Below, piece after piece: positions 1 to 64,000 of a stretch of DNA of 64,000 nt; the first letter of the stretch is position 1; each line of letters begins with the position of its first letter. The notes under the pieces were generated by a model that worked only from the letters and a program-made list of their open reading frames with translations, did not search any database and was not told the DNA's origin. Source of the DNA: Trichosphaerium sp. ATCC 40318 (taxonomy: Eukaryota > Protista > Tubulinea). The stretch spans positions 682,001 through 746,000 of the forward strand of contig JALMLS010000466.1 of the NCBI GenBank assembly GCA_038496445.1. The letters run 5' to 3'. The position numbers were made by a program, and so were the translations under genes.

Positions 1-2
1 AG

Positions 3-140
3 TGCGTTCCACTTGAGTCAACCAAGAAGAAGGAAGAACCTGTAAAGGAGGATGATGAACAAAGAGAGCGCGAACGAATCCCTTGGGAAATGCCTGACAA
101 AGAGGAGCAAAGAACTTTTTTGGAGTGGCTTATGTCATAA
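3..140 (+). CDS. 3' end of a gene entering from the left edge (unknown product)
   Basis: Open frame ...KKKEEPVKEDDEQRERERIPWEMPDKEEQRTFLEWLMS* ending TAA at 138-140, followed by an AT-rich 3' region. Confidence 0.6.
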   Translation, partial: CVPLESTKKKEEPVKEDDEQRERERIPWEMPDKEEQRTFLEWLMS

Positions 141-533
141 AATGGGTTCTTTTGATAAATGCTAGCATAACTTGGTGCGAACAAGTGAAGAATTATTTAC
201 TTAGAATGTATTTGGCTAGTATTTAAATTAATTGTGTAAAAATAAACTACATGGATATCCATGTTTTGTCTTTGGTCTGTTGCGGATAGTATGTTTAGGA
301 ATTCAAAGGTATTCGAATATGCCATTTTTGTGTGAATATGGTACGCCAAAACAGTTTGTAACTTCAGAGCAGCTTTTTTATTATAATAACATCACTCTAC
401 ACACATTTTAAAATGTGTACAATTTTTCTAATTTACAAATTTTTATCTTCTTTTTTTCTGTTCCCAAAACAAAAAAACAAGATGCGTGACTTGTTTAACT
501 TTTTTCTCTTCAAAAAAATTAACCATTAAACAT

Positions 534-3500
534 CTACGATGTTATATCATCAAGAAGTTTATCTAACTCTGCGTCAGTGACACTTCCTAAAGCAAAAAAT
601 TAGAGACAAAGGAACAGGATGTGAGAAAAAAAAATACGTACTTAAATCAGACATAGTTGATTTGGATAGCTGTCTACTATGTAATGCTGGTGCACGTTGA
701 TTACCACCAGTAGTTCTTGGTGGTTGCTGTGCTTGCTTTGGCTTATTTCCATCAGCACCTACGTGCACATACTTGATAGGTAAATCTAAACAAAAAAGCA
801 GCCGTTAATGCTCAACTCTGAAAAAACTCTGTTTTTTGAGTTTTCTAACGTACTAGGATCGATGTGAGCTTTTGGGACAATATAACGTTGTCTTCCTGAT
901 GGTCTAAACCCAGTTCCCAGATCTTTCATAAGTCTGTTTACGTAGTCACCAGATACATCAGAAGATGATTTCTCCCAGTCGTTTAATGGCTGTAAAGAAG
1001 TCAACAACAGTTTCAAGAGAAAATATACTTACCCGGCCTGGATTTTGTTGTTGTCGTGTAGGCTGACTTACAGTTCTTGGAGCTACAGGCACCGATACAG
1101 GTTCAGGATCCCGTTTCTCTTGAGTTGGCTACAACAAGGTCAAAAATCGACTTTCAAGAGTGAAAATGAAGCTTACTGGTGTCCATGCTGCAGTTGCCCA
1201 AGCTCCGCCTTTTGAAGATGTACGTGATTGAGGAGGTCCCTCAGTGCGTTGTGGTTGTTTTGTACCCGCATTTGCATATACAGAACCTTGACCACCTCCA
1301 ACATGCGCTGTACTTTGTTGACGAAACCTAGAACTCTCTTGTCGCCTTTTCTGTACCATTGCTTGGGCAGCGCTTACACTCACTTGTCGTGGTTGTACTT
1401 GCGATATTCTTTGAACCTGTGGCGCTGATGCTTGACGCATATGTGAGCTACGGTTGGTATTGGCACTTGGTCTGGAACCACCCAAAGAGCGTTGTGAAAT
1501 ATGACTTTGTGGCTTAATATAAGCTGCTTTTTGTCCTGTTGGTCTTCGTGATACTCTGGACATTCTTGTATTTGGTGCTGCTACACCCATATTGACAGAC
1601 GGATTTCTTTGATTTCGTACAACTGGCTGTGATGGCTCTAACGGCATAAAACCGTTTCCTGCTTTACCCGTGTTCACAGAAACGCCAAACTGTCCTTCAT
1701 TGTTTGTTTGTGCAGGAACATTAGTTTCTGTGTGATTATTATTGGCGCCTGAAGGTGAACCAAGGTCCATCATTAACTCGGCAAGCTCTAGTAAAAAGAG
1801 TGAGTAACGCCACGCCGTTATTGAAGTGTACATACCATCATTGAATGCGCTGACACCTGTCATTCCTGATCCAATACTACATGTAGAAAGTGGTGGTGAT
1901 TCTGGAACGAGTTCATCAATAAGCTCATCTATCTTATTAGTTGAAATACTTGCACGTGGATCAAGCGTGTTGAAATCCTGCGGAAGGAGTAAGCGTGCGA
2001 ACAACAACAAAATTGTTTTTGGGCAAGTAAATTAAAAACAAAATGCCTCTTTTTCGACTTACCTTGGGTTGCACATTCCTTGTAGATACTCTTGAATTAA
2101 ATGTATCTCTGCGGTTTATGTCGTTATTATTAATTGTTGTCGGAGGGCCAGTAAACGACGGTACAGTGGCCTCAGAGTTTGATCTTGAGTGCTCCACCTC
2201 TAATTCTCCCAATATAGAATTTAATTCATTACTTGTTACAGAGCAAGCTTAAAAAAACGATTAGACACTGATGATAAGCGAGGAAACCAAAAGAAAAAAA
2301 GCAAGAAAATGCGATGTAGCACGAACCAGAACCAACTGAGAATCTAGTTGATGTAAAATTAAAATCAACACCATAAAGGGTGTTACGAATAGACTCTCTT
2401 TCATCTCCTGGGTCAACACCCATCATTTTTTGTGTATTTATACGTTCTTTGCGAAGTTGGCTTCTACCTCCATTTAGCACTGATATTAGTGCCAAAACAT
2501 CATCATCAGAAGCTGTAGATCCTACAGAGGCTATAGATTGAGGTCGTGATGGGCGCTAATTTGAGATTAGCTGGTTACATTTCATTCAAAACAAATTTCA
2601 AAAGAAATTAAACTAAAAACAAGTACCTCCGACGAGAGCTCCGCTAATAGATCGCCAACCTCACCTACTAAATCAGATATTGCTTCTTCAGCTCTGCCCT
2701 TATTTTTAAGGTTAATAGAGGGCTTATACAGTTAAGTTTGATGTACCCTTGATCCTACAGTCATTTCCATTTCGCCCAAGTTACCACCAAAATCATTATC
2801 ATCAGGCTCAACTGATTTTGTACTCAGGGGTTCCACCTGAGAGAATGAACGCGTGTTTACATCATACGTCAATTCCAAATCGGATATTCTGTAAAGGAGG
2901 TAAGTTGTGGCTCTTTTTTCAATTCTTTTTTTTTTGCGAAGTAAGATCGTACTTGTCTAGGTTAGAACTAAACTCGTTCATTGGTACAGGTTGCGTAGAA
3001 GTCGAAATGAACGATGCAGGTTCTGGCTCAGGTTCCGGTTCATCTACAATATAGTCTGCGTAGTCAATCTCATCTGGGTCTTTATCATGAGATATCTCTT
3101 CGTTTTCGAGAGTTTCTAGCATGGCGTCCATTTCTAGTTGAAACGCTGATACAGACTCTTCCTCATCGTCTTCAACTACCGCATTAGGTGTACTTGCGAC
3201 AGGCTCTATTTTGATGTTATTTTAGGTTGGTACAATAAAATTTGTTTTTTCCGCTTGCAACTGCGTGGTGTGGTGTAGCACGGACGTTTTGTGAATGTTT
3301 GTGTCAAAGACGATTCCTCAATGTCGTTTAAAAGATCATCAAGAGCACTACCTAAATCATCTAACCAGGTTAGCATTGAGTATTCCGTTACACAAGGAAC
3401 GTACTGTTTTCTTGTGGTACATTGCGTAAACTGGGCGTTGCGCTCTTATCTCCACCAAATTCGGCCAAAATAGCACCTACATCGTTCAATAGCCCTTGGC

Positions 3501-3676
3501 TTTTTGTGTTTTCGCGGCCAGCTATAGTTTGGTGAATACTAACCTATCGTACGTAATACTTACACCCTGTATCCACCTAAAACGTCATTTAGCATGTTAT
3601 TACGAATAAACAAGGCAGAAATCCTACTTACATCTAATTCATCCATGAAACTATCGAATTCAGCAAGTACACTCAT
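534..3676 (-). CDS. Large disordered protein with multiple LD-like amphipathic motifs (multi-exon)
   Basis: Spliced from MSVLAEFDSFMDELD (ATG 3676) through GT-AG introns to ...AELDKLLDDITS* (TAG 534-536); S/P/Q/T-rich linkers between repeated LDxLLxxL-like helices; middle exon boundaries are approximate. Confidence 0.65.
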
Positions 3677-4042
3677 GTTATTAGCTACAAATCGCTCTTA
3701 TGTGATTAAATTTCCGGAATTTGTAGTTAAACAGCAATTAGCAACTAAAAACGCCACAAGGTATTGTTTAAGATGCAATACGTATGATCCCAATTGAATC
3801 TAAATGACCAACTTTTTTTTTGTCGAAATTCCGTAAGATATGTAGATCTTAGTCTTACTTCAACAACCACTCAGTTAAGTGCATGACCAACAATTCACAG
3901 ATACAGTGTCGGCGTATTTGACAAGATAGGCAGAAGACCCAATTACACTACCAGGTAGACAGATTTCGTCAAAAATCACGTGATGATGAGTAAATACCTT
4001 ATGTTGCACGTTATTAACAATGTAGTACACATAATGACTTGT

Positions 4043-4487
4043 TTATTGTTCGCTCTCTGTTGATGCAAATACAGCATAAGAATTTGCTAGAAAATATAGA
4101 GCATTAAGACCTGCTGCCCAGTATTTGATAGGTTCAGCAATGTACTTGAACTGGGAGTACAATCCACAAGCGGAATAGATTGCTAACAATGTGTGGGCGA
4201 AAAGTACGTCCGTTTTTCTGTCATCATCATTTTGAAGAGCACGGAACGTGAGATATGATGAAAATAAGCCAAAGCCACTAATAAAGGCTCCAGGTAGCTC
4301 TGTTAAACAAATTAGGTTGTCAAAAAAAACGTTTACTACATAAACGATAGTACTACGCACTCCAGCTTCCGTCGTAAAGCCATGTCTCTAGTAACAAATG
4401 TTTGAACCAACCGTCATTAGAAACCCACTGATAAGCAAGAACAAGCGAAGCAGCAATGTCCAGTTTTAAAACGAGGCTCTTGCTCAT
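4043..4487 (-). CDS. Small multi-pass membrane protein, unknown function (1 intron)
   Basis: MSKSLVLKLDIAASLVLAYQW...GSWK|LPGAFISGFGLFSSY...; one gtgcgt...aacag intron restores the frame; 3-4 hydrophobic segments. Confidence 0.6.
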
Positions 4488-4646
4488 TGTGTAAGTTTTG
4501 TTTGAGCGTCCGTTAACCTAGGCTTTGTGTTTACGGCGGTAAATTAACGGTATGAAGGTATCGTACCTATTGTTTTGACACGAGTTGTGTACTGAGTGAC
4601 TTCATTAGACTCAGATTTTTTTTTGTTTTGAGCATTAATACTTGCA

Positions 4647-5056
4647 ATGTCGGTTGTACGGATATCGCAACCACTATTAGTTCGCGTAACTCTTGCACGA
4701 AGCGGATGCAATGCTCGTATGTGCTTTTATGAGCGTAATCATTTTCATTTACTGTATTTTAGATCCTAAAGTACGCAAGGTGCTCAAGAGTCTCGGACTA
4801 CGTAATTTACGCCCACATTCAACAATAATTCATAAAAACGTAAAACCAATCCGTGGTATGATACATATTGTACGTACAGATACTTTTGAAACTACTCCTA
4901 GCTAAATTCTTCAAGGCAAAAGCGTATGTGGACGTAAAGCCAATTTACGTGGAACGTGAAATACCTAGCGGCGAAGCCTTCTACAGGACGAACGTTTATC
5001 CAAATGACGCTAAACTAGTCGAAGAAGAGAAAAAAGAAGAGCAAGAGGAGCAGTAA
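4647..5056 (+). CDS. MRPL30: Mitochondrial ribosomal protein uL30m (2 introns)
   Basis: Spliced VRVTLARSGCNAHPKVRKVLKSLGLRNLRPHSTIIHKNVKPIRGMIHIAKAYVDVK matches the uL30 pattern (VTLxRS...LxxLGL...IRGMI). Confidence 0.85.
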
Positions 5057-5313
5057 CCAGTCCAATAACTCAAACTACGCGTACAGTACTGATTTAGAAG
5101 GGCCACTACATTCTTTTGGCTATCGCACTTCAACGCTTTTATCTCCATACTAAAACAATCGCTTCAATCTTATCCAGTGATGAAATAGCCTCAGTGTAAA
5201 ATAAATATGTCATTTACGAACAAATGAACAGAGGTACTCTAACAGACAACGTGTATCACCTCACCACGCCGTATAACGCAAACGCTGAAACTCTGAAATT
5301 TTTTTTAATGTTT

Positions 5314-6235
5314 TTAACTATTGTCAACAGCAGCACCTACGCCAATGATAGACCTTGTTTCAGGAGAAAAAGCATAAAGGAAATACCCACATTGCTCATA
5401 TCTACCAAAATATTGTCCTGTCAAGTGCTTAAAATTCCATCTTTTTGAAGAATCGCAGATTTCTTTAAATGCTTTTTGACATTTTTCAGTATTTGTCTTA
5501 AAATCACGGTAATCATCAGGGTACTCTTCTGCAATCCGTTTGTTCTCATCATTAATTTTTTTAAGAAACTCGTCAGTGTCAATCAGCCTGTTTTCAACGT
5601 CGTCAGGTAGGTTAAATCTACTTAAAATCTCCTTCAGTGCATTTTCAGACAAATTGTCTTCATCCTTTAGTTGAATATAGATAGCCTCCCATATTGGGTC
5701 ACAATTAGCTGTGTAATCTGGATAACGTGTTCCTTTTAATAGAGCTTCCCATTGAGCTGCAATCAACTTGTTACGGCATGTATGATACCAAAAAGAAGAG
5801 TCTTTTCCGTTGTCTTCAAGAATAAAATTTTTCCATTTGTCATCAGCTTCCGTTTCGCTTTCAACAATACCGTATTCTCCTTTAAAAAAAGGTTAGATTT
5901 CGGCCGTGAGCTGCATAAAAAACTACTACTTTACCTGTCGGGAGAACATAAATATATTGATCCTCTTCTTCAGTAAAAACATACTGGTCGTTAAAGTGGT
6001 ATGACCACATTGTTGGAGCTGGTTTGGCAAACGTCGTTTTAAACATTTCAAACCAATGTTGCTTTGTTTTCACTAATAACTCTCGCATGCGCTTCGATAG
6101 CGCCATGTAGGTATTTAGAGACTCTTTTAAAGAGTTGTGCTTGAAAATCTCTAATAGGAGCTCCGGAGGCATTGTCATGCTGCAAGATGTGTCTAATTGT
6201 TGCTTCTTTGAGGGCGGTTGTTCGGTACTGGCCAT
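5314..6235 (-). CDS. F-box protein with uncharacterised C-terminal domain (1 intron)
   Basis: N-terminal MPPELLLEIFKH...MALSKRMRELL...W F-box pattern; a gtaaag...ttaaag intron joins the 5882-6235 and 5314-5766 ORFs in frame. Confidence 0.75.
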
Positions 6236-7823
6236 TTTTGTCGTTTGAAAGTTGTGAGTATGTGTCTTTAGTTCATTGAACGAATTTTACTACCAAAATT
6301 CTTGGAAGTATAATTGTGTTGTACGCCATCAACACTGAGAGTAATTTTTTCGTTTTGAATACAACCACGTATCATTAAGTGACACCTGTCAAAATGTCAC
6401 ACTTTGATATGGAACAACTTTTTTTCAAAGCCGACCACAAGAATAGACAGACAACATGTAAGGTTATAGCACAGGTAACCAAGGTATGTACATAAAAAAT
6501 GTAGTTATGCGTGGTACTATGCTTTGTGGCCATTATACTCCAAGCCCGTTACCTCGAAAATGGTTGTTTTGCGGGCTAAGTCGAAACCCCGTCACTCGAA
6601 CTTGTACGGTTAGAAAAAATTAAGATTAAGATTTGTCACGTGATTTAAAATACCAAAACAGTACCTGGCAGCACTTTATGTGCGTAGTACTATATGTTGC
6701 CGTATTTTTGGCGTTATAAACCCTCACCTAAAAAAACCAAGTAGTCTTATACTATCTGATAGTGGTGCGACAGAACTACTTTAGTTTTCGACTTTTGGAA
6801 AAAAAAGTAGTACACCGTTTAAGCCGAACTATCAAAAAGATGTGAGCTTTCGGTCATTGTATTATGCGCGTAACAAAAAAAAAGCGGCGAACTGTTTCCA
6901 TACTGCAATTAATAGTTGACATTACTTGTTGCACAAACGACTCAAGCTGAAAAAAACGGAAGACCGAATTTACGACTGTTTCTGTCCCGTTGCACTCATA
7001 AGGTTCCTTGCGGAGAATGGTAGCCCAACTCTCTTAGTGGACGCCACGGAATGTCAACTTGCGTATGACTCAAGCTGCTCTAGAGAAAAATCAGCAAAGT
7101 GTTCAACGTGCAGTTCCATGACAAGGTGTGTAGCACAAGTCTAAAAATACATTTTTACTATGTAGTACTCAAGTTTTATTGGTTATAAAAGCAAGCACAA
7201 AGCATATTAAAACTGATGACAGCTACTTAAAGCGTTTTTACATGTACTGAAAATTATTAAAATAGTGTTAAACAATGTCTGATTTCAATTGATCGTTACG
7301 TTTATAGCGTTCAAGAACGCACCTGAGCGTCGCTGTGCTGTAAATACCTTCGGGGTATTAAATATGCCAGATTAGGAGGCGAGTAACGCAGCATCGCATT
7401 CTTATTTTACAAAATTAGCGAAATGCAGTTGCAAGCGCTGCATATGCGTTGTATAGTAATTTTACGCATAGTTGCAGTACACAATTTGAGTTTGAACCTC
7501 TTTTTGCCTAAAAAGGCAGAATTCTTCATGCCTTCCATACGCATGTCCTATCTTCGTAGAGCTTTATTTACGCTTGCAAAGTTGGTTAAAACTATGCAGA
7601 ATAGTTTTTGCTTACCCATTTCTTATTTCCCTTTTGTTTCGATGTTTTACGCCATTTCGACAAGTGATAGCGCTATAGAAAACTTTGTAGAGTACTTCAT
7701 AGATTTTCAAACAAAAACTCTGCCGTCATCGTTCAGAAAAGCGCCTTGAATGTTTTTTCAACTCCATCAACGACGTTAACAACAAGAAAAGGCATTAACT
7801 AGAAACAAAATTAATAGGCTCCA

Positions 7824-8695
7824 ATGCTATCACCACGTCAGACTTATAAGATTGCTGTACTTGGTTCTGGAGGTGTAGGTAAAAGCTGTGTCTCTATAAT
7901 GTTCGTTATGAACCACTTTGCAGAGGTTTACAAACCTACAATTGAAGGCTCGTAAGTAGTTAAAGACTTTTTTTATTTTGGAAACCTTCCTTTTTGTTTT
8001 CGGACTTTGCCATTTTTTTTTAACATGTTGTCATGTCTTGCTTTTGTCACTTGTCTTTTCGCCATCTCACATAATGTTAGGTTCAATAAACAACTTCATA
8101 TTGACGGACAACAATCTAATCTGAAGATCTTGGATACTGCTGGACAAGAAGAGTACGGGTAAGCTTTCACTAAGAACATTGTGTTATTTTTGGAAACAAA
8201 CTTTTTTTGCTAGAGCACTGAGAGAACAGTTTCTTCATCATGGAGAAGGATTCTTATTGGTTTACTCTATAACATCTGAAAAGAGCTTTGAAGAGCTAGA
8301 ATGTTTCACAGAGCAACTCTGTCAAGTCCGGGGTATTGATAGCTCTGAGCTCTCATCAATTCCGATAGTTGTTTTAGGTACGTTCTCATATTCTGTTTGT
8401 GAACACAAAGTCAGGTATTGTGCATTACTGTTTATACTAATACTGCGATGTAGGAAATAAATCAGATCTCTCTACCCTAAGAGAGGTCACAACCCAACAA
8501 GGAAGAGACTGGGCTTCAACAATAGACGCTGATTTCTATGAAGGATCAGCTCTCAACAGAAAAAATGTTGACGAGGCTTTCTGTCAAGTTGTAAGGCGTA
8601 TACGCCTGATCAGGGAGAACACAATGATTCCCAACCTGACCTATAAACAATCCAAGAAGGTTAAAAAAAAGAGAGGCTCTTGTACTTTAATGTAA
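7824..8695 (+). CDS. Ras-family small GTPase (3 introns)
   Basis: GSGGVGKS P-loop, YKPTIEGS switch [17 protein letters not shown], polybasic tail and CTLM CAAX box. Confidence 0.95.
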
Positions 8696-9105
8696 AAATG
8701 AGAAACAACAAAACAATCGTTGTAAAAAATAATAAAAGCGTGTACTTTACCTAAAAAGCCAGAATTCTAAAAATACTGTTTCACTTAATGACAAACGTAA
8801 GTTGATGTTCAAGCGGGATCACACTGAAGATCATCTTCGAGGTACACAAGAAAAGGTGCAACAATAGTATTTACAGACAAGTTGCTTCGAACAACTCAAT
8901 TAACTTGAAGACGAAAGTGTATTTTACATTACTTAAATCAGCGGTAGAGTAACCATATGTACTTGTTACAATAATGTTAACAAAACCAAATGTTTGTGAC
9001 ATGTTTATTTTACATTGAGTTCTCTGGGTACTTCATCAGTAGCTTTTTTGATTTGAATGACCATAAAAAAAAGGACGTCATCAGAAAAAGTGTGATGGTA
9101 GCTCA

Positions 9106-11468
9106 CTAATACTTGAAATTATCAAGAAGGTCGTCCCATATTTTACCCATTTTTGCTAATGCTTTTCTATGTGGGAGTTGGCTTTTTCTTTCTTCCTCCT
9201 TTCTTTTAAGCTCAGTCTTCTTCATTGAATCAACTACTTGGTCAACCAAGTTATCCCATTCTTTTGTACGTTTTGTATTATCTACTCGTTGTAATTCCAT
9301 GTAGTCCTTAAACACCATTAGATCAAAGAATCGAGGTTTAAATAGCAAACAAGAAAAAAAAAGAATAAACCAAAAACTTTTCAAATTGTGTGAAAAAAAA
9401 AAAGAGTCAGCGAAGCTAGCTTCACGTTCTCCTTCTTACCTTTGATGTCCAATTATGCCTTTCCTTATGTGTCTTCCCAAAATATACACGATATGGGCTC
9501 TCTATTGGAAAGCGATCAGAATTTCTCGTTGCATTATCTTCAACAGAATTAAGACCAGTCCTCTCTTTCATCCAGTACATAATTCGTTGATGTGGTAATC
9601 TCCTTTTTTCACGGAACCTCAATGTTATCATAGCAGATAATTCATCTGACAAGCTCAGAGGCCAAGAATTAGTCATTTGCTAGAAAGAAACAAAGTTAAA
9701 AAAAGGTGTAGCTAGAACAGGATTTTTAAGAATGAAATAAGAATGCTTTTCGAAAAGTTGTTTGGCTTTCAATGAAACAAAGAAATTATACCTGCATTAA
9801 CTCTTCTATGAGTTGAAAGTCATGCGGTAGTAAATTACGACGCAAAGCTGTTTGCGTAAACATATCGGCAAGGAAAACCATATGACCTTCCTGTAACATA
9901 AAGTTAATCATGTCTGTTTACCACAGAAAAAAAACCCAAAGAAACTCACCACTCCGTAATTACGGAACCTTCTAAGACAGAAAGTACCAAATTCTAACGC
10001 CAATACTTTTTCAATCCAAGCTATATCATGATCTTCCCACTCATTTATACCAGGTGAAGCAGATACAGCACCAGTTATAATTTCACGAAGGAATGCCATA
10101 TAAGCCCAAGGACCATGTTTTAGCCTTTAAACAAAGTTGTTTTAATTGAAAGAACTTTTTTGGGTTTTTCGTGTATTGAGCGACGTACCTTTCTGGTGTG
10201 GCATACTCCATTACTCCAAGGTTCCTTATGATCCAACACATATTATCAGTATCCAAATCTTCTTCTTTACTGATAGCAATCTTGAAAAAAAAAAAAAAGC
10301 ACTTAGTCATACACAACATCTGTTGTAATGCTTTATAGTACGTACTAGCATACCAATCTCCTTAGGGAGCCATTTTACAGATTGTGGGGTAGTCGGCATA
10401 CCTTCTTCATATGTCCGTACATCTTCAACAGGCAAGGACTGGGCAACACGGAAAATATCCTTTAAAAAAATGTAAATACATCATCCACCATTACTTTCTT
10501 ATCAAAGAACACTCACCACATCGCTCATTTGTTTTAACATCGTAGAAATTAAAGGTAACACCTGCCTTTCTCTCCATACTCTATGAATACCCATAGTCTT
10601 GAATAACCTTATACGCTCATCATCATTAAAACTTGTCATCATGAAATACTCGACTTTGTCCATATTAAAATCGCTTCTTTGATAAACACGTAATATAGCT
10701 TCTGCAGCATACTCAAGTTTATCATCTAGTTTTTTAAAAGCTGTAGCTAGAACATCTAATTCTCTATCACAAATTTCCCTATCCTCCACTGCAGATACTT
10801 CAAGTGTAAGGTCGAGAATATCGTTCAAAAGTAATGATACATTCTTGATGTTAGCCTTAAATTGGTCTTCCTAAAAAAAATGTCATTTTCTTTTTTTGAT
10901 TCCGTTCAATCACGTGTTGCACGTGTTTAGTACCTCTGTTAGTACTTTTAATTTATTCGAAAATGGTTCAAGCTGCTTTGCTAACAAACTATGTTGCACT
11001 TGCATCTGTGGAACTTCAATATTTGCTTTTTCCAAGTTTTTTGCAATACTCGCTTCTTTTTCTAAATCAAAGCCTAGATATGCATAATAAGCGCGTGTAA
11101 TTTGTGTACATGCGAGTTACTTGGTATGGTAGTGTCTAGCGCTTCAATTGGTTTTTCTTTTTCTTCTACCACTGCATTGGGGTTTTTTGAGTTGTTGAGA
11201 ACCATTGTAGACAGCTTTCGCTTATTAGAAGTTGTACAAAGTTTTAAGAAAAAATACGCACTTCTGGATCATCTTCTGGCGCTTGAGTTGATTGCCAGCG
11301 TACATGACTCAAACGATTATTTATTTTACGTCTACTACGTTAAAGTCAAAAATAAACTATTCCATGAGCTCACTCAGCGTACTTGGATACCCTGACGCGG
11401 TGTGATAGCGTTCGCGTCGTCTTAGGGGCGTATGAGCCATTTAACCGCGCAGATGTACGCAGCAACAT
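9106..11468 (-). CDS. Uncharacterised, probably mitochondrial helical protein (multi-exon)
   Basis: Arg/Ser-rich acid-free presequence MLLRTSARLNGSYAPKTTRTLSHRVRVSNRRKIINRLSHVRWQST; exon ORFs 10502-10828, 10083-10319, 9908-10099, 9422-9676 and 9106-9384 are joined by GT-AG introns. Confidence 0.6.
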
Positions 11469-11608
11469 CTACACACTCAGATTATGCGTAGGAGGGAAAA
11501 ACAACAATGTACAAGTCTGTCAGTCGCTGTTAAGTGGCGTTTCGTATTTCCTTCTGTAGAAACAAGATTGGAGAGATGATCAAACTCACCACGAGGATAG
11601 CGTTACAC

Positions 11609-12642
11609 TTATTTATTTTTTACAACTGGTACAAATGTAACGTCATTGTCACCAAGCTTGTAGTGGAGTCTTGGTAATGTCAACGATGCTTCTTTGGCAC
11701 GTAGAAACAACTAAAGCGAAGGTGTCATCAAACAGTAACATAATGTGTTGGTACCTCGCCGTCTGTATAGATTGTTTTCCCAGAGCTCAGACCAGTTACT
11801 TCCATCATTAAATCAGCACGATGACGAAGTGTTTGAAGAAGAACACCATCTGAGGAGTCACTGTGTGCAAGTACTATTAAGCAAGAACCCTACAAGTAAT
11901 TCATTAAATGAAAGCCACGCTCATCCTAGTTGTACCTCGCGCTGGCGTACTAAATTATCACAGTAGTTTAGAAAGTCAAGGAGTTCTGATATAGCCATCA
12001 AGCCATTATTTAGAGTGCTTCTAACAAAAAAATGACATTTGACACATTGAGAGAAAAAAGCACTCACATGTTGTCTACGAGGATGCAAAAAGGCCCTTCT
12101 GTACTCAGAGACTTTACAATAGTATTATACAGCTCTTTTAACGGGTGTCCTTCCTTAGGAAGTGTGAAAATGTTTGTGTTTGATGCGGAGTACATCTCAG
12201 GATGACTGCCTTCAACTGACTTTTGTGTTAGTACAAATACTTCTTGGTAACAAAAGGATACCTGTGACGCTTTCAGTCCAACTGTACGGTGCAGATAAGC
12301 CGTTAATAAAAACAAATTGTTTCTGTTTCACTGCACTGAGTAAATTAACACCCTTTACGTTATTAATGCGCGTAGAAGTGTAACGAGCGTACCAGTTTGC
12401 GACATACGGCAAAATAATGAGTAAACGCATTATCAGTGCTCACGAGCGTTACATGATGCTTGCTCTTTAGGTACAGTGAAATAAAGTTGTAAAAAAGAAA
12501 AGAGGCTTAAAACGCATAATTAGTTTCGAAATGACGATTGAAATGTACCATTCGCGTCTAGTGTATCAGTAATCGCGATAAACGGGAATTTGGGCAGTGT
12601 TTTATCTGACCACCCTAATTTACCGTTTAAACCCTTGTACAT
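11609..12642 (-). CDS. ELP6: Elongator complex subunit 6-like
   Basis: FIAITDTLDANASFLFYNFISLYLK...FTHYFAVCRKLGVNL...FVFINGL...CILVDN...LHYKLGDNDVTF, the ELP6 RecA-like pattern. Confidence 0.8.
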
Positions 12643-12748
12643 CACACTTCCCTCTACTTGACGATCGATTGGTAAAACGAACGTTTTCTGGCTGACTTAA
12701 GAGAACACGGCACGTGTAGATAAAACCAATTTACTCACTTTATACACT

Positions 12749-14069
12749 ATGAGCAACTTGGGATTTTTTAACGTTCGCAAGCCTGCAGCGAATAAACCAT
12801 GTACAGATTGGTTTGGCAAAGACGTACGTAGTATAGCTGCAACGTAAGTGACAACGAGTAGACTACCACTACAAGCTCCAATTCCAATAGCGAGCAGAAT
12901 GCAAGCGGGTATGTGGTTCCTAAAACCTTGATCTCACTCGTTGCTCTAGTTTATCGTCTTTCATGTCTGCCAAACCTGCTGCCACACAGGTAAGTTGATG
13001 TGCAATCTATGACTGCTCACACATTAAGGGTTTCGACATGTTCTCACAATCACGTCCAACACCCAGCGCTCTACTCGGCCTTGGCGACCTGGCTCCCTCC
13101 GCTCCACTCAATACTACCTCTCTACTTGGTCTCGGTGCTATAGCTCCGCAACAGCCAACCCAGACTAATTCTCCTGTCGGCCTCGATTCCATGCCACAGT
13201 CCACTCAAACTAAGGCGACGTCTCACGGAAACTTTGGTGCTATGGCTTCTCCCACCCCAGCAAAGACTACTTCCGTACTTGACCTTGGTGGAATGGCTTC
13301 ATCGACTCCAAGCCAGAGCACTTCTCTAGCCGACATTGGAGCCAATTCCATATCTCTTCCTCCCCAAACACAAGCTACCAAACAAACTGTACACAAGCCT
13401 CAACTACATGAAGCTCAAGTAGCTGAAGTAAAACAAGTAGCACAACCTGATGCAGCGCTACAATTGGTCAACGAGGTATCTGCTAATCAAATGCCAGAAT
13501 TTCAAGAGCCAACAAAGGCGCCCCAGCCATATGCTTTACCACCACAACCAAACCCAGTACCTCTGAAAGTGCCTTCAGTACACGAAACTACTCGTCCAAC
13601 AGCAGTAAACCAGCCTTTCTCACCCGCAAGTACTGGACCACAATTCACTCTACGGTACCATCTACTTGCATCGTCTACAATAACACAACGTTAGTAAGCC
13701 ACCTCAAACTACGGAAACTCCAAAGCCCATCAGAATAGAAGAACCTTGGAAACCAACGAGAATTGCAAACCCTACCAGAACACTTTCACCTCAAGTACTT
13801 GACGATATCATCAATGGCAATCAAGCTAATTAGCCTAGGACAATAATATGGGCAATACTAACGAATCAGGAGATCAGAGCGAGTTTTTTGCAGGTCTGTA
13901 TACGAGATCGCTTGAAAGGATTGAGAAACTAAATGCATCAATGAATGATAGCACATTTCTCTTGAAAGCACTACGCGTAAAAATGGCGCGTTTAAACAAT
14001 GACATTCTATTGATGAGTCTACCACTTGAGAGTATTACGGACGATGATGTAATGCAAATTGAAGAATAA
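12749..14069 (+). CDS. Low-complexity S/T/P/Q-rich protein with a C-terminal coiled coil
   Basis: ATG 12749 with GT-AG introns; ORFs 13038-13694 and 13848-14069; degenerate ~17-aa repeats (TTSLLGLGAIAP). Confidence 0.55.
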
Positions 14070-14353
14070 ACCACGTGGTTTTTGTTTTTTGAATGTTTGG
14101 TAGCATTTTACCTTTTGTGTGAAAGAATTGCTGCACATGAGAATTGTTCACGTAACGATTTTGCAACAACGTGCTACGTTCACGAAAAGTGAATACTAGT
14201 ATGTAACTTTTCCAAACTGTTATTTGCTCCACTGTTGTTTACATGGTGAACTCACTGACAAGCGTAGACTTAGAATCAGGTACACAGTTTAAGTCTGTCG
14301 CCTAAGTAGTGGCTTGAGGTTACAAGCTGATTTTTACAAGATTTGCGAGAGGA

Positions 14354-15160
14354 ATGGCGTCAAAACCGCGACCAGTGGTTATTACAGGCCCTTCAGGCGT
14401 TGGTAAAGGAACTTGTACGCAAACTCAATTAAAACCAACTCCGTTTACGTTACTGTAGTGATATCAAAGATCTTGAAGGCATACCCTGACAAAACTGGTC
14501 TCTCAGTCTCTCATACAACACGAGGTCCTCGCCCGGTACTTGACGCTTGAATACACGCTTATTTGACTAACTAAATAAAAGGGAGAAGAAAATGGCGTCC
14601 ATTATTGGTTTACAGATGTGCCAACCATGCAAAAAGAAATTGATGATGGTAAATTCATAGGTAATACGCGTGAAAAGAGCTCTCTGGCAAAATACACAAA
14701 TATAGATTAACAGGCTGTAGAACACGCAAAAGTACACCAAAACTTATATGGAACTAGTATAAAAGCTGTACAGGACGTTGCGAAACAAGTATGTTAAAGT
14801 CACTAACTGGGAAACATTAATTGGAAAAAAGGGCAAAGTTTGCTTGTTGGATATCGATGTCCAAGGCGCACGCAGTGTAAAGAAAACATCCTTGGCGTGC
14901 AAGTATGTTTTTCTCAAGCCTCCATCATTGGAAGAGCTCGAAAAACGCCTCAGAGGACGGTAAACACTCCTTTTGTTTTTACACGACACTCATTGTAAAA
15001 TTGTAGAGGAACCGAAAAAGAAGAAGCAATCCAAGTTCGTTTGGGTAACGCTAAAGCAGAGATCGAGTTCGCCAACGAACAAGGTTTTTGGGATACAGTC
15101 ATTGTAAATGACACTATTGAGCAAGCTTATGAAGAACTCAAGAACTTTGTATTCGAGTAG
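14354..15160 (+). CDS. GUK1: Guanylate kinase (5 introns)
   Basis: [69 protein letters not shown]. Confidence 0.96.
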
Positions 15161-15253
15161 GCACTGTTACTTGTAGCTTGTAAAAAATATACAGAATATT
15201 GTTGACATTTGAGTGTGAAATATTTCTGTACCAGTTTAAAACGTGCTATTACC

Positions 15254-16669
15254 ATGCTCTCACGGTTGCTGCGTAGCTCTGCCTTGGGCTCAGTGCGGTC
15301 AAGACTTCCTCGCCGCGAGAGAAAGGTAGTATTCGAGCACTCTAACGCGTTTCGCTAATAACAGGTAGGTTCCTCTTGATGATGGACAAGCTGATCCGCA
15401 ATACGGTGGAGACAGATCTATTGAAAAGAATACCTCTTTCGTTTCAATGAGAGAAGATATTAAAGCACATCCTCTACGACCAACAGACACATCTAGATAC
15501 GGTGACCATGCGTATTTATTTCGCAAAGAGACAAGTGATAAGTATTTAGACTTGCGTGCGTGAAAATTAAATACTATGGGTAGAATATGCCTTGTTTTAC
15601 TTACTTTCGCCGCTAAATTGTGTTACTCACTTGCTTTCAGTGGATCCTCACAAACAAATCGTTCAGTGGCCTGTAGATCGTATGTCGCCTATTGTAGCAC
15701 CATCAGCGTTTGTTTCTGCCTCTGCAACAGTAATTGGTACGCAAACGTTATGTAAACTAACACATCTAAGTGTAGTGGTTCATGTTCAGTGTATTTTTTC
15801 CGTAAACTCTAACTGTTATGCACAGGTAGAGCTGAAGTTTACGATTTCGCAACTATCTGGCCTGGCGCTACAGTCAACGCGTCAACAAAGCTCATTCGTA
15901 TTGGTACGCTGTCTAAACACTGACACATTTTTTTCTAACGCTAATGAAGGCGCACACTCTAATCTTCAAGACAACGTCACTGTGACAGAGGTATAAGAAC
16001 ATTTTTCGTGTGACATAAAATGTAATTTTTTTTAAAGGAGTTTGGCCCTCTACATGAAGATCATGATGGTAGTACTATCATTGGTAATTTTGTTACTGTT
16101 GGTACGTATAATTGGACTACATTTAGCTTCATAGAAGACTATATGAAGCGTATTTTGACTAAAAAACCATTTTAATTTTTTCAAAAAATAGGTCACAATT
16201 CTACCTTGCGTGCATGTACTATTGAAGATGAATGTATGATTGGATCAGGAAGTGTTCTAACATCTGGATCATACATGGAGCGCCATACGATTCTTGGCGC
16301 TAACTCTGTGCTACTACAACACGATCGTATTCCATCCGGTCAGGTATTTACATGTCATAACCTCTTTTTTTATATTAACTCGTATCTCAATTCTTAGGTT
16401 TGGGCTGGTAATCCTGCAGTGTACATTCGTGATATTACGAGCGAAGAAATTACTGTGATCAGGCGTAACGCTGAATTTTACTCGTACGCGAAACAACAGG
16501 TTAAGAAACTTTGTAAATAACACATATCTTTAGAAAGTTCAGTAAAGAGTACCAACGAGAATGGTATGATGACTATCCAATGGCTATGTACCGACAAGCT
16601 GAGAAAGAAGGCATTCCTGTAGGTTTCAGGACTCACGACCACCACCAACAACAAAAAACAGAGGCTTAA
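15254..16669 (+). CDS. Mitochondrial gamma carbonic anhydrase-like (complex I gamma-CA module)
   Basis: Presequence MLSRLLRSS..., then hexapeptide beta-helix PIVAPSAFVSASATVIG, IRIGAHSNLQDN, TIIGNFVTVGHNSTLRACTIEDECMIG, RIPSGQVWAGNPAVYIR. Confidence 0.9.
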
Positions 16670-17043
16670 ACTGCAAGTGTATTTTTTTTTCGTTTCAGCT
16701 GAGGAGTATCAACGATGTATCAACTCTCATTTTCTTTATATGTTTTACCCACTGATTATTTTGTGGTACAATCACCTGCAATACTGTATTCTTTTAATCA
16801 TCATTGTACACCTAACGTTCGAACCGACAAATGCATTTTTAACTATGTTGCTGTTTTTGAATAAATCATACTCCAACAAATCTCCTTTTAACGTAACGTA
16901 GCGTGCAAGTGAGTAGCGTAAATAGTCAAGGCAAGTTCTTTGGGTGAAAAAAAGCAATAACAATTCGAAGGTTTTAGTTTAAAGGTCATCAAAAACCGTT
17001 GTAGTCGCAACGTTTGTGCTTAAATTTTCATCATTGCTATCGT

Positions 17044-17456
17044 ATGAGCTTTCGTCGCAAGAGATCTCGTTCGTACGCAATAGAAGACAAGATACATAAA
17101 AAAGACGACGCTTCTGAAGGTACGCCAGTAGTTGCAACTACTATATTGGTTTGTTGCAACGAAGATTCAATTGCCTTTTAAGGCTTTGATCGCTATAAAA
17201 TTATCTTGAGCATTGTCGGTTCGCGCTGACGCACATTTTAGACCTTGTAACAGCAGGAAACTATCACATTTACATGTATATTGGCGAAATAATGGACCGA
17301 GCAGGGCAACAGCCAGAGCCTTGGGTTTTAAACCAAGGAGCAGATACCAACGTAATAGACTACGGTGATATACCTAGTATTAAAGAAGAGCAAGAAGATG
17401 CGCCTTCGTCTGTTAAAAGCTTAGATTCTTACGTATCAAGGTCAAGGCGCTTGTGA
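17044..17456 (+). CDS. Small hypothetical protein
   Basis: ATG 17044, one gtacgc...ctgac...ttag intron, then ORF 17274-17456; no recognisable domain. Confidence 0.35.
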
Positions 17457-18117
17457 GTTACCATAATAACGCACACACAAGAGTGTAGATGTACATATTG
17501 TGAATATAAAGTTGTAAAGTTGGTTGATTTAGAGAGAACTCCGTATTTTCAGACAACTCAAAGGGTGTTGCACTGGTTACATACCTACCCCTTATTTAAT
17601 TCAAATAGTTCATGTTACTATTTACATGCATTTTATGCACGTTTCACGTGTTTTATTGAGTTACGAAAATAATTGAAAAATGGAGTTTGTGCGTTTTGCT
17701 CGCTCTCTGCACGTAGTTTCTTGTATTTTTTTTTGGGCAAAATTATCGTATTGAGCTATAGTATGACAGTGACTTCAAGTGAAAAGAAGCATGTACATGT
17801 ATCCACACTTGTTTGCCATACAAATTTCAAAAATAGCAACTCGAAGAACTGCATAAGCATTTTCAACATTTGGTGCATTTCAAAATACGCCAATGTGTAG
17901 TGAAAGAATCAAAATATAACAGGAATTGTAAATTGCAACTTGTTCGGAACTAGGTGTCACATCCTGAGAATGCGCAACTGATCATTAAATCATGTGTTTG
18001 CATTTTTTTTTCAAAATCACATTCAACATTCACGTACTGTTAAGATTGTTCTGATTATTCTATGCAATTAAATCCAAGCGTTGCAGGTTTTTGGATTAAA
18101 TGTGCTTCTTGAAAGCT

Positions 18118-19002
18118 TTATTGTACTTCAGGAAAAGTTTTCTTAAAAGAGTCACGCCCTTTGAGACGTTTTAAATACTCTGCTATTTTAGGGAATTTAT
18201 CTGCGTCTAAAATACCCAGATTCTCAGCAGCATAAACATCATAGCCAAGAACAGAATCAGCTGCGGAGTAGTCGCCAAGAATATAATCATTACCATGTTG
18301 TAGTGCTTTTTCTAGAAATGTTCCACACCTTTCTACCCATTTCTTCTTTTGTTTGTCCATGTGCTCTTCGCTAGGTTCTTTTTCTCTTTTTTCAAGATAA
18401 ATAGGTGTCGTTGTTGCATACATAGTTGCAGGGCCATAAAACATCTAAAATACAAAAAAATATTAGTAAATTGATTGTTTGGTCCGTCACGTGACGTGTC
18501 AAGATACCTACCCACTCGTAGAATTTAGCACGTTTCACAGCATCAGTATGCTTTGGGTGTATCTTAAATTCTACAAGAAATTTAGCAAGAGATGTAAAAG
18601 AGGCGTGTTAAAGATTTTGATTAAATGTTGTTTTCTTACCAGTGTCATATTTATCAAGGAGATAGAGGCATATCGCAGTTGACTCTGTTAGTGTTACATG
18701 CTCATCGACGAACAAAGGTACTGTCTGGTTTGGGTTAAGCTTTGTGTACTCATCTGTTTTAATGTAGTCATCGTCAGTGATTGTCTTAATCTCAATATCG
18801 GATAGACCAAGTTCGTAAATGACCTTAGCAGCGTAGTTTAGTTTGTTTTTCTGGTTTTTGAAAAGTTTTTTTAGTTTCCAAGCTTAAAGCGCACCTGTAA
18901 AGGCCTCACCGAGCTAGCGTGCGATTTGTGATAAAGAGTACCGTTTTTGCCACCTGTTTTAGCTTTCTTTGCTTCTGGCCCATCCTTAGCGGTGTCCGCC
19001 AT
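18118..19002 (-). CDS. Glutathione S-transferase
   Basis: TLYHKSHASSVRPLQVIYELG...KLNPNQTVPLFVDEHVTLTESTAICLYL...; C-terminal domain with YILGDYSAADSVLG...FPKIAEYLKRLKGRDSFKK. Confidence 0.9.
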
Positions 19003-19497
19003 TGCTTCAGCTGTTCTTTTTTGTGGCGTTGTCATGTTGCGCTAGTAGATATGAAGAATAAAGATAGTCAAACTCTGTTTTACGCGTTTTTTTCAGGATT
19101 TAAAAAGCTTCGCCAATTCCACTAAAGAGCTTACAGCAATGACCATGTACGAGGCGGAACCTCGTAATGTTAATACTTTACATACATGCCATTGGTTTAC
19201 AGGAGTGTAAACTAATAAAGTACGCCCTACAGAGGTAAAACAAGCCACTTGACAAACTCCCATTCAGCTGTGCATTTGCACATTGCTCAACGTTTTTACG
19301 CATCGCCGTGTCAAAGTTTTGTAAATGGAATTTCAGAGCGTTGTTCTCTCGTTGTAAAACAGGCAAATGGGATTTTCTGAACGGAAAACAGAATGTTCAC
19401 GAGTAAGGAAATTATTATTCGTAGTCTGATTTTGTCTCGGTCTTTTTCAAATAAAACAAAAAGAATTTAAAAAGCTGAGTAACACCACTTGCCCATA

Positions 19498-20615
19498 ATG
19501 AATTCTAAAGTATTCCAATTTAAACTAGTACTTCTTGGCGAATCAGCAGTTGGTAAATCGTCTCTTGTATTGAGATTCGTAAAGGGACAATTTTTAGACT
19601 ATCAGGAGAGTACTATTGGAGGTACGGGGTTTTATACCGCTTTTTATTATCTTCCGGAAGATAATTGCTTTCCAACAACTTATTTTCACACTAGCCGCAT
19701 TTTTGACTCAAACAGTATGTCTAAACGACACCACAGTAAAATTTGAAATATGGGTCCGTGCTAAACCCCTAAAAACGAACCTAACTGTACTTAGGATACT
19801 GCTGGACAAGAACGTTATCATTCCTTGGCACCTATGTACTATAGAGGCAAAAAATTGATGATTCTATTAACAAACTAACGTATTTGACAGGTGCTCAAGC
19901 AGCGATTGTAGTGTACGACATTACAACAATGGAATCATTCGAACGCGCAAAAAAATGGGTCAAAGAACTCCAACGCCAAGGAAACCCTAATATAATAATT
20001 GCCCTAGCTGGTACAACGTCAATAATAATATTCGCGTACTTATACGTCATTAGGCAACAAGGTCGATCTAGAGGACAACAGAAAGGTTCCTATCACAGTA
20101 CGTAACTTTTTCCGTCACCATGATAGACGTGCCTTTTCTCCAATTTTCTTGATCGCTCCCACTCACCTCTCGCGCACTGTTAACAGTAACGTAGCTCGCA
20201 CAAGAATATTCAGACGACAATGGAATCTTATTTTTCGAAACCAGTGCTAAAACAACTGCAAACGTAAACGAGTTATTTGTTGCTATCGGTACGTTATTTT
20301 CTCACTGACGTAGAATACAACTCTGCGTCAAACGAGGTTTTTTGAAAACAAAAAATAAAAAAAATGGAACAAAATCCACTTTTGTACACTTGTTTTGTCA
20401 TTATTACATACTTGTATCTTACTTGATGTAGCGAAAAAAATCCCTAAATACGAAAACACACGAAACGCGTCAAAATCACCACTAGTCGTTCAAGCAGAAG
20501 CAAACGCCAATCAAAAGAAAGGTAAAGTCAAAACCCCAGAAAAAAAAATTTTGTATTTTGTTTGTACAACTTCTTACGTGGTTTTTTCGTTTTAGGTGGC
20601 CCGTGCTGTGGTTAA
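19498..20615 (+). CDS. RAB5: Rab5-family GTPase (7 introns)
   Basis: [72 protein letters not shown]-terminal GGPCCG*. Confidence 0.97.
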
Positions 20616-20902
20616 TTATTAGTTTTGTGTTGCAGTTACCATTTACCAATTGCTTCTCTCTGTCTTGTTATTGAATCCTGTTTCCTCCATTTGTACAAAA
20701 TAACGCGCTCGCCACACTTAACTTTTCACGTGTATGATTAAATAAAAAGTATAATTAGTTTAGTTCTTTTATTTCTGTTAACGTTTGATGACGTCAAAGT
20801 GACACGAAGTTTTACTTTGTTTCACGTCATAGTGATTCTTTTAAAAGTGTTTATTCTTAGCGTTGTGTTATTAACAATAAACTTGGAGTATTTATTTTGT
20901 GG

Positions 20903-22051
20903 TTACTTTTTCTTTGCAACTACTACCCAGATTCTGTGCCACACATCAATAGGCTCTGTTACTTTACTCAACATATCCTTCATGTCAGCAGTCCAAGCAT
21001 CAACTTGTTCAGATGTTAAGTTCGCTGAACCAATACCATTGCATGTTAACATGCGACCGTGCCTAGAGGAAAAATAAGCTAAAAAATGGTGTACATGGTC
21101 TTTTGTTACCAAGAATCACGTGTGAATCCAAAAGTTTCATCATAACAAAATTGTTCAACAAATTCGAAACCACCTCTTAAGACGTCCACTATTTCGTTTG
21201 GATACATACCTACCAAGTATAAGAAATCCTGAAAAACAAGTGCGCTGTAGATTTCGTTACCTTGATTTCCTGCAAGTGTCCACGATTTATTATACTTTAG
21301 AACTAAATCCTCCGATTTTCTTGCAATGTCACTCTTTAGAGGTAGGTAATCATAATGAGCTATTACCAAGTATCCATCTGGTTTCAATACTCTGTTTATT
21401 TCTTTCATAGCTACAATAAACAGTCAAATAAGCGTTGCTAGCAATGCTGTTGTTGCCTCAGAGGAGAGTTGCTTGTACCTTTGTCATGATCGAACCAATG
21501 CCAACATTGGCCAGCTGTCACAATATCAAATGTATCACTTGGCTGGTTTGTTACTTCTGCTGTTCCAACAGCAAATCTAAGGAGTCAAGAAGCTTCAGTA
21601 CAAGAACGCTTATGTTTGGCTGAATTTCTAGTTTAACAACGCACGTGCAAGGTAATTTTTTTGTTTTGTTTATCCTTTGCGCTGCTGCTATTTGATTCTC
21701 GGATATGTCAAGTCCAACAGACTAAAAAAGCAATAATTACTTTACTGGCAACAGTACAAGCCGTACACTTTTAGCACCACGCTCAACCATACCAAATGCA
21801 ACGTGTCCAGTACCTATTAAGAGATTTACAGTTAATTAAGGTAAAAACGACGTACCAGTCCCTATATCGAGAACTACCTTCCCAGAGATATCAATGCGCT
21901 TTTTTAATTGCTCGTAAAACGACTTTGGGAAACCTGGTCGGTACTTTTCGTACGCATCGCTTAAAAAAGCGTTACGGACGCATTTTGTGCGTAGGTAAGT
22001 ACATTTAACTCACCTTTGACGTCCAAAGTCAACATTGCCACTATCAACCAT
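20903..22051 (-). CDS. Class I SAM-dependent methyltransferase
   Basis: VDFGRQSDAYEKYRPGFPKSFY...VLDIGTGTG...VGLDISENQ...FDIVTAGQCWHWF...EINRVLKPDGYLVI. Confidence 0.9.
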
Positions 22052-23243
22052 TTTTTTTAATCCTTTTAAAGCCATTTGCTGCACTAGCTTTCTTTTGTTA
22101 TTACTTTACCTTAAAATGGAAGTTCTTTAGTGGGTTTACTGTTTTCATTCATTTCAGTGGTTTGACTATTTTAGCGCTAAGCCTAGTTTTTCAAGATTGT
22201 TTGTGAGCAGGTAACCCCACTATAGTACAAGCTGTCCTATTGATGTATCTTTATGGAGTGCCTTGTGATAGTACGACCAGAAAGTCACGTGCTTGCTACA
22301 AATTGGAGTTACCTTTTGCAAAGTAGCATAACGCTAAATTGAAATAGCGTTATGTCAGGTCAACTCCAAGGAGATTGATATTACTCTTTTTCAAATTGTA
22401 TTAGAGTTGAGTAGAAAAGAAGGATACTGGAAAGAGTGACTTGCTGTTGGGATTGTGATGTTAACAACTTCAGTTTGTAAGACTTTAGATAGGCTATTGG
22501 CGCAAACAAAAATGAAGCTTACACCAGATTAACACTGTTAGTGGAAACGACCTTACGGTTTGCAATCCACATAAATATTTTACTTCACTATTTTCCACAA
22601 AGAGTTTTAATGAGAAAGAAAAGCTGCTGTACTGATAGAAATTTAATCTCTGGGAGCGGGCGCGCAGTAATATTTTCATTGGAGCCATACAAACGCTATG
22701 CTGCATACTTGTTTAAGAAAAGGCTAAAGCAGAAGGTTGATTTGTATACGCTAGCGTATGTACAACACGTTCTAGGTGGCGTCACATCCTTGGGCTTTTG
22801 ATGAGTTGGGGCACTCTTTTTAGCGTCCTGAAAGTACAGGAAAGCAAACTGCTAAATTAAACAAATACGGCACTTGGATGTACTCTAATGTTTGCCACGA
22901 CCAGCTATCTACTGGCAACAGGTAGATATAGATTCAACTTGGTTGAATCAACTACATAATGTCATACAGCCCGACAGGTGTACATCTACGTTTGACAGAA
23001 GTGTCAATGCGAAAAAAAAAGGAACGTGTTCCTGAAAAAACAATAAAATCTTCTGTGTAGCACTGTTATTGTCGAGATACCTTTGTTTGTGTCAAGGGTT
23101 TATGAGCTCTTCACAGCATCTATATTCTCAAAAGTATGGGGTAACGTACCAGATATTTACTCATTCACAACTCACACATTTCTTTCAGTTAAACGTGGAG
23201 TTGAACTTAAGTTTCATAAAATTCTCAAGCACAACATCACAAC

Positions 23244-24845
23244 ATGCGCACCGCTATTCTTCGTATAGTGGCTATAGTATTTATTGCATTGTCTATCATA
23301 GTATTTACATCCTTTGGTTTCGGTCTAAACAGCACAAACGAAGTTTTTGCTTTCTTTCAAATTGGAGCTACTCTACTGCTATTGAGGTATTGGCCAAGCA
23401 AGAATGAAAGTTGGGTATGGACAATACTAAAATTCGTTATTTTGGTTCTTGCTATTACTTTGGGCTACACTATCGCGTTTGCAGGGTCGTTCGCAACGGA
23501 CTCGAATGGTTTGGGTCGTAGCGTTGGAATCGTTTTTGGCATTTCAATAGGAATCGCCGTTATTTTGCTCGCTACAGTATATGCGCCTCACTACCGTATT
23601 CGTACCCGTTTCGAGGATCACACAAACTCATTAGGCTTATTTTGCCTGTCACTCGTTTTCCCCACTTTATACACCGCAATGTGGTTCCTCATAGTCAAGG
23701 TATGGCGTTTTCATAAGCAAAACAACTATTAACCCACCTAGGTACTGCCAATTGGAGATTTTGCACATCCAGCTTACGGATTTATTAACGTACAAAGTCT
23801 TGTGATGGTTTCATCGATTTTCGGGATTTCTGGCATCATATTCCTTGTTTCTTGGGCCGCTGGATTCGCAGTCACTGCCTTCACTACTAAAGACTCTAAA
23901 AAACTAAAATTAACGGTTATTGTGATGACTGTTGTCGTGCTACTTGTTGCTACGTACAGCTTATCTCAAACAATATCAGCGCAAAGACTATTCTACCAAT
24001 TACCTGTTGAAGTGTCTCCAGGTAGCCAACTCAAAGTCACGTGCTTAATAGGCGGTGGAGAATCAAAAACAGAAGAAGTACTTAAAGCTGATCCTGGTAT
24101 AGACTTGGTATTATGGAGTGAAGAGACAGGTTATTACAATGATGTCGATGAGTTAAAAAATTTACAAACAATCGCTAAACAATATGGATCTGTTATAGCA
24201 CCTACGTATTTTAATAGTACTCAGTCTAATAACATGGCTGCTCTTATTAGTGATAATGGCGATGTATTATTTACATACAAAAAGCGTCATCCTGTACCAG
24301 GCGTAGAAACATCAATCAAGAGAGGTCCGGGAAAGGTTCAGTCTGCTGATACTATTTTGGGAAAAATTGCTTTAGCAATTTGCTTTGACTTTAACTTTCC
24401 TGACTATATCGCTAAAGTATCACATGATACTGATATTTTTCTTCAACCTTCTCAAACATGGGGACCTATTGGTAAGTACCATGCAAAGGTAAACGCAATG
24501 AGAAGCGTAGAACAAGGATTTCTTTTGATAAGATGTTCGAGTTACGGATACTCTGGTGTATACAATCCTGATGGATCCTGGAGCGCTTTCACTCCTGATA
24601 AAGAGTCTGGTGCTTATACTTTTGTAGTGCCACGAAGATTTAATCGTGTATTCACTCTTTATTCTTATATTGGAGACACTTTTGGATGGATTACAGTTAT
24701 TTTTGCGTTTTTATACTTAGGAGGACTTGTTTTTGTTCCAAATTCTATTTTGAAGAAGCTTAGATATTGGACTATTCTTTCAAATACACGTGACCAGTAT
24801 GCAAATATCAATAGTGACAAGGACGAAGACTATGGAATGATATAA
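23244..24845 (+). CDS. Apolipoprotein N-acyltransferase (Lnt)-like membrane nitrilase-fold protein (1 intron)
   Basis: N-terminal transmembrane helices, PIGDFAHPAYG...IFGISGIIFLVSW, catalytic triad motifs LWSEE / YKKRHPVPG / ICFD, MRSVEQG, C-terminal TLYSYIGD plus a transmembrane helix. Confidence 0.85.
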
Positions 24846-25156
24846 ATAATAATAAATGAATACTTATTACCTTTGAAACCAGTACTCCTTTGAAATGCGA
24901 GAGGAGCTCGGAAAGAGTTCGTTAAATTGAGTGGTTTTCGCACGTCAAAAACATCACTGTAACCCTTTGATTTGTACGTTGTTAGCTGATTTCCGTTGGC
25001 ACTGCTACCTACCTCAACAACGCCAACAATGGGAAAAAAGGTTCACTCAGGCAGCGTTAACAGTGACCTGTCATTCCTTGATCAGAATAAATGTGTCAGT
25101 ATCACATTCTTTCAGCAAGCACAGTACTGTCTCCTAAACCTTGAAAGTAACGCCTC

Positions 25157-26745
25157 ATGAACGTTCGCGCTGTATTATTTGCATGTAAGCCTCAGAAAAC
25201 ATACCAACCTCAGCACTTACCGCATCTAGTGTTAATATCACAAGTAGCATCTATAGCTAATATTCTAGACTTTGGGGCTATCCCATCAACAAATACGAAT
25301 GAAGCAGCCGAAACAAATGCTGTTGCCCTCCAAAAGGCCTTCTATGCTGCTAATTCAAGCCCCACGAGCGACAGGATAGTGCTTATTCCAGAGTCGAAAG
25401 AATTTTACATATTCGCTGCTGAAGTTTTCAACGTTCACGACATTACAATACAATTGGATGGGCACGTGATTTTTGGTTTTTTGCGTATCTGGTTGTGAAA
25501 AGTTTTCATTTCAGCATTTTGATTAACACTTCTGTTCTGTAAACAGTCGTTTGGTGATTTCAAACAACATTACAGCGTTTCCTCAACCTAGTCAGTTTAA
25601 TCATACTTTTGCCGCTTTGTATATTGGTGACAGCTCAAATATTCATTTGACTGGTTATGGGCAGTTCGATGGACAAGGTTACGATTGGTGGTGGTCTATT
25701 ATTCTTCTTGAGATTCATAATAGACCTCATATGGTTGCTATGGAACGTGTTGAAGGAATAGTGATCGACAATTTATACTTTACTAATTCTCCTAACTTTC
25801 ACCTTCGTCTTCATGATATTAAGGATTTGCATGTCAAAAATATAACAATATACGTTGATACAGAAAGTCAACATGCAATGTTACAAAAATCTGGGAATTG
25901 GCACGAGGAGAGAGGTGTACCAACCTTTCCACTAAATGTATGAAGTTTTTTTATTCTTGCACTTTTCCTCACGCGTTTTTTTTAGACTGATGGTATTGAT
26001 CCGAGTGGTATCAATATCCTTATTGAAGATGTTAATATTGAGAATTATGACGATGCAGTTGCAGTTAAACCATGTACGTTAGAGAAAACAAGGGAGAAAA
26101 CCAACTTTTTTTTAAAGGTAGTGGTGAATGTACATTTTCAACATGCACAGAAAATGTGCTTGTTAGAAACTCTCAAGTGACTTTGGGTGTTGGGATGACT
26201 ATAGGTATTGTTTAAACTCAGTATAACGACACGTATATGCTCACTACTGTTTAGGTTCAGTACCTCCTAAGTCAACGGTCAATTGTGTCCGGAATGTCAC
26301 TTTTGATAACATTGTTTTTACGAAACCAATTAAAGCTTTATACGTCAAGACAAACCCTGGTACGGAAGGTACAGGTATAATCGATAATATAACGTACAAG
26401 AACATTGTTGGCGATGGTGCTTTATGGTACCCTATATGGATAGGTCCACAGCAACAACAACAACCAGGATCAAAAGGAACTGGTTGTTCTTTTTTTTATC
26501 CAATAGATGATGAATGTCCAACTCAACCACGTGTCCCAGTAACAAATATCCACTTGAGTAATATCACATTCACTAATGGTCTTGAACTACCCGGGGTTTT
26601 ACTTTGTGATCCTGAAAGGCCTTGCACTGGATTTACCTTCGACCACGTTTCAAATGAAGGAGAGTTTGGTGTACAAAAAGAATATGTATGTAAAAACGTG
26701 AAAGGCACTTCTACAAGTTCTTTCCCTACTCCATCATGTTTCTAA
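25157..26745 (+). CDS. Secreted glycoside hydrolase family 28 (polygalacturonase-like)
   Basis: Signal peptide; ILDFGA, GQFDGQGYDWW, RPHMV, NSPNFH, PLNTDGIDP, NYDDAVAVK, GMTIGS. Confidence 0.9.
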
Positions 26746-26899
26746 ATAAATCATAACCTTGGGTTTTTATGAATACTACTATTAACAGTGAGTAGAGGCA
26801 CTCATACATCCTCTACTACTTTACTGGCATTAAAGAATATTAAAATGTGATACAAGTTGTACCAGCGCAGTTTCTCCAAGCGAATCTAAGCTGTACTTT

Positions 26900-27372
26900 C
26901 AGCATTCACAAAGTTCCACTTATTATCTAAAAGAGCAGCAACTAGTACACATTTTGATGAATCATTACAACTTTTGTTGTGGTATGTGGATACGATGGTA
27001 CGACAGCGGCAAAGTGTGGGGTAGTGAATATGCAAAGAATGGTCTAGGTACTACATGGTTGAGACTGGAGAAGTTGAGACAGTACATGGTAATTAACAGC
27101 AAAATGACTGGTATAAAAATGGACAACTATTGCAACAAATTGCATTTGTTGCCTCTGAACAAAATGGAGAATACAAAGAATGGCATGAAAACGGACAACT
27201 ACAGACAAAGAGCATGTGGAAACAAGATGGTGAAATGAAAGTGGGTATGAAAACGGACAACTACATGCGCAGAGTGCGTGGTAAACGAGGTGGTGAAGAA
27301 AAAATACGGCATGAAAACGGACATGTAAAGCGTCTACACATTCGGGTAGATGGTAAACTACAGGGCGGATAA
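26900..27372 (+). pseudogene. Degenerate F-box/MORN-variant repeat gene
   Basis: AFTKFHLLSKRAATSTHFDESLQ aligns with the N-termini of the intact paralogs; remnants GEYKEWHENGQL and RHENGHVK lie in different frames; the start coordinate is approximate. Confidence 0.75.
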
Positions 27373-28023
27373 GAGTTCAAGGCACGGTTGTTTATAATAG
27401 CTTCTACAATCACGTGACTAGCTACATCAAACACTTTCTGCAGCGACAATATAAAGCTAGTATCTGTACTGTACATACAATATTTTAACATCCTTTGTTT
27501 CAGTTGCTAGGTGCTTCAGTGGCTATCCTTGACGTTGAGATAGCTTAAAAGCTGTCGAAGTATTCAGCGAAACCGGCAACTCTTTTTACCACTAACTCCA
27601 CGCGCTCATTAAAAAGTTGGTTGGTAGCGATCACCGGTCCCATATTTCTCCCGTTGGTGGCACAATCGTTCAAAGATTCCACGAGGTTCAGTCGCCGAAA
27701 TAGGAAATCGCGTGGATTGAAAACTCGTCATAAATTACGACTCAAAACATCATCAGCAGCTCATCTTTGAACCCCTACACGCTAAATAACAGCAAAAATA
27801 CACACTTGGAAGCCTGTACGCATAAATTAGGAGTTCTGAAACAATATACTAATAAAACAAACACGAGAAACGCTGACGCCAAACCGAAATCAAGAAAAAG
27901 CCAACAAAAAATAAAAAAAATCGAGCAGTTTGTGATGGGTGCGGAACTGAGTTTAATAAGTATCTCTTGTACATTCACACTACGTTATATCACGTAGAGG
28001 GGCTAGGTCACCAATAAAGGGAC

Positions 28024-30093
28024 TCAAGCGGCAGGCTTTACAGGTGCTTTCAAAGGCAAGTCGAACTCCTTCCATAGGCTCACTAATGCTTGAACGAGGT
28101 CCTGCATCATTTCAGGCGTATGGACAGGGCTTGGAGTGAACCTGAATCTCTCGGTACCAACAGGAACGGTTGGGTAGTTGATTGGCTGGACGTAGATACC
28201 ATATTTGTCAAGTAAGCGATCACTCATGCGCTTGCACAAGGCGGCATCGTTAACCATTACTAAAAGTTATGTTAGTTTTTTTGTCGTTTTTCATTCCTGA
28301 ACAAAAAAAAAAAGAGACGTACCAGGAACAATATGGCTAGGAGTGATCATGACAGGTAAACCTGCATCCTGAAGCAAGTTCTTGAGCTTAGTAGATTGAC
28401 TTTGGTGATGCTCCCTAATCTCAGGATGCTTCTTCAAGTACGCAATGCTAAAATAAAAAAATAAGAACAAAACTCTTTAACTTGTCTTTTTTTCCAAACA
28501 TCAACTTTTCTTTAGGGTACGTACCTAGCAGCTGCACCAGCGGTTACGCTAGGAGGAAGAGAAGTAGTAAAGATAAAACCAGGAGCATAACTTCTTATCG
28601 CATCGATGGTTTCAGAGGCGCCGGCGATGTATCCGCCAAAGACACCGAAGGCTTTACCGAGAGTGCCAGAGATAAGATCCAAGCGGTGAGCTTGACCAAT
28701 CTTTTCAGCATAACCAGCTCCAGTATTACCATACAAACCAACAGCATGAACTTCGTCAATGAAAGTCATTGCGCCGTGTTTTTCAGCGATATCGCAAATC
28801 TCCTTTATAGGTGCGATAGTACCATCCATGGAGTAAACAGACTCAAAAATAACCAATTTTGGTACAGATGGATCCACTTTGGACAAAAGTTCGTCGAGGT
28901 GTTCGACAGAATTATGTCGGAAGACATGCTTAGGTGCTTTACTAAATCGGATACCCTACAAATGTCTTTAGAGACTAAAAAATGAAAAAAACGGACAAAT
29001 AGTTTTTAATATGTCTACACGCGCACCTCTATAAGACTAGCATGGTTCTTTTCATCAGAAAATAGGGTAAGGCCTGGAATAAGCTTTGATAAACCTTGTA
29101 TAGTCGACGAATTCGCAACTAATTTTTTTTCGTTAGAAAAAGGCAAAGTTTCCTTAAAACTTACCATAACAAGAAGAAAATACCAGTCCTGCTCCTTTTT
29201 TATGTAAATCAGCTATCTCTGATTCCAGTTCTTTATGGTGACGGTTACTTCCAGAGATATTTCTTGTTCCCCAGAACCAGCACCACAAGTTTCAACTGCG
29301 TTCTAAATATTAAATATTAGCGCTAGTTATTTGGTTGGTGCACATTTTGTACCTTTACGGCGTCCAAAACGACAGGGTTTTGTCCCATTCCAAGGTAATC
29401 GTTACTACACCAAACCGTCATTTCCTTATCTTGAACGCCTTCTTGTTTGTACGCGGCTATACAGCGAGTGAGTACAAAAGTGTGATTCGTTCTAACGTTT
29501 ACCCTTTGGAAATGCTCCTCGTTGTCGTGTCATTGTCTTAAATTCACGGTAGCGACCTTCTTCTTTAATTTGTTTTAAACCCTCCTAGTACAAATGTAAA
29601 TAAAAAATATCGTAATAAAGCGTTGTTTTGGGTAATTAATATGTACCTTGATGTATTTGTCGTGAGGTAACGTTTTGGGTTTTGGTTTTTCTTCCTCAGG
29701 TTGTTGTTGCGGGCGAGCTATTTCAGACCATTTACGTTCTATTAATTATTAGAGGGTACACGGAGCAACATGGGGAGATGTGGGATAAAAACACATACCG
29801 AGTGGTAAATCAAAAGCGCTTGGGCTAGCGGTCTCGCTCTCCAAGTCGGCCTCTAGTGCGACATCCACACCGGCCGAATAATAAGTGCGCACAGTTCTAC
29901 CGACAGGGCAACTGGCGTGAAAGCGACGAACTACTGAAACGTCTAATTTCTTTGTGCTAGCAATTGGGCACTGAGTTTTGAGTTGGTTCAAAAATGAAGC
30001 TCCTTGAATCCTTGAGGTGTTCGTTGGTTGCTTTTTAGTCATTGCTGCTCTGTGGAAAGGACATCCACGCATAGCTGCGGCTTGAAATGCCAT
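28024..30093 (-). CDS. HEM1: Mitochondrial 5-aminolevulinate synthase
   Basis: [77 protein letters not shown]; apparent 1-nt deletion at 29269-29272. Confidence 0.96.
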
Positions 30094-30630
30094 TGGTTGT
30101 TGTTTTTGGAAATTTTAAAATAATAAGGTCAAGTAACGTCATTTGTCTGCTGAAACGCAATGTGATGTCTCGAGATAACCCGGGTCATATCGCTACGTTA
30201 TGGGTGGGTGAGAAACACCAAACAAGACAGCAAGTTCATGTGTATTTTTGTAGTTTTGGCACGTTCTGTGATGCCCTGTCACCCATCATTCATTTTTACT
30301 TGGTATCTGGACGCGTTCTCGGAGGCAATTGTTTTGAGTCTCGACAAATTCCAGTGGCCGATAATTACACAAACTACAGAGTGCCTTCGTGAATTGGCCG
30401 ATACCATTTTGTGCCTTGCTCCGAGACTATAAAGTTAGACATCAGCGCGTTTTGATCCTACGCCTTCCTCACAGATTTCACGAATAACCACGTGCTCTTT
30501 ATGTCACCAATGAAAAGAAAAGCGATCAACACGAGCTCTTTGAGCTTGCTGAATAAAATTGACGCAATTACCAACATAACCGAAATTTGAACAACCCACG
30601 CAAGTAAATACCATAAGTGCCTACCACCGT

Positions 30631-33600
30631 ATGGATGCTCTCGTTCAAGAGGCCCTAGATATAATTGGCTATGCTGGTTTACGCGGTTGGAATTATATTT
30701 CGTCATATTGTTACTTACAACGCTAGGTATACGTATAAACGAGCTGTGGGATAAATTTGGACCACAACATAACTTAGACAAACACATAAAGCGTTGGTTG
30801 TGGACTAACCTGATAGTACGTCCAGAAATACAATTCTACACATCGAGAGTACGGAATAAACAAAAATTACGCATAAAATTCTTAGTTCTTCGATAGAGCG
30901 AAGAAAAGTACCTCAAAAACCTTGAAGACGATCAGTGCGTACACCTGCGATGTTTGAAATAAGTTTTTAATTGTTTGTCAACAAGTGTCAAAGGGAAATG
31001 CGATCCAGAGCGAGTTGAGAAACCAGATGTGGTAACTATGAGTTGGGAACAAGTTCAAGAACTAGAAGATCTACATTTAGTCGGTAGTCAGGCTTTACGT
31101 AATCGTATGCTTGGTATCCGAGACGTACGACATCTTAACACGTTTTACAGTATCAAGCTAACTAGAAAATTATAGGACAAACTATTCACTTCCGTATCTC
31201 TTCTAACTTATGTCATTCTCGAGATTATTGGTAGAGGTGGCTATGGTGGAGTAGCTCAAGTAGATATACCTACATTACTTGGTGATGGAGAGACTCCAAA
31301 GAGTATTTTTAATAACCTAAAACAGCTTGAACAGAAGTTTTCTCTAATGTACAATTTCGTTGACATGTGTCACAATTTGATATGATCGTTTCCTTACAAT
31401 TGTTTTAGATATAAAGAAAAAGCCTATGTTAGCCGTAAATCGAAGTCTAGTAAGCACAGTAACTGTTGCTTCCTTGCAAAGTTCTATGAAGAACGACAAG
31501 CGAAAGTTCGCGCATCGGAGTTTAAACGTGATCAAAAAAGTAAAGCTGATCAGATGGAAATGACCGGTTAGTTTGGGTTTTATTTTTGATTACTTGTTGT
31601 TTATTTTCTTTATAGACCAAGCACTGGAGGGTATGTCTTCTCAAGGTCTTGTATTGAAGGTTGAGGTTACAAGACAAGTAACTTCTCTTCTTGCAAATGC
31701 TACAGATAATATTCTTCGTGAGTGTGAACTTCGAGAGTTGCTTGTACGTTATAGCTAATATTATACGTAAATAACACTTTGAAAGGCGTCAATATTGAAA
31801 TACAGTCGTCGTAAACTTTGTTGGAAGGACATTAAGTCACGTATGATAAAAGAAGGATGGATAGAGCAAATAGCTGTTAAACTACCAGAAAAGAAAGATC
31901 TTATAAAATGTGTAAAACTGGTAAAACCATGGCAACCATCTAGGAATCTTCACAATGAGACACGTAATATGGCAGCTAAACGTGGTGCTCTAAACTTTGA
32001 ACTACCTTTCCATCATCAAATATACAATGTGATAGAAGCTACAGAACAAGAGGGTATTTGGCAATCTGTAAGTAGTGTTCGCCACATTTTTGTGATTTAA
32101 TTTATTTCTACAGGATATTATGCGTATTACTGATACAGATGTGAATAAACGTAGTATCAGTAATAAGATAATGGTGCTCCTTGATAACTATGGTGTTGTT
32201 GCTGTACCGAAGTTGCTTGGAAAAACAACAGCTTATAGGTTATTCCTTCGTAAGTACATACCAACTGATTTAGAGAGTGTACTAGACGCTGTAAAGGTAT
32301 GTGTCATTTACTCTTTTGTTTTTTAGTATTGACACGTGTATATAGGAAGATTCTAAAAAGCTCAATACTGACGGTAACGGTAATGTAAGTAACGCATACA
32401 ATAATTGGAAAGTGAAATTAATTAAGCTCTATTTTTAGGTAAAACGTAAAGTAGTCACGCTTGATTTTATGAACCGTTGCGATTTCATTAGTAAGGCTCT
32501 TGACAAAGATCCTATTATACCAACGTATACATTATGTAAAGATTTATGTATGTCCGAATACGTTATGTGATATTTTGTAGTCTCTCCTAATATCTATATA
32601 GCTGATTTTACTGGTATGAGTATTGATAGAAAGACACTCAAAAGGTCGCGTTGATTCCATGTTTTTTCGTGTTTACTTATAGCTGATATTAGGTTGTTGG
32701 GAACAATGTCTGACTCTAAAAAATTAAAACTTGTTGGTGTGAGGTAACTTTCAGAAAACGTCTTTTTTTGTTATTTACTTTGAGAATTCTAATGATTTGT
32801 AGTTTACCTTTGATGACTGGAGCTAGCAAATCTTTTCAGCTAGTACTTAAACCAGGTATGTATTTGCTTTTCTCAATGGGAGTTATTTATGTTTGACGTA
32901 CTGTACCAGAGCTCAAGATAAATGGACCAGAAGTGCTTCATTTTATTGAACATATAAAAAGTAAAGATGTACGTTATCCAACCTTCTATTCACTAAATTT
33001 AATCTCGTATAGTTTGAAGTATTTAAAACTCCAAGTAAAGCGCCAGCAGCTCCTATAGCTGAAGTTGAAATGTCTCAAGTGAGTAATCGAAAATAAGACA
33101 TTTTGATGGTCCTCGCGCTGATTGCATTCTTTCTGTAGATTGATAGCCTGAAGAAACCGATTAAAACTATTTCAGAAAAGGTTCCTAAACAATCATCAAT
33201 TAGGATTGCTATAAACTACGGGTTTATAAAAGCAAGTCTTGTCCGAGCAAAACTGTTACATTTCTATCTTTGGCAAAGTAGTTTTGGTACAGGCGCATGT
33301 GATATTGTATTTAACCTCCCAGAAGAGGAAAGGCACGTTTATAAAACGCTCTGCATGAGGTCAACTATTGTTATTATTAATAACTTTCTAGACACGAGAA
33401 AAACGAAGATGTACTTGCTAATTTTCTCGGAAAGAAAGGAGTGGCTGTTAATGTTACACCTGAAGTTGCCAAGAAGGAAGAGAAGCCACTTTCTGGACAG
33501 ATAATTGACGACAATGTTGATACATCCTCTCTTGATCCTGCTATATTTGCACTACAAAAAATAATAGACAAGTATGGATTATGCTTTTTCTTGGTTACTT

Positions 33601-36600
33601 ATTCTTTTCTTACCTTTAGTATGCCTATCAACTTTTACTTGCAAGTTATTGGACATCCAAGGATTGTACCAGGACTAAAGGAATGTAAAGATGAAGGTAC
33701 ACTTCTTAAAGACCTTCCAGAGGATATAAAGTGAGTTGTCTTTTGAAGGAGAAGCTTGTTTGTTAATGTTTTTTTCAAAAAATAGAGCAGCATTATTTAA
33801 TCGTCGAAATTACACTAAACGTCTTCAAACACTTATGGATATACTACGTAATTTGAATCTTCTTAATGCCACTATACGCTTGGAAAAAGATCACACAGGT
33901 CCTATTGTATCTAATTCACATGTGAATAGTACAGCAGAGATATCCTTACATCAGTTTGGTAGTATCCTTATTTTTTTCCTGTTTCCTTTTTTTTTTTTGG
34001 CATGTTTTCTACTGTTTCTTCTTTAACGATCAAGAAATTCTGGATATTACAATTGCACCACATAAGTACGTATTGCTTTATCGTAGTAATGTGTTATGGA
34101 GTATTAATTTGTTCAACAGAGAGCGTTTGTATACGTTCAAGTCTCAAACAGCGATTGCACAGTTTTGGGATGACTTGGAACATGTTGCTAATATAAAGGA
34201 CTGTAGTCCAGAAGTACGTTCATATATCAACGCCAATAATTAATGCTTCCACTTTTAAGGTAGTAGAGGCAAGAAAGAAATATTTCCCTAAAGTGACTCT
34301 TCTTTCCACTAACTGGTTCGCGTTTTTTTCTTGTTAAATTTCTTTTAACTCAAAGCATAGGACGGGCATGTATTGCTTGCTACCTTGGCAAAAGCTGGCT
34401 CTTAAGAAGAACTATAAAGAGTATAATAGTGCAGCTGAAGAGGATAAGACAGAGCTTCTTAATAAAGTTGGAAACCTGTGTGACTTGGATCCAAATCAAG
34501 TGGTTATGTATTACAAGAAATACAGAGTCAAAGTGCGAACAAACATGCCTTCTTTTTTTTTAGTTGAGGCTCTTACCAGTAATTAATATATTGATTAATT
34601 ATTTAGCTATTAAACTTGGCTGCTGCTTCCAAGCTAAAGAGAAAACGCAGAAAATCTGATGATGGTCAACCTAAAAGAAAACGTAGGCGCCGTACTACAA
34701 GAACAACGACACAACCAGAGACTGATGTAGAGATGACCGATGCTGAAGGAATTGCAAAGCAGCTTGAGTACGTTTTTTCTTGTGCTAATCTTTCATTGCG
34801 ATTTTACCCAATATTTCTGTAGGGGAGCTACTATTATGGATGAGCCTGGGCCTCGTGAAGCTTTACCACATGTTGAAGCATATGAACGCATGATGAGAGA
34901 CAGACATAGAGGTACCTACCTTTCGACTATTTTGAAGTTTTGCTTATTTCACTTTCCTTAGATGAAGGAAACGATATACTACCTTTGCAAGATATCGATG
35001 AAGAAGATGAAGATGAGGATGAGCTTGAAACTACAGGACCTAATCGTAGATATGTTTGGTCATATGACCAGACCTTGCTTTTGTTAAAGCATATTAGCGC
35101 TTTTATTGCAAAGAAACCACGTGCGTTTTATTTTTATTTCATTTTTGGCTAAATAGTTTGAATTAGCTGCTGGTAACCAAACTAGCTATGCCGAGCAACT
35201 TACCGAGTCTGATTGGAGGGCTATTGCAGCTATAGTAAAGTTCAAACCAAACTTATGCAAGAGGAGGTAAGATAACAGCCAATTAAAATTTCGCAGCTCG
35301 TTTTTATTTTGCCATCTTGTGTTGTTTATTATTTTTTACTCTTTTAGGCTTAATGTCTTAGTAAAAAATGTAAAATACATGCAAGCTCTACAAAGAGCAA
35401 TAGAACATAGACGGGTACATGTTGCCAGTACTGTCGCAATTGAGCTTTGTTCTGACTTCTTTTTTTCAAAGGAGATAGAAAAGGCTGTACCTGATTCGAT
35501 TAATGAACCTCTTCCTGATAGTATTGAAGCTATTATTCAAAAATACAACATAAAGCCGCAATTTACTAGTTCAGATGTACCTTTCCCGCCTGAAACACAT
35601 ACTGTACGTCTTCATTGCAACAACAGGAGCTTTCGGGGTTTTTTTGCTTTTTTTTTTTGGTTTGTTTCGGCACTTATTGTGATTGTAGATTCTTGCTGAT
35701 TATCTTAAAATCATGTTCCTTATGTCAGATGAAGATTATGTTGTTGAGGCAGCATACAAGGTTTGACGACAATATTTTTATTACATTGTTGTTTAACAAG
35801 CCTAATTTAGATGTGCTCTAAATTCGGTGAAAAAGAGATTGGTAGAGCTGTGTTTATACTTCAACGTCATTCAGTCGTTGTAAAGAAGAAAGATCCAACT
35901 CGTGCTCGTCGTTATGATCTTCAACATAAATTTTACAGAGTACGTGGTTAAAAATTACTGCCTCTTTCTTTTTGTATGGTTAATAGAGCAAATCCTGCTG
36001 TTCTTTGAACTCTTGGTATTAGCAAGTTAATTGTTTTAGGCCTTGGAACCACGCCTCGATGAAGAAATATTCCATGAGTTTGAGTCGTATAGTAAAGAAA
36101 TAAATGACAACGATGTATTAGATTTTCCAGAAATAGAAGGCAAAGGAGGTATGTAAAAAAAACATATGACCATCTCATTGTTTTCTTGTCCAGTTTTTGT
36201 TCAACTATAGGCGTATTATTAACGTTTTTCTGTTTTTTAAGGTCAAGTAGCAGCTGCTTTATCTCTGGCAGTACAAGATAAACTATGGCTAGAGCCTTGT
36301 GTTTCTACAATCCACAAAACTACTTTTCTAAGACGTGATGGTAAGCTAACTCGTGTTTTTTTGAAATTTTGTGAAGTTTTTTGTTTATGGTTTTATTGAT
36401 TTATTTGTACAGCTGGTAATGTAACAACAAATGAACATGATGTCCCAGATGTTGCTGTAAGACTTTACAACAAGCAATCTGGCGATGCCTTCCAAAATAA
36501 AGAACAAGAAAACCCTGAACCTATGGATATTGATAAACCTACAGCTGACATTGTATGTCGTTTTGTGATGCTATAGTGATATCCAAAGTCTTATGTAATT

Positions 36601-37533
36601 CTTAGGATATGTCTATTGAAGACGTTCTTACAACCCTTGCAAGTATGGGCGCTAGTGAAGATGAAAACAAGCTTGCTGAGCGTTTGTATAAGTTCATCTT
36701 GTCAAAAGATGATGACGGTGTATCATCGGAAGATATTAAAGAATCATTTGATGGAGAGGATATAAAAGAAGCATTGACCGCTTTGGAAAGTTTCAATATG
36801 GTCAGAGAAGTTTGTAGTTACAATGATTATTGTTGGTACGAACAACCGTTTTTTTTGTTGATTTTACTTCACTTTGTAAATACGATTTTTTGATTGTTTT
36901 CTAGGGTGGCAAAACCATTCTTCAAGCGTTGGTGTGTATCAAGAACTATAGAAGTAGATGGAAATGAAGTAGTTGGCAAAAGTGTAGAGCTTCAACCGTG
37001 GATAAAACTTGATGGTACACTTCCCAAAAAATTCTTTTTTCTTTTTTTCTTTTGCTGTACATTCTTTGAATGTAGTTATTCTCTCCTATGTTACCATACC
37101 ATAATTGCCAACACGAGAAACAAATTTTGTTTGTATTGAAGCTCTTACGATGGAGTTAACCACAATTTGTTTAGGTACCTTAAATAAGCCTATATTAAGC
37201 AAGCTCAGACGTAAAGTTCTTGGCGAGATTATTGATAAGCCTGGAATAAGCGCTGTACGTTTGCATTTCGCCTAGATGTTACTTATAAATTCTATATAGG
37301 ATGCACTTATTAAGGGACTAGGTCTTTTCCGTCCTTCTGTGATAAATAGGATTATTGATTCCCTAGAGCAAGAAGGTAAGGTTCAGTCCACCTCAGTGAA
37401 GCAGAACCCTGTCTCTTTGTTCTCTGGTACCCCAGATTATGGTATATGTAATACGAATACTTCACTTCCGGGCAGTAGCAAAGATATCAACAGAAGTCTC
37501 ATACCAACACCTGATTGTTATAATTACTTGTAA
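30631..37533 (+). CDS. GTF3C1: Transcription factor IIIC subunit 1 (B-block-binding subunit), many introns
   Basis: MDALVQEALDIIGYAGLRGIRINELW...LWTNLIVRPEIQFY N-terminus; YVILEIIGRGGYGGVAQVD winged helix; MPINFYLQVIG; C-terminal PWIKLDGTLNKP...IDKPGIS. Confidence 0.85.
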
Positions 37534-37705
37534 AAAGAAATAATAAAAAAAAGTAAAAACCAAAAACTTGCGTTTAGAGGAGTACCTTTTGTTCGCTCCA
37601 GGTTTCATGTTACAATATAGAACTGAAAACATTTATGCACATTGTTGTGTAAGAGGTACCAAACAATGTTTTTTTTTAAAAGGAGGTTTATTCATTACAC
37701 TAGTG

Positions 37706-38859
37706 CTACTCTTCGTCTTCCATTATTAACGAAATTGTACTAATATCACGTGGTGTTCCATCCTTGTCCCAAGCATTGTACGTTCCTTGCCATTCCCCAT
37801 CAACTTTAAATCCATGATAAGCAAGCTGACCATTATCATACCATTGTTTATATTCACCTTCATCATTTCCTTTATCGTTAACAGTAGTATGAAGATAAAG
37901 TTGCCCGTTAGAAAACCAATCCTTGTATACTCCTACAAATACACCCTTTTTCATAAAAGCATGAGTATCCACTTGACCATTCTCATGCCATGTTTTATAC
38001 TCTCCTTCTTCGAGACCATTTTCTTTAAAACTGTCTATTTCTAATTGACCATTTTCGAACCATTGCAAGAATTTTCCATGTTGCATTCCATTCTTCATAT
38101 CACACTTACATACCATAACTCCATTCTCATGCCATGATGTATGAACACCATGAGACATACCATCTTTTTTCTGACATTCAATATGAAGTTGACCACTAGG
38201 GTACCACTGAAGAAACTTACCACATTTCTTTCCGTCTACCATAAAACAGTGAACACATAACTTTCCGTTATCGTGCCACTGCTTGTACTCTCCACTATTT
38301 AGTCCATTTTTCTTTATCACACGTATTTCTAATACACCATTTTCGTGCCATTGTCTATACTCACCATGCATTTTACCTGCGATCATGAAGCCCTTTATTT
38401 CAAGTTGGCCGTTTTTATACCATTGCTTAAACACTCCGTTGTTAAGCCCGTCTTTCATGACGTTTAGCTTGATTAGCCGACCCTTTTTTGTCCATTCTAG
38501 CCATGTGCCACACTTACGTAGCATGGAATCGTATCGTGTCGATATAGCGGCGGTTTTTGACAGCGAGTGATATTTTGCGAAGGTTTCTGCATCGTAGCTC
38601 GAGATAAGGCATTGTAGCTCCTTCGGAAGATGTACTAAACGCGTTTCCACCGCCAATAGTGGTTTGTAGGCTAAGGTGTGTTAGTTCTACAAATAACAGC
38701 GTTTTTTTTTGCTAATAGTGTCGCAGACGACGTGATCGTGCTTAAATGGGTGTTTAATACGCCGTTTACGCCATACCAACTAATTGTAGAGTGTAAAAAG
38801 ATGATTTTGTTCCTAGAGCAACGTATCGTACGTTTTTTAGCATCAGTAACTTGGCTCAT
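37706..38859 (-). CDS. F-box-like + MORN-variant (MORN_2/YwqK-like) repeat protein
   Basis: Exon 1 MSQVTDAKK spliced via a gtacga...ctaac...ttag intron to PYKPLLAVETRLVHLPKELQCLISSY; about 11 repeats of ~24 aa, GxYKQWHENGQL. Confidence 0.85.
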
Positions 38860-39639
38860 GAGGTGTTGTTACAATGCAACAGGCAGTGGTTTAAAAGAGT
38901 GAATTACAGCGACTTGGTGATCAATCAACATGGTCGTTCAGTCTTATTCAAGCAAAAATGAGTGTAAATTTTTTTCCAACCTGCTGTAAGAAACTAGATC
39001 TCGTTAGATAGCACTACACAAATAACTCAAAAAAGTGATAGCAACTATCATTGGATAGCTAGCAAGGCTGCCAAGAGACTTTATTCCTAAATTTTTCTTG
39101 ACAATTTAAACAATATGAATCCCGGGATCTTACATCTTTCGAGTACACCGGCACTAACAAAAGCGAGAGTTTACTAGCAAGTGCAAATAGTTACTGAATA
39201 GAGATGAAGGTAGGGAGTTTGTATTTATCAGACTTCTCCATTCACTCTACTGTATAACACCAGAACTGTTGAACCGTTGGATTATTACTAATAGTAGCGA
39301 CAATGATCCAAAGGTGTAGTATGCTACAAGTAACCATGGAAGTGCCGTTCTGATTTCCTTTACGAAGCAAGTATTGTTCTGACGCATTAGTTTAAACATT
39401 CGTATCACCACCGCGGTTTACAACCATCACATGAAATATGCGAAATATCAAGCCGCGTATTGTTGTAAGTAAAGGAAAACGTGATTTTGCTTCTACGCAG
39501 CGGCGATTGTTGTTGGCGTAGGTTCGTATTTTGGTACACACGGTTCGTTTTTTCGACAAGTCGGTCAAAAGAAACTTGAAAATATTTACAGGAACAACCG
39601 ACAACATTGAGTGAACTTGAAGTGACGGTTTTTTAACAG

Positions 39640-39932
39640 CGTTCGTTCGCCGAACTTGTTTCGAACACTTTCGAACAGCTTTCGAACAAACTTGTTCGAA
39701 AAAAAAAAATCTTCGAACAAACAACTGTTATTTTCGAACAAAAATTCATACATTACAATAAAAATGCTGTATTCGATAGTACAATAGAAATTAGAATAAA
39801 AAAAATTCTTTGGTTGTTCGAAACTGTTCGAAAGTTGTTCGAACGAAAGATATTTTCGAGATTTTTTTTTTTTCGAACAAGTTTGTTCGAAAGCTGTTCG
39901 AAAGTGTTCGAAACAAGTTCGTCGAACGAACG
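39640..39932. mobile_element. Foldback/MITE-like element with ~73-bp terminal inverted repeats made of TTCGAA units
   Basis: 39640-39712 is the reverse complement of ~39860-39932, with one substitution and a poly-A/T length difference; about 13 TTCGAA copies; non-coding; no clear target-site duplication. Confidence 0.7.
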
Positions 39933-40952
39933 TGTCAAATAAAGTACCCATATCATCAGGTAGCAAGTGTTATACGCTTCGTAGCGGGTTTATAAACACC
40001 ACCAAGCAACGACTATGATTCAGTGAAATTTGTGAGAAGCGCATTACTTTTGAAAAGTTTGTTTCAAAGCCTTGGCTGTAGGCGATGCCATATGTTGTCT
40101 TTACTTGGTTTTGATGTAGTAATAGTTTGGTTTGCGTTTAACAGGTTATTCGTACGTCGCGCCCACAAGCAGTACGTGAGCCGAATAGCTATGAGACATT
40201 AATAAAAGTGGGTTTGTTTAGATTTGTGAAGATCTAGAAAAATTTGTCACGTGCTTGGCCGTAAATCTAAAAAGACGTCACTACAGGCACATTTTCGCGT
40301 AACACAGCAGAATGTAGTTTACCGCTAAAAATTATTTTGGAAAAAGAGGCTTTCAGCCTCAGCGTGTAGAACTTAGTATTTTAAAGTGTGTGAGAGTGTG
40401 GCTGTCAAGAACCCAACGTTCAATATCTCATAACCGATTACGAATTGCCAAAACCGGGTAAGTCGATAACCGGTTTTCTAAGACCTCTATTCCGAGCGTA
40501 TGTATTAGTTGTACTTACCAAACAGCTACGTTCTCGCTCGTCAATATTTTTGTCACTTCGTCAGAGACGTTGGCGCACTCTGAGCATGGCGTGAACTATG
40601 ATTGTGTTCTCTAGTTGGTGCTTGCAAATAAGGGACGGTGAACTATTCCATGTCACTGTTTAGTTTGACCAAACCTTGGTAATGCTCACCAACCAATTTT
40701 AGCTTAGTAGCTCTCAAAGCCGATCCATCGCACTATGAATTCGATTCAACTTTAATAAAAAGTACTCAGCTTGTAGTCGTTACAAAGAACTGTGCAAAGC
40801 ACAAATCTTTAACACGTTGGCTTTTGACTAGTCACGTGACAGAAGCAATCAATTTCAAAGTAGTTTATTATTATCGTACATGACTACGCTCAAAGTAAGT
40901 TATTGTAACGTTTTGGCGCTTACTGGTCTTAACTTAAACTCCATTGTTTTTG

Positions 40953-42076
40953 ATGTTAAATGGCGCCACAACAGGGCGTAAACATACCATTAGAACGTTT
41001 TTAGCGCGTTGGAGTGCCAATGACTATTATTTTCTGTTGTACAGCATATTTTTGGTTATATCGATAGCGTTAAGCTTATGGTCATCGTATTACTTCTATT
41101 TAACCTTTGATAACCCTTGTACAAACAAAGCAAGGTATAATCATCTCAAGACATTGATGAAACGTGACAACTACCCACCTCCATCCAGTACGTGAACTAT
41201 TCTTTTTTTTTTTTTTTCGGATTTGAGACTAGTTAAGGCTGTTTTTATTTTTATGTAACTCAAATTTAGAGCTGGGTACATTCAACGATGTCATTTTTTT
41301 GCTACTTGTGGAGACAGTGTTATGCATTTTTGTGTTCTGCTATAGTGTTATTCGCACTTATTTCTGTAGCTGTTGTGCTGATGCAAGTTCAAACTGTTTA
41401 AATACACTACGTGGCATGTCACTATATTTTTTCCTTGTTGCATGTACCGTTGCAGGAGCAATATTAATAGCCTATAATACAGTACGTATCCAACAAGTCA
41501 AAATGTTTGTCATCCCGTGTCAGATTAATAATTTGGTTTTTTTGTTGAAAATAGCAATGTAAGAAGCTTGCACCAACATTATGGAATGTCACTCTTGTTG
41601 TGGAGATGTGGATGATATTCTGTTGTCTCGTTTTTGGTGGTTTCATACTTCGGCTCTGTGGAACAAAATTACAGTGTTGTAACAGAAATAGAACAACCGA
41701 TGATAGGACTGCGAGATACAATGAAAAGAGGAACCGAATACTTAAACGAGTTGCGTTGTTAAAGAAAAGAATACAAAAACGGACTGCCATGGATAACGGT
41801 GATGATGCGCAACTACAACTTATTGGCGAAGCCAATTTAGATGAGGTAAGTATTATGTAAACTCAATAGTTTACTTCTCTTTCCTTGATGACTTACACTT
41901 GCCCTATCAAGGAAATTAATTTGCCACTGGAGAATTACTCCAATGGAGATACAACTAGTGAAGAACAAGAACGCGATGATGGTGACATTGTAGAAGATAA
42001 TGAAGACTATTCATTGGATAGTATAGATAGTGACGAAGCTGATTTTGATCTTAGTTCAGATGAAGATAGTATTTGA
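40953..42076 (+). CDS. Multi-pass membrane protein with a basic helix and acidic tail (paralog of 59712-61169)
   Basis: Four hydrophobic, Cys-rich segments, RTARYNEKRNRILKRVALLKKRIQ and a D/E-rich tail; the start is uncertain. Confidence 0.65.
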
Positions 42077-42389
42077 CAGTGAAGAACGCAAAAATTAAAA
42101 CAAAAGCACAAAGCAAATGAAGAAAAGCAGATATTTCATTGCAATCAGTAAACCACGGGGAATGAAGACAGTGTAACAATAAGTATTCAATACAAAGCGT
42201 GCAATGAAGACATTCCTTGTACCCTATTTTACAGTAACCCTTTGAACTTGGCGATAATGAAAAGTAGCCAAGGAAGAGCAAAAAAAAAAACTTGTCACGT
42301 GAGTTTCAAATAGTAAAAACAAGATTAAAAAGTCCAATGCTTTCTAGACTCCATTGTTACGTTTGTACCCACATAAAGAAGTGTTTGGT

Positions 42390-44329
42390 ATGTTTCGAAG
42401 CGTTTCCAGGTTGGGACAAAGGGCAAGTCCTAGTTATAGTACGAACGAGCGATTATTGTAGAATAAAACGCCGCTCAGTAAGATTTACACGCGTTAGAAC
42501 CGAAATTACATAGAAGATCGTTAAGAAACATACAAACCATCAAAGCTGCTACCAAACTCGATGCTAAACCAGAAGAAGGACCTGACAGCGAAAAAGTATC
42601 AATACGGAATATTCGAGCAACAATAGCTCAAATACACGCTCTTGGACATCACCCAGTCGCCAAGTACGCGTAATATAATATCCATACGCGGTTTACATAA
42701 ACTACACCCGACTTTATCTCAGCAAGTAATAAGCTCACTCAAATTACCTCTAGGCTCCTTGAAATGGGGCGAGATCTCACCATAAACGAAAGTTTAATTC
42801 CGCCAGTACGCACATTTCATTCAAATTACATTTTAATAAAAAATTGCAGCCTGATAGAGCCTTGGGTCATTATGATGCCCTACGTATGCTCTTACTTCCT
42901 GTTATGCTATCTAGATCAATAGCATGGCATAATGAGTACGTTGGGAACTTACAAGCTCTTTTTTTTTTCAGAGTACAATTTTGTTCTCCTCATCACGGTC
43001 GTCGTAAAATTTGTTGGTCACGTGCTACAATTGTTACCTAAAAATTCTATACATATCTTTTCCTTTTCAAGTGGCGTAGTGGACCATCTTGTTGTGCAAC
43101 TTGTTGACTTGTCGATTTATTTTTGTTGTTACCTATACCTTTCTAGTTGGCTTGTTGGTGGTTACATCAATCCAGATATTCAAAAATACAATTTAATGTG
43201 TCGCGAAATAGAGTACTCAATAACTAACAAAAAGTACAACTCTATACATTTATTCACTACCAAATGCGCGTACAATGAATGGGTAGCAACAAAAGATGGT
43301 GAAGAAGTGGTTGCATCCTTTAGAGAACAGATATCCCTACTAACAGGTGACTGAAGAAAAAAAAAACTGTCCACGCCAAAAGCTAACTATAACTTAAGAT
43401 GAAAAACCTGTTTTTACTGCAGTAACAGCACAAGTGCAAGATATGATTTGTCAAGCAAATGAGCAACCACTGGTATGCCTTTTTCTTCATCACGTTTTTC
43501 TCAATCGTGATTTACTTTATTTGGTTAACACTGAGTTTTGTGCTATGTAGCTCCCTGTAATCGATGGCGCAGAAACTACACCATTTGTACGCTCATTGAA
43601 TTCAATGGCTTTCTATAGATGTTTTTTAGTACTAACCGACTGAATTTAGTCACCAAGTGTTGCAAGAAACGCTGTGTACACTCCATTTATTGAGCACTAT
43701 CTACGGAAAGCAAGTATTTTCAAAGCAACTGAAAATGATGAAGAAATGGTAAGTCTGACAGAATGGTCAACTAACTTAAACTCGTTGATAGAATATGAAC
43801 AATTAACCTTCAATTTTAGTTTTACTGGTCAATGATAGAGGCTAATTTTTATGGGATTGCACCTGCAACAACAGAAAAGCCTCCTCCAGGACCACCTCAA
43901 CTCATTAGTTACACAGAAGATGATCATACTATAATACCTTTATTCACAGATAAAATATTTGCTAGAATATTTGACAGGAGGTCACCAAGAATGTCTGTTG
44001 TAGATAGACGCAAAACAGAGGAATTCAAAGGTAACTTGTTGGCTTTTTTTGAATGATTTAGTTGTCATCTTTGTCGTATTCTCTCATTCTTGTTATCAGG
44101 CACATTTGTTATTAATATGATGTCTCATTGGTGTGAAGATAATGTTTGGGTATCTATAAATGCACTTGAAGATGAAGCAGCAAGGGAATTAGGTATTGGA
44201 GAAATGGAAAAGGACTTTTGTGGTTTTTTGCTTTCGCCTGATGATATACGAAATCTTTTGCAAGTTTATAAGAAACAACATACAAAAGTACAACAAAAAA
44301 GGGTTGCAGATGAAGCTGCTAAGATATAA
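42390..44329 (+). CDS. Protein with SseB-like domain(s), possibly mitochondrial
   Basis: Presequence-like MFRSVSRLGQRASPSYS; motifs SIHLFTT and IIPLFTD...WVSIN...LLSPDDIRNLL resemble SseB; exon structure is partly uncertain. Confidence 0.5.
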
Positions 44330-44758
44330 TACTGGAAATATTACAACAATTCAAGGCCAGTACACAACTGTGTAAATAAAGACAAAAAAAGTGACGGCTT
44401 GCAAGAACATAATGTTTTTCAAAAATGTAAAATTTCTTGTATCACATGATAACTAGTTCAGAAAAATCAACATTTGTTTTGGTGCAACTATTAATGTAGC
44501 ACAAACTCCATCATGCGAGAAACAACAAAGGACAAAGGCGGTGAGACCACATAGAAAAAAAACTCAAGTAATTTTTTTGAATTGCAAAGCGTATTTTTAA
44601 TGTACATAACTTTTTTTTTTATGTGGGGTTTTTTTTAACCCCACATATGTTTTTCTTGCAAAATCATTTCTCCGTTATAAAATAATTAAACCCATCCCCA
44701 AGCCAAGTTTTAAAAAAGAAACCACAAAACCACTTTTTTTTTAAAAGTGGGTGTGGCT

Positions 44759-46678
44759 TCAATCATCTGCTACGTCACTTTCTATATTACCTGTGCTCTG
44801 AGCGCTGCTGATGTTTGGTTTATGACTACTACTCTTTTTTGAAGTACCATTCTCTATATCACTGTCGGCGCCAGTACCAATATATTCGGTTGGTTTGATG
44901 TGACTTAAAAAAAAAATTAATAATCTGCAAAAAAAAAGAAAAAAATTGGATTTTCTCCTCGCCGATGAACTCCATTAAACCTGAAATGGTATAGCACGAA
45001 ACTAAAAACTAGCATACACCTTCTTGAAACGGCGTTTCCATTTTTTGCAAGTGCGTGAAGAAAACGGCCAAAAATAAAAACTGTAAATTGCTTTTGAAAT
45101 AAAGTTGATCTAGCGAAGAGCGTCTATCGCTTACCTTGGAAAGTTTGGTGGACAACATATATATATCCAATTATAACAACACCCCTTAGCAAAAGGATTC
45201 TTCTTACCAGCGTGTAATGGAGAACACTTAAAAAGAACAAAATGTGAGAAAGATTAAGGGTTAAGTTAAACGTACTTTTTCTCGTGTTGTATATCCTGTA
45301 GTAACTAAATAGCTATGGAAAGAGCACAACGAGAGTACAGGCCATAGAATACAAAAGCAATAAATACCCAGTGCGGCGCTAGTAGGATTTTTAAGAGTTT
45401 CTCCAATCGCTCTTCCAGTGCCCATGCCATTATCGTTTTTATTCATCAATACGCGAACTACAAGATCAGTGACGCAAAAACCAAACACTGTAATAATCAA
45501 TGTGGTTGCTGACCATGAGAATATAAAAAATCGTCTATAATTACGCTGGCCGATACAGTTGCCGACCCAAGGACCTAATTTTGAAATCAGAAATGCTGAC
45601 CTATCGCAAGCGAAATACGCGAAATTATTTCGGCGTAACAGAGCTGACCACTCTTTTTGGTAGGCAGAAATAAATCAAATACGAAATAATTTATCAAAAA
45701 AGTTTGATTGTCGCTAATGACGTACAATGGTGATCAAATCTTAAAACACAGTTATTACAAACTGGACAATGACTCGCTCTTGGCGGCCTGTAAATATGAC
45801 ATGTATCTATAAAACAGTTAGACACCAATAACAAAAATAATCAAAGTTACAAAAAAAAAAAAGAAAAAAAAGATTTGTTTGTTTCTGCTGTTACGAACCA
45901 CAGTATTTTTCTGTAACTTTAACACCATTACACTTATAATCTCTAGTAACTGGTGGCCTTTTATCTTCCCATGAAAATGGACTCTCTATTAAAAAAACAC
46001 AACATGAGCCAAAAAGAAAATAGAGTTGAAGTTAAAAACAGCTTTTTTCCAACAGTAATCCAATCACTTTATAAACTCGTTTTTCTTTCGGTGAAACTAA
46101 ACTAGAGTGCTAAACTTGCAAAATTGAGGAGTTTGATTATTGGCCTCAACGATAAAAAATTCACAGCTTTGTAATACTACGTAGAATACACACAAGAGCG
46201 CAAAATGCGCCTAATAGGTGCAAAAAAAGCAATGTCACGTTTTTAGAGTTATATTACTAAAATAATTTACTTACCTTCTAATTCTTTTGGTGGGGGCGCT
46301 CGCGGAAGAATACCTGGGTCGGAGAAGCTAGTGGAAAAGAAAAGGACGATTGTTTGTATCCATAAGAACAACTGAAGCGTGTTAGTTAATCGTAGTGCAT
46401 TCATTTATCGTTTTGTTGTACCATTATAACAACCAAAACCCAGCCATATTTTATCTCTCTAATTAGCTCGAATGCGCTTCGAAGACATTAGTTTGGGTTT
46501 AAAAGGTAAAAATAAGAGGGTTATCGTACACGCCAGCAAGAAATACAATCCCTGGGGCAATAATTGAACTAGCAGTTGCGTAGAAATATTTACTGTCTGG
46601 TCCGGTTATAATACGCCCACCACAATAGAATTTGTTTTCTGAGGGCCAATCCTTATACCTTCGCTTACCATTATTCAT
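44759..46678 (-). CDS. DHHC palmitoyltransferase (ERF2/ZDHHC9-like)
   Basis: [77 protein letters not shown]. Confidence 0.95.
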
Positions 46679-46911
46679 GCTGCGCTAAACTTAGGCCTGC
46701 GCTTCTGTCAGGGAAAGTTTTATGCTATTACAGCCGAATTAAATCATGCCTTAAATGGAGATGTTCCTAAAAGAAGCGCAAATCAACGTAGATGTCACTC
46801 TTCAAATTACAAACTAAATTACAATATATTTCAAGCAACAAGACAGATGTACAATTGAAAAGGCGCAGAAAATGAACAACAAAAAAAAAGCAGTTTTGTT
46901 TTCATCGTGGT

Positions 46912-48194
46912 CTATCGAATAACCTTGTATGTTTGAAGCATTCCGTTTGGTTTTGCATGAAGCGTAAGGGATACGTACAAGTCCTCACCACGTTGAGACC
47001 TAAAGTAAAGGCGACGTTTCGCAGAATCGACCTTACCAGTCTTGAATAAGTTGATAAGATTTGTACATTCTGATTCATGCGTAAACGGAAAGAAATCCAT
47101 CTTCACAAAACGACCTGATATCAAATCGTGTTCAGTAACGCCAGCCATCTGGAGAAAGACAGGATTACATGATATAAAGGGATAACCATTATCCCAGCCA
47201 AATAGAGCAGAAGGTTTTACACTAACACGTGGTTGTACAAGTTTAGGAGAGAACAAATCAGAAACTATTTTTGGTGCCTGTTCAGACAAAGATGGACTTT
47301 GATCTCTATTTCCCTCTCGTAAACGTTCCAATTCTGACCATATCGATGATACAAGAGATTGTAGTTGTGTATTTTGATGTATAAGGTTCTTATTCTCTGT
47401 TCTAAGCTTCTCAATATCAGGATCATTGCTGTTGTTGTTTTGACGAGACAAGCAGTCCTTAGCAATGTTTACTATCTTAGCTCTAACGTGAATAGGAGGT
47501 ACAACGTTTTGAGTTCTGACGGGAGGCGCAAGAGTTGGAGACCTTGGTAGCATCTGAGGATTTGTTAGATTAAACTCCCATGATGGTGATTGTGGAATAG
47601 TGAGTGGTGGAGTTTGTGGCGGGTTGCCATCATTTAAAATAATAGGTTCTTGACCTATACCAAGTGGCGACATTGTAGAGGCTAGAGGTTCGCCGTTATA
47701 CGTGTATGATGAAATAATGTTTGGTGATGAATAGGAATCGCTTTCTGAGCCTATTAATGATAAGTAACGATCATAATGCGCAAGTTGTACGTGTTGGCGT
47801 GGCGACTAGTGGAATTGGGGATGTTGTACTGGTATTTTGCGTTAGTTTTTTAATCGTAAGTTGAATTTCAGTAGTTGTAATGTAGAAAGTTTAAACGTAC
47901 GTAGTATTGGTAGGTGTCGTCCTTGCTTTCTTCGCTTTTTTGTTTACAGCTTCCACACACTCGTAATTGTACGCCAAACATCGTCTACACGGCCGTTCAT
48001 TACCACAAGCGGCATGCGCTAGAAAGATTTAGACAAATAAGCAGAATAAAACAAAATAATGCTTTCAGTGCTACAAAAAACACGGTACCTTTTTTACAAC
48101 GCGCACAAGCAGCTATGGCATACTTTTTTCTTTTCCTTGCTGGCTTAGGCACTCCTTTCGCCGTAATATTATGCCACGTTGTAGATACGTTCAT
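46912..48194 (-). CDS. Zn(II)2Cys6 transcription factor with a coiled coil and C-terminal PAS-like domain
   Basis: Spliced ACARCKKAHAACGNERPCRRCLAYNYEC (C-x2-C-x6-C-x5-C-x2-C-x6-C); PAS-like PFISCNPVFLQMAGVTEHDL. Confidence 0.85.
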
Positions 48195-48672
48195 GGTTGC
48201 TGAGTTTGGTAACCGGACAATACAAGAATTTGCGCAGTAGCCTATTTGTAGCCTATTTAAGGAACTTGTATTGCGGCTTAAGAGTACGGTTGCTCCTAGC
48301 GCGTCATTATTCTGAGGCGTGATGTTACAAAGACTAACAAGCGACGTGACGTCTACTTATCCAGATGTAACTGAAAAATGTTGTGGAGCAGCGGGTTGTG
48401 AACCGTTATTGTAGCTTCTCGCCAGCGATCTATGATGTTTTAGACGGACCAAGGTTATACTTATTCTACTAGTTTAGATGGTTTTGTGTACTAAGCTAGT
48501 GCAAAGCACGTTTTCGAACATTATCTACAATGTTAGTAGACACCAGCACGTGTACATTTCCCTCCGCAATAAACAAGTACGTTCTATCACTCGCCTTATT
48601 TATGTTATCGGCTTTTCATGCTTAATCGATTTTTCGTTCCTCAGCCCACAAATGCAACGCTAGAGCAGAAAT

Positions 48673-51600
48673 ATGTATCGCCACGCTTTCAATTATTATA
48701 TTGTACTCTGTGTGGGCCTGTTGGGGTTCATTAGTGGCTTACAATATACCGATATTTCGTACACGGATTTAGACTCGCGCAGCGCATGGCTTACACTTCA
48801 GGGCGCTCAAATAACAACAACATTTGATCAGGCTATTTACGTCCCGTTTGATCACCAGACTGAATGTAACGCTGGCCCTACAGCAGTGGCACCAGAGTTG
48901 GTTCCCTGCGCAGAAATACCTGGGGTATTCGCTATACCGCGTTTAGGCTACGCTATGTTGTTGAGTGATGGCAGGACTCCTATGTACTGTTTGGATGGCA
49001 CAACGCCTTCTTTGGGGCCTCTTGGGATTAGTACCGCCACTACTGATTATGGTGCGATTTAATACGCAAATGGTCACGTCTTAACTTTGGTAGGCGTCCC
49101 AGGGGCACAAGTGCAGTTTTTCTTCAAGATAGCAAATTCTACACGTTCCAACTTTACTGCAATTTCTATGGCTGCAACAGCAGCTTTTGGTAACACACGC
49201 ATAATTGCTGGCGCATTATCAAGCTCAAAGTACGTTGTGCCAAAACACAATTAATTTAACCCGCCAACGCAGCCCCATCTCGGTGACGCAACTACCAACC
49301 TCACAGCTATTTCAACATGACGATTTGGGCGCACCTTTAGGTTTCTACACTAATGAAGGCATAACAATATGTGGGGATGCACTACGCGCTTCTCCTTTGT
49401 GGGACGGCCTAGTTGGACTGTCTATAATTGGTGAAACAGACTTCAATCTACCAACTGCATTGGTATTCAGTACGTATCATGAACTCTGCACTGTAGTGTC
49501 TTCATTCATGAGAAAGCATTTTTTCAAAAAAAAAAAATATGGTTATTAATTGCAGCTTAGCCGATCAGTCCTTGTTGCCTTATCGCTTCTTTTACGATAG
49601 AGGTACAAAACTACAACTTTACTTGAAGTATTAACAGAACAACCCTTAGCTATTCCTACTTTGTCTTGTGATGCCAGTAGTAGCTTAAAGGGCTTCTCCC
49701 AGGATGTATGTCGTTATTACTTATGTCTCCTACATCCTCCGTTCAGCGAGCCTTATTCTGGATGGTCTTATCAAAGAGGGTACAAAAAAAATCTTGTTTG
49801 AACAGATTCAAAAGTACACAGTTCCTTGTAGTAATTGAATACTAGCGGCGAAGTGAGATTTTTCCAGAGTGTATTAAACCCTCAAGAGATAAGTGTCACA
49901 ATTCTAACTCAAGTAACAGAGGATGACGATAGTGTAAGTTAAAAAAAGTATTCTGATATTAAAAAAATTATACTGTGATATTAACGTACTCGTTTCTAGC
50001 AACCAAGAGCAGAAAACCCTCTTAAATTCTTTACCAACGCCGATTTCCCTCAGGATTTTCAAGACTTGCTTGGGAAAGGTTGTAAATGGGAGTTTACAGC
50101 CATCAAAAACGCAACAGGCCATGTACGTACCTAAAATATGATGACACCTTTTTTTGTTGAATCTTATGTAATCTTATGTTATCCTTAGGCAATAGATACT
50201 TCCATACAGCCTGCTTGGACTAAAAAAAACCTTGGTTGTACTGGTGCTAGACTTGCCGCTATTTCAGAGCAGTTTGATGACTACTCAAGTCGGCATTTGC
50301 TAACAGATAACACCGGTCAATCTTCGAACACACTTCAAAATCAAGTATGCTATAACTACAACACTTTGGTGAAACTAAGTTTATTTTAAGGTTACAGCGC
50401 TTACAAATTCTAATATTTGGAGAGGATGTCTGGACATGGTCTTTAATGATCTACTTTCAGTGTAAATACCTTGTATTCCTTTTTAGGTTGCTTATACTTT
50501 GTTGTAGTACAGAAACACCACAATCTCAAGTTACATATTTTTGTTATAACCAGGTTGGTACTCCTGAGTATGAGTCAGACCCATGTTGTAACTTTACGTA
50601 TGTTTTACATTTATTAACTATGCTGACATTATGGTTGACATTTATTATTAGTTTGCAATTGTCACAATGTTGTGCTCCGCGAAATACTTCTTTTACCGTA
50701 CCACAATACCAGCCAAAGGCTGAGGCTGAATTGGCGACAATGTGCGAAAATGCAGAATGCTTGGCACCTCTTCTTAGTGATTTTGCTCAAACGTGGACTG
50801 TTTCTACAGAGCGTAACGCAGGTTGTGCTTTAGAGTTTCAGCGTAATAATGATGAATCCACAACACGTGCTCAGCGTTTGAATGGTGATGCTTGTAATAG
50901 CAAAGTACGAGCAACAATATGCAATTCTGCTCTTGGCTTGTCTTCGTATTGTAGACAGAATGTTCATCCAGAATCTTTCTGTCGAGAATTCCCATTACTC
51001 AATGTGGGTTTATGTACACTTCCTTGTGTCACTGATGACGACTGCATCACTCAGTGTCTCGACTTTGGTACGACTATTTTTTCGTTTTAGTTTTTTTGTT
51101 CTTGTTCATCTTATTTGTTGTTAGGAACGTATAAATCATGTAAATTGTTCTCTCCCTACGCAAATGATACTGTGCAAGGACTAGAAGATGATTTGTTAAT
51201 TTTTGATTGCTTGATTGAGAATATCGAAGCTGGTATCTATTCTTTGGTTTTTTTTTTTGACGAGTTCTAACATGCTCTTTTAGATGAACTCGGTGTAAGT
51301 GTAGGCGATGGTATGTGATGTTTTGTACCTTGCAATTAATAATTACTCTATTAGTGACTACTGAAAACATCAATGCTACACTCCGCAGTCAGCTTATTAT
51401 AGATGGCTGCCAATCTTATCAAGGGTTTTCCGCTCTTGCAGCAGAAAGTAATGCTACGATTTGTGAAGGTACAATTTTAGTGAAAAGAAGTTAAATGTCT
51501 TATTTTTCTATTAAGGATACACTGGTTGTAATTGGGTACCTTGTCTCGAGTTGTCTCTTGATGGATCACCTATATACTGTACTACTGAGCACTGCGTTGA

Positions 51601-54600
51601 TGATACAAATCTATCACCTGGACATTGTCAGTATTGTTTACCTGATTCTCGTGACTTTTGTATCGATGTGACTGTACCTGCCGGATGCTACCCTGTTGAC
51701 GTTGGTGATACCATAAGTGAAGCTAATACACTATGTCCTGGATCAGGTGGTGCCTTTAATCCTCTTGTGGGTACGTATCACGTTAAATGCTATGTGAAAT
51801 CTGAGCTAATGAATTTATAGCATCAAGGTATTTGAACTTTCCTCTAGAACCAACAGACGAAGAGCACAAAAGAATTAGTCTTGGTTGTAGATATATCACG
51901 AACACAACTTCTAATACATGTCTTGAACCTTGTCCTCCATCTCTTACTGCGAACGTATGAACTATAGTCCAACAACACCAATACTGTTATGCTAAATTAT
52001 GAAAAATTTAGGAAACCTGCAATGCATTTTGCCACAATGAAGCTATTTTAAATCAAGTGGATTGCGATGCATTAGATAATACAACATGGTATGTGCTCTT
52101 AAGTTTTTGATTTATGAAAATTCTTATTTACATTAATACTAGGGTTACATGGACTCAAGGACCTACTACGTTCACTCGATGTATTTTAAATAGTGTTCAA
52201 ATGTCAAGCGAATGTTCTTTCACTTGGTTTGCTGGTAGATCTTTTAATACTGGTAATTACGAGACACAAGTATCTTGCGATGGAAAGTGTGTTGGAAATG
52301 ATGAAGTGACTACTGAGGTATATATTGCTCTTGTGCTTCCCATACCTAATTGTACCGGGTTAGGCTGCTTGTACAGGATTTAGATGCAGTAATGAAGAGT
52401 GCACAACTTGTACTGACAAGGCGTCTTGTGAAAATACAGGTGCCATAGCTTATATATGGTTTTGGTGCACTAACAAGACTTTTTAGGAACTTGTGATGAC
52501 TTTGAAGGTTGTTTGAAACCGCTTGTCGATGTGTCTAGTTTGGGTTGTATTTACCCATTGGAAGTAACACCATTGGGTTGTTTAGATACTACAGTACTCA
52601 CAGAAGCAGCTTGCACTGGGTACTAAATTTTAACTTGTTTCTTTGATACTTACGTAAATCGAAGTACATGGTTTAATAGATCAACAACACGTGCTGAATG
52701 CGAAACCAAAGCTGTTGTATGCTTTGAAGAAGGTATCAAATATGATAACCGAAAATTTATCAATGGTATGGCTGCAAGACGACTGTAATAATTGCTCAAT
52801 AATCTGATGTTTTTAGGTATATCTTTGAAGTCTGCAACAGAGTGTACTGCTTGTGGTGGTACTTACAAGTCTTTCTATAATTGGGATGCTGTAAGTCGAA
52901 ACTAGTCTATGTTTTATCGTACTAACTACTTAATAGAGCGTTTGGATTCCTAATGAATGGGTACCTCTTAAATGGGTTCCAAATAGAGAAATGGTGTCAC
53001 AAACCTTCTTCGGGCCATCTTTGAGTACCTCGAATTATGCAAGGTTCTTTGATGGTGTTGTTGGTTCACTTGCAACTACTGTCATTACTTCCGAGATTCT
53101 CTGCAGGTAAATTAGATACCATACTTGTTCAGGTGTTCAATATTGCTTTTTAGATATGGTCGTATTCGTGATACGCTTGACACTTTAGCGTGCACTTGTG
53201 GTACTGACAGGACTACAGGTCGTGATTGTAGTATTTCTTCTACAAGGACAGTAACCAACAGAGTTGCAAAACTATGCGTTGGTTCGCCTCAGAATATTAC
53301 TCACGAAGTTGGGCGTATCGTTGTTGGTGTAAGTAATGAATTGATAGATTAAACTTCTTATCTCACCTCTATTAATAGGATAACTTCGAACCTACTACTT
53401 CTCAGTGTACTGATTTGACGCTCACGTTGACACCAAGGGAGCAATTCGAGACGCAACAGCGTATTGCCATTACAGCTGCTATTCCGAACCCAGAGGCTGG
53501 TACAGACAGTCTTTTGTTTGTTCAAAACGATAATAATGTAGCTGTGGGCGAGGTTATAAGTACGTTGAATTAAAGTAGTTCTTATATCATCAAACCTCAC
53601 ATTGTTTACAAAAGGTGATGGTATTGGTATTAGTTTATCTATACCTGTAAAGTCTGGTTTGACTGTTTGTGTGGAGTTTGATGAAGATCCAACCAGTACA
53701 ATTAATGGAGCGTCTTTCATAGACTTGGCGACAACTGACGATAATTTTCAATCATTCAGGTGAGTACATGCTTATTTTTTTGCAAATAACTAAGTTCAAT
53801 GAAGGTTGATAGGCATAAAACAAGAATTTGGTACTCTAGAAATTTGTGTTGAAATTGGAGAAAATACAGTTTCTGCAAACTTGTTTCCTGCTGTCACAGT
53901 AGCGGATGCTGAGGGTCGTCAGTTTACTGATGCTTTCAGGTACATTTCTACATTAGAAAGCTGTCCTGACATTTTCTGTTTTAGTGACCTTGAGAAAATG
54001 TTCATTTGGGGAGGATCTATGTTTTATGTCATGTTCTTCTCTTTTGCTGCAATGCAGTTATTCCTTCACTGGAAACTTGGAGCAAATAAGGGCAATAGTT
54101 TCTTTACTGTGACTACTATTGGTCTTATCCTCCTTCTCGTCTTTCTCATAAGTACGATTCTACCTGATAGACTTGTTTTTTTTCTTTGTACTGATGATCT
54201 TTTTTTAGTGAGATTCCTTTTGTTTGTTATTATACCTTTTGGTCCTCTCTATGAAGTTCCTGGCCTTGTTATTATATTTTCTGAGTTCCCGGCACTCATG
54301 GTTTTCGCTATTTATTCCTTGGTCGTTATCAGATGGTAACCATTAGTGTTTGTTTATTTTCTTACTTTTTTATTAGGGCCGAGATTTTCCATTACAGTAT
54401 GTCAGGGGGATCCAAGACTGGTGGTATTAAGAAGTTAAAGCCATTTGTATTGGCTACAGATGGTGCGTTTTTATGTTGTTGTATTGACAAGTCAATGTCT
54501 TTTTATGCTTGCGATTTATTGATTCCTTGTTAGGTATTACGTTTATTGTTTGGATAATTCTTGTTATTGTCTACTTTGCTATTCCACCAGAAACCCAAGA

Positions 54601-55565
54601 ACAAGGTTGTGGAGCAGCTAGTGTTTCGAGAGATCCTGCAGAATATGTTGCTATAGCTTACAATGTATTTTATACACTAGTATGCGTTATCCTTGCTGCT
54701 GCTTACGCCACCTACGGTACACGTATCGTATTATTTATACATAAGAGTGGTAAGCTCGCTAAGGGTAAGGCGCAGCAAGCAGCGCGAAACAAGAAGATAC
54801 AAAAAGTACTTGAATTTTTTTTTTTTTTTCAATTCTAACAGTCCCTTTTCTAGATGTCAATCATCTCTGGTGTTTGTACAATCTGTTTGCTTGCACAAGC
54901 TGCATTTTTGTTATACACAGCGTTTGAGAGCCCTACATCTGTTATTGGTGTGGTTGTCTTTTTGCTTATCGTCGATTTGGTGCCAGCCTATGTATTCATT
55001 ACACTATTTAGGTATGTAATTTTTTTACTTGTTGTACTCTCTTTGTGCTAAGTGTTCTGTCTTTTTAAGGCCGACATCTCTCTTCTCTGATCGTAAACAA
55101 AAGAGAACAGAGATAACAAATACGCCAAGTACAAAGGGACGTGCTTCGTCAATAGGCACTGACCACAGACGGTCGTCAGTTGTGGCTCCAACTGCACAGA
55201 TACAGAGTGCGTACTTAATTTTGTTGCGCTCGCATTCTTTTTCTAACGTTAGAAAAAGAAGGAACGCCTCATACACCCAACCCAGAGCCGAGTGAGTCAT
55301 CGTCTTCTTCTGAAGAGTCTTCTGAAGAGTCATCACAATTGCCTGAAGTGAATGGAAATATTTCCTTGACAAAGCAAAGCATAGAGACTTCTGATGATGA
55401 GAATGAACCAAACAATTTGACGTCACCATTAGGTGGAGGTATTGTTATTAATGAGGACTTGTTCCGGTCTTCGAGCAGTGAAGACGAAACGACCGACGAC
55501 GAGGTACGTTAACCATGCATACTTTTACCTTGTTTTTTTTTGACATTTTTTTTTGCTTGTAGTGA
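48673..55565 (+). CDS. Large receptor-like protein: signal peptide, long Cys-rich ectodomain, TOM1/THH1-like multi-TM domain, Ser/Glu-rich tail
   Basis: Signal peptide MYRHAFNYYIVLCVGLLG; many Cys-rich exons; SEFPALMVFAIYSLVVIRWAEIFH and YATYGTRI as in TOM1/GPR137-like proteins; final intron lies directly before TGA. Confidence 0.75.
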
Positions 55566-55769
55566 GTCACTCCTACGTCGCCCTGTAAATTTTTATTGTA
55601 CATTGATAAACACAGGCAAATAAATTAATAAAAGAAAGATGCTTATATTGCTGATGATATTGTACTTGAGACTCATTTTCTGGTGATTGAAATTTCAAGT
55701 TGATCAAGAATGTTCTTGACTTGAACAAACTTTCTTTGGCACGATTTCAAACCGTTTATTTCGCGAACC

Positions 55770-56782
55770 ATGTTGAGACAGTCATTGCTTCGCTCTGCAC
55801 GTACAAATCGCAGGGTAACATGTAAAATACCTTCAAAGCGCTTTACTCCTACAAGAAAATTTACAACGGTTTCTGTACTGCGAAATCAAGCCGTTGAAGT
55901 CGATTTTCCTTTCGATATACCGCTAGGGGACGGAAATGATAATATTGCAGATGCACAGCAAACTGCAGCGCCAACCATACCTACTGGCGTCAATGGTACG
56001 CTCACGTTGTACAACTGCGCCTTACAACTATCTAGCTCCTAATGCGCCATTTTACGCAATATACAGACCCTTTTCAGGGTACGTCGCGTGTTTTAACGCT
56101 TGTAACAATCACTAGAGAGCGTATGAGTAAGGGAGCTTCATTTCAGTTCAAATTCACCAAAGGATGCGTATACCTTGCTGCAGCGAAACAAATGGTACAT
56201 TAAACAACCTTTTTCGAGTCTCTTTGAAATAAAAAAAACTGACTTTTCCAACTGAAAGCGAGAGAAACCACAACAAGTCTCACCAGGAACTCAAGTATTT
56301 GATTGGCAGAATAAGATTATGTTTAAATTGAGCACTACAGAAATGGGTGAAGTGTTAAACTTTCTACGAAAGAAACCAGTAGGTGAGTGAGACGGTGGAC
56401 GGATACGACTTGCAAAAAAAAAAGACTCTGATTTTAACTTGTTTTAGATGGCTTGAAAGTAAATATGACACATCAATTTAAGCTTTCACAGCAACAGACT
56501 ATATCCAGGCTACAAATGGTACCTGGAAAGGAAGGTGAGTTCACACCCTGGATTTTTTTTTGTGTTAAAAGTCAACGGTTTAAGTTTCCATTTTTTTGAC
56601 TTCTTTTTTGTTTAGGGAGTTATATGATCGGTATGTCACGTGCACCTTATGATCCAATGAATAGAAGTGTTGGTAACAACCCAGAGCAGAAGTATGTCTC
56701 ATTATTCTTTGATGCTAATGAAGCTACTTGTCTTCGAGAGTTTTTTGCAGAGTCTATAAAAAGATCCATGGGATTCTTGTAA
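55770..56782 (+). CDS. Mitochondrial Whirly/MRP-fold single-stranded nucleic-acid-binding protein (5 introns)
   Basis: Presequence MLRQSLLRSARTNRR; spliced core FYAIYRP...KGASFQFKFTKGCVYLAAAKQM...QVFDWQNKIMFKLSTTEMGEVL...VSLFFDANEATCLREFFAESIKRSMGFL*. Confidence 0.75.
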
Positions 56783-56982
56783 AATATAATCCTCTCCAAT
56801 TACAAGAGGCCCTATTTTTTTTTTTGAAAATAAAGGTTACACTATTAAAGTAAGTAACAAGCAACAAGTTGAGTTCAACTGAACCTACTGTTTTTTTTAG
56901 TGGTTGAAGAAAACATACAACAAAAGTTAGCAGCAGCTGATTTCTCTAACATCACAATTTTTTGTTTTCTTTTGTAATTTAT

Positions 56983-57760
56983 TTATTCGTCTACTTCTTC
57001 ATCGTTAATGTAATGACCTTGTTTTTGTACTTGACCATTCAGATGCCAGCGTGTGAAATCTCCTTCTCTTTTGTTGTTCTTGTACTTACACATTTCTTCA
57101 AGTTGTCCAGTTCTATACCAATACATGTGCTCTCCTTCTCTTTTATCATTAATGAAACGACACTTTGTCCTTAATTGACTATTCTCATACCACTCTTTTT
57201 GCTCTCCTTCTAGTTTACCATTGACATAGTTACATTGATAAAACATTATACCAGCTTTAGTCCAGAAGGTTAACACGCCATGCAGCTTACCATTTACACT
57301 TTGACTAGTTTCAATTAACTGACCATTCTCATGCCAAGACCTGAATTCTCCCTCCACTTTACCATTAATTATATAACACTGTGTAGATAACTGACCATTC
57401 TCATGCCAAGACTCGTATTTTCCTTTCATCCTACCTTTTACAAAATGACATGCACTAAGTAAAGGGCCTTTCTTGTTTTTTTCGTAATACCAACTCTTAG
57501 CCTCTCCGTGTTCTTTTCCATTTACAAAATAGCGCCGTGAAAGTACGGTTACTTTTCCATTGCTTATACAAACCGTTTTTTCTAAGGCACTATTGAACGA
57601 GTTGTAACAGCTGCCTTTTACAAAGTAGCGGCCATTTTACGAAAACGTATGGACTTAAATCTATTAAGTCGAGTGCAGTTCAAGTGGAAGTTCTAATAAA
57701 ACAACCTTGTTTCTTTGCTCATTTTTGTACTTCTTATTCAATTGTCGAGTAACCATTGAA
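56983..57760 (-). pseudogene. F-box/MORN gene copy with a frameshifted 5' part (possibly an assembly artefact)
   Basis: 3' part is nearly identical to 58415-59005; several indels upstream of ~57530 break the frame. Confidence 0.6.
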
Positions 57761-57851
57761 ACAAAAAACTCTGTTTTACGTCCAATTAGATAGTATAACA
57801 ATACTCACTAAATTAGTAGTTTTGGTTTTTTATGTGTAGGTTTTACTTGTG

Positions 57852-58285
57852 GAAGTGTTAAACTTTCTACGAAAGAAACTCTGATAGGTGAGTTTTCGTT
57901 TGGACGTCATACGGCAAAAAAAAATCCAGACTCTGATTTTCCTGTTTTAATGGCTTGAGGTATATGACACATCAATTTAAGTTTCACAGCAACGGACTAG
58001 TATCCAGGCTACTGGACCTGGAAAGGAAGGTGAGTTCACACCCTGGTTTTTTTTTGGTTAAAAGTCAACTTTTAAATTTCCATTTTTTTGACTTCTTTTT
58101 GTTTATATTAATGATAATATGTCACGTGTCCTTATTCCAATTTTTAGAAGTGAGGTATACCCACTATGTCTCATTATTCTTTGATGCTAATGAAGCTACT
58201 GTCTTCGAATTTTTTAGAGTCTATAAAAAGATCCATGGGATTCTTGAAAATATACCTCTCATTAAGAGTTTGTTTTTTTTTTAAA
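57852..58285 (+). pseudogene. Degenerate duplicate of the 3' half of the Whirly/MRP-like gene
   Basis: Remnants MTHQFK and YVSLFFDANEAT with many deletions relative to 56349-56782. Confidence 0.6.
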
Positions 58286-58414
58286 GTCACTATTAAAGTA
58301 AGTAACAAGCAACAAGTTGAGTTGAACTGAACCTACTGTATTTTTTAGTGGTTGATGAAAACATACAACAAAAGTTAGTGGCATCACAATTTTTTGTTTT
58401 CTTTTGTAATTTAT

Positions 58415-59201
58415 TTATTCGTCTACTTCTTCATCGTTAATGTAATGACCTTGTTTTTGTACTTGACCATTCAGATGCCAGCGTGTGAAATCTCCTTCTC
58501 TTTTGTTGTTCTTGTACTTACACATTTCTTCAAGTTGTCCAGTTCTATACCAATACATGTGCTCTCCTTCTCTTTTATCATTAATGAAACGACACTTTGT
58601 CCTTAATTGACTATTCTCATACCACTCTTTTTGCTCTCCTTCTAGTTTACCATTGACATAGTTACATTGATAAAACATTATACCAGCTTTAGTCCAGAAT
58701 GTTAACACGCCATGCAGCTTACCATTTACACTTTGACTAGTTTCAATTAACTGACCATTCTCATGCCAAGACCTGAATTCTCCCTCCACTTTACCATTAA
58801 TTATATAACACTCTGTAGATAACTGACCATTCTCATGCCAAGACTCGTATTTTCCTTTCATCCTACCTTTTACAAAATGACATGCACTAAGTAAAGGGCC
58901 TTTCTTGTTTTTTTCGTAATACCAACTCTTAGCCTCTCCGTGTTCTTTTCCATTTACAAAATAGGTTTCCGTGAAAGTACGGTTACTTTTCCATTGCTTA
59001 TGCAAACCGTGTTTTTCTAAGGCACTATTGAACCGAGTTGTAACAGCCGCTCTTTTACAAAGTAGCGGCCATTTTAAGAAAACGTATGGACTTAAATCTA
59101 TTAAGTCGAGGTGCAGTTCGAGTGGAAGTTCTAATAAACTACAACGCCCGTTTCTTTGCTCATTTTTGTACGTCTTATCCGTATTAGTACCAAGTAATCA
59201 T
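58415..59201 (-). CDS. F-box + MORN-variant repeat protein (intact copy, 1 intron)
   Basis: ATG ATT ACT TG, intron 59190-59139 (gtact...tgtag), then T gives MITCLLELPLELHLDLIDLSPYVFLKWPLLCKR (F-box), followed by ~8 GxxxSWHENGQL repeats. Confidence 0.85.
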
Positions 59202-59711
59202 TGTTATACAACTAACCTCTTGTTTTACGTCCATTTAGTGCTAGTATCAACAATACTCGTAAATTAACTAGCATTGGTTTCTGCGTTGATTTTTACTTGT
59301 TTCAAGCGTTGCTTGATAGCAATAGGTGCGCTAATATGGAGCGTTCTTTGCACTTCATCTCAGTCACAATATCACACACATAGGTTCAGTGGAATTGATC
59401 TCGGATAAACAGTTAGTACTATTATCGAGATCATTGGGGTTAGTACGGACAAGCACCGTTGCTGGGAATGAGATTAGTAAAATAGTTCGGACAATTTCTT
59501 CGGAATTTGTTAACAATGTGGTGGAAAGCATCCCGAACTTCTTGAAATTCTCATAACATTCCAACAAGGTTTATGCGCTGGGCATTTATTGGAAAACAGT
59601 CACTTTGTAACATGCAACAGTTTTGCTACAACTACCACGTCTCTTTTACTTTACACTTATTGTCGTCTTTTATTCCCTTCAACGATAAATTAACATCCTT
59701 TGCAAAGGCTG

Positions 59712-61169
59712 TTATACAGTATTGTCTATAACATGAGTTTCTTGTTCTGTGTTGAGATCAAAATCTTTTTCGTCCTCACTATCTATATCTCCTATGGAGT
59801 AATCCTCTAATGATACATCCGTGTCCTTTTGGATAAGAACGTAAGTACAAAAACAAATACAAAGAAATTCGTACCGATAACCCTTCATCTGAGTTGGTTT
59901 CATCTTTAATTTGTATTCGGACATCATCACCAACAGTGTTATCAACATTGTCAGGTTTATCCCGCATTTGTATTCTTTTCTTCAACAATGCAACTTGTTT
60001 AAGCATTCGTATCCTTTTTTCATTGTATCTCGCAGCCCTATTGTTCATTCTGCCATTCCCGCTTTGAGCACGACGCTGTTTGTCACTATATAATTCGTAT
60101 GCGAAGCATGCAGCAATTATAAAAATAACACAAAACATCCAAGCCTCTAGTACAAGACACACATTCCACAAAGCAGGTGCTTCTTTCTTGCAATTCTACA
60201 AAAAAAAACAATCATGAAAATGTTTGGTACTATTATCACGTGACTGACGTACCGTATTGAATGTAAACATTGCTATATCAAAAAAAGTAAGGATGGTATA
60301 GAGTACCCACACACAAATAGCCGGAGAACTTTTTTTGAGAAATGTTGCATTGTCTGAAATACAACAACAGCACTTTTTACGGCAAAGGAAAAAAAAGAAG
60401 TAGAACATGTACGTGTGACAGAAGAGCAACGATAGCACAGTAAAGGTGACTATAACACTGTTTAATGTTCCTATACCTAGTAAAGGGTTAGTCAACCAAT
60501 TGAACACACTCGGTTGTTCACAAGATTTTGCGAAAGGAAAAATCAGGTAGGAACTAGTAATTTTGGAATTAAGTTGCAAAGCAGGATAGCTGCAAATGTA
60601 CATAATTATGCTAACAACAACCAAACTCGGAATTGACTCTTGGTTTGAAAGAAACAGTATCGATAACACTTTGTTACCAATCACGTGATTGAAGGTTTCG
60701 TTTATGCTTTCGTGTCGCCACGTGTGTTGGTAGATTCACAAAGCCTACACGTAAAGGTAGTAGCAAATGATAGTATGATACTGCTTCATTTTTAATCAGA
60801 GTCAATTCCGCTGTGGCGTACTCTGTCTGTAGCCAAACGTTTTGCATTCAAAGTCAAACAACTGAGTTACTCTTGTTTTAAAATAAACGTACGAGAAGGT
60901 CTTGGGTGGTTTGAAGTAGGTGGATACTCTTTCTCCCATGCCTGTTGGTTAGTACACGTATTATTGAAGTATTTAAAGAAGTACGGTACAGACCAAAAGC
61001 ATAACGCCACAGAAATAGCCCCAATTACTCCAAATATTATAAAATACTTGATAACGGCTAAACTACATGAAAATGGTGTTTCTAGCGGCCTTCTCGGGTG
61101 TGTTGCGCCTGTTCTCGTATTCAAGCGACTATAACCACTGTCACGGGCGATATAGCGATCGTTGTTCAT
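59712..61169 (-). CDS. Multi-pass membrane protein (paralog of 40953-42076)
   Basis: Shared ISxALxxWSxxYF..F.N.CTN, RAARYNEKRIRMLKQVALLKKRIQ and EDYSIGDIDSEDEKDFDL motifs. Confidence 0.65.
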
Positions 61170-61481
61170 TTCGTTATTGTAATAAAAAATGAGCTAAGTC
61201 GGATTGGGATTCACCTCATCTAGTATCTTTTTTAGCCAATGCTGTATGTTTATTTAGGCTAACAGGTAATTGGCGAAATGCGTTGCCAGCGATTGCTTAT
61301 CGTGTACTTCATTTCTGAGGAGTTCCATTTTGTATCTGTAAAGAACATTTTGTATCTTATACACCTTTAGGCAGTTAAGAAAAGCAAGCCACTCAATTCT
61401 AACACGTGACTTAATGTATTTAAGTTGTTTAACACCACAATCTTTCACGGCGAACACGTTGCTTTACTATACCAGTACAAC

Positions 61482-64000
61482 ATGAGAAGAGCGCCTATTG
61501 ATGCCCTTGTTATTGAATCTCCGCATTTTCTTTCAAGATTAAAAGATATTTGCCACTGGAGGTCACTGTACGCGTTTTTTGAGTATTTTCAATCTATCTG
61601 GAGACAAGATAACAAAAAGTTTTTATTTTTCTACAATTTGCGACTTTAACACGTGATACATCTTAAAAAGTAACATATTATTCAAAATCATGCTCCTTAT
61701 GGTTTGAACAAACGCGGGCAATCCAAAAATACATTTTTCAAGTTTTTGTTGTTGATTTGATCTCGTAGTGCACTTTGTGGTTTGCTAGTGGTTGCGGTCG
61801 TGGCTTTCATATTTTTAAATTCATCTGATGGCCGTCCTGAGGCTAATATTTCACAGAGTGAAGTCTACACAGTTGCACCAGCAGTACCACCAACAACGGA
61901 GCCTGTTACAACGCATAAGGCAACAGAAGACCCGAAAGATAGTCCCATGGACCCAGTTGGTTGCAAGTGTGCTATAGTAACTTATCCGTATGGCAAAGAT
62001 ACAGAAGGCAACACCTAAAAAATTAATCGCAAAACCTTTGGCTAAAGTTTTGACTGTAGTGCTTGGTTGGCAAGGTTGTAAGATGTGGAAGATTGGCATA
62101 CCAAAAGACGTGATAAATGATGGTTTGCCACACGTTAGCGAAAATCATAAGGCTGCTAACATAAAGGAAATGAAGATTATTCAAGATAACCCAACTTGTG
62201 ATATTAAGAAGTGTCCTCACCCTGATACTTTGAACTTGAAAACGTGCCAGTTTGTTGTACTTCAAAAAGAGCTTCCTGCACCTGTATTTAACGTTCATAA
62301 CTTTTCTATCCCTTACATCTAATCTAGATACATGGTGATGCTTACAAATTGTCATCTAAATGGTGTACTGACAATAGAACAGCTCATGAAAAAGATCGTT
62401 TACAACGAATGAGGTGATTTGATGTGTAAGATCTGATTTTGCTGACACATACTTTTAGAAAATACTACGCTGCTATATGGTATCAAAGTTTCTTTAACAA
62501 GACAGTTCTTCTACATAGACTTCCTGGATTCTGTATGGGGCATCCAGGTCGTAATGACATGCTGGCAAAAGTGCTAACTAGAAATTATTTTAGAGAAAAA
62601 TAGTAAAGAATGGGATGATAGAGGCTTGACTGCTAAACACCACATCTATTCTTATATGCACTACTGTTATGCTGCTTTTGATTTTACTAAAAAACAATAC
62701 TTACTGGGTGATGGTCATTGCGTTCCTCAACGTGGATATTTAACGTAAGACGAAAGTTTTACAAACGGTAGCTTACCTATTTTTTTCAATTAGTGGTGAT
62801 CGTCAGATTAATCCCAATGAACGACATATACCTGGTGGTGGTATGTGGTTTTATAGAGGGAGTTGGGGGTACGCTTGGCAACATTTAGTACTTGATAACC
62901 TTGGCAAACCTGCTATATCACATGAACTTTTTAATCTATCTTCAAAATACCTACACGATGGTTTATCTATCGGAAAGCCAGATGTCCTTTGGTGGCTCCA
63001 ATCTATGGGCATAAATCACGAGTACATACCAACCTACTTTTTTTTTGAAGAACTATACACTCTTCGTTGTTACAAGTGTTAAATTGACACGTGATTTTTT
63101 GTTAGCAAAGTAGAAAAGTTTGGAAACGGCCACTGTTATGAGGATATGTATGTTACTTTAGTAAATCCACCAAGGCCATGGGATCCTGTAGAGTTTCAAG
63201 CAATGACAAATGCAATGGATAAGAATGCACCAAAACCAAAAAAGAAGGAAAAGCCTCTGTTTTTATGGTTATCAAGAAAAGAAGCTACAAAGAGAATACT
63301 TGTCAATGAAGATGAGATGATTGTACCTCTTTTTCATTTGGAAGATATGTTTCCCTTTGTATACTGACTTCATTATTTGCGTAGCAAACTGCCAAAGATG
63401 TTATTGCAGAGTTTAACATTGACTTGGAAGTATACGAGTTTCATGGTAAAAAGGAAGGTGAAAACCCAGAGAAGCTGGCATCTCTATTTAGACGATCCAA
63501 GATTGTTTCAGGACCTCATGGAGGGCAATGGGCTTATTCTAGTACGTCTTAGATTTATCAATGCATCCCGTTAATATTGGTAATAGTTCTGGCACCAGCA
63601 GTACGATAGCAAATTAGTTGTGATATAGTTAATTATTCAAAAATAGGATGCATGTTTTATTGAGTTTGCTGTTGAAGGGGCTTACGATAAGTAAGAACAG
63701 TAATCAATAGTATAGTTACTAAAGGTTATAATCACTTAGATTTAAAACTTGGTGGTATGCCGGATGGGGCACGGGAATTGGAGGAAGAAATGATTGGTAT
63801 GCTGCACCTCTTTATGGAGGTGATAAGAGAACAACAGCCAGGCCTGCTGACCTACGGTACAAACTATTTATAAGCTATTCCGTTACTAACAGTATTAGGT
63901 TTGCCATGGCTAATTGTCTTGGTGTTAAGATAAAAGAGAACTACACTTGCCAATATTTGCAAGAAAACAAGCTGCCTCTGAAATCAAACAAAAGTACATA
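61482..64000 (+). CDS. Type II membrane glycosyltransferase, GT61-like (runs off the window)
   Basis: Short cytosolic N-terminus, TM segment ALCGLLVVAVVAFIFL, P/T-rich stem, LWLSRKEATKRILVNEDE, GPHGGQW(A)NIVF...IEF. Confidence 0.75.

Follow-up and report, generated by a model that had tools for sequence, protein, structure and literature searches.

The window analysed here, 64 kb of DNA, comes from the marine amoeba Trichosphaerium sp. ATCC 40318: one of its exons (23805–24842) encodes a sequence with 100% identity to a protein in the MMETSP0405 set of that strain. In the passages and tables of the genome report on which we draw, F-box and MORN occurred more often than any other domain among putative transfers from giant viruses in Trichosphaerium (Tekle et al. 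2023, PMC10521059). For about 3,000 of the 27,369 models in its Table S2, 'YwqK family antitoxin' was the best match of 51, and MORN proteins (Pacmanvirus, Orpheovirus) were the best match of 18. These YwqK/MORN models encoded 148–283 aa, had 0–1 introns for the few found in Table S3 and included some adjacent pairs; they concern the same organism and the same kind of gene as the two genes described below. The scaffold that contains the window, looked for through its GH28 and CN-hydrolase genes, was not among the models covered. The same passages and tables, which rest on best BLAST hits, describe neither a conserved N-terminal domain nor an F-box-like fold for the MORN/YwqK models, and the models named 'F-box domain protein [Indivirus]' appear to belong to another family, perhaps resembling ORF 5882–6235 of this window. 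The presence of the family in this genome and its likeness to giant-virus genes are already published in outline; what is added here is a conserved, 45-residue N-terminal domain.

Comparable genes occur in viruses and bacteria. Orpheovirus has 55 MORN genes and 81 F-box genes, and the MORN and F-box families of Orpheovirus, Pandoraviridae, Marseilleviridae, Pacmanvirus and Faustovirus have the same repeat type, small size and tandem, divergent copies (PMC5786535, PMC5995976, PMC8208085). Unlike these families, the window genes were cellular and are predicted to need spliceosomal introns to obtain a start codon, and the likeness was at the level of the fold only; furthermore, viral F-box and MORN proteins are treated as separate families in the literature. 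Bacterial YwqK-type proteins share the same MORN_2 repeat (PF07661) and provided the best-scoring sequence matches to the array, but they lack the N-terminal domain, many having signal peptides or other N-termini. They are called YwqK antitoxins (YwqJK module) by annotation, and the window genes had no gene for a partner toxin beside them. No description of MORN_2 as a partner domain of F-boxes was found in the literature searched.

MORN_2 was matched by Pfam at four loci in the window, which also shared an N-terminal motif. Membership was defined as several repeats that pass the gathering cut-off of Pfam, 29.6 bits, and searches used the main exons of the two apparently intact genes, g1 and g2; their proposed first exons (22 and 3–14 codons respectively) are too short for searching. 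The g1 ORF (37706–38656, minus strand, 316 codons) matched MORN_2 in eight stretches (E = 5.9e-31, 103.3 bits); the corresponding values were E = 1.9e-23 and 80.2 bits for g2 (58415–59005, minus strand), and E = 9.4e-25 and 84.2 bits for a tandem near-copy of g2 (56983–57429, minus strand). The fourth locus, a decayed copy (27130–27372, plus strand), scored 28.5 bits (E = 1.2e-6), barely below the cut-off. By tblastn, g1 and g2 matched these four loci and nothing else in the window. The matches far exceeded chance and, together with the motif alignment, bore out the claim of an earlier note on this DNA that four loci combine a shared N-terminal motif with repeats. The same note had called the family dispersed and had counted a single decayed pseudogene; in fact, all four loci lie within 32 kb, two of them form a tandem duplication, and there are two broken copies rather than one. 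Coordinates are collected in Table 1.

Table 1. Positions of the MORN_2 family features within the 64-kb window.
Feature	Position	Strand	Description and basis
g1 main exon	37706..38670	-	N-terminal domain + 10-11 MORN_2; stop codon 37706-37708; ORF, Pfam, acceptor 38670
g1 N-terminal domain	38513..38638	-	ORF residues 7-48; candidate divergent F-box; alignments, AlphaFold
g1 MORN_2 array	37730..38509	-	Pfam, 24-residue period, AlphaFold, PDB profile matches
g1 proposed 5' intron	38671..38776	-	106 nt, GTATGG...TTAG; predicted from frame-compatible GT-AG enumeration
g1 proposed first coding exon	38777..38843	-	67 nt, from ATG 38843; splice enumeration
g2 main exon	58415..59138	-	N-terminal domain 59009-59137 + 7-8 MORN_2; stop codon 58415-58417
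g2 proposed 5' intron	59139..59190	-	52 nt, GTACTA...TGTAG; predicted, splice enumeration
g2 proposed first coding exon	59191..59234	-	ATG 59201 (11 nt) or ATG 59234 (44 nt), same frame
Tandem near-copy of g2, broken	56983..57760	-	5 frameshifting deletions, 8 mismatches vs g2
Tandem duplication, pair with g2	56840..59280		56840-57828 vs 58288-59280, 93.5% identical overall
Decayed copy	26900..27372	+	tblastn E 8.5e-11 (g2), 3.2e-10 (g1); translation

The spacing of Trp/Tyr-x-x-Asn-Gly cores gave the arrays a period of 24 residues. Ten clear units of this length and a degenerate first unit were recognised in g1, and six clear units plus one or two degenerate ones in g2; hence the repeat numbers previously put at about 11 and 8 were close to those found (10–11 and 7–8). 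Both arrays were uninterrupted ORFs, in agreement with the earlier view that they are intron-free. The number of hairpins in the AlphaFold model of g1 equalled the number of repeats in the sequence, and these were modelled as paired strands with a pLDDT of about 98 over residues 50–190 (mean for g1, 79.6). When the family profile was compared with the PDB, it matched only hairpin arrays of the MORN type (SET7/9 N-domain, kinesin-MORN), and MORN_2 was matched by Pfam in all 37 aligned family members.

The reading frame of g1 was open from 38680, and there was no in-frame ATG ahead of the N-terminal domain, while complete homologous transcripts began 6–60 residues before the Leu-Pro with which that domain opens. 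A predicted start codon at ATG 38843, joined through a donor at 38776 and an acceptor at 38670, fits these observations, and an apparent intron in the CN-hydrolase gene nearby has the same GTATGG donor. ATG 38859, the start proposed previously, is in a different frame from the best donor/acceptor pair, whereas ATG 38843 is compatible with it; for g2, the proposed ATG 59201 proved to be frame-compatible with the predicted 52-nt intron. No transcripts of g1 or g2 themselves were found in a collection of 5.8 billion proteins, two exact-pattern scans of metagenome contigs, with the window CN-hydrolase and g2 exons, gave zero matches, and exact look-ups of the MMETSP0405 CN-hydrolase proteins found no record.

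The two units of the tandem duplication were spaced about 1.43–1.45 kb apart. Every gap in the broken copy fell in the 5' third, affecting the N-terminal domain and first repeats, while the last 148 codons remained open; over 460 nt at the 3' end of the coding sequence, the pair differed by two mismatches and no gaps. The motif of the N-terminal domain was retained by this copy, but in shifted frames. Assembly error is an unlikely cause of the frameshifts, since only one of the five gaps was in a homopolymer run and mismatches clustered in the same region, although some chance of it remains in a long-read assembly. The decayed copy contained three in-frame stops within a matched span of 155 codons; the first half of its N-terminal motif was eroded and the second half kept, and the repeat consensus was partly kept.

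The N-terminal domain (hereafter, the head) comprised about 45 residues, beginning with Leu-Pro and continuing through three predicted helices. Aligned from Leu-Pro onward, g1 and g2 shared invariant L, LP, E, L, F, K, L, K, AA, TR, S, L, K and G. When 1.84 billion proteins were searched with a profile, about 35 of the 150 best matches began at the protein's N-terminus and ran across the head and on into the repeats, so that the head precedes a MORN_2 array in these as it does in g1 and g2. They were divergent public sequences and aligned cleanly. Across the alignment, column shares reached 0.85 for L10, 0.91 for P11, 0.82 for E13, 0.91 for L32, 0.94 for A37 and 0.88 for R41, and helix 3 was followed by a signature peculiar to the family, TRF-D/N ... 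K-x-G-x-W (shares 0.6–0.9), leading directly into the first hairpin. AlphaFold placed helices at residues 12–19, 23–29 and 34–40, right after L10-P11; in the model of full-length g1, their pLDDT exceeded 90.

Nearly all of the head-bearing relatives were MMETSP transcripts, several with complete ORFs; therefore, the family is transcribed. Their base composition was that of the window genes, and this was also the case for L002–L004 from JGI sample 3300016894. A word search with the head of another relative (P0133) gave four candidates, all of them known members. These data supported the view of a multi-copy host family that joins the head to MORN_2 arrays of variable repeat number. Rapid turnover, which had also been suggested, was upheld in part: the tandem duplicate and the two broken copies are in its favour, but the g1 subtype occurs with 40% identity in L001, from another, GC-richer eukaryote, and is thereby closer to that sequence than to its neighbour g2 (34%).

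Evidence on whether the head is an F-box, as the earlier note had it, was divided. None of the 37 family members matched a Pfam F-box family (F-box PF00646, F-box-like PF12937 and related) at E ≤ 1, the heads of g1 and g2 taken by themselves had no such match at E ≤ 10, and F-box chains among PDB sequences were found neither by phmmer of the heads nor by hmmsearch with the family profile (E ≤ 10). Comparison of structures was more suggestive. When the N-terminal model was compared with the PDB using Foldseek, at least nine of the 22 chains shown were F-box subunits from Skp1 complexes (D3, LRR-F-box ligase, FBXL2, FBXL5, Fbw7 and Cdc4; 33–49 columns, rmsd 1.7–3.7 Å), and 20 of 27 named matches in BFVD carried an F-box annotation and came from pandora-, marseille-, orpheo- and mimiviruses. 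These matches were non-significant (E about 0.78–9, probability ≤ 0.87, query-normalised TM 0.4–0.5), and small three-helix units are easily matched by chance. Within the window, ORF 5882–6235 had a sub-threshold Pfam F-box-like match (E = 1.4e-4), and hhalign of the family profile with this ORF kept the Leu-Pro register (pairwise E = 0.026). Thus, of the two comparisons by which the earlier note proposed to refute the identification, the one by profile went against it, and the one by structure was suggestive only, with F-box-dominated lists in which no match had E < 0.7; an F-box fold for the head is for these reasons likely but unproven.

The resemblance extends to general features. As in F-box proteins, a domain of about 45 residues with a Leu-Pro-x-Glu-Leu/Ile start and three predicted helices stands at the N-terminus and is followed by repeats that could bind targets, and the gene family is large and fast-changing. 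Classical F-boxes have a tryptophan after Ser/Cys-Lys; the family head differs in having the near-invariant alanine A37 at this position, in being invisible to F-box profiles, and in the conserved family signature that follows helix 3.

The interpretation we prefer, with about even confidence, is that of a family expanded in the Trichosphaerium lineage, whose head is a strongly diverged F-box and whose members serve as interchangeable substrate receptors for SCF, arising in tandem and decaying. Each protein, of about 150–330 residues, consists of a short variable leader, the head with its three predicted helices and 3 to 11 MORN_2 hairpins. The YwqK-type beta-hairpin repeats, predicted to form one long sheet, would bind the target, while the head would attach the protein to Skp1 within the SCF ubiquitin ligase; both the docking and the receptor function are inferred. 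New copies are produced by local tandem duplication, and many decay.

A competing explanation, which is possible but rather doubtful, denies the head any binding to Skp1 and makes it a helical cap specific to this family, or a module for dimerisation or localisation; the proteins would then simply bind or scaffold through MORN_2, the role assumed for bacterial YwqK-type and viral MORN proteins, and would have nothing to do with ubiquitin ligases. That every profile test was negative and all structural matches non-significant speaks for it, and the continuity of the head signature with the first hairpin suggests a cap for the repeat sheet. Yet the prevalence of F-box proteins in both Foldseek lists is unexpected for a generic three-helix unit, the Leu-Pro-x-Glu-Leu/Ile start and the position before a repeat array are the usual F-box layout, and the Leu-Pro register was kept against an F-box-like ORF of the same genome that Pfam can detect.

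The origin of the family was considered separately. Derivation from giant viruses, whether of the whole family or of no more than its MORN_2 array, with introns and expansion added later in the amoeba, is doubtful, although several observations point that way; it corresponds to the domesticated viral module of the earlier note and is also how the genome report reads these genes. The abundance of MORN_2 arrays in giant viruses, noted earlier, was evident in 259 BFVD structures that matched g1 at E ≤ 1e-3, led by proteins from Pithovirus, Hyperionvirus, Orpheovirus and Marseillevirus, a strong likeness in fold for the repeats; MORN-repeat proteins of Orpheovirus (e.g., A0A2I2L4R6) and unnamed viral proteins (e.g., A0A1X7QH01) matched both the N-terminal and the full-length models. 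A protein 38% identical to g1 (P0010) lay on a gene-dense, 117-kb contig with a kinase, RNase III, superoxide dismutase and more MORN genes, which looks giant-viral. The coding bodies had no introns, although the genome has 8.7 of them per gene, and the listed passages of the genome report place MORN and F-box first among putative transfers, with best matches in Pacmanvirus and Orpheovirus (PMC10521059). Against this, the closest head-bearing relatives by sequence, among the matches listed, were all eukaryotic transcripts or on eukaryote-like contigs; IMG/VR scans with g1 and with g2 returned no relatives, and neither these nor the best 150 profile matches included a viral protein with the head. 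The loci stand among cellular genes, and reverse capture, from amoeba to virus, is equally possible, as tables of best hits give no direction.

It is unlikely that the array came instead from bacterial YwqK-type MORN_2 proteins and was fused to an amoebal F-box-like exon, viruses acquiring the fusion later. The best matches to g1 in the collection of 5.8 billion proteins were MORN_2-only, and those with names were bacterial 'YwqK family antitoxin' (27–43% identity); one protein from an NCBI metagenome-assembled genome (P0136) was 40% identical over 229 residues, and bacterial YwqK exceeded viral MORN among best matches in the portion of published models cited above (51 to 18). But the head was absent from all bacterial matches, and best matches of repeat proteins are unreliable. 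Moreover, both proposed introns are upstream of the head, leaving head and repeats undivided; therefore, there is no simple pattern of exon fusion.

A wider reading, improbable as a whole, would extend the preferred one: the diverged, Skp1-binding F-box missed by profiles would define possibly several hundred MORN_2 SCF receptors in Trichosphaerium, and the same fusion would occur in Orpheovirus and asfarvirus-like amoeba viruses, making a shared host-virus battleground in which host ubiquitin ligases would be aimed at intruders and viral copies would redirect the same machinery. An integrated giant-virus region was rejected because the neighbours of the loci were cellular-type, intron-bearing genes (CN hydrolase, GH28 and aminotransferase), whose ORFs were separate and of exon size, as introns would leave them; the window ORFs tested included no viral hallmark gene.

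Should the head prove to be a real F-box, ubiquitin-ligase adaptors would be encoded by hundreds of genes in the amoeba, and by dozens in giant viruses whose annotation stops at 'MORN repeat' or 'YwqK antitoxin'. The F-box repertoire would then gain a new module for binding targets; there would be a handle on the contest between amoeba and giant virus over the host degradation machinery, and the annotation of many Trichosphaerium genes scored as bacterial or viral transfers from repeat-only BLAST matches would be corrected. Otherwise, the family is a lineage-specific expansion of MORN_2, as already reported for this genome.

Scans of the 64-kb window for tRNA genes and tandem repeats found nothing. 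At the DNA level, the best intragenic repeat copies were only about 70% identical, and the repeats are therefore old.

Two apparently intact genes in the window, g1 and g2, shared a motif ahead of their MORN_2 repeats that began with Leu-Pro and ended just before the first hairpin (the head, about 45 residues); over their first 110 residues they were 37% identical, with 37 invariant columns. Pfam recovered MORN_2 at four loci, and g1 and g2, used as tblastn queries, matched these four and no others in the whole window. Repeat cores recurred with a period of 24 residues in both genes: g1 has ten, preceded by a degenerate unit, and g2 has six, together with one or two degenerate units. Given the shared motif and these core counts, the architecture and repeat numbers (about 11 and 8) proposed in the earlier note were correct, and the family it described is real.

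Positions of family loci, proposed gene models, metagenomic relatives and other genes of the window
Feature	Position	Strand	Description
g1	37706-38656	-	316 codons, second-longest ORF in window; eight MORN_2 (PF07661) stretches by Pfam, E = 5.9e-31
g2	58415-59005, open frame on to 59137	-	240 codons; MORN_2 by Pfam
Tandem near-copy of g2	56983-57760 (MORN_2 part 56983-57429)	-	MORN_2 by Pfam
Decayed copy	26900-27372 (MORN_2 part 27130-27372)	+	MORN_2 at 28.5 bits, just below cut-off
Tandem duplication units	56840-57828 and 58288-59280		93.5% identity, 28 mismatches, 21 gap openings
Duplicated 3'-side flanks of tandem copies	56453-56800 and 57955-58330	+	
g1 proposed first exon and intron	ATG 38843, donor 38776, acceptor 38670	-	67-nt exon, 106-nt intron; frame-compatible GT-AG model
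g2 proposed intron	donor 59190, acceptor 59138	-	52 nt; frame-compatible GT-AG model
P0219	6247-7140 of contig L001 (ENA ERZ25072490)		Family member, g1 subtype; 14-kb contig, GC 0.47
Genes of P0010 contig	8001-8741, 11298-11594 and 11549-11947 of contig L006 (JGI 3300032897)		117-kb contig
F-box-like gene, other family	5314-6235	-	ORFs 5882-6235 and 5314-5766
Carbon-nitrogen hydrolase gene, membrane-anchored	23244-24845	+	Two long exons; apparent GTATGG...AG intron of about 90 nt, about 23710-23797
Glycoside hydrolase family 28 exons (polygalacturonase-like)	25157-26215	+	Immediately upstream of decayed copy
Class I/II aminotransferase exon	28512-28886	-	Pfam E = 2e-24; downstream of decayed copy
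Low-complexity ORF	1129-2010	-	293 codons; rich in Ser, Thr, Pro, Gln
Low-complexity ORF	13038-13694	+	218 codons; rich in Ser, Thr, Pro, Gln

Two of the four loci were broken, where a single decayed pseudogene had been reported. The decayed copy contained three in-frame stops over 155 matching codons and kept the second half of the head motif. The near-copy of g2, which lies with g2 inside a tandem duplication, kept the motif but in shifted frames; its coding part differed from g2 by eight mismatches and five deletions, every one of them frameshifting. All of these gaps were confined to the 5' third of the coding part, the other 460 columns showing two mismatches and no gaps. Only one of the five fell in a homopolymer run, and the frameshifts therefore look like true decay of the head, long-read error being less likely. 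The duplication also covered the 3'-side flank of each tandem copy, and here divergence was far greater than in the genes' 3' halves, where identity was approximately 99.6%. The sharpness of this step suggests that gene conversion, or else a further, partial duplication, took place across the repeat arrays.

Neither g1 nor g2 had an in-frame ATG ahead of the head, and both therefore require an upstream exon. The 5' introns were modelled by enumerating frame-preserving GT-AG pairs. For g1, the proposed donor was a strong TTG|GTATGG, matching the one at the apparent intron of the neighbouring carbon-nitrogen hydrolase gene, and its join to the acceptor was in frame only from the ATG in the table; the start previously proposed, ATG 38859, lies in a different frame from this best join. 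For g2, the modelled intron agreed with the start first suggested, ATG 59201, which shares its frame with a second candidate, ATG 59234. Both putative introns would lie upstream of the head, at differing distances from it. Sequence searches covered the main exon of each gene, the proposed first exons being too short to serve as queries. In the published draft genome a gene has 8.7 introns on average, exons average 154 bp and G+C is 37.7% (PMC10521059). Against these figures, with which the properties of the window otherwise agreed, the 950-nt intron-free body of g1 is unusual.

A word search with g1 returned proteins with MORN_2 only, at 27–43% identity, the named ones being bacterial YwqK-type. 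A profile search, using an alignment of g1 and g2 that covered the head and two and a half repeats, produced 5,748 matches at E ≤ 1e-3, and among the best 150 of these about 35 spanned their own N-terminus and the head and ran on into the repeats. Their heads aligned without gaps. With g1 residues as reference, conservation per alignment column was highest at A37 (0.94), P11 and L32 (both 0.91) and R41 (0.88), followed by L10, K48 and G50 (0.85 each), E13 (0.82), D22 (0.79), W52 (0.76), I18 (0.74) and K34 (0.71); position 29 also reached 0.88, its commonest residue not being that of g1. Nearly all head-bearing relatives came from MMETSP transcripts, several of them flagged as complete ORFs, or from contigs of about 1 kb in JGI sample 3300016894. 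Their GC (0.36–0.37) and GC3 (0.28–0.32) equalled those of the window's genes, and they are probably Trichosphaerium's own paralogues. An exon of the carbon-nitrogen hydrolase gene (23805-24842, 346 residues) matched, at 100% identity and across 98% of its length, an MMETSP0405 protein under taxid 498012, which is Trichosphaerium sp. ATCC 40318 (Amoebozoa, Discosea). The next relatives of this second exon were 41–45% identical, Balamuthia mandrillaris among them.

Two head-bearing members had other sources: P0246, from a Logan assembly, and P0219, from an ENA metagenome contig. The called protein of P0219 included two short insertions resembling unspliced introns. It carried g1's own head subtype and was 40% identical to g1, compared with 34% for g2; subfamilies therefore persist across species, and turnover alone does not describe the family. 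The rapid turnover previously envisaged was only partly borne out: the tandem duplicate and two broken copies fit it, the persistence of the g1 subtype does not. P0219 places the family and that subtype beyond Trichosphaerium, in a GC-richer eukaryote.

The claim that the N-terminus is an F-box fared differently by profile and by structure. Pfam found no F-box family in the isolated heads of g1 and g2 (E ≤ 10) or in 37 family members (E ≤ 1); phmmer with the heads found no F-box chain in the PDB, and the family profile reached only MORN-type chains there. As a control, the window's ORF 5882-6235, which begins Met-Pro-Pro-Glu-Leu, matched Pfam F-box-like at E = 1.4e-4 (22 bits, against a cut-off of 24.3); hhalign paired it with the family profile over 38 columns with Leu-Pro in register, although the pairwise E was only 0.026. 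AlphaFold, given the family alignment, modelled the head alone at a mean pLDDT of 72, while in the full-length g1 model residues 11–40 exceeded 90; helices were predicted at 12–19, 23–29 and 34–40, directly after Leu-Pro. Foldseek of the head model against the PDB gave no match below E = 2, yet at least 9 of the 22 chains among the matches listed were F-box subunits of Skp1 complexes (rice D3, a plant LRR-F-box ligase, FBXL5, FBXL2, Fbw7 and Cdc4), which we take to be such partly from chain length. Against BFVD (best E = 0.78, best probability 0.87), 20 of 27 named matches were annotated F-box, from pandoraviruses, marseilleviruses, Orpheovirus, Sylvanvirus and a mimivirid, and four more were Orpheovirus 'MORN-repeat proteins'. 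No single match was significant, but the enrichment is meaningful because F-box proteins make up very little of either database. On these models an F-box fold for the head is the favoured reading, with appreciable doubt; Skp1 binding and SCF function would follow from it only by analogy.

In BFVD, 259 structures matched the full-length g1 model at E ≤ 1e-3, those of MORN or YwqK-type proteins from Pithovirus, Hyperionvirus, Orpheovirus, Marseillevirus, Edafosvirus and Harvfovirus ranking first. A0A2I2L4R6 (Orpheovirus) and A0A1X7QH01 appeared in both the head and full-length searches, aligned over nearly their whole length, and for this reason the design of head plus MORN_2 is probably present in amoeba viruses also. 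No described F-box and MORN_2 fusion was found in the literature searched; MORN and F-box genes are reported as separate large families in Orpheovirus (55 MORN and 81 F-box genes; PMC5786535), Pandoraviridae (PMC5995976) and Marseilleviridae (PMC8208085). The contig bearing P0010, a sequence relative of g1, was gene-dense: besides several small MORN_2 genes, 38% identical to the g1 array, it encoded a protein kinase, RNase III, Cu/Zn superoxide dismutase and a 2OG-Fe(II) oxygenase. It probably belongs to an uncultured giant virus. A further relative of g1, P0136, came from an NCBI metagenome-assembled genome. Three observations nevertheless speak against these loci having come recently from a virus: their neighbours are cellular-type genes, a pattern scan of IMG/VR reached no relative of g1 or g2, and among the best matches listed the head-bearing sequence relatives were all eukaryotic. 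The glycoside hydrolase and aminotransferase genes flanking the decayed copy are ordinary cellular neighbours.

That this genome holds the family, and that the family resembles viral and bacterial proteins, is already published (PMC10521059). The same paper names F-box and MORN as the most frequent domains in genes putatively transferred from giant viruses (PMC10521059). In the part of Table S2 examined (about 3,000 of 27,369 models), 51 models had a bacterial 'YwqK family antitoxin' as best match and 18 had MORN proteins, including those of Pacmanvirus and Orpheovirus (PMC10521059). These models were 148–283 aa long, some in adjacent pairs, and the few seen in Table S3 were listed with 0–1 introns (PMC10521059). 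By simple proportion from that part, an extrapolation and not a count, the family may number several hundred. What is new is modest: a conserved head, missed by profiles, which on sequence comparison is common to Trichosphaerium MORN/YwqK-type genes; its predicted F-box-like fold; and a design that some giant-virus MORN proteins appear, from the models, to share.

The control ORF belongs to a second F-box-like gene, of another family, and also matched Pfam F-box (E = 0.012). The ORF directly downstream, 5314-5766, matched no Pfam family and may be the C-terminal part of the same gene. This gene may be one of those given by the hundred in the genome paper as 'F-box domain protein [Indivirus ILV1]' (PMC10521059). 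Two low-complexity ORFs were also present in the window.

Follow-up and report, generated by a model that had tools for sequence, protein, structure and literature searches.

A divergent Whirly-family gene in the amoebozoan Trichosphaerium sp. ATCC 40318

To which protein family does a split gene on the plus strand of this Trichosphaerium sp. ATCC 40318 DNA belong, and where would its product act? A preliminary description of the 64-kb stretch analysed here (the window) took the gene for an undescribed mitochondrial factor that handles ssDNA or RNA and bridges the plant Whirly proteins and the kinetoplastid RNA matchmakers MRP1/2. Reviews from 2022 and 2024 still call Whirly proteins plant-specific, and dictyostelids are recorded as lacking the family in a survey of their transcription factors. 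MRP1/2 and the Whirlies, according to a 2020 review, have a common fold and no sequence homology.

Gene structure and expression

By reading the sequence and scripting a gene model, we assembled six exons at positions 55770-56782 (+), joined via five GT-AG introns. The spliced coding sequence is 726 nt long, ends with a TAA stop codon at 56780-56782 and encodes a protein of 241 aa. This agrees with the product of ~240 aa expected earlier from five such introns; as had also been noted, the gene is missing from the list of open reading frames, which holds fragments only. The introns measure 40, 37, 64, 65, and 81 nt, all run from GT to AG, and their donors are GTACG, GTACA, or GTGAGT. The window has a GC content of 37.8% and the introns are short; the published Trichosphaerium genome has a GC content of 37.69% and a mean intron length of 75 bp.

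Exon 1 (55770-55995) carries the start codon at 55770, the first after an in-frame stop. Residues 1-42 (55770-55895) form an N-terminus that resembles a presequence, and residues 43-75 a linker that is acidic and of low complexity. Intron 1 (55996-56035; 40 nt, GTACGC...CTAG, phase 1) is placed solely by the reading frame and its GT-AG borders; left unspliced, it leads to a frame 0 stop at 56040-56042. Exon 2 (56036-56078) holds Whirly strand β1 with the string YAIYRP, aligned to homologues, and intron 2 (56079-56115; 37 nt, GTACGT...CTAG, phase 2) falls into the β1-β2 loop of a homologue's model. Strands β2 and β3 are encoded by exon 3 (56116-56194), which is colinear with the homologue P0005 and with the family HMM. 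Intron 3 (56195-56258; 64 nt, phase 0) lies right behind the AAKQM codons, and its position and phase are matched by an orthologue on a genomic contig (L004) of another eukaryote. The Whirly core motif FDWQNKIMFKLSTTEMGEVL, together with strand β4 and helix α1, comes from exon 4 (56259-56382), which gives a Pfam Whirly match; intron 4 (56383-56447; 65 nt, GTGAGT...TTAG, phase 1) is located past that helix. Exon 5 (56448-56534) encodes strands β5 and β6, and beyond intron 5 (56535-56615; 81 nt, GTGAGT...TTAG, phase 1), exon 6 (56616-56782) supplies strands β7 and β8, the C-terminal helix α2, a G-F end motif and the stop codon. Its β7-β8 loop is nine residues longer than in the homologues, and the exon aligns to the C-terminal helix and closing GW/GF that plant and archaeal Whirlies have. 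All motifs quoted in the preliminary description could be located in the spliced protein, FDWQNKIMFKLSTTEMGEVL at residues 130-149, YAIYRP at 82-87, KGAS at 95-98, and the C-terminal stretch at 215-240.

The gene is expressed. A peptide from the transcriptome of Trichosphaerium sp. ATCC 40318 (P0008, MMETSP0405) is the same as exon 5 from MTHQF on, continues with identity into exon 6, and confirms intron 5 because it is identical over the exon 5/6 junction (...PGKE-G-SYMIG...). For introns 2-4, support comes from a colinear alignment with the homologue P0005, an uninterrupted transcript ORF. Direct transcript support is confined to intron 5, and introns 1-4 are putative. Contigs encoding P0008 were not found in the records, and the protein database searched yielded no full-length product of the gene; Whirly goes unmentioned in the Trichosphaerium genome paper, and to call the protein undescribed was fair. 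A pattern search located two hexamers resembling polyadenylation signals at 56829-56849 (+), AATAAA at 56829 and ATTAAA at 56844, both of which are consensus matches only and lie 47-62 nt past the stop codon.

A 1.4-kb tandem duplication, in which 56349-57828 was copied to 57852-59280 (88.9% identity over 1508 nt), holds a decayed 3' duplicate of the gene at 57845-58250 (+) that comprises the last part of exon 4 and what follows through exon 6. In this pseudogene fragment, introns 4 and 5 have lost their acceptor AGs, several indels shift the frame, and the stop codon is gone. It was first noticed as a weak tblastn match. No intact paralogue was found within the 64-kb window, the sole other copy being the truncated pseudogene, and neither the Rfam scan nor the tRNA scan gave a match in the window.

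Family membership and fold

Exon 4 alone (41 aa) matches the Pfam Whirly family PF08536 with 24.4 bits (E = 2.9e-5, cut-off 23), and its motif aligns to YDWSRKQVFSLSVTEIG of p24/PBF-2, WHY1, and WHY3. The Pfam scans covered the exon pieces, P0005, P0008, and the ORF of locus L003, and the full spliced protein was aligned by local scripts. Against an HMM of independent PF08536-annotated homologues, the spliced protein scored 59.6 bits, with residues 82-240 aligned to HMM positions 16-156 of 156 and exons 2-6 colinear; an archaea-only HMM gave 46.9 bits. The alignment with P0005 was also colinear, covering residues 80-240 with an E-value of 7e-23. The homologues themselves score with Pfam Whirly (27.7 bits for P0005 and 51.4 bits for the L003 ORF), and searches of the PDB with family profiles retrieved plant WHY1, WHY2, WHY3, and p24 at E-values of 1e-9 to 4e-6. 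The Whirly likeness proposed earlier from short motifs thus extends to profile matches, above the Pfam cut-off for exon 4 and with homologues over the whole domain. Judged by its sequence, the gene encodes a divergent Whirly-family (PF08536) protein, which is a genuine, if somewhat surprising, member of an established family.

When representative proteins were searched with exon 4, P0005 was the sole true relative. Five long proteins, each matched at several places (P0001-P0004 and P0006), were treated as spurious, and repetitive sequence was plain in P0001 and P0006, the two inspected. The homologue search returned only P0005 itself when started from P0005 alone, and alignment A3 added P0007 and P0008. 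MAFFT repeatedly misassigned exon 3, exon 5, or P0008 to the opposite half of the domain, as its β4-α halves are alike.

For the fold, we turned to an AlphaFold2 model of P0005 (residues 48-204; pLDDT 91.3, pTM 0.85), a homologue of ~33% identity, which has the topology ββββ-α-ββββ-α. Searched against the PDB with Foldseek, this model gave 23 matches with E < 1e-3, and all 23 were Whirly or MRP1/2 chains. It matched the plant Whirlies 1l3a, 4koo, 4kop, 4koq, and 3n1h with TM-scores of 0.70-0.74 and the MRP1/2 chains 2gid_A and 2gje_A with 0.70-0.76, and the top match was Trypanosoma brucei MRP1 (2gia_B; E = 1.5e-8, TM 0.68/0.72, 19% identity). Overall, the model fits MRP1/2 and plant Whirlies equally well (TM 0.67-0.76), and the fold likeness to both families that the preliminary description had suggested is borne out for the homologue. 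Pur-alpha reached TM-scores of 0.33-0.39 at E-values of about 1e-3. The window protein maps to every secondary-structure element of the model without internal gaps, its indels and introns being in loops. YAIYRP of exon 2 aligns to FAIYKP of P0005 and the archaeal homologues (strand E9-14 of the model), and the C-terminal amphipathic helix and G-F end are present. Mapped by this alignment, the β4-α-β4-α fold seen in the homologue's model would also be that of the window protein.

The likeness to MRP1 and MRP2

Is the likeness to MRP1/2 more than that of a shared fold? Pfam contains an MRP family model, and no match to it was found in the exon pieces and P0005 with a threshold of E ≤ 10, nor in the L003 ORF and P0008 with one of E ≤ 1. 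Profile searches of the PDB reached MRP1 (2gia_B) weakly, with E-values of 0.3 (A6), 0.0056 (A7), and 0.06 (archaea-only A9), and MRP2 chains were absent from all three. The MRP1 sequence signal lies about 20 bits below that of plant Whirlies. An archaeal Whirly used as a control gave the same MRP1-first Foldseek ranking. As archaeal controls give the same weak MRP1 signal and the same ranking, MRP-likeness is a general trait of compact Whirly domains and not particular to this protein. The proposed bridge between the two families was therefore not upheld, given PF08536 membership by sequence, no Pfam MRP match and a control that behaves alike; a particular tie to the MRP1/2 proteins of trypanosome RNA editing has little support.

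These data also bear on function. An MRP1/2-like RNA matchmaker would bind mitochondrial RNAs via basic β-sheet faces and anneal RNA during processing or editing, and the Foldseek ranking of T. brucei MRP1 at the top with MRP2 chains next, the profile match to MRP1 at E = 0.0056 and the basic mature part of the window protein (pI 9.8) would all suit such a protein. We nevertheless regard this role as quite unlikely, because the Pfam MRP match was not found in the exons, P0005, or the L003 ORF, MRP1 falls about 20 bits short of plant Whirlies, and the likeness is unspecific, with the archaeal control and the archaea-only profile giving like MRP1 matches. Moreover, MRP is a heterotetramer of two paralogues, yet the only second copy in the 64-kb window is the truncated pseudogene. 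No guide-RNA-directed editing is known from Amoebozoa.

Proposed role and known relatives

The first 42 residues of the window protein contain 11 K/R, 10 S/T, and no D/E, and residues 1-21 have an amphipathic moment of 0.55-0.69. Basic N-terminal extensions are also found in the eukaryotic homologues P0005 and the L004 gene and are absent in the archaeal proteins. The N-terminus looks like a mitochondrial presequence because it is an acid-free, Lys/Arg-rich extension without an archaeal counterpart, in agreement with the presequence named in the preliminary description. The protein is probably sent to mitochondria.

We consider a mitochondrial ssDNA-binding Whirly tetramer in mtDNA maintenance the most likely role of this expressed amoebozoan nuclear gene and hold it to be somewhat more probable than not. 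In the predicted layout, a presequence of ~40 residues and an acidic linker of ~35 residues precede a single Whirly domain of ~160 residues that reaches the C-terminus. The presequence would direct import into mitochondria, the sole DNA-bearing organelle of an amoebozoan. There, as in solved Whirlies, a tetramer would assemble through the C-terminal helices, and the edges of the β-sheets would bind single-stranded nucleic acid without sequence specificity. Like plant mitochondrial WHY2, the paradigm of mitochondrial ssDNA binding (PMC7549692, PMC2377264), it may coat ssDNA at replication, recombination, or repair intermediates. The KGKAAL motif is needed in land plants for ssDNA binding and higher-order (24-mer) assembly (PMC9070903); since it is absent here, plant-style 24-mers are not expected, and its absence also counts against the proposed role. 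A pointer to a DNA role comes from four Micrarchaeota loci (L003, L005, L006, and L007), in which a Whirly gene lies directly 3' of a DHH or DHH/DHHA1 (RecJ-like) gene on the same strand. The protein may instead, or also, act on RNA. Plant WHY1 is reported to bind RNA as well (PMC2532728), and because of this and because the fold is as similar to MRP1/2 as to Whirlies, the amoebal protein may prefer either ssDNA or RNA.

Plant Whirlies and Tetrahymena TIF1 are also known to act in the nucleus (PMC2377264, PMC9070903), and with these documented roles among its relatives, the amoebal protein could be a nuclear single-strand-binding factor at telomeres, replication origins, or promoters, in the manner of p24/PBF-2 and TIF1, or could be dually localised. 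The presequence-type composition of its N-terminus (11 K/R and no D/E in 42 residues), the acidic linker behind it and the like extension in two further eukaryotic homologues speak against this, and we consider it unlikely. A recent acquisition of the gene by lateral transfer, with an archaeon, bacterium, phage, or giant virus as the donor and no settled organellar role, seems improbable to us. It is true that Candidatus Micrarchaeota MAGs supplied the largest number of relatives, in a search seeded with an archaeal sequence, that archaeal P0009 shares 35% identity with the window protein and eukaryotic P0005 about 32-33%, and that Trichosphaerium is reported to carry many foreign genes, with 1581 gene models assigned a giant-virus origin in its genome paper. 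However, the gene has five spliceosomal introns, one of which matches the orthologue of another eukaryote in position and phase, and an N-terminal extension of eukaryote type; its identity to prokaryotic sequences is about 35% at most; and a scan of viral contigs revealed no relative. In the BFVD fold search, the sole giant-virus match was poor (Hyperionvirus, TM 0.29), and a phage "Whirly transcription factor" was found at a TM-score of 0.60. With this evidence against a recent transfer, any transfer would be ancient. Finally, the fragments in the ORF track and the decayed partial copy 1.1 kb downstream could suggest a non-functional locus, be it a pseudogene or a set of ORF fragments that line up by chance. 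That reading is hardly credible, as it is contradicted by the transcript peptide P0008, identical over a splice junction, and by the full Whirly domain, which aligns end to end with homologues; in addition, the spliced frame is intact, and the decay seen in the downstream copy is not seen in the gene.

With mtDNA maintenance as the favoured role, the gene is an incremental addition to a known family and brings no new mechanism. It extends the Whirly family to a plastid-less amoebozoan, where it probably serves the mitochondrion, and offers an entry point to the study of mtDNA maintenance in amoebozoans. The gene and the archaeal clade also provide intermediate sequences with which homology between MRP1/2 and Whirlies can be tested. 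On a far more speculative note, to which we give a low chance, the amoebal proteins (the window gene, P0005, and the L004 gene) might be remnants of an ancient eukaryote-wide mitochondrial Whirly lineage that was also the source of MRP1/MRP2, with the RecJ-linked DPANN Whirlies as its prokaryotic sister group. If this were true, the "plant-specific" Whirlies and the "kinetoplastid-specific" MRPs would mark the two extremes of a single family of organellar nucleic-acid chaperones.

Compared with known systems, the kinetoplastid proteins MRP1/MRP2 (gBP21/gBP25; PDB 2gia/2gid/2gje) have the same fold as the homologue's model, with TM-scores of 0.67-0.76, are likewise basic and mitochondrial (as predicted for the amoebal protein), and show the weak whole-domain profile match to MRP1 given above. 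They differ in that the amoebal protein has no Pfam MRP match, a sequence signal ~20 bits weaker than to Whirlies and no second intact paralogue within the 64-kb window. Tetrahymena TIF1 and Pur-alpha, Whirly-like or PC4-like, are single-strand binders of the same fold class (PMC2377264, PMC7549692), although Pur-alpha fits the homologue's model poorly. With the plant Whirlies (p24/PBF-2 = StWHY1; AtWHY1, AtWHY2, AtWHY3; StWhy2), the amoebal protein has PF08536 in common, with the cut-off passed, as well as the (Y/F)DW..K..F.LS..E.G core motif, the C-terminal helix ending in G-W/F and, by way of the homologue's model, the β4-α-β4-α fold; like plant mitochondrial WHY2, it has an N-terminal extension of organelle-targeting type. 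Identity is about 14-20% in structural alignments of the homologue's model. Unlike land-plant WHIRLY proteins, the spliced amoebal protein has no KGKAA string, its β1-β2 region reading YRPFSGERMSKGASF; the FHDP motif, kept in plants and archaea, is lost, and the β7-β8 loop is longer. The host is also a plastid-less amoebozoan, whereas the plant literature describes the family as plant-specific (PMC9070903).

Whirlies from MAGs of Micrarchaeota (DPANN archaea; P0009-P0036), annotated as hypothetical, are 35% identical to the window protein and have the FAIYKP, AAKQ, FDWQNK, and C-terminal motifs in a compact domain of ~150 aa. In contrast to the amoebal gene, they lack the N-terminal extension and introns, lie directly 3' of a DHH or DHH/DHHA1 (RecJ-like) gene, keep FHDP, and have a much higher Pfam Whirly score (51 bits). 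The protist homologues, P0005 (transcript contigs L001 and L002) and the L004 gene, were drawn from sequencing runs SRR6234155 and SRR26590653 and have the same arrangement of basic extension, linker, and Whirly domain, with about 32-33% identity over the whole domain. Their extensions are shorter and their other intron positions differ, yet the L004 gene has the phase-0 intron behind AAKQ(M) in common with the window gene.

Gene structure and transcript evidence

The preliminary description noted that the ORF track does not show this gene, and the mechanical ORF list indeed holds only fragments of it. Reading 55,300-57,300 in the three forward frames, we found that coding pieces switch frame at GT...AG boundaries. 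An explicit model on the + strand joins six exons (55770-55995, 56036-56078, 56116-56194, 56259-56382, 56448-56534 and 56616-56782) into a CDS of 726 nt, which encodes a 241-aa protein and ends with the stop TAA. The five GT-AG introns proposed earlier are borne out by this model, measuring 40, 37, 64, 65 and 81 nt with donors GTACGC, GTACGT, GTACAT, GTGAGT and GTGAGT and acceptor AG in all five, and every motif quoted earlier is found in the spliced protein. The introns are short and the window has a GC content of 37.8%; the Trichosphaerium draft genome is reported at 37.69% GC with a mean intron of 75 bp, in a paper that does not mention Whirly (PMC10521059). An upstream ORF of four codons (M-F-L-T-stop; 55710-55724, +) precedes the start codon by 60 nt, in the same frame.

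Expression and splicing of the Whirly gene are both shown. Searching a database with exon pieces as the seed yielded a 78-aa peptide (P0008) from transcriptome MMETSP0405 of the same organism, Trichosphaerium sp. ATCC 40318 (amoebozoan, taxid 498012). The peptide runs from MTHQF in exon 5 directly into exon 6 without a single mismatch, which confirms intron 5. Residues 80-240 align colinearly (33% identity, E 7e-23) with P0005, a protist homologue encoded by an uninterrupted 204-aa ORF on transcript-like contigs L001 and L002. An HMM built from independent homologues only matched residues 82-240 at HMM positions 16-156 of 156 with 59.6 bits, and an archaea-only HMM scored 46.9 bits. This colinear homology supports the predicted introns 2-4. 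L004, a genomic contig from another eukaryote (33% GC; Logan SRR26590653), carries an intron-bearing P0005 orthologue at 2396-3130, whose first intron, of phase 0 and directly after AAKQM, has the position and the phase of window intron 3, while its later introns differ from those of the window. Intron 1, in a non-conserved linker, is predicted purely from frame and GT-AG boundaries. A search covering exons 3-6 found no full-length product in a collection of 5.8 billion proteins.

Whirly fold and likeness to MRP1/MRP2

The window protein is a member of the Whirly family. Exon 4 alone (41 aa) scored 24.4 bits (E 2.9e-5) against Pfam Whirly PF08536, for which the cut-off is 23 bits, and aligns with the YDW..K..F.LS..E.G core of p24/PBF-2, WHY1 and WHY3. 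P0005 scored 27.7 bits against the same family, and an intronless relative on metagenome contig L003 scored 51.4 bits and matched AtWHY2 by plain phmmer at E 1.5e-5. Used as profiles, homologue alignments A6 and A7 recovered all six plant Whirly sequences of known structure, with E 4e-6 to 4e-4 for A6 and 1e-9 to 7e-9 for A7.

The fold itself was shown for the homologue: the AlphaFold2 model of P0005:48-204, computed from the 35-row alignment A7, has a pLDDT of 91.3 and a pTM of 0.85, with the order four strands, helix, four strands, helix. Mapping onto this model predicts the same fold for the window protein. Every structural element falls on ungapped window residues, the indels are confined to loops, with two residues between beta1 and beta2, a few following helix alpha-1 and nine between beta7 and beta8, and all five introns lie outside strands and helices.

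The preliminary description regarded the protein as a bridge between plant Whirly proteins and kinetoplastid MRP1/MRP2. The double resemblance is right at the level of fold, since a Foldseek search of the PDB with the P0005 model placed T. brucei MRP1 on top (2gia_B, E 1.5e-8, TM 0.68/0.72, 19% identity), followed by MRP2 chains and all plant Whirlies (TM 0.67-0.76). Together, MRP1/MRP2 and plant Whirly chains account for all 23 matches with E < 1e-3, and Pur-alpha follows at TM 0.33-0.39. Three tests argue against the idea of a special bridge. Pfam MRP gave no match at E <= 10 for the exon pieces and P0005, and none at E <= 1 for the L003 ORF. In PDB profile searches MRP1 appeared at E 0.3 (A6) and 0.0056 (A7), about 20 bits under the plant Whirlies, and MRP2 was absent from the matches with both profiles. 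Controls containing no amoebal sequence behaved alike: the archaea-only profile A9 matched MRP1 at E 0.06, and the AlphaFold2 model of archaeal protein P0009 (pLDDT 86.7) again had 2gia_B as its best match (E 6.8e-9), on a par with p24. The MRP likeness is therefore a property of compact Whirly domains in general.

As judged from the Whirly profiles, there may be a borderline sequence link to MRP1 (2gia_B, whole domain, E 0.0056-0.3 with A6, A7 and A9); a 2020 review describes Whirly and MRP as having a common fold without sequence homology (PMC7549692). It seems improbable that a eukaryote-wide mitochondrial Whirly lineage was ancestral to MRP1/2, and the Whirly gene has no demonstrated link to RNA editing.

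Relatives elsewhere and the local duplication

An alignment-seeded search returned some 28 proteins, 136-243 aa long, each with PF08536 and several from Candidatus Micrarchaeota MAGs. Scanning species-representative genomes gave four loci in Micrarchaeota and one in Lentisphaerae. The clade in these DPANN archaea (proteins P0009-P0036) is well conserved, about 150 aa long and annotated as hypothetical. At all four archaeal loci examined (L003:1531-1992, L005:2875-3444, L006:2980-3453 and L007:3028-3465), the Whirly gene comes immediately after a same-strand gene of the DHH or DHH/DHHA1 (RecJ-like) type, a neighbour that points to single-stranded DNA metabolism; we found no description of this clade with its DHH neighbour in the literature searched. 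The bacterial relative from Lentisphaerae (L009:2342-2800; MHBQ01000084.1, a MAG) has the exact FDWQNK motif and 27% identity to the archaeal query.

The viral contigs scanned yielded no relative. A BFVD fold search with the P0005 model matched phage protein A0A6J5NR37 ("Whirly transcription factor", uncultured Caudovirales phage; TM 0.60/0.66, 22% identity), so Whirly domains circulate in phages too; giant viruses gave only a poor match. The window protein shows 35% identity to archaeal P0009 and 32% to P0005. Recent lateral transfer of the gene is unlikely because of this low identity, the introns and the intron position held in common with L004.

The Whirly gene is convergent with a minus-strand MORN_2-repeat gene (56983-57429). 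A 1.4-kb tandem duplication copied 56349-57828 to 57852-59280 at 88.9% identity. As it starts inside exon 4, the copy at 57845-58250 (+), running from the end of exon 4 to exon 6, is a truncated 3' part of the gene. Both acceptor AGs and the stop are gone and several indels shift the frame; this copy is a pseudogene fragment, and no intact paralogue occurs within the 64-kb window. The duplication also includes a second MORN-repeat gene copy. The MORN_2-rich ORFs (Pfam PF07661) at 56983-57429 (-) and 37706-38656 (-) score 83 and 103 bits, and the window has at least three MORN_2 units, if the duplicated copy near 58,400-58,900 is included. An ORF unrelated to the Whirly gene, 23802-24845 (+), encodes a carbon-nitrogen hydrolase domain (PF00795, 42.7 bits).

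Proposed role and place in the family

Residues 1-42 contain 11 Lys/Arg, 10 Ser/Thr and no Asp/Glu, and the amphipathic moment is clear over the first 21; from there on to residue 79 the protein continues as an acidic linker of low complexity, which begins after residue 42. Basic N-terminal extensions are also present in P0005 and in the L004 gene, whereas archaeal homologues have only a few residues ahead of their first strand. Amoebozoans have no plastid. As the preliminary description held, this basic, acid-free and amphipathic N-terminus looks like a mitochondrial presequence, and mitochondrial localisation is what we infer from it. The imported protein would form a tetramer through its C-terminal helices, bind single-stranded nucleic acid without sequence specificity and act in mtDNA replication, recombination or repair, like plant mitochondrial WHY2 (PMC2377264, PMC7549692). 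It may also be an RNA chaperone, as the Whirly fold serves DNA and RNA functions alike.

The Whirly family is called plant-specific in plant reviews (PMC9070903, PMC11712025), and Whirly/PBF2 is one of the families that a survey of dictyostelids did not find (PMC6873476); Tetrahymena TIF1 has been cited as a distant homologue (PMC2377264). In land plants, the KGKAAL motif is required for ssDNA binding and 24-mer assembly; it is absent from the spliced window protein, and algal Whirly-like proteins likewise do without it (PMC9070903). With the Whirly gene described here, a known family gains a new and divergent member in a lineage where it was not expected; the gene does not represent a system of a new kind.
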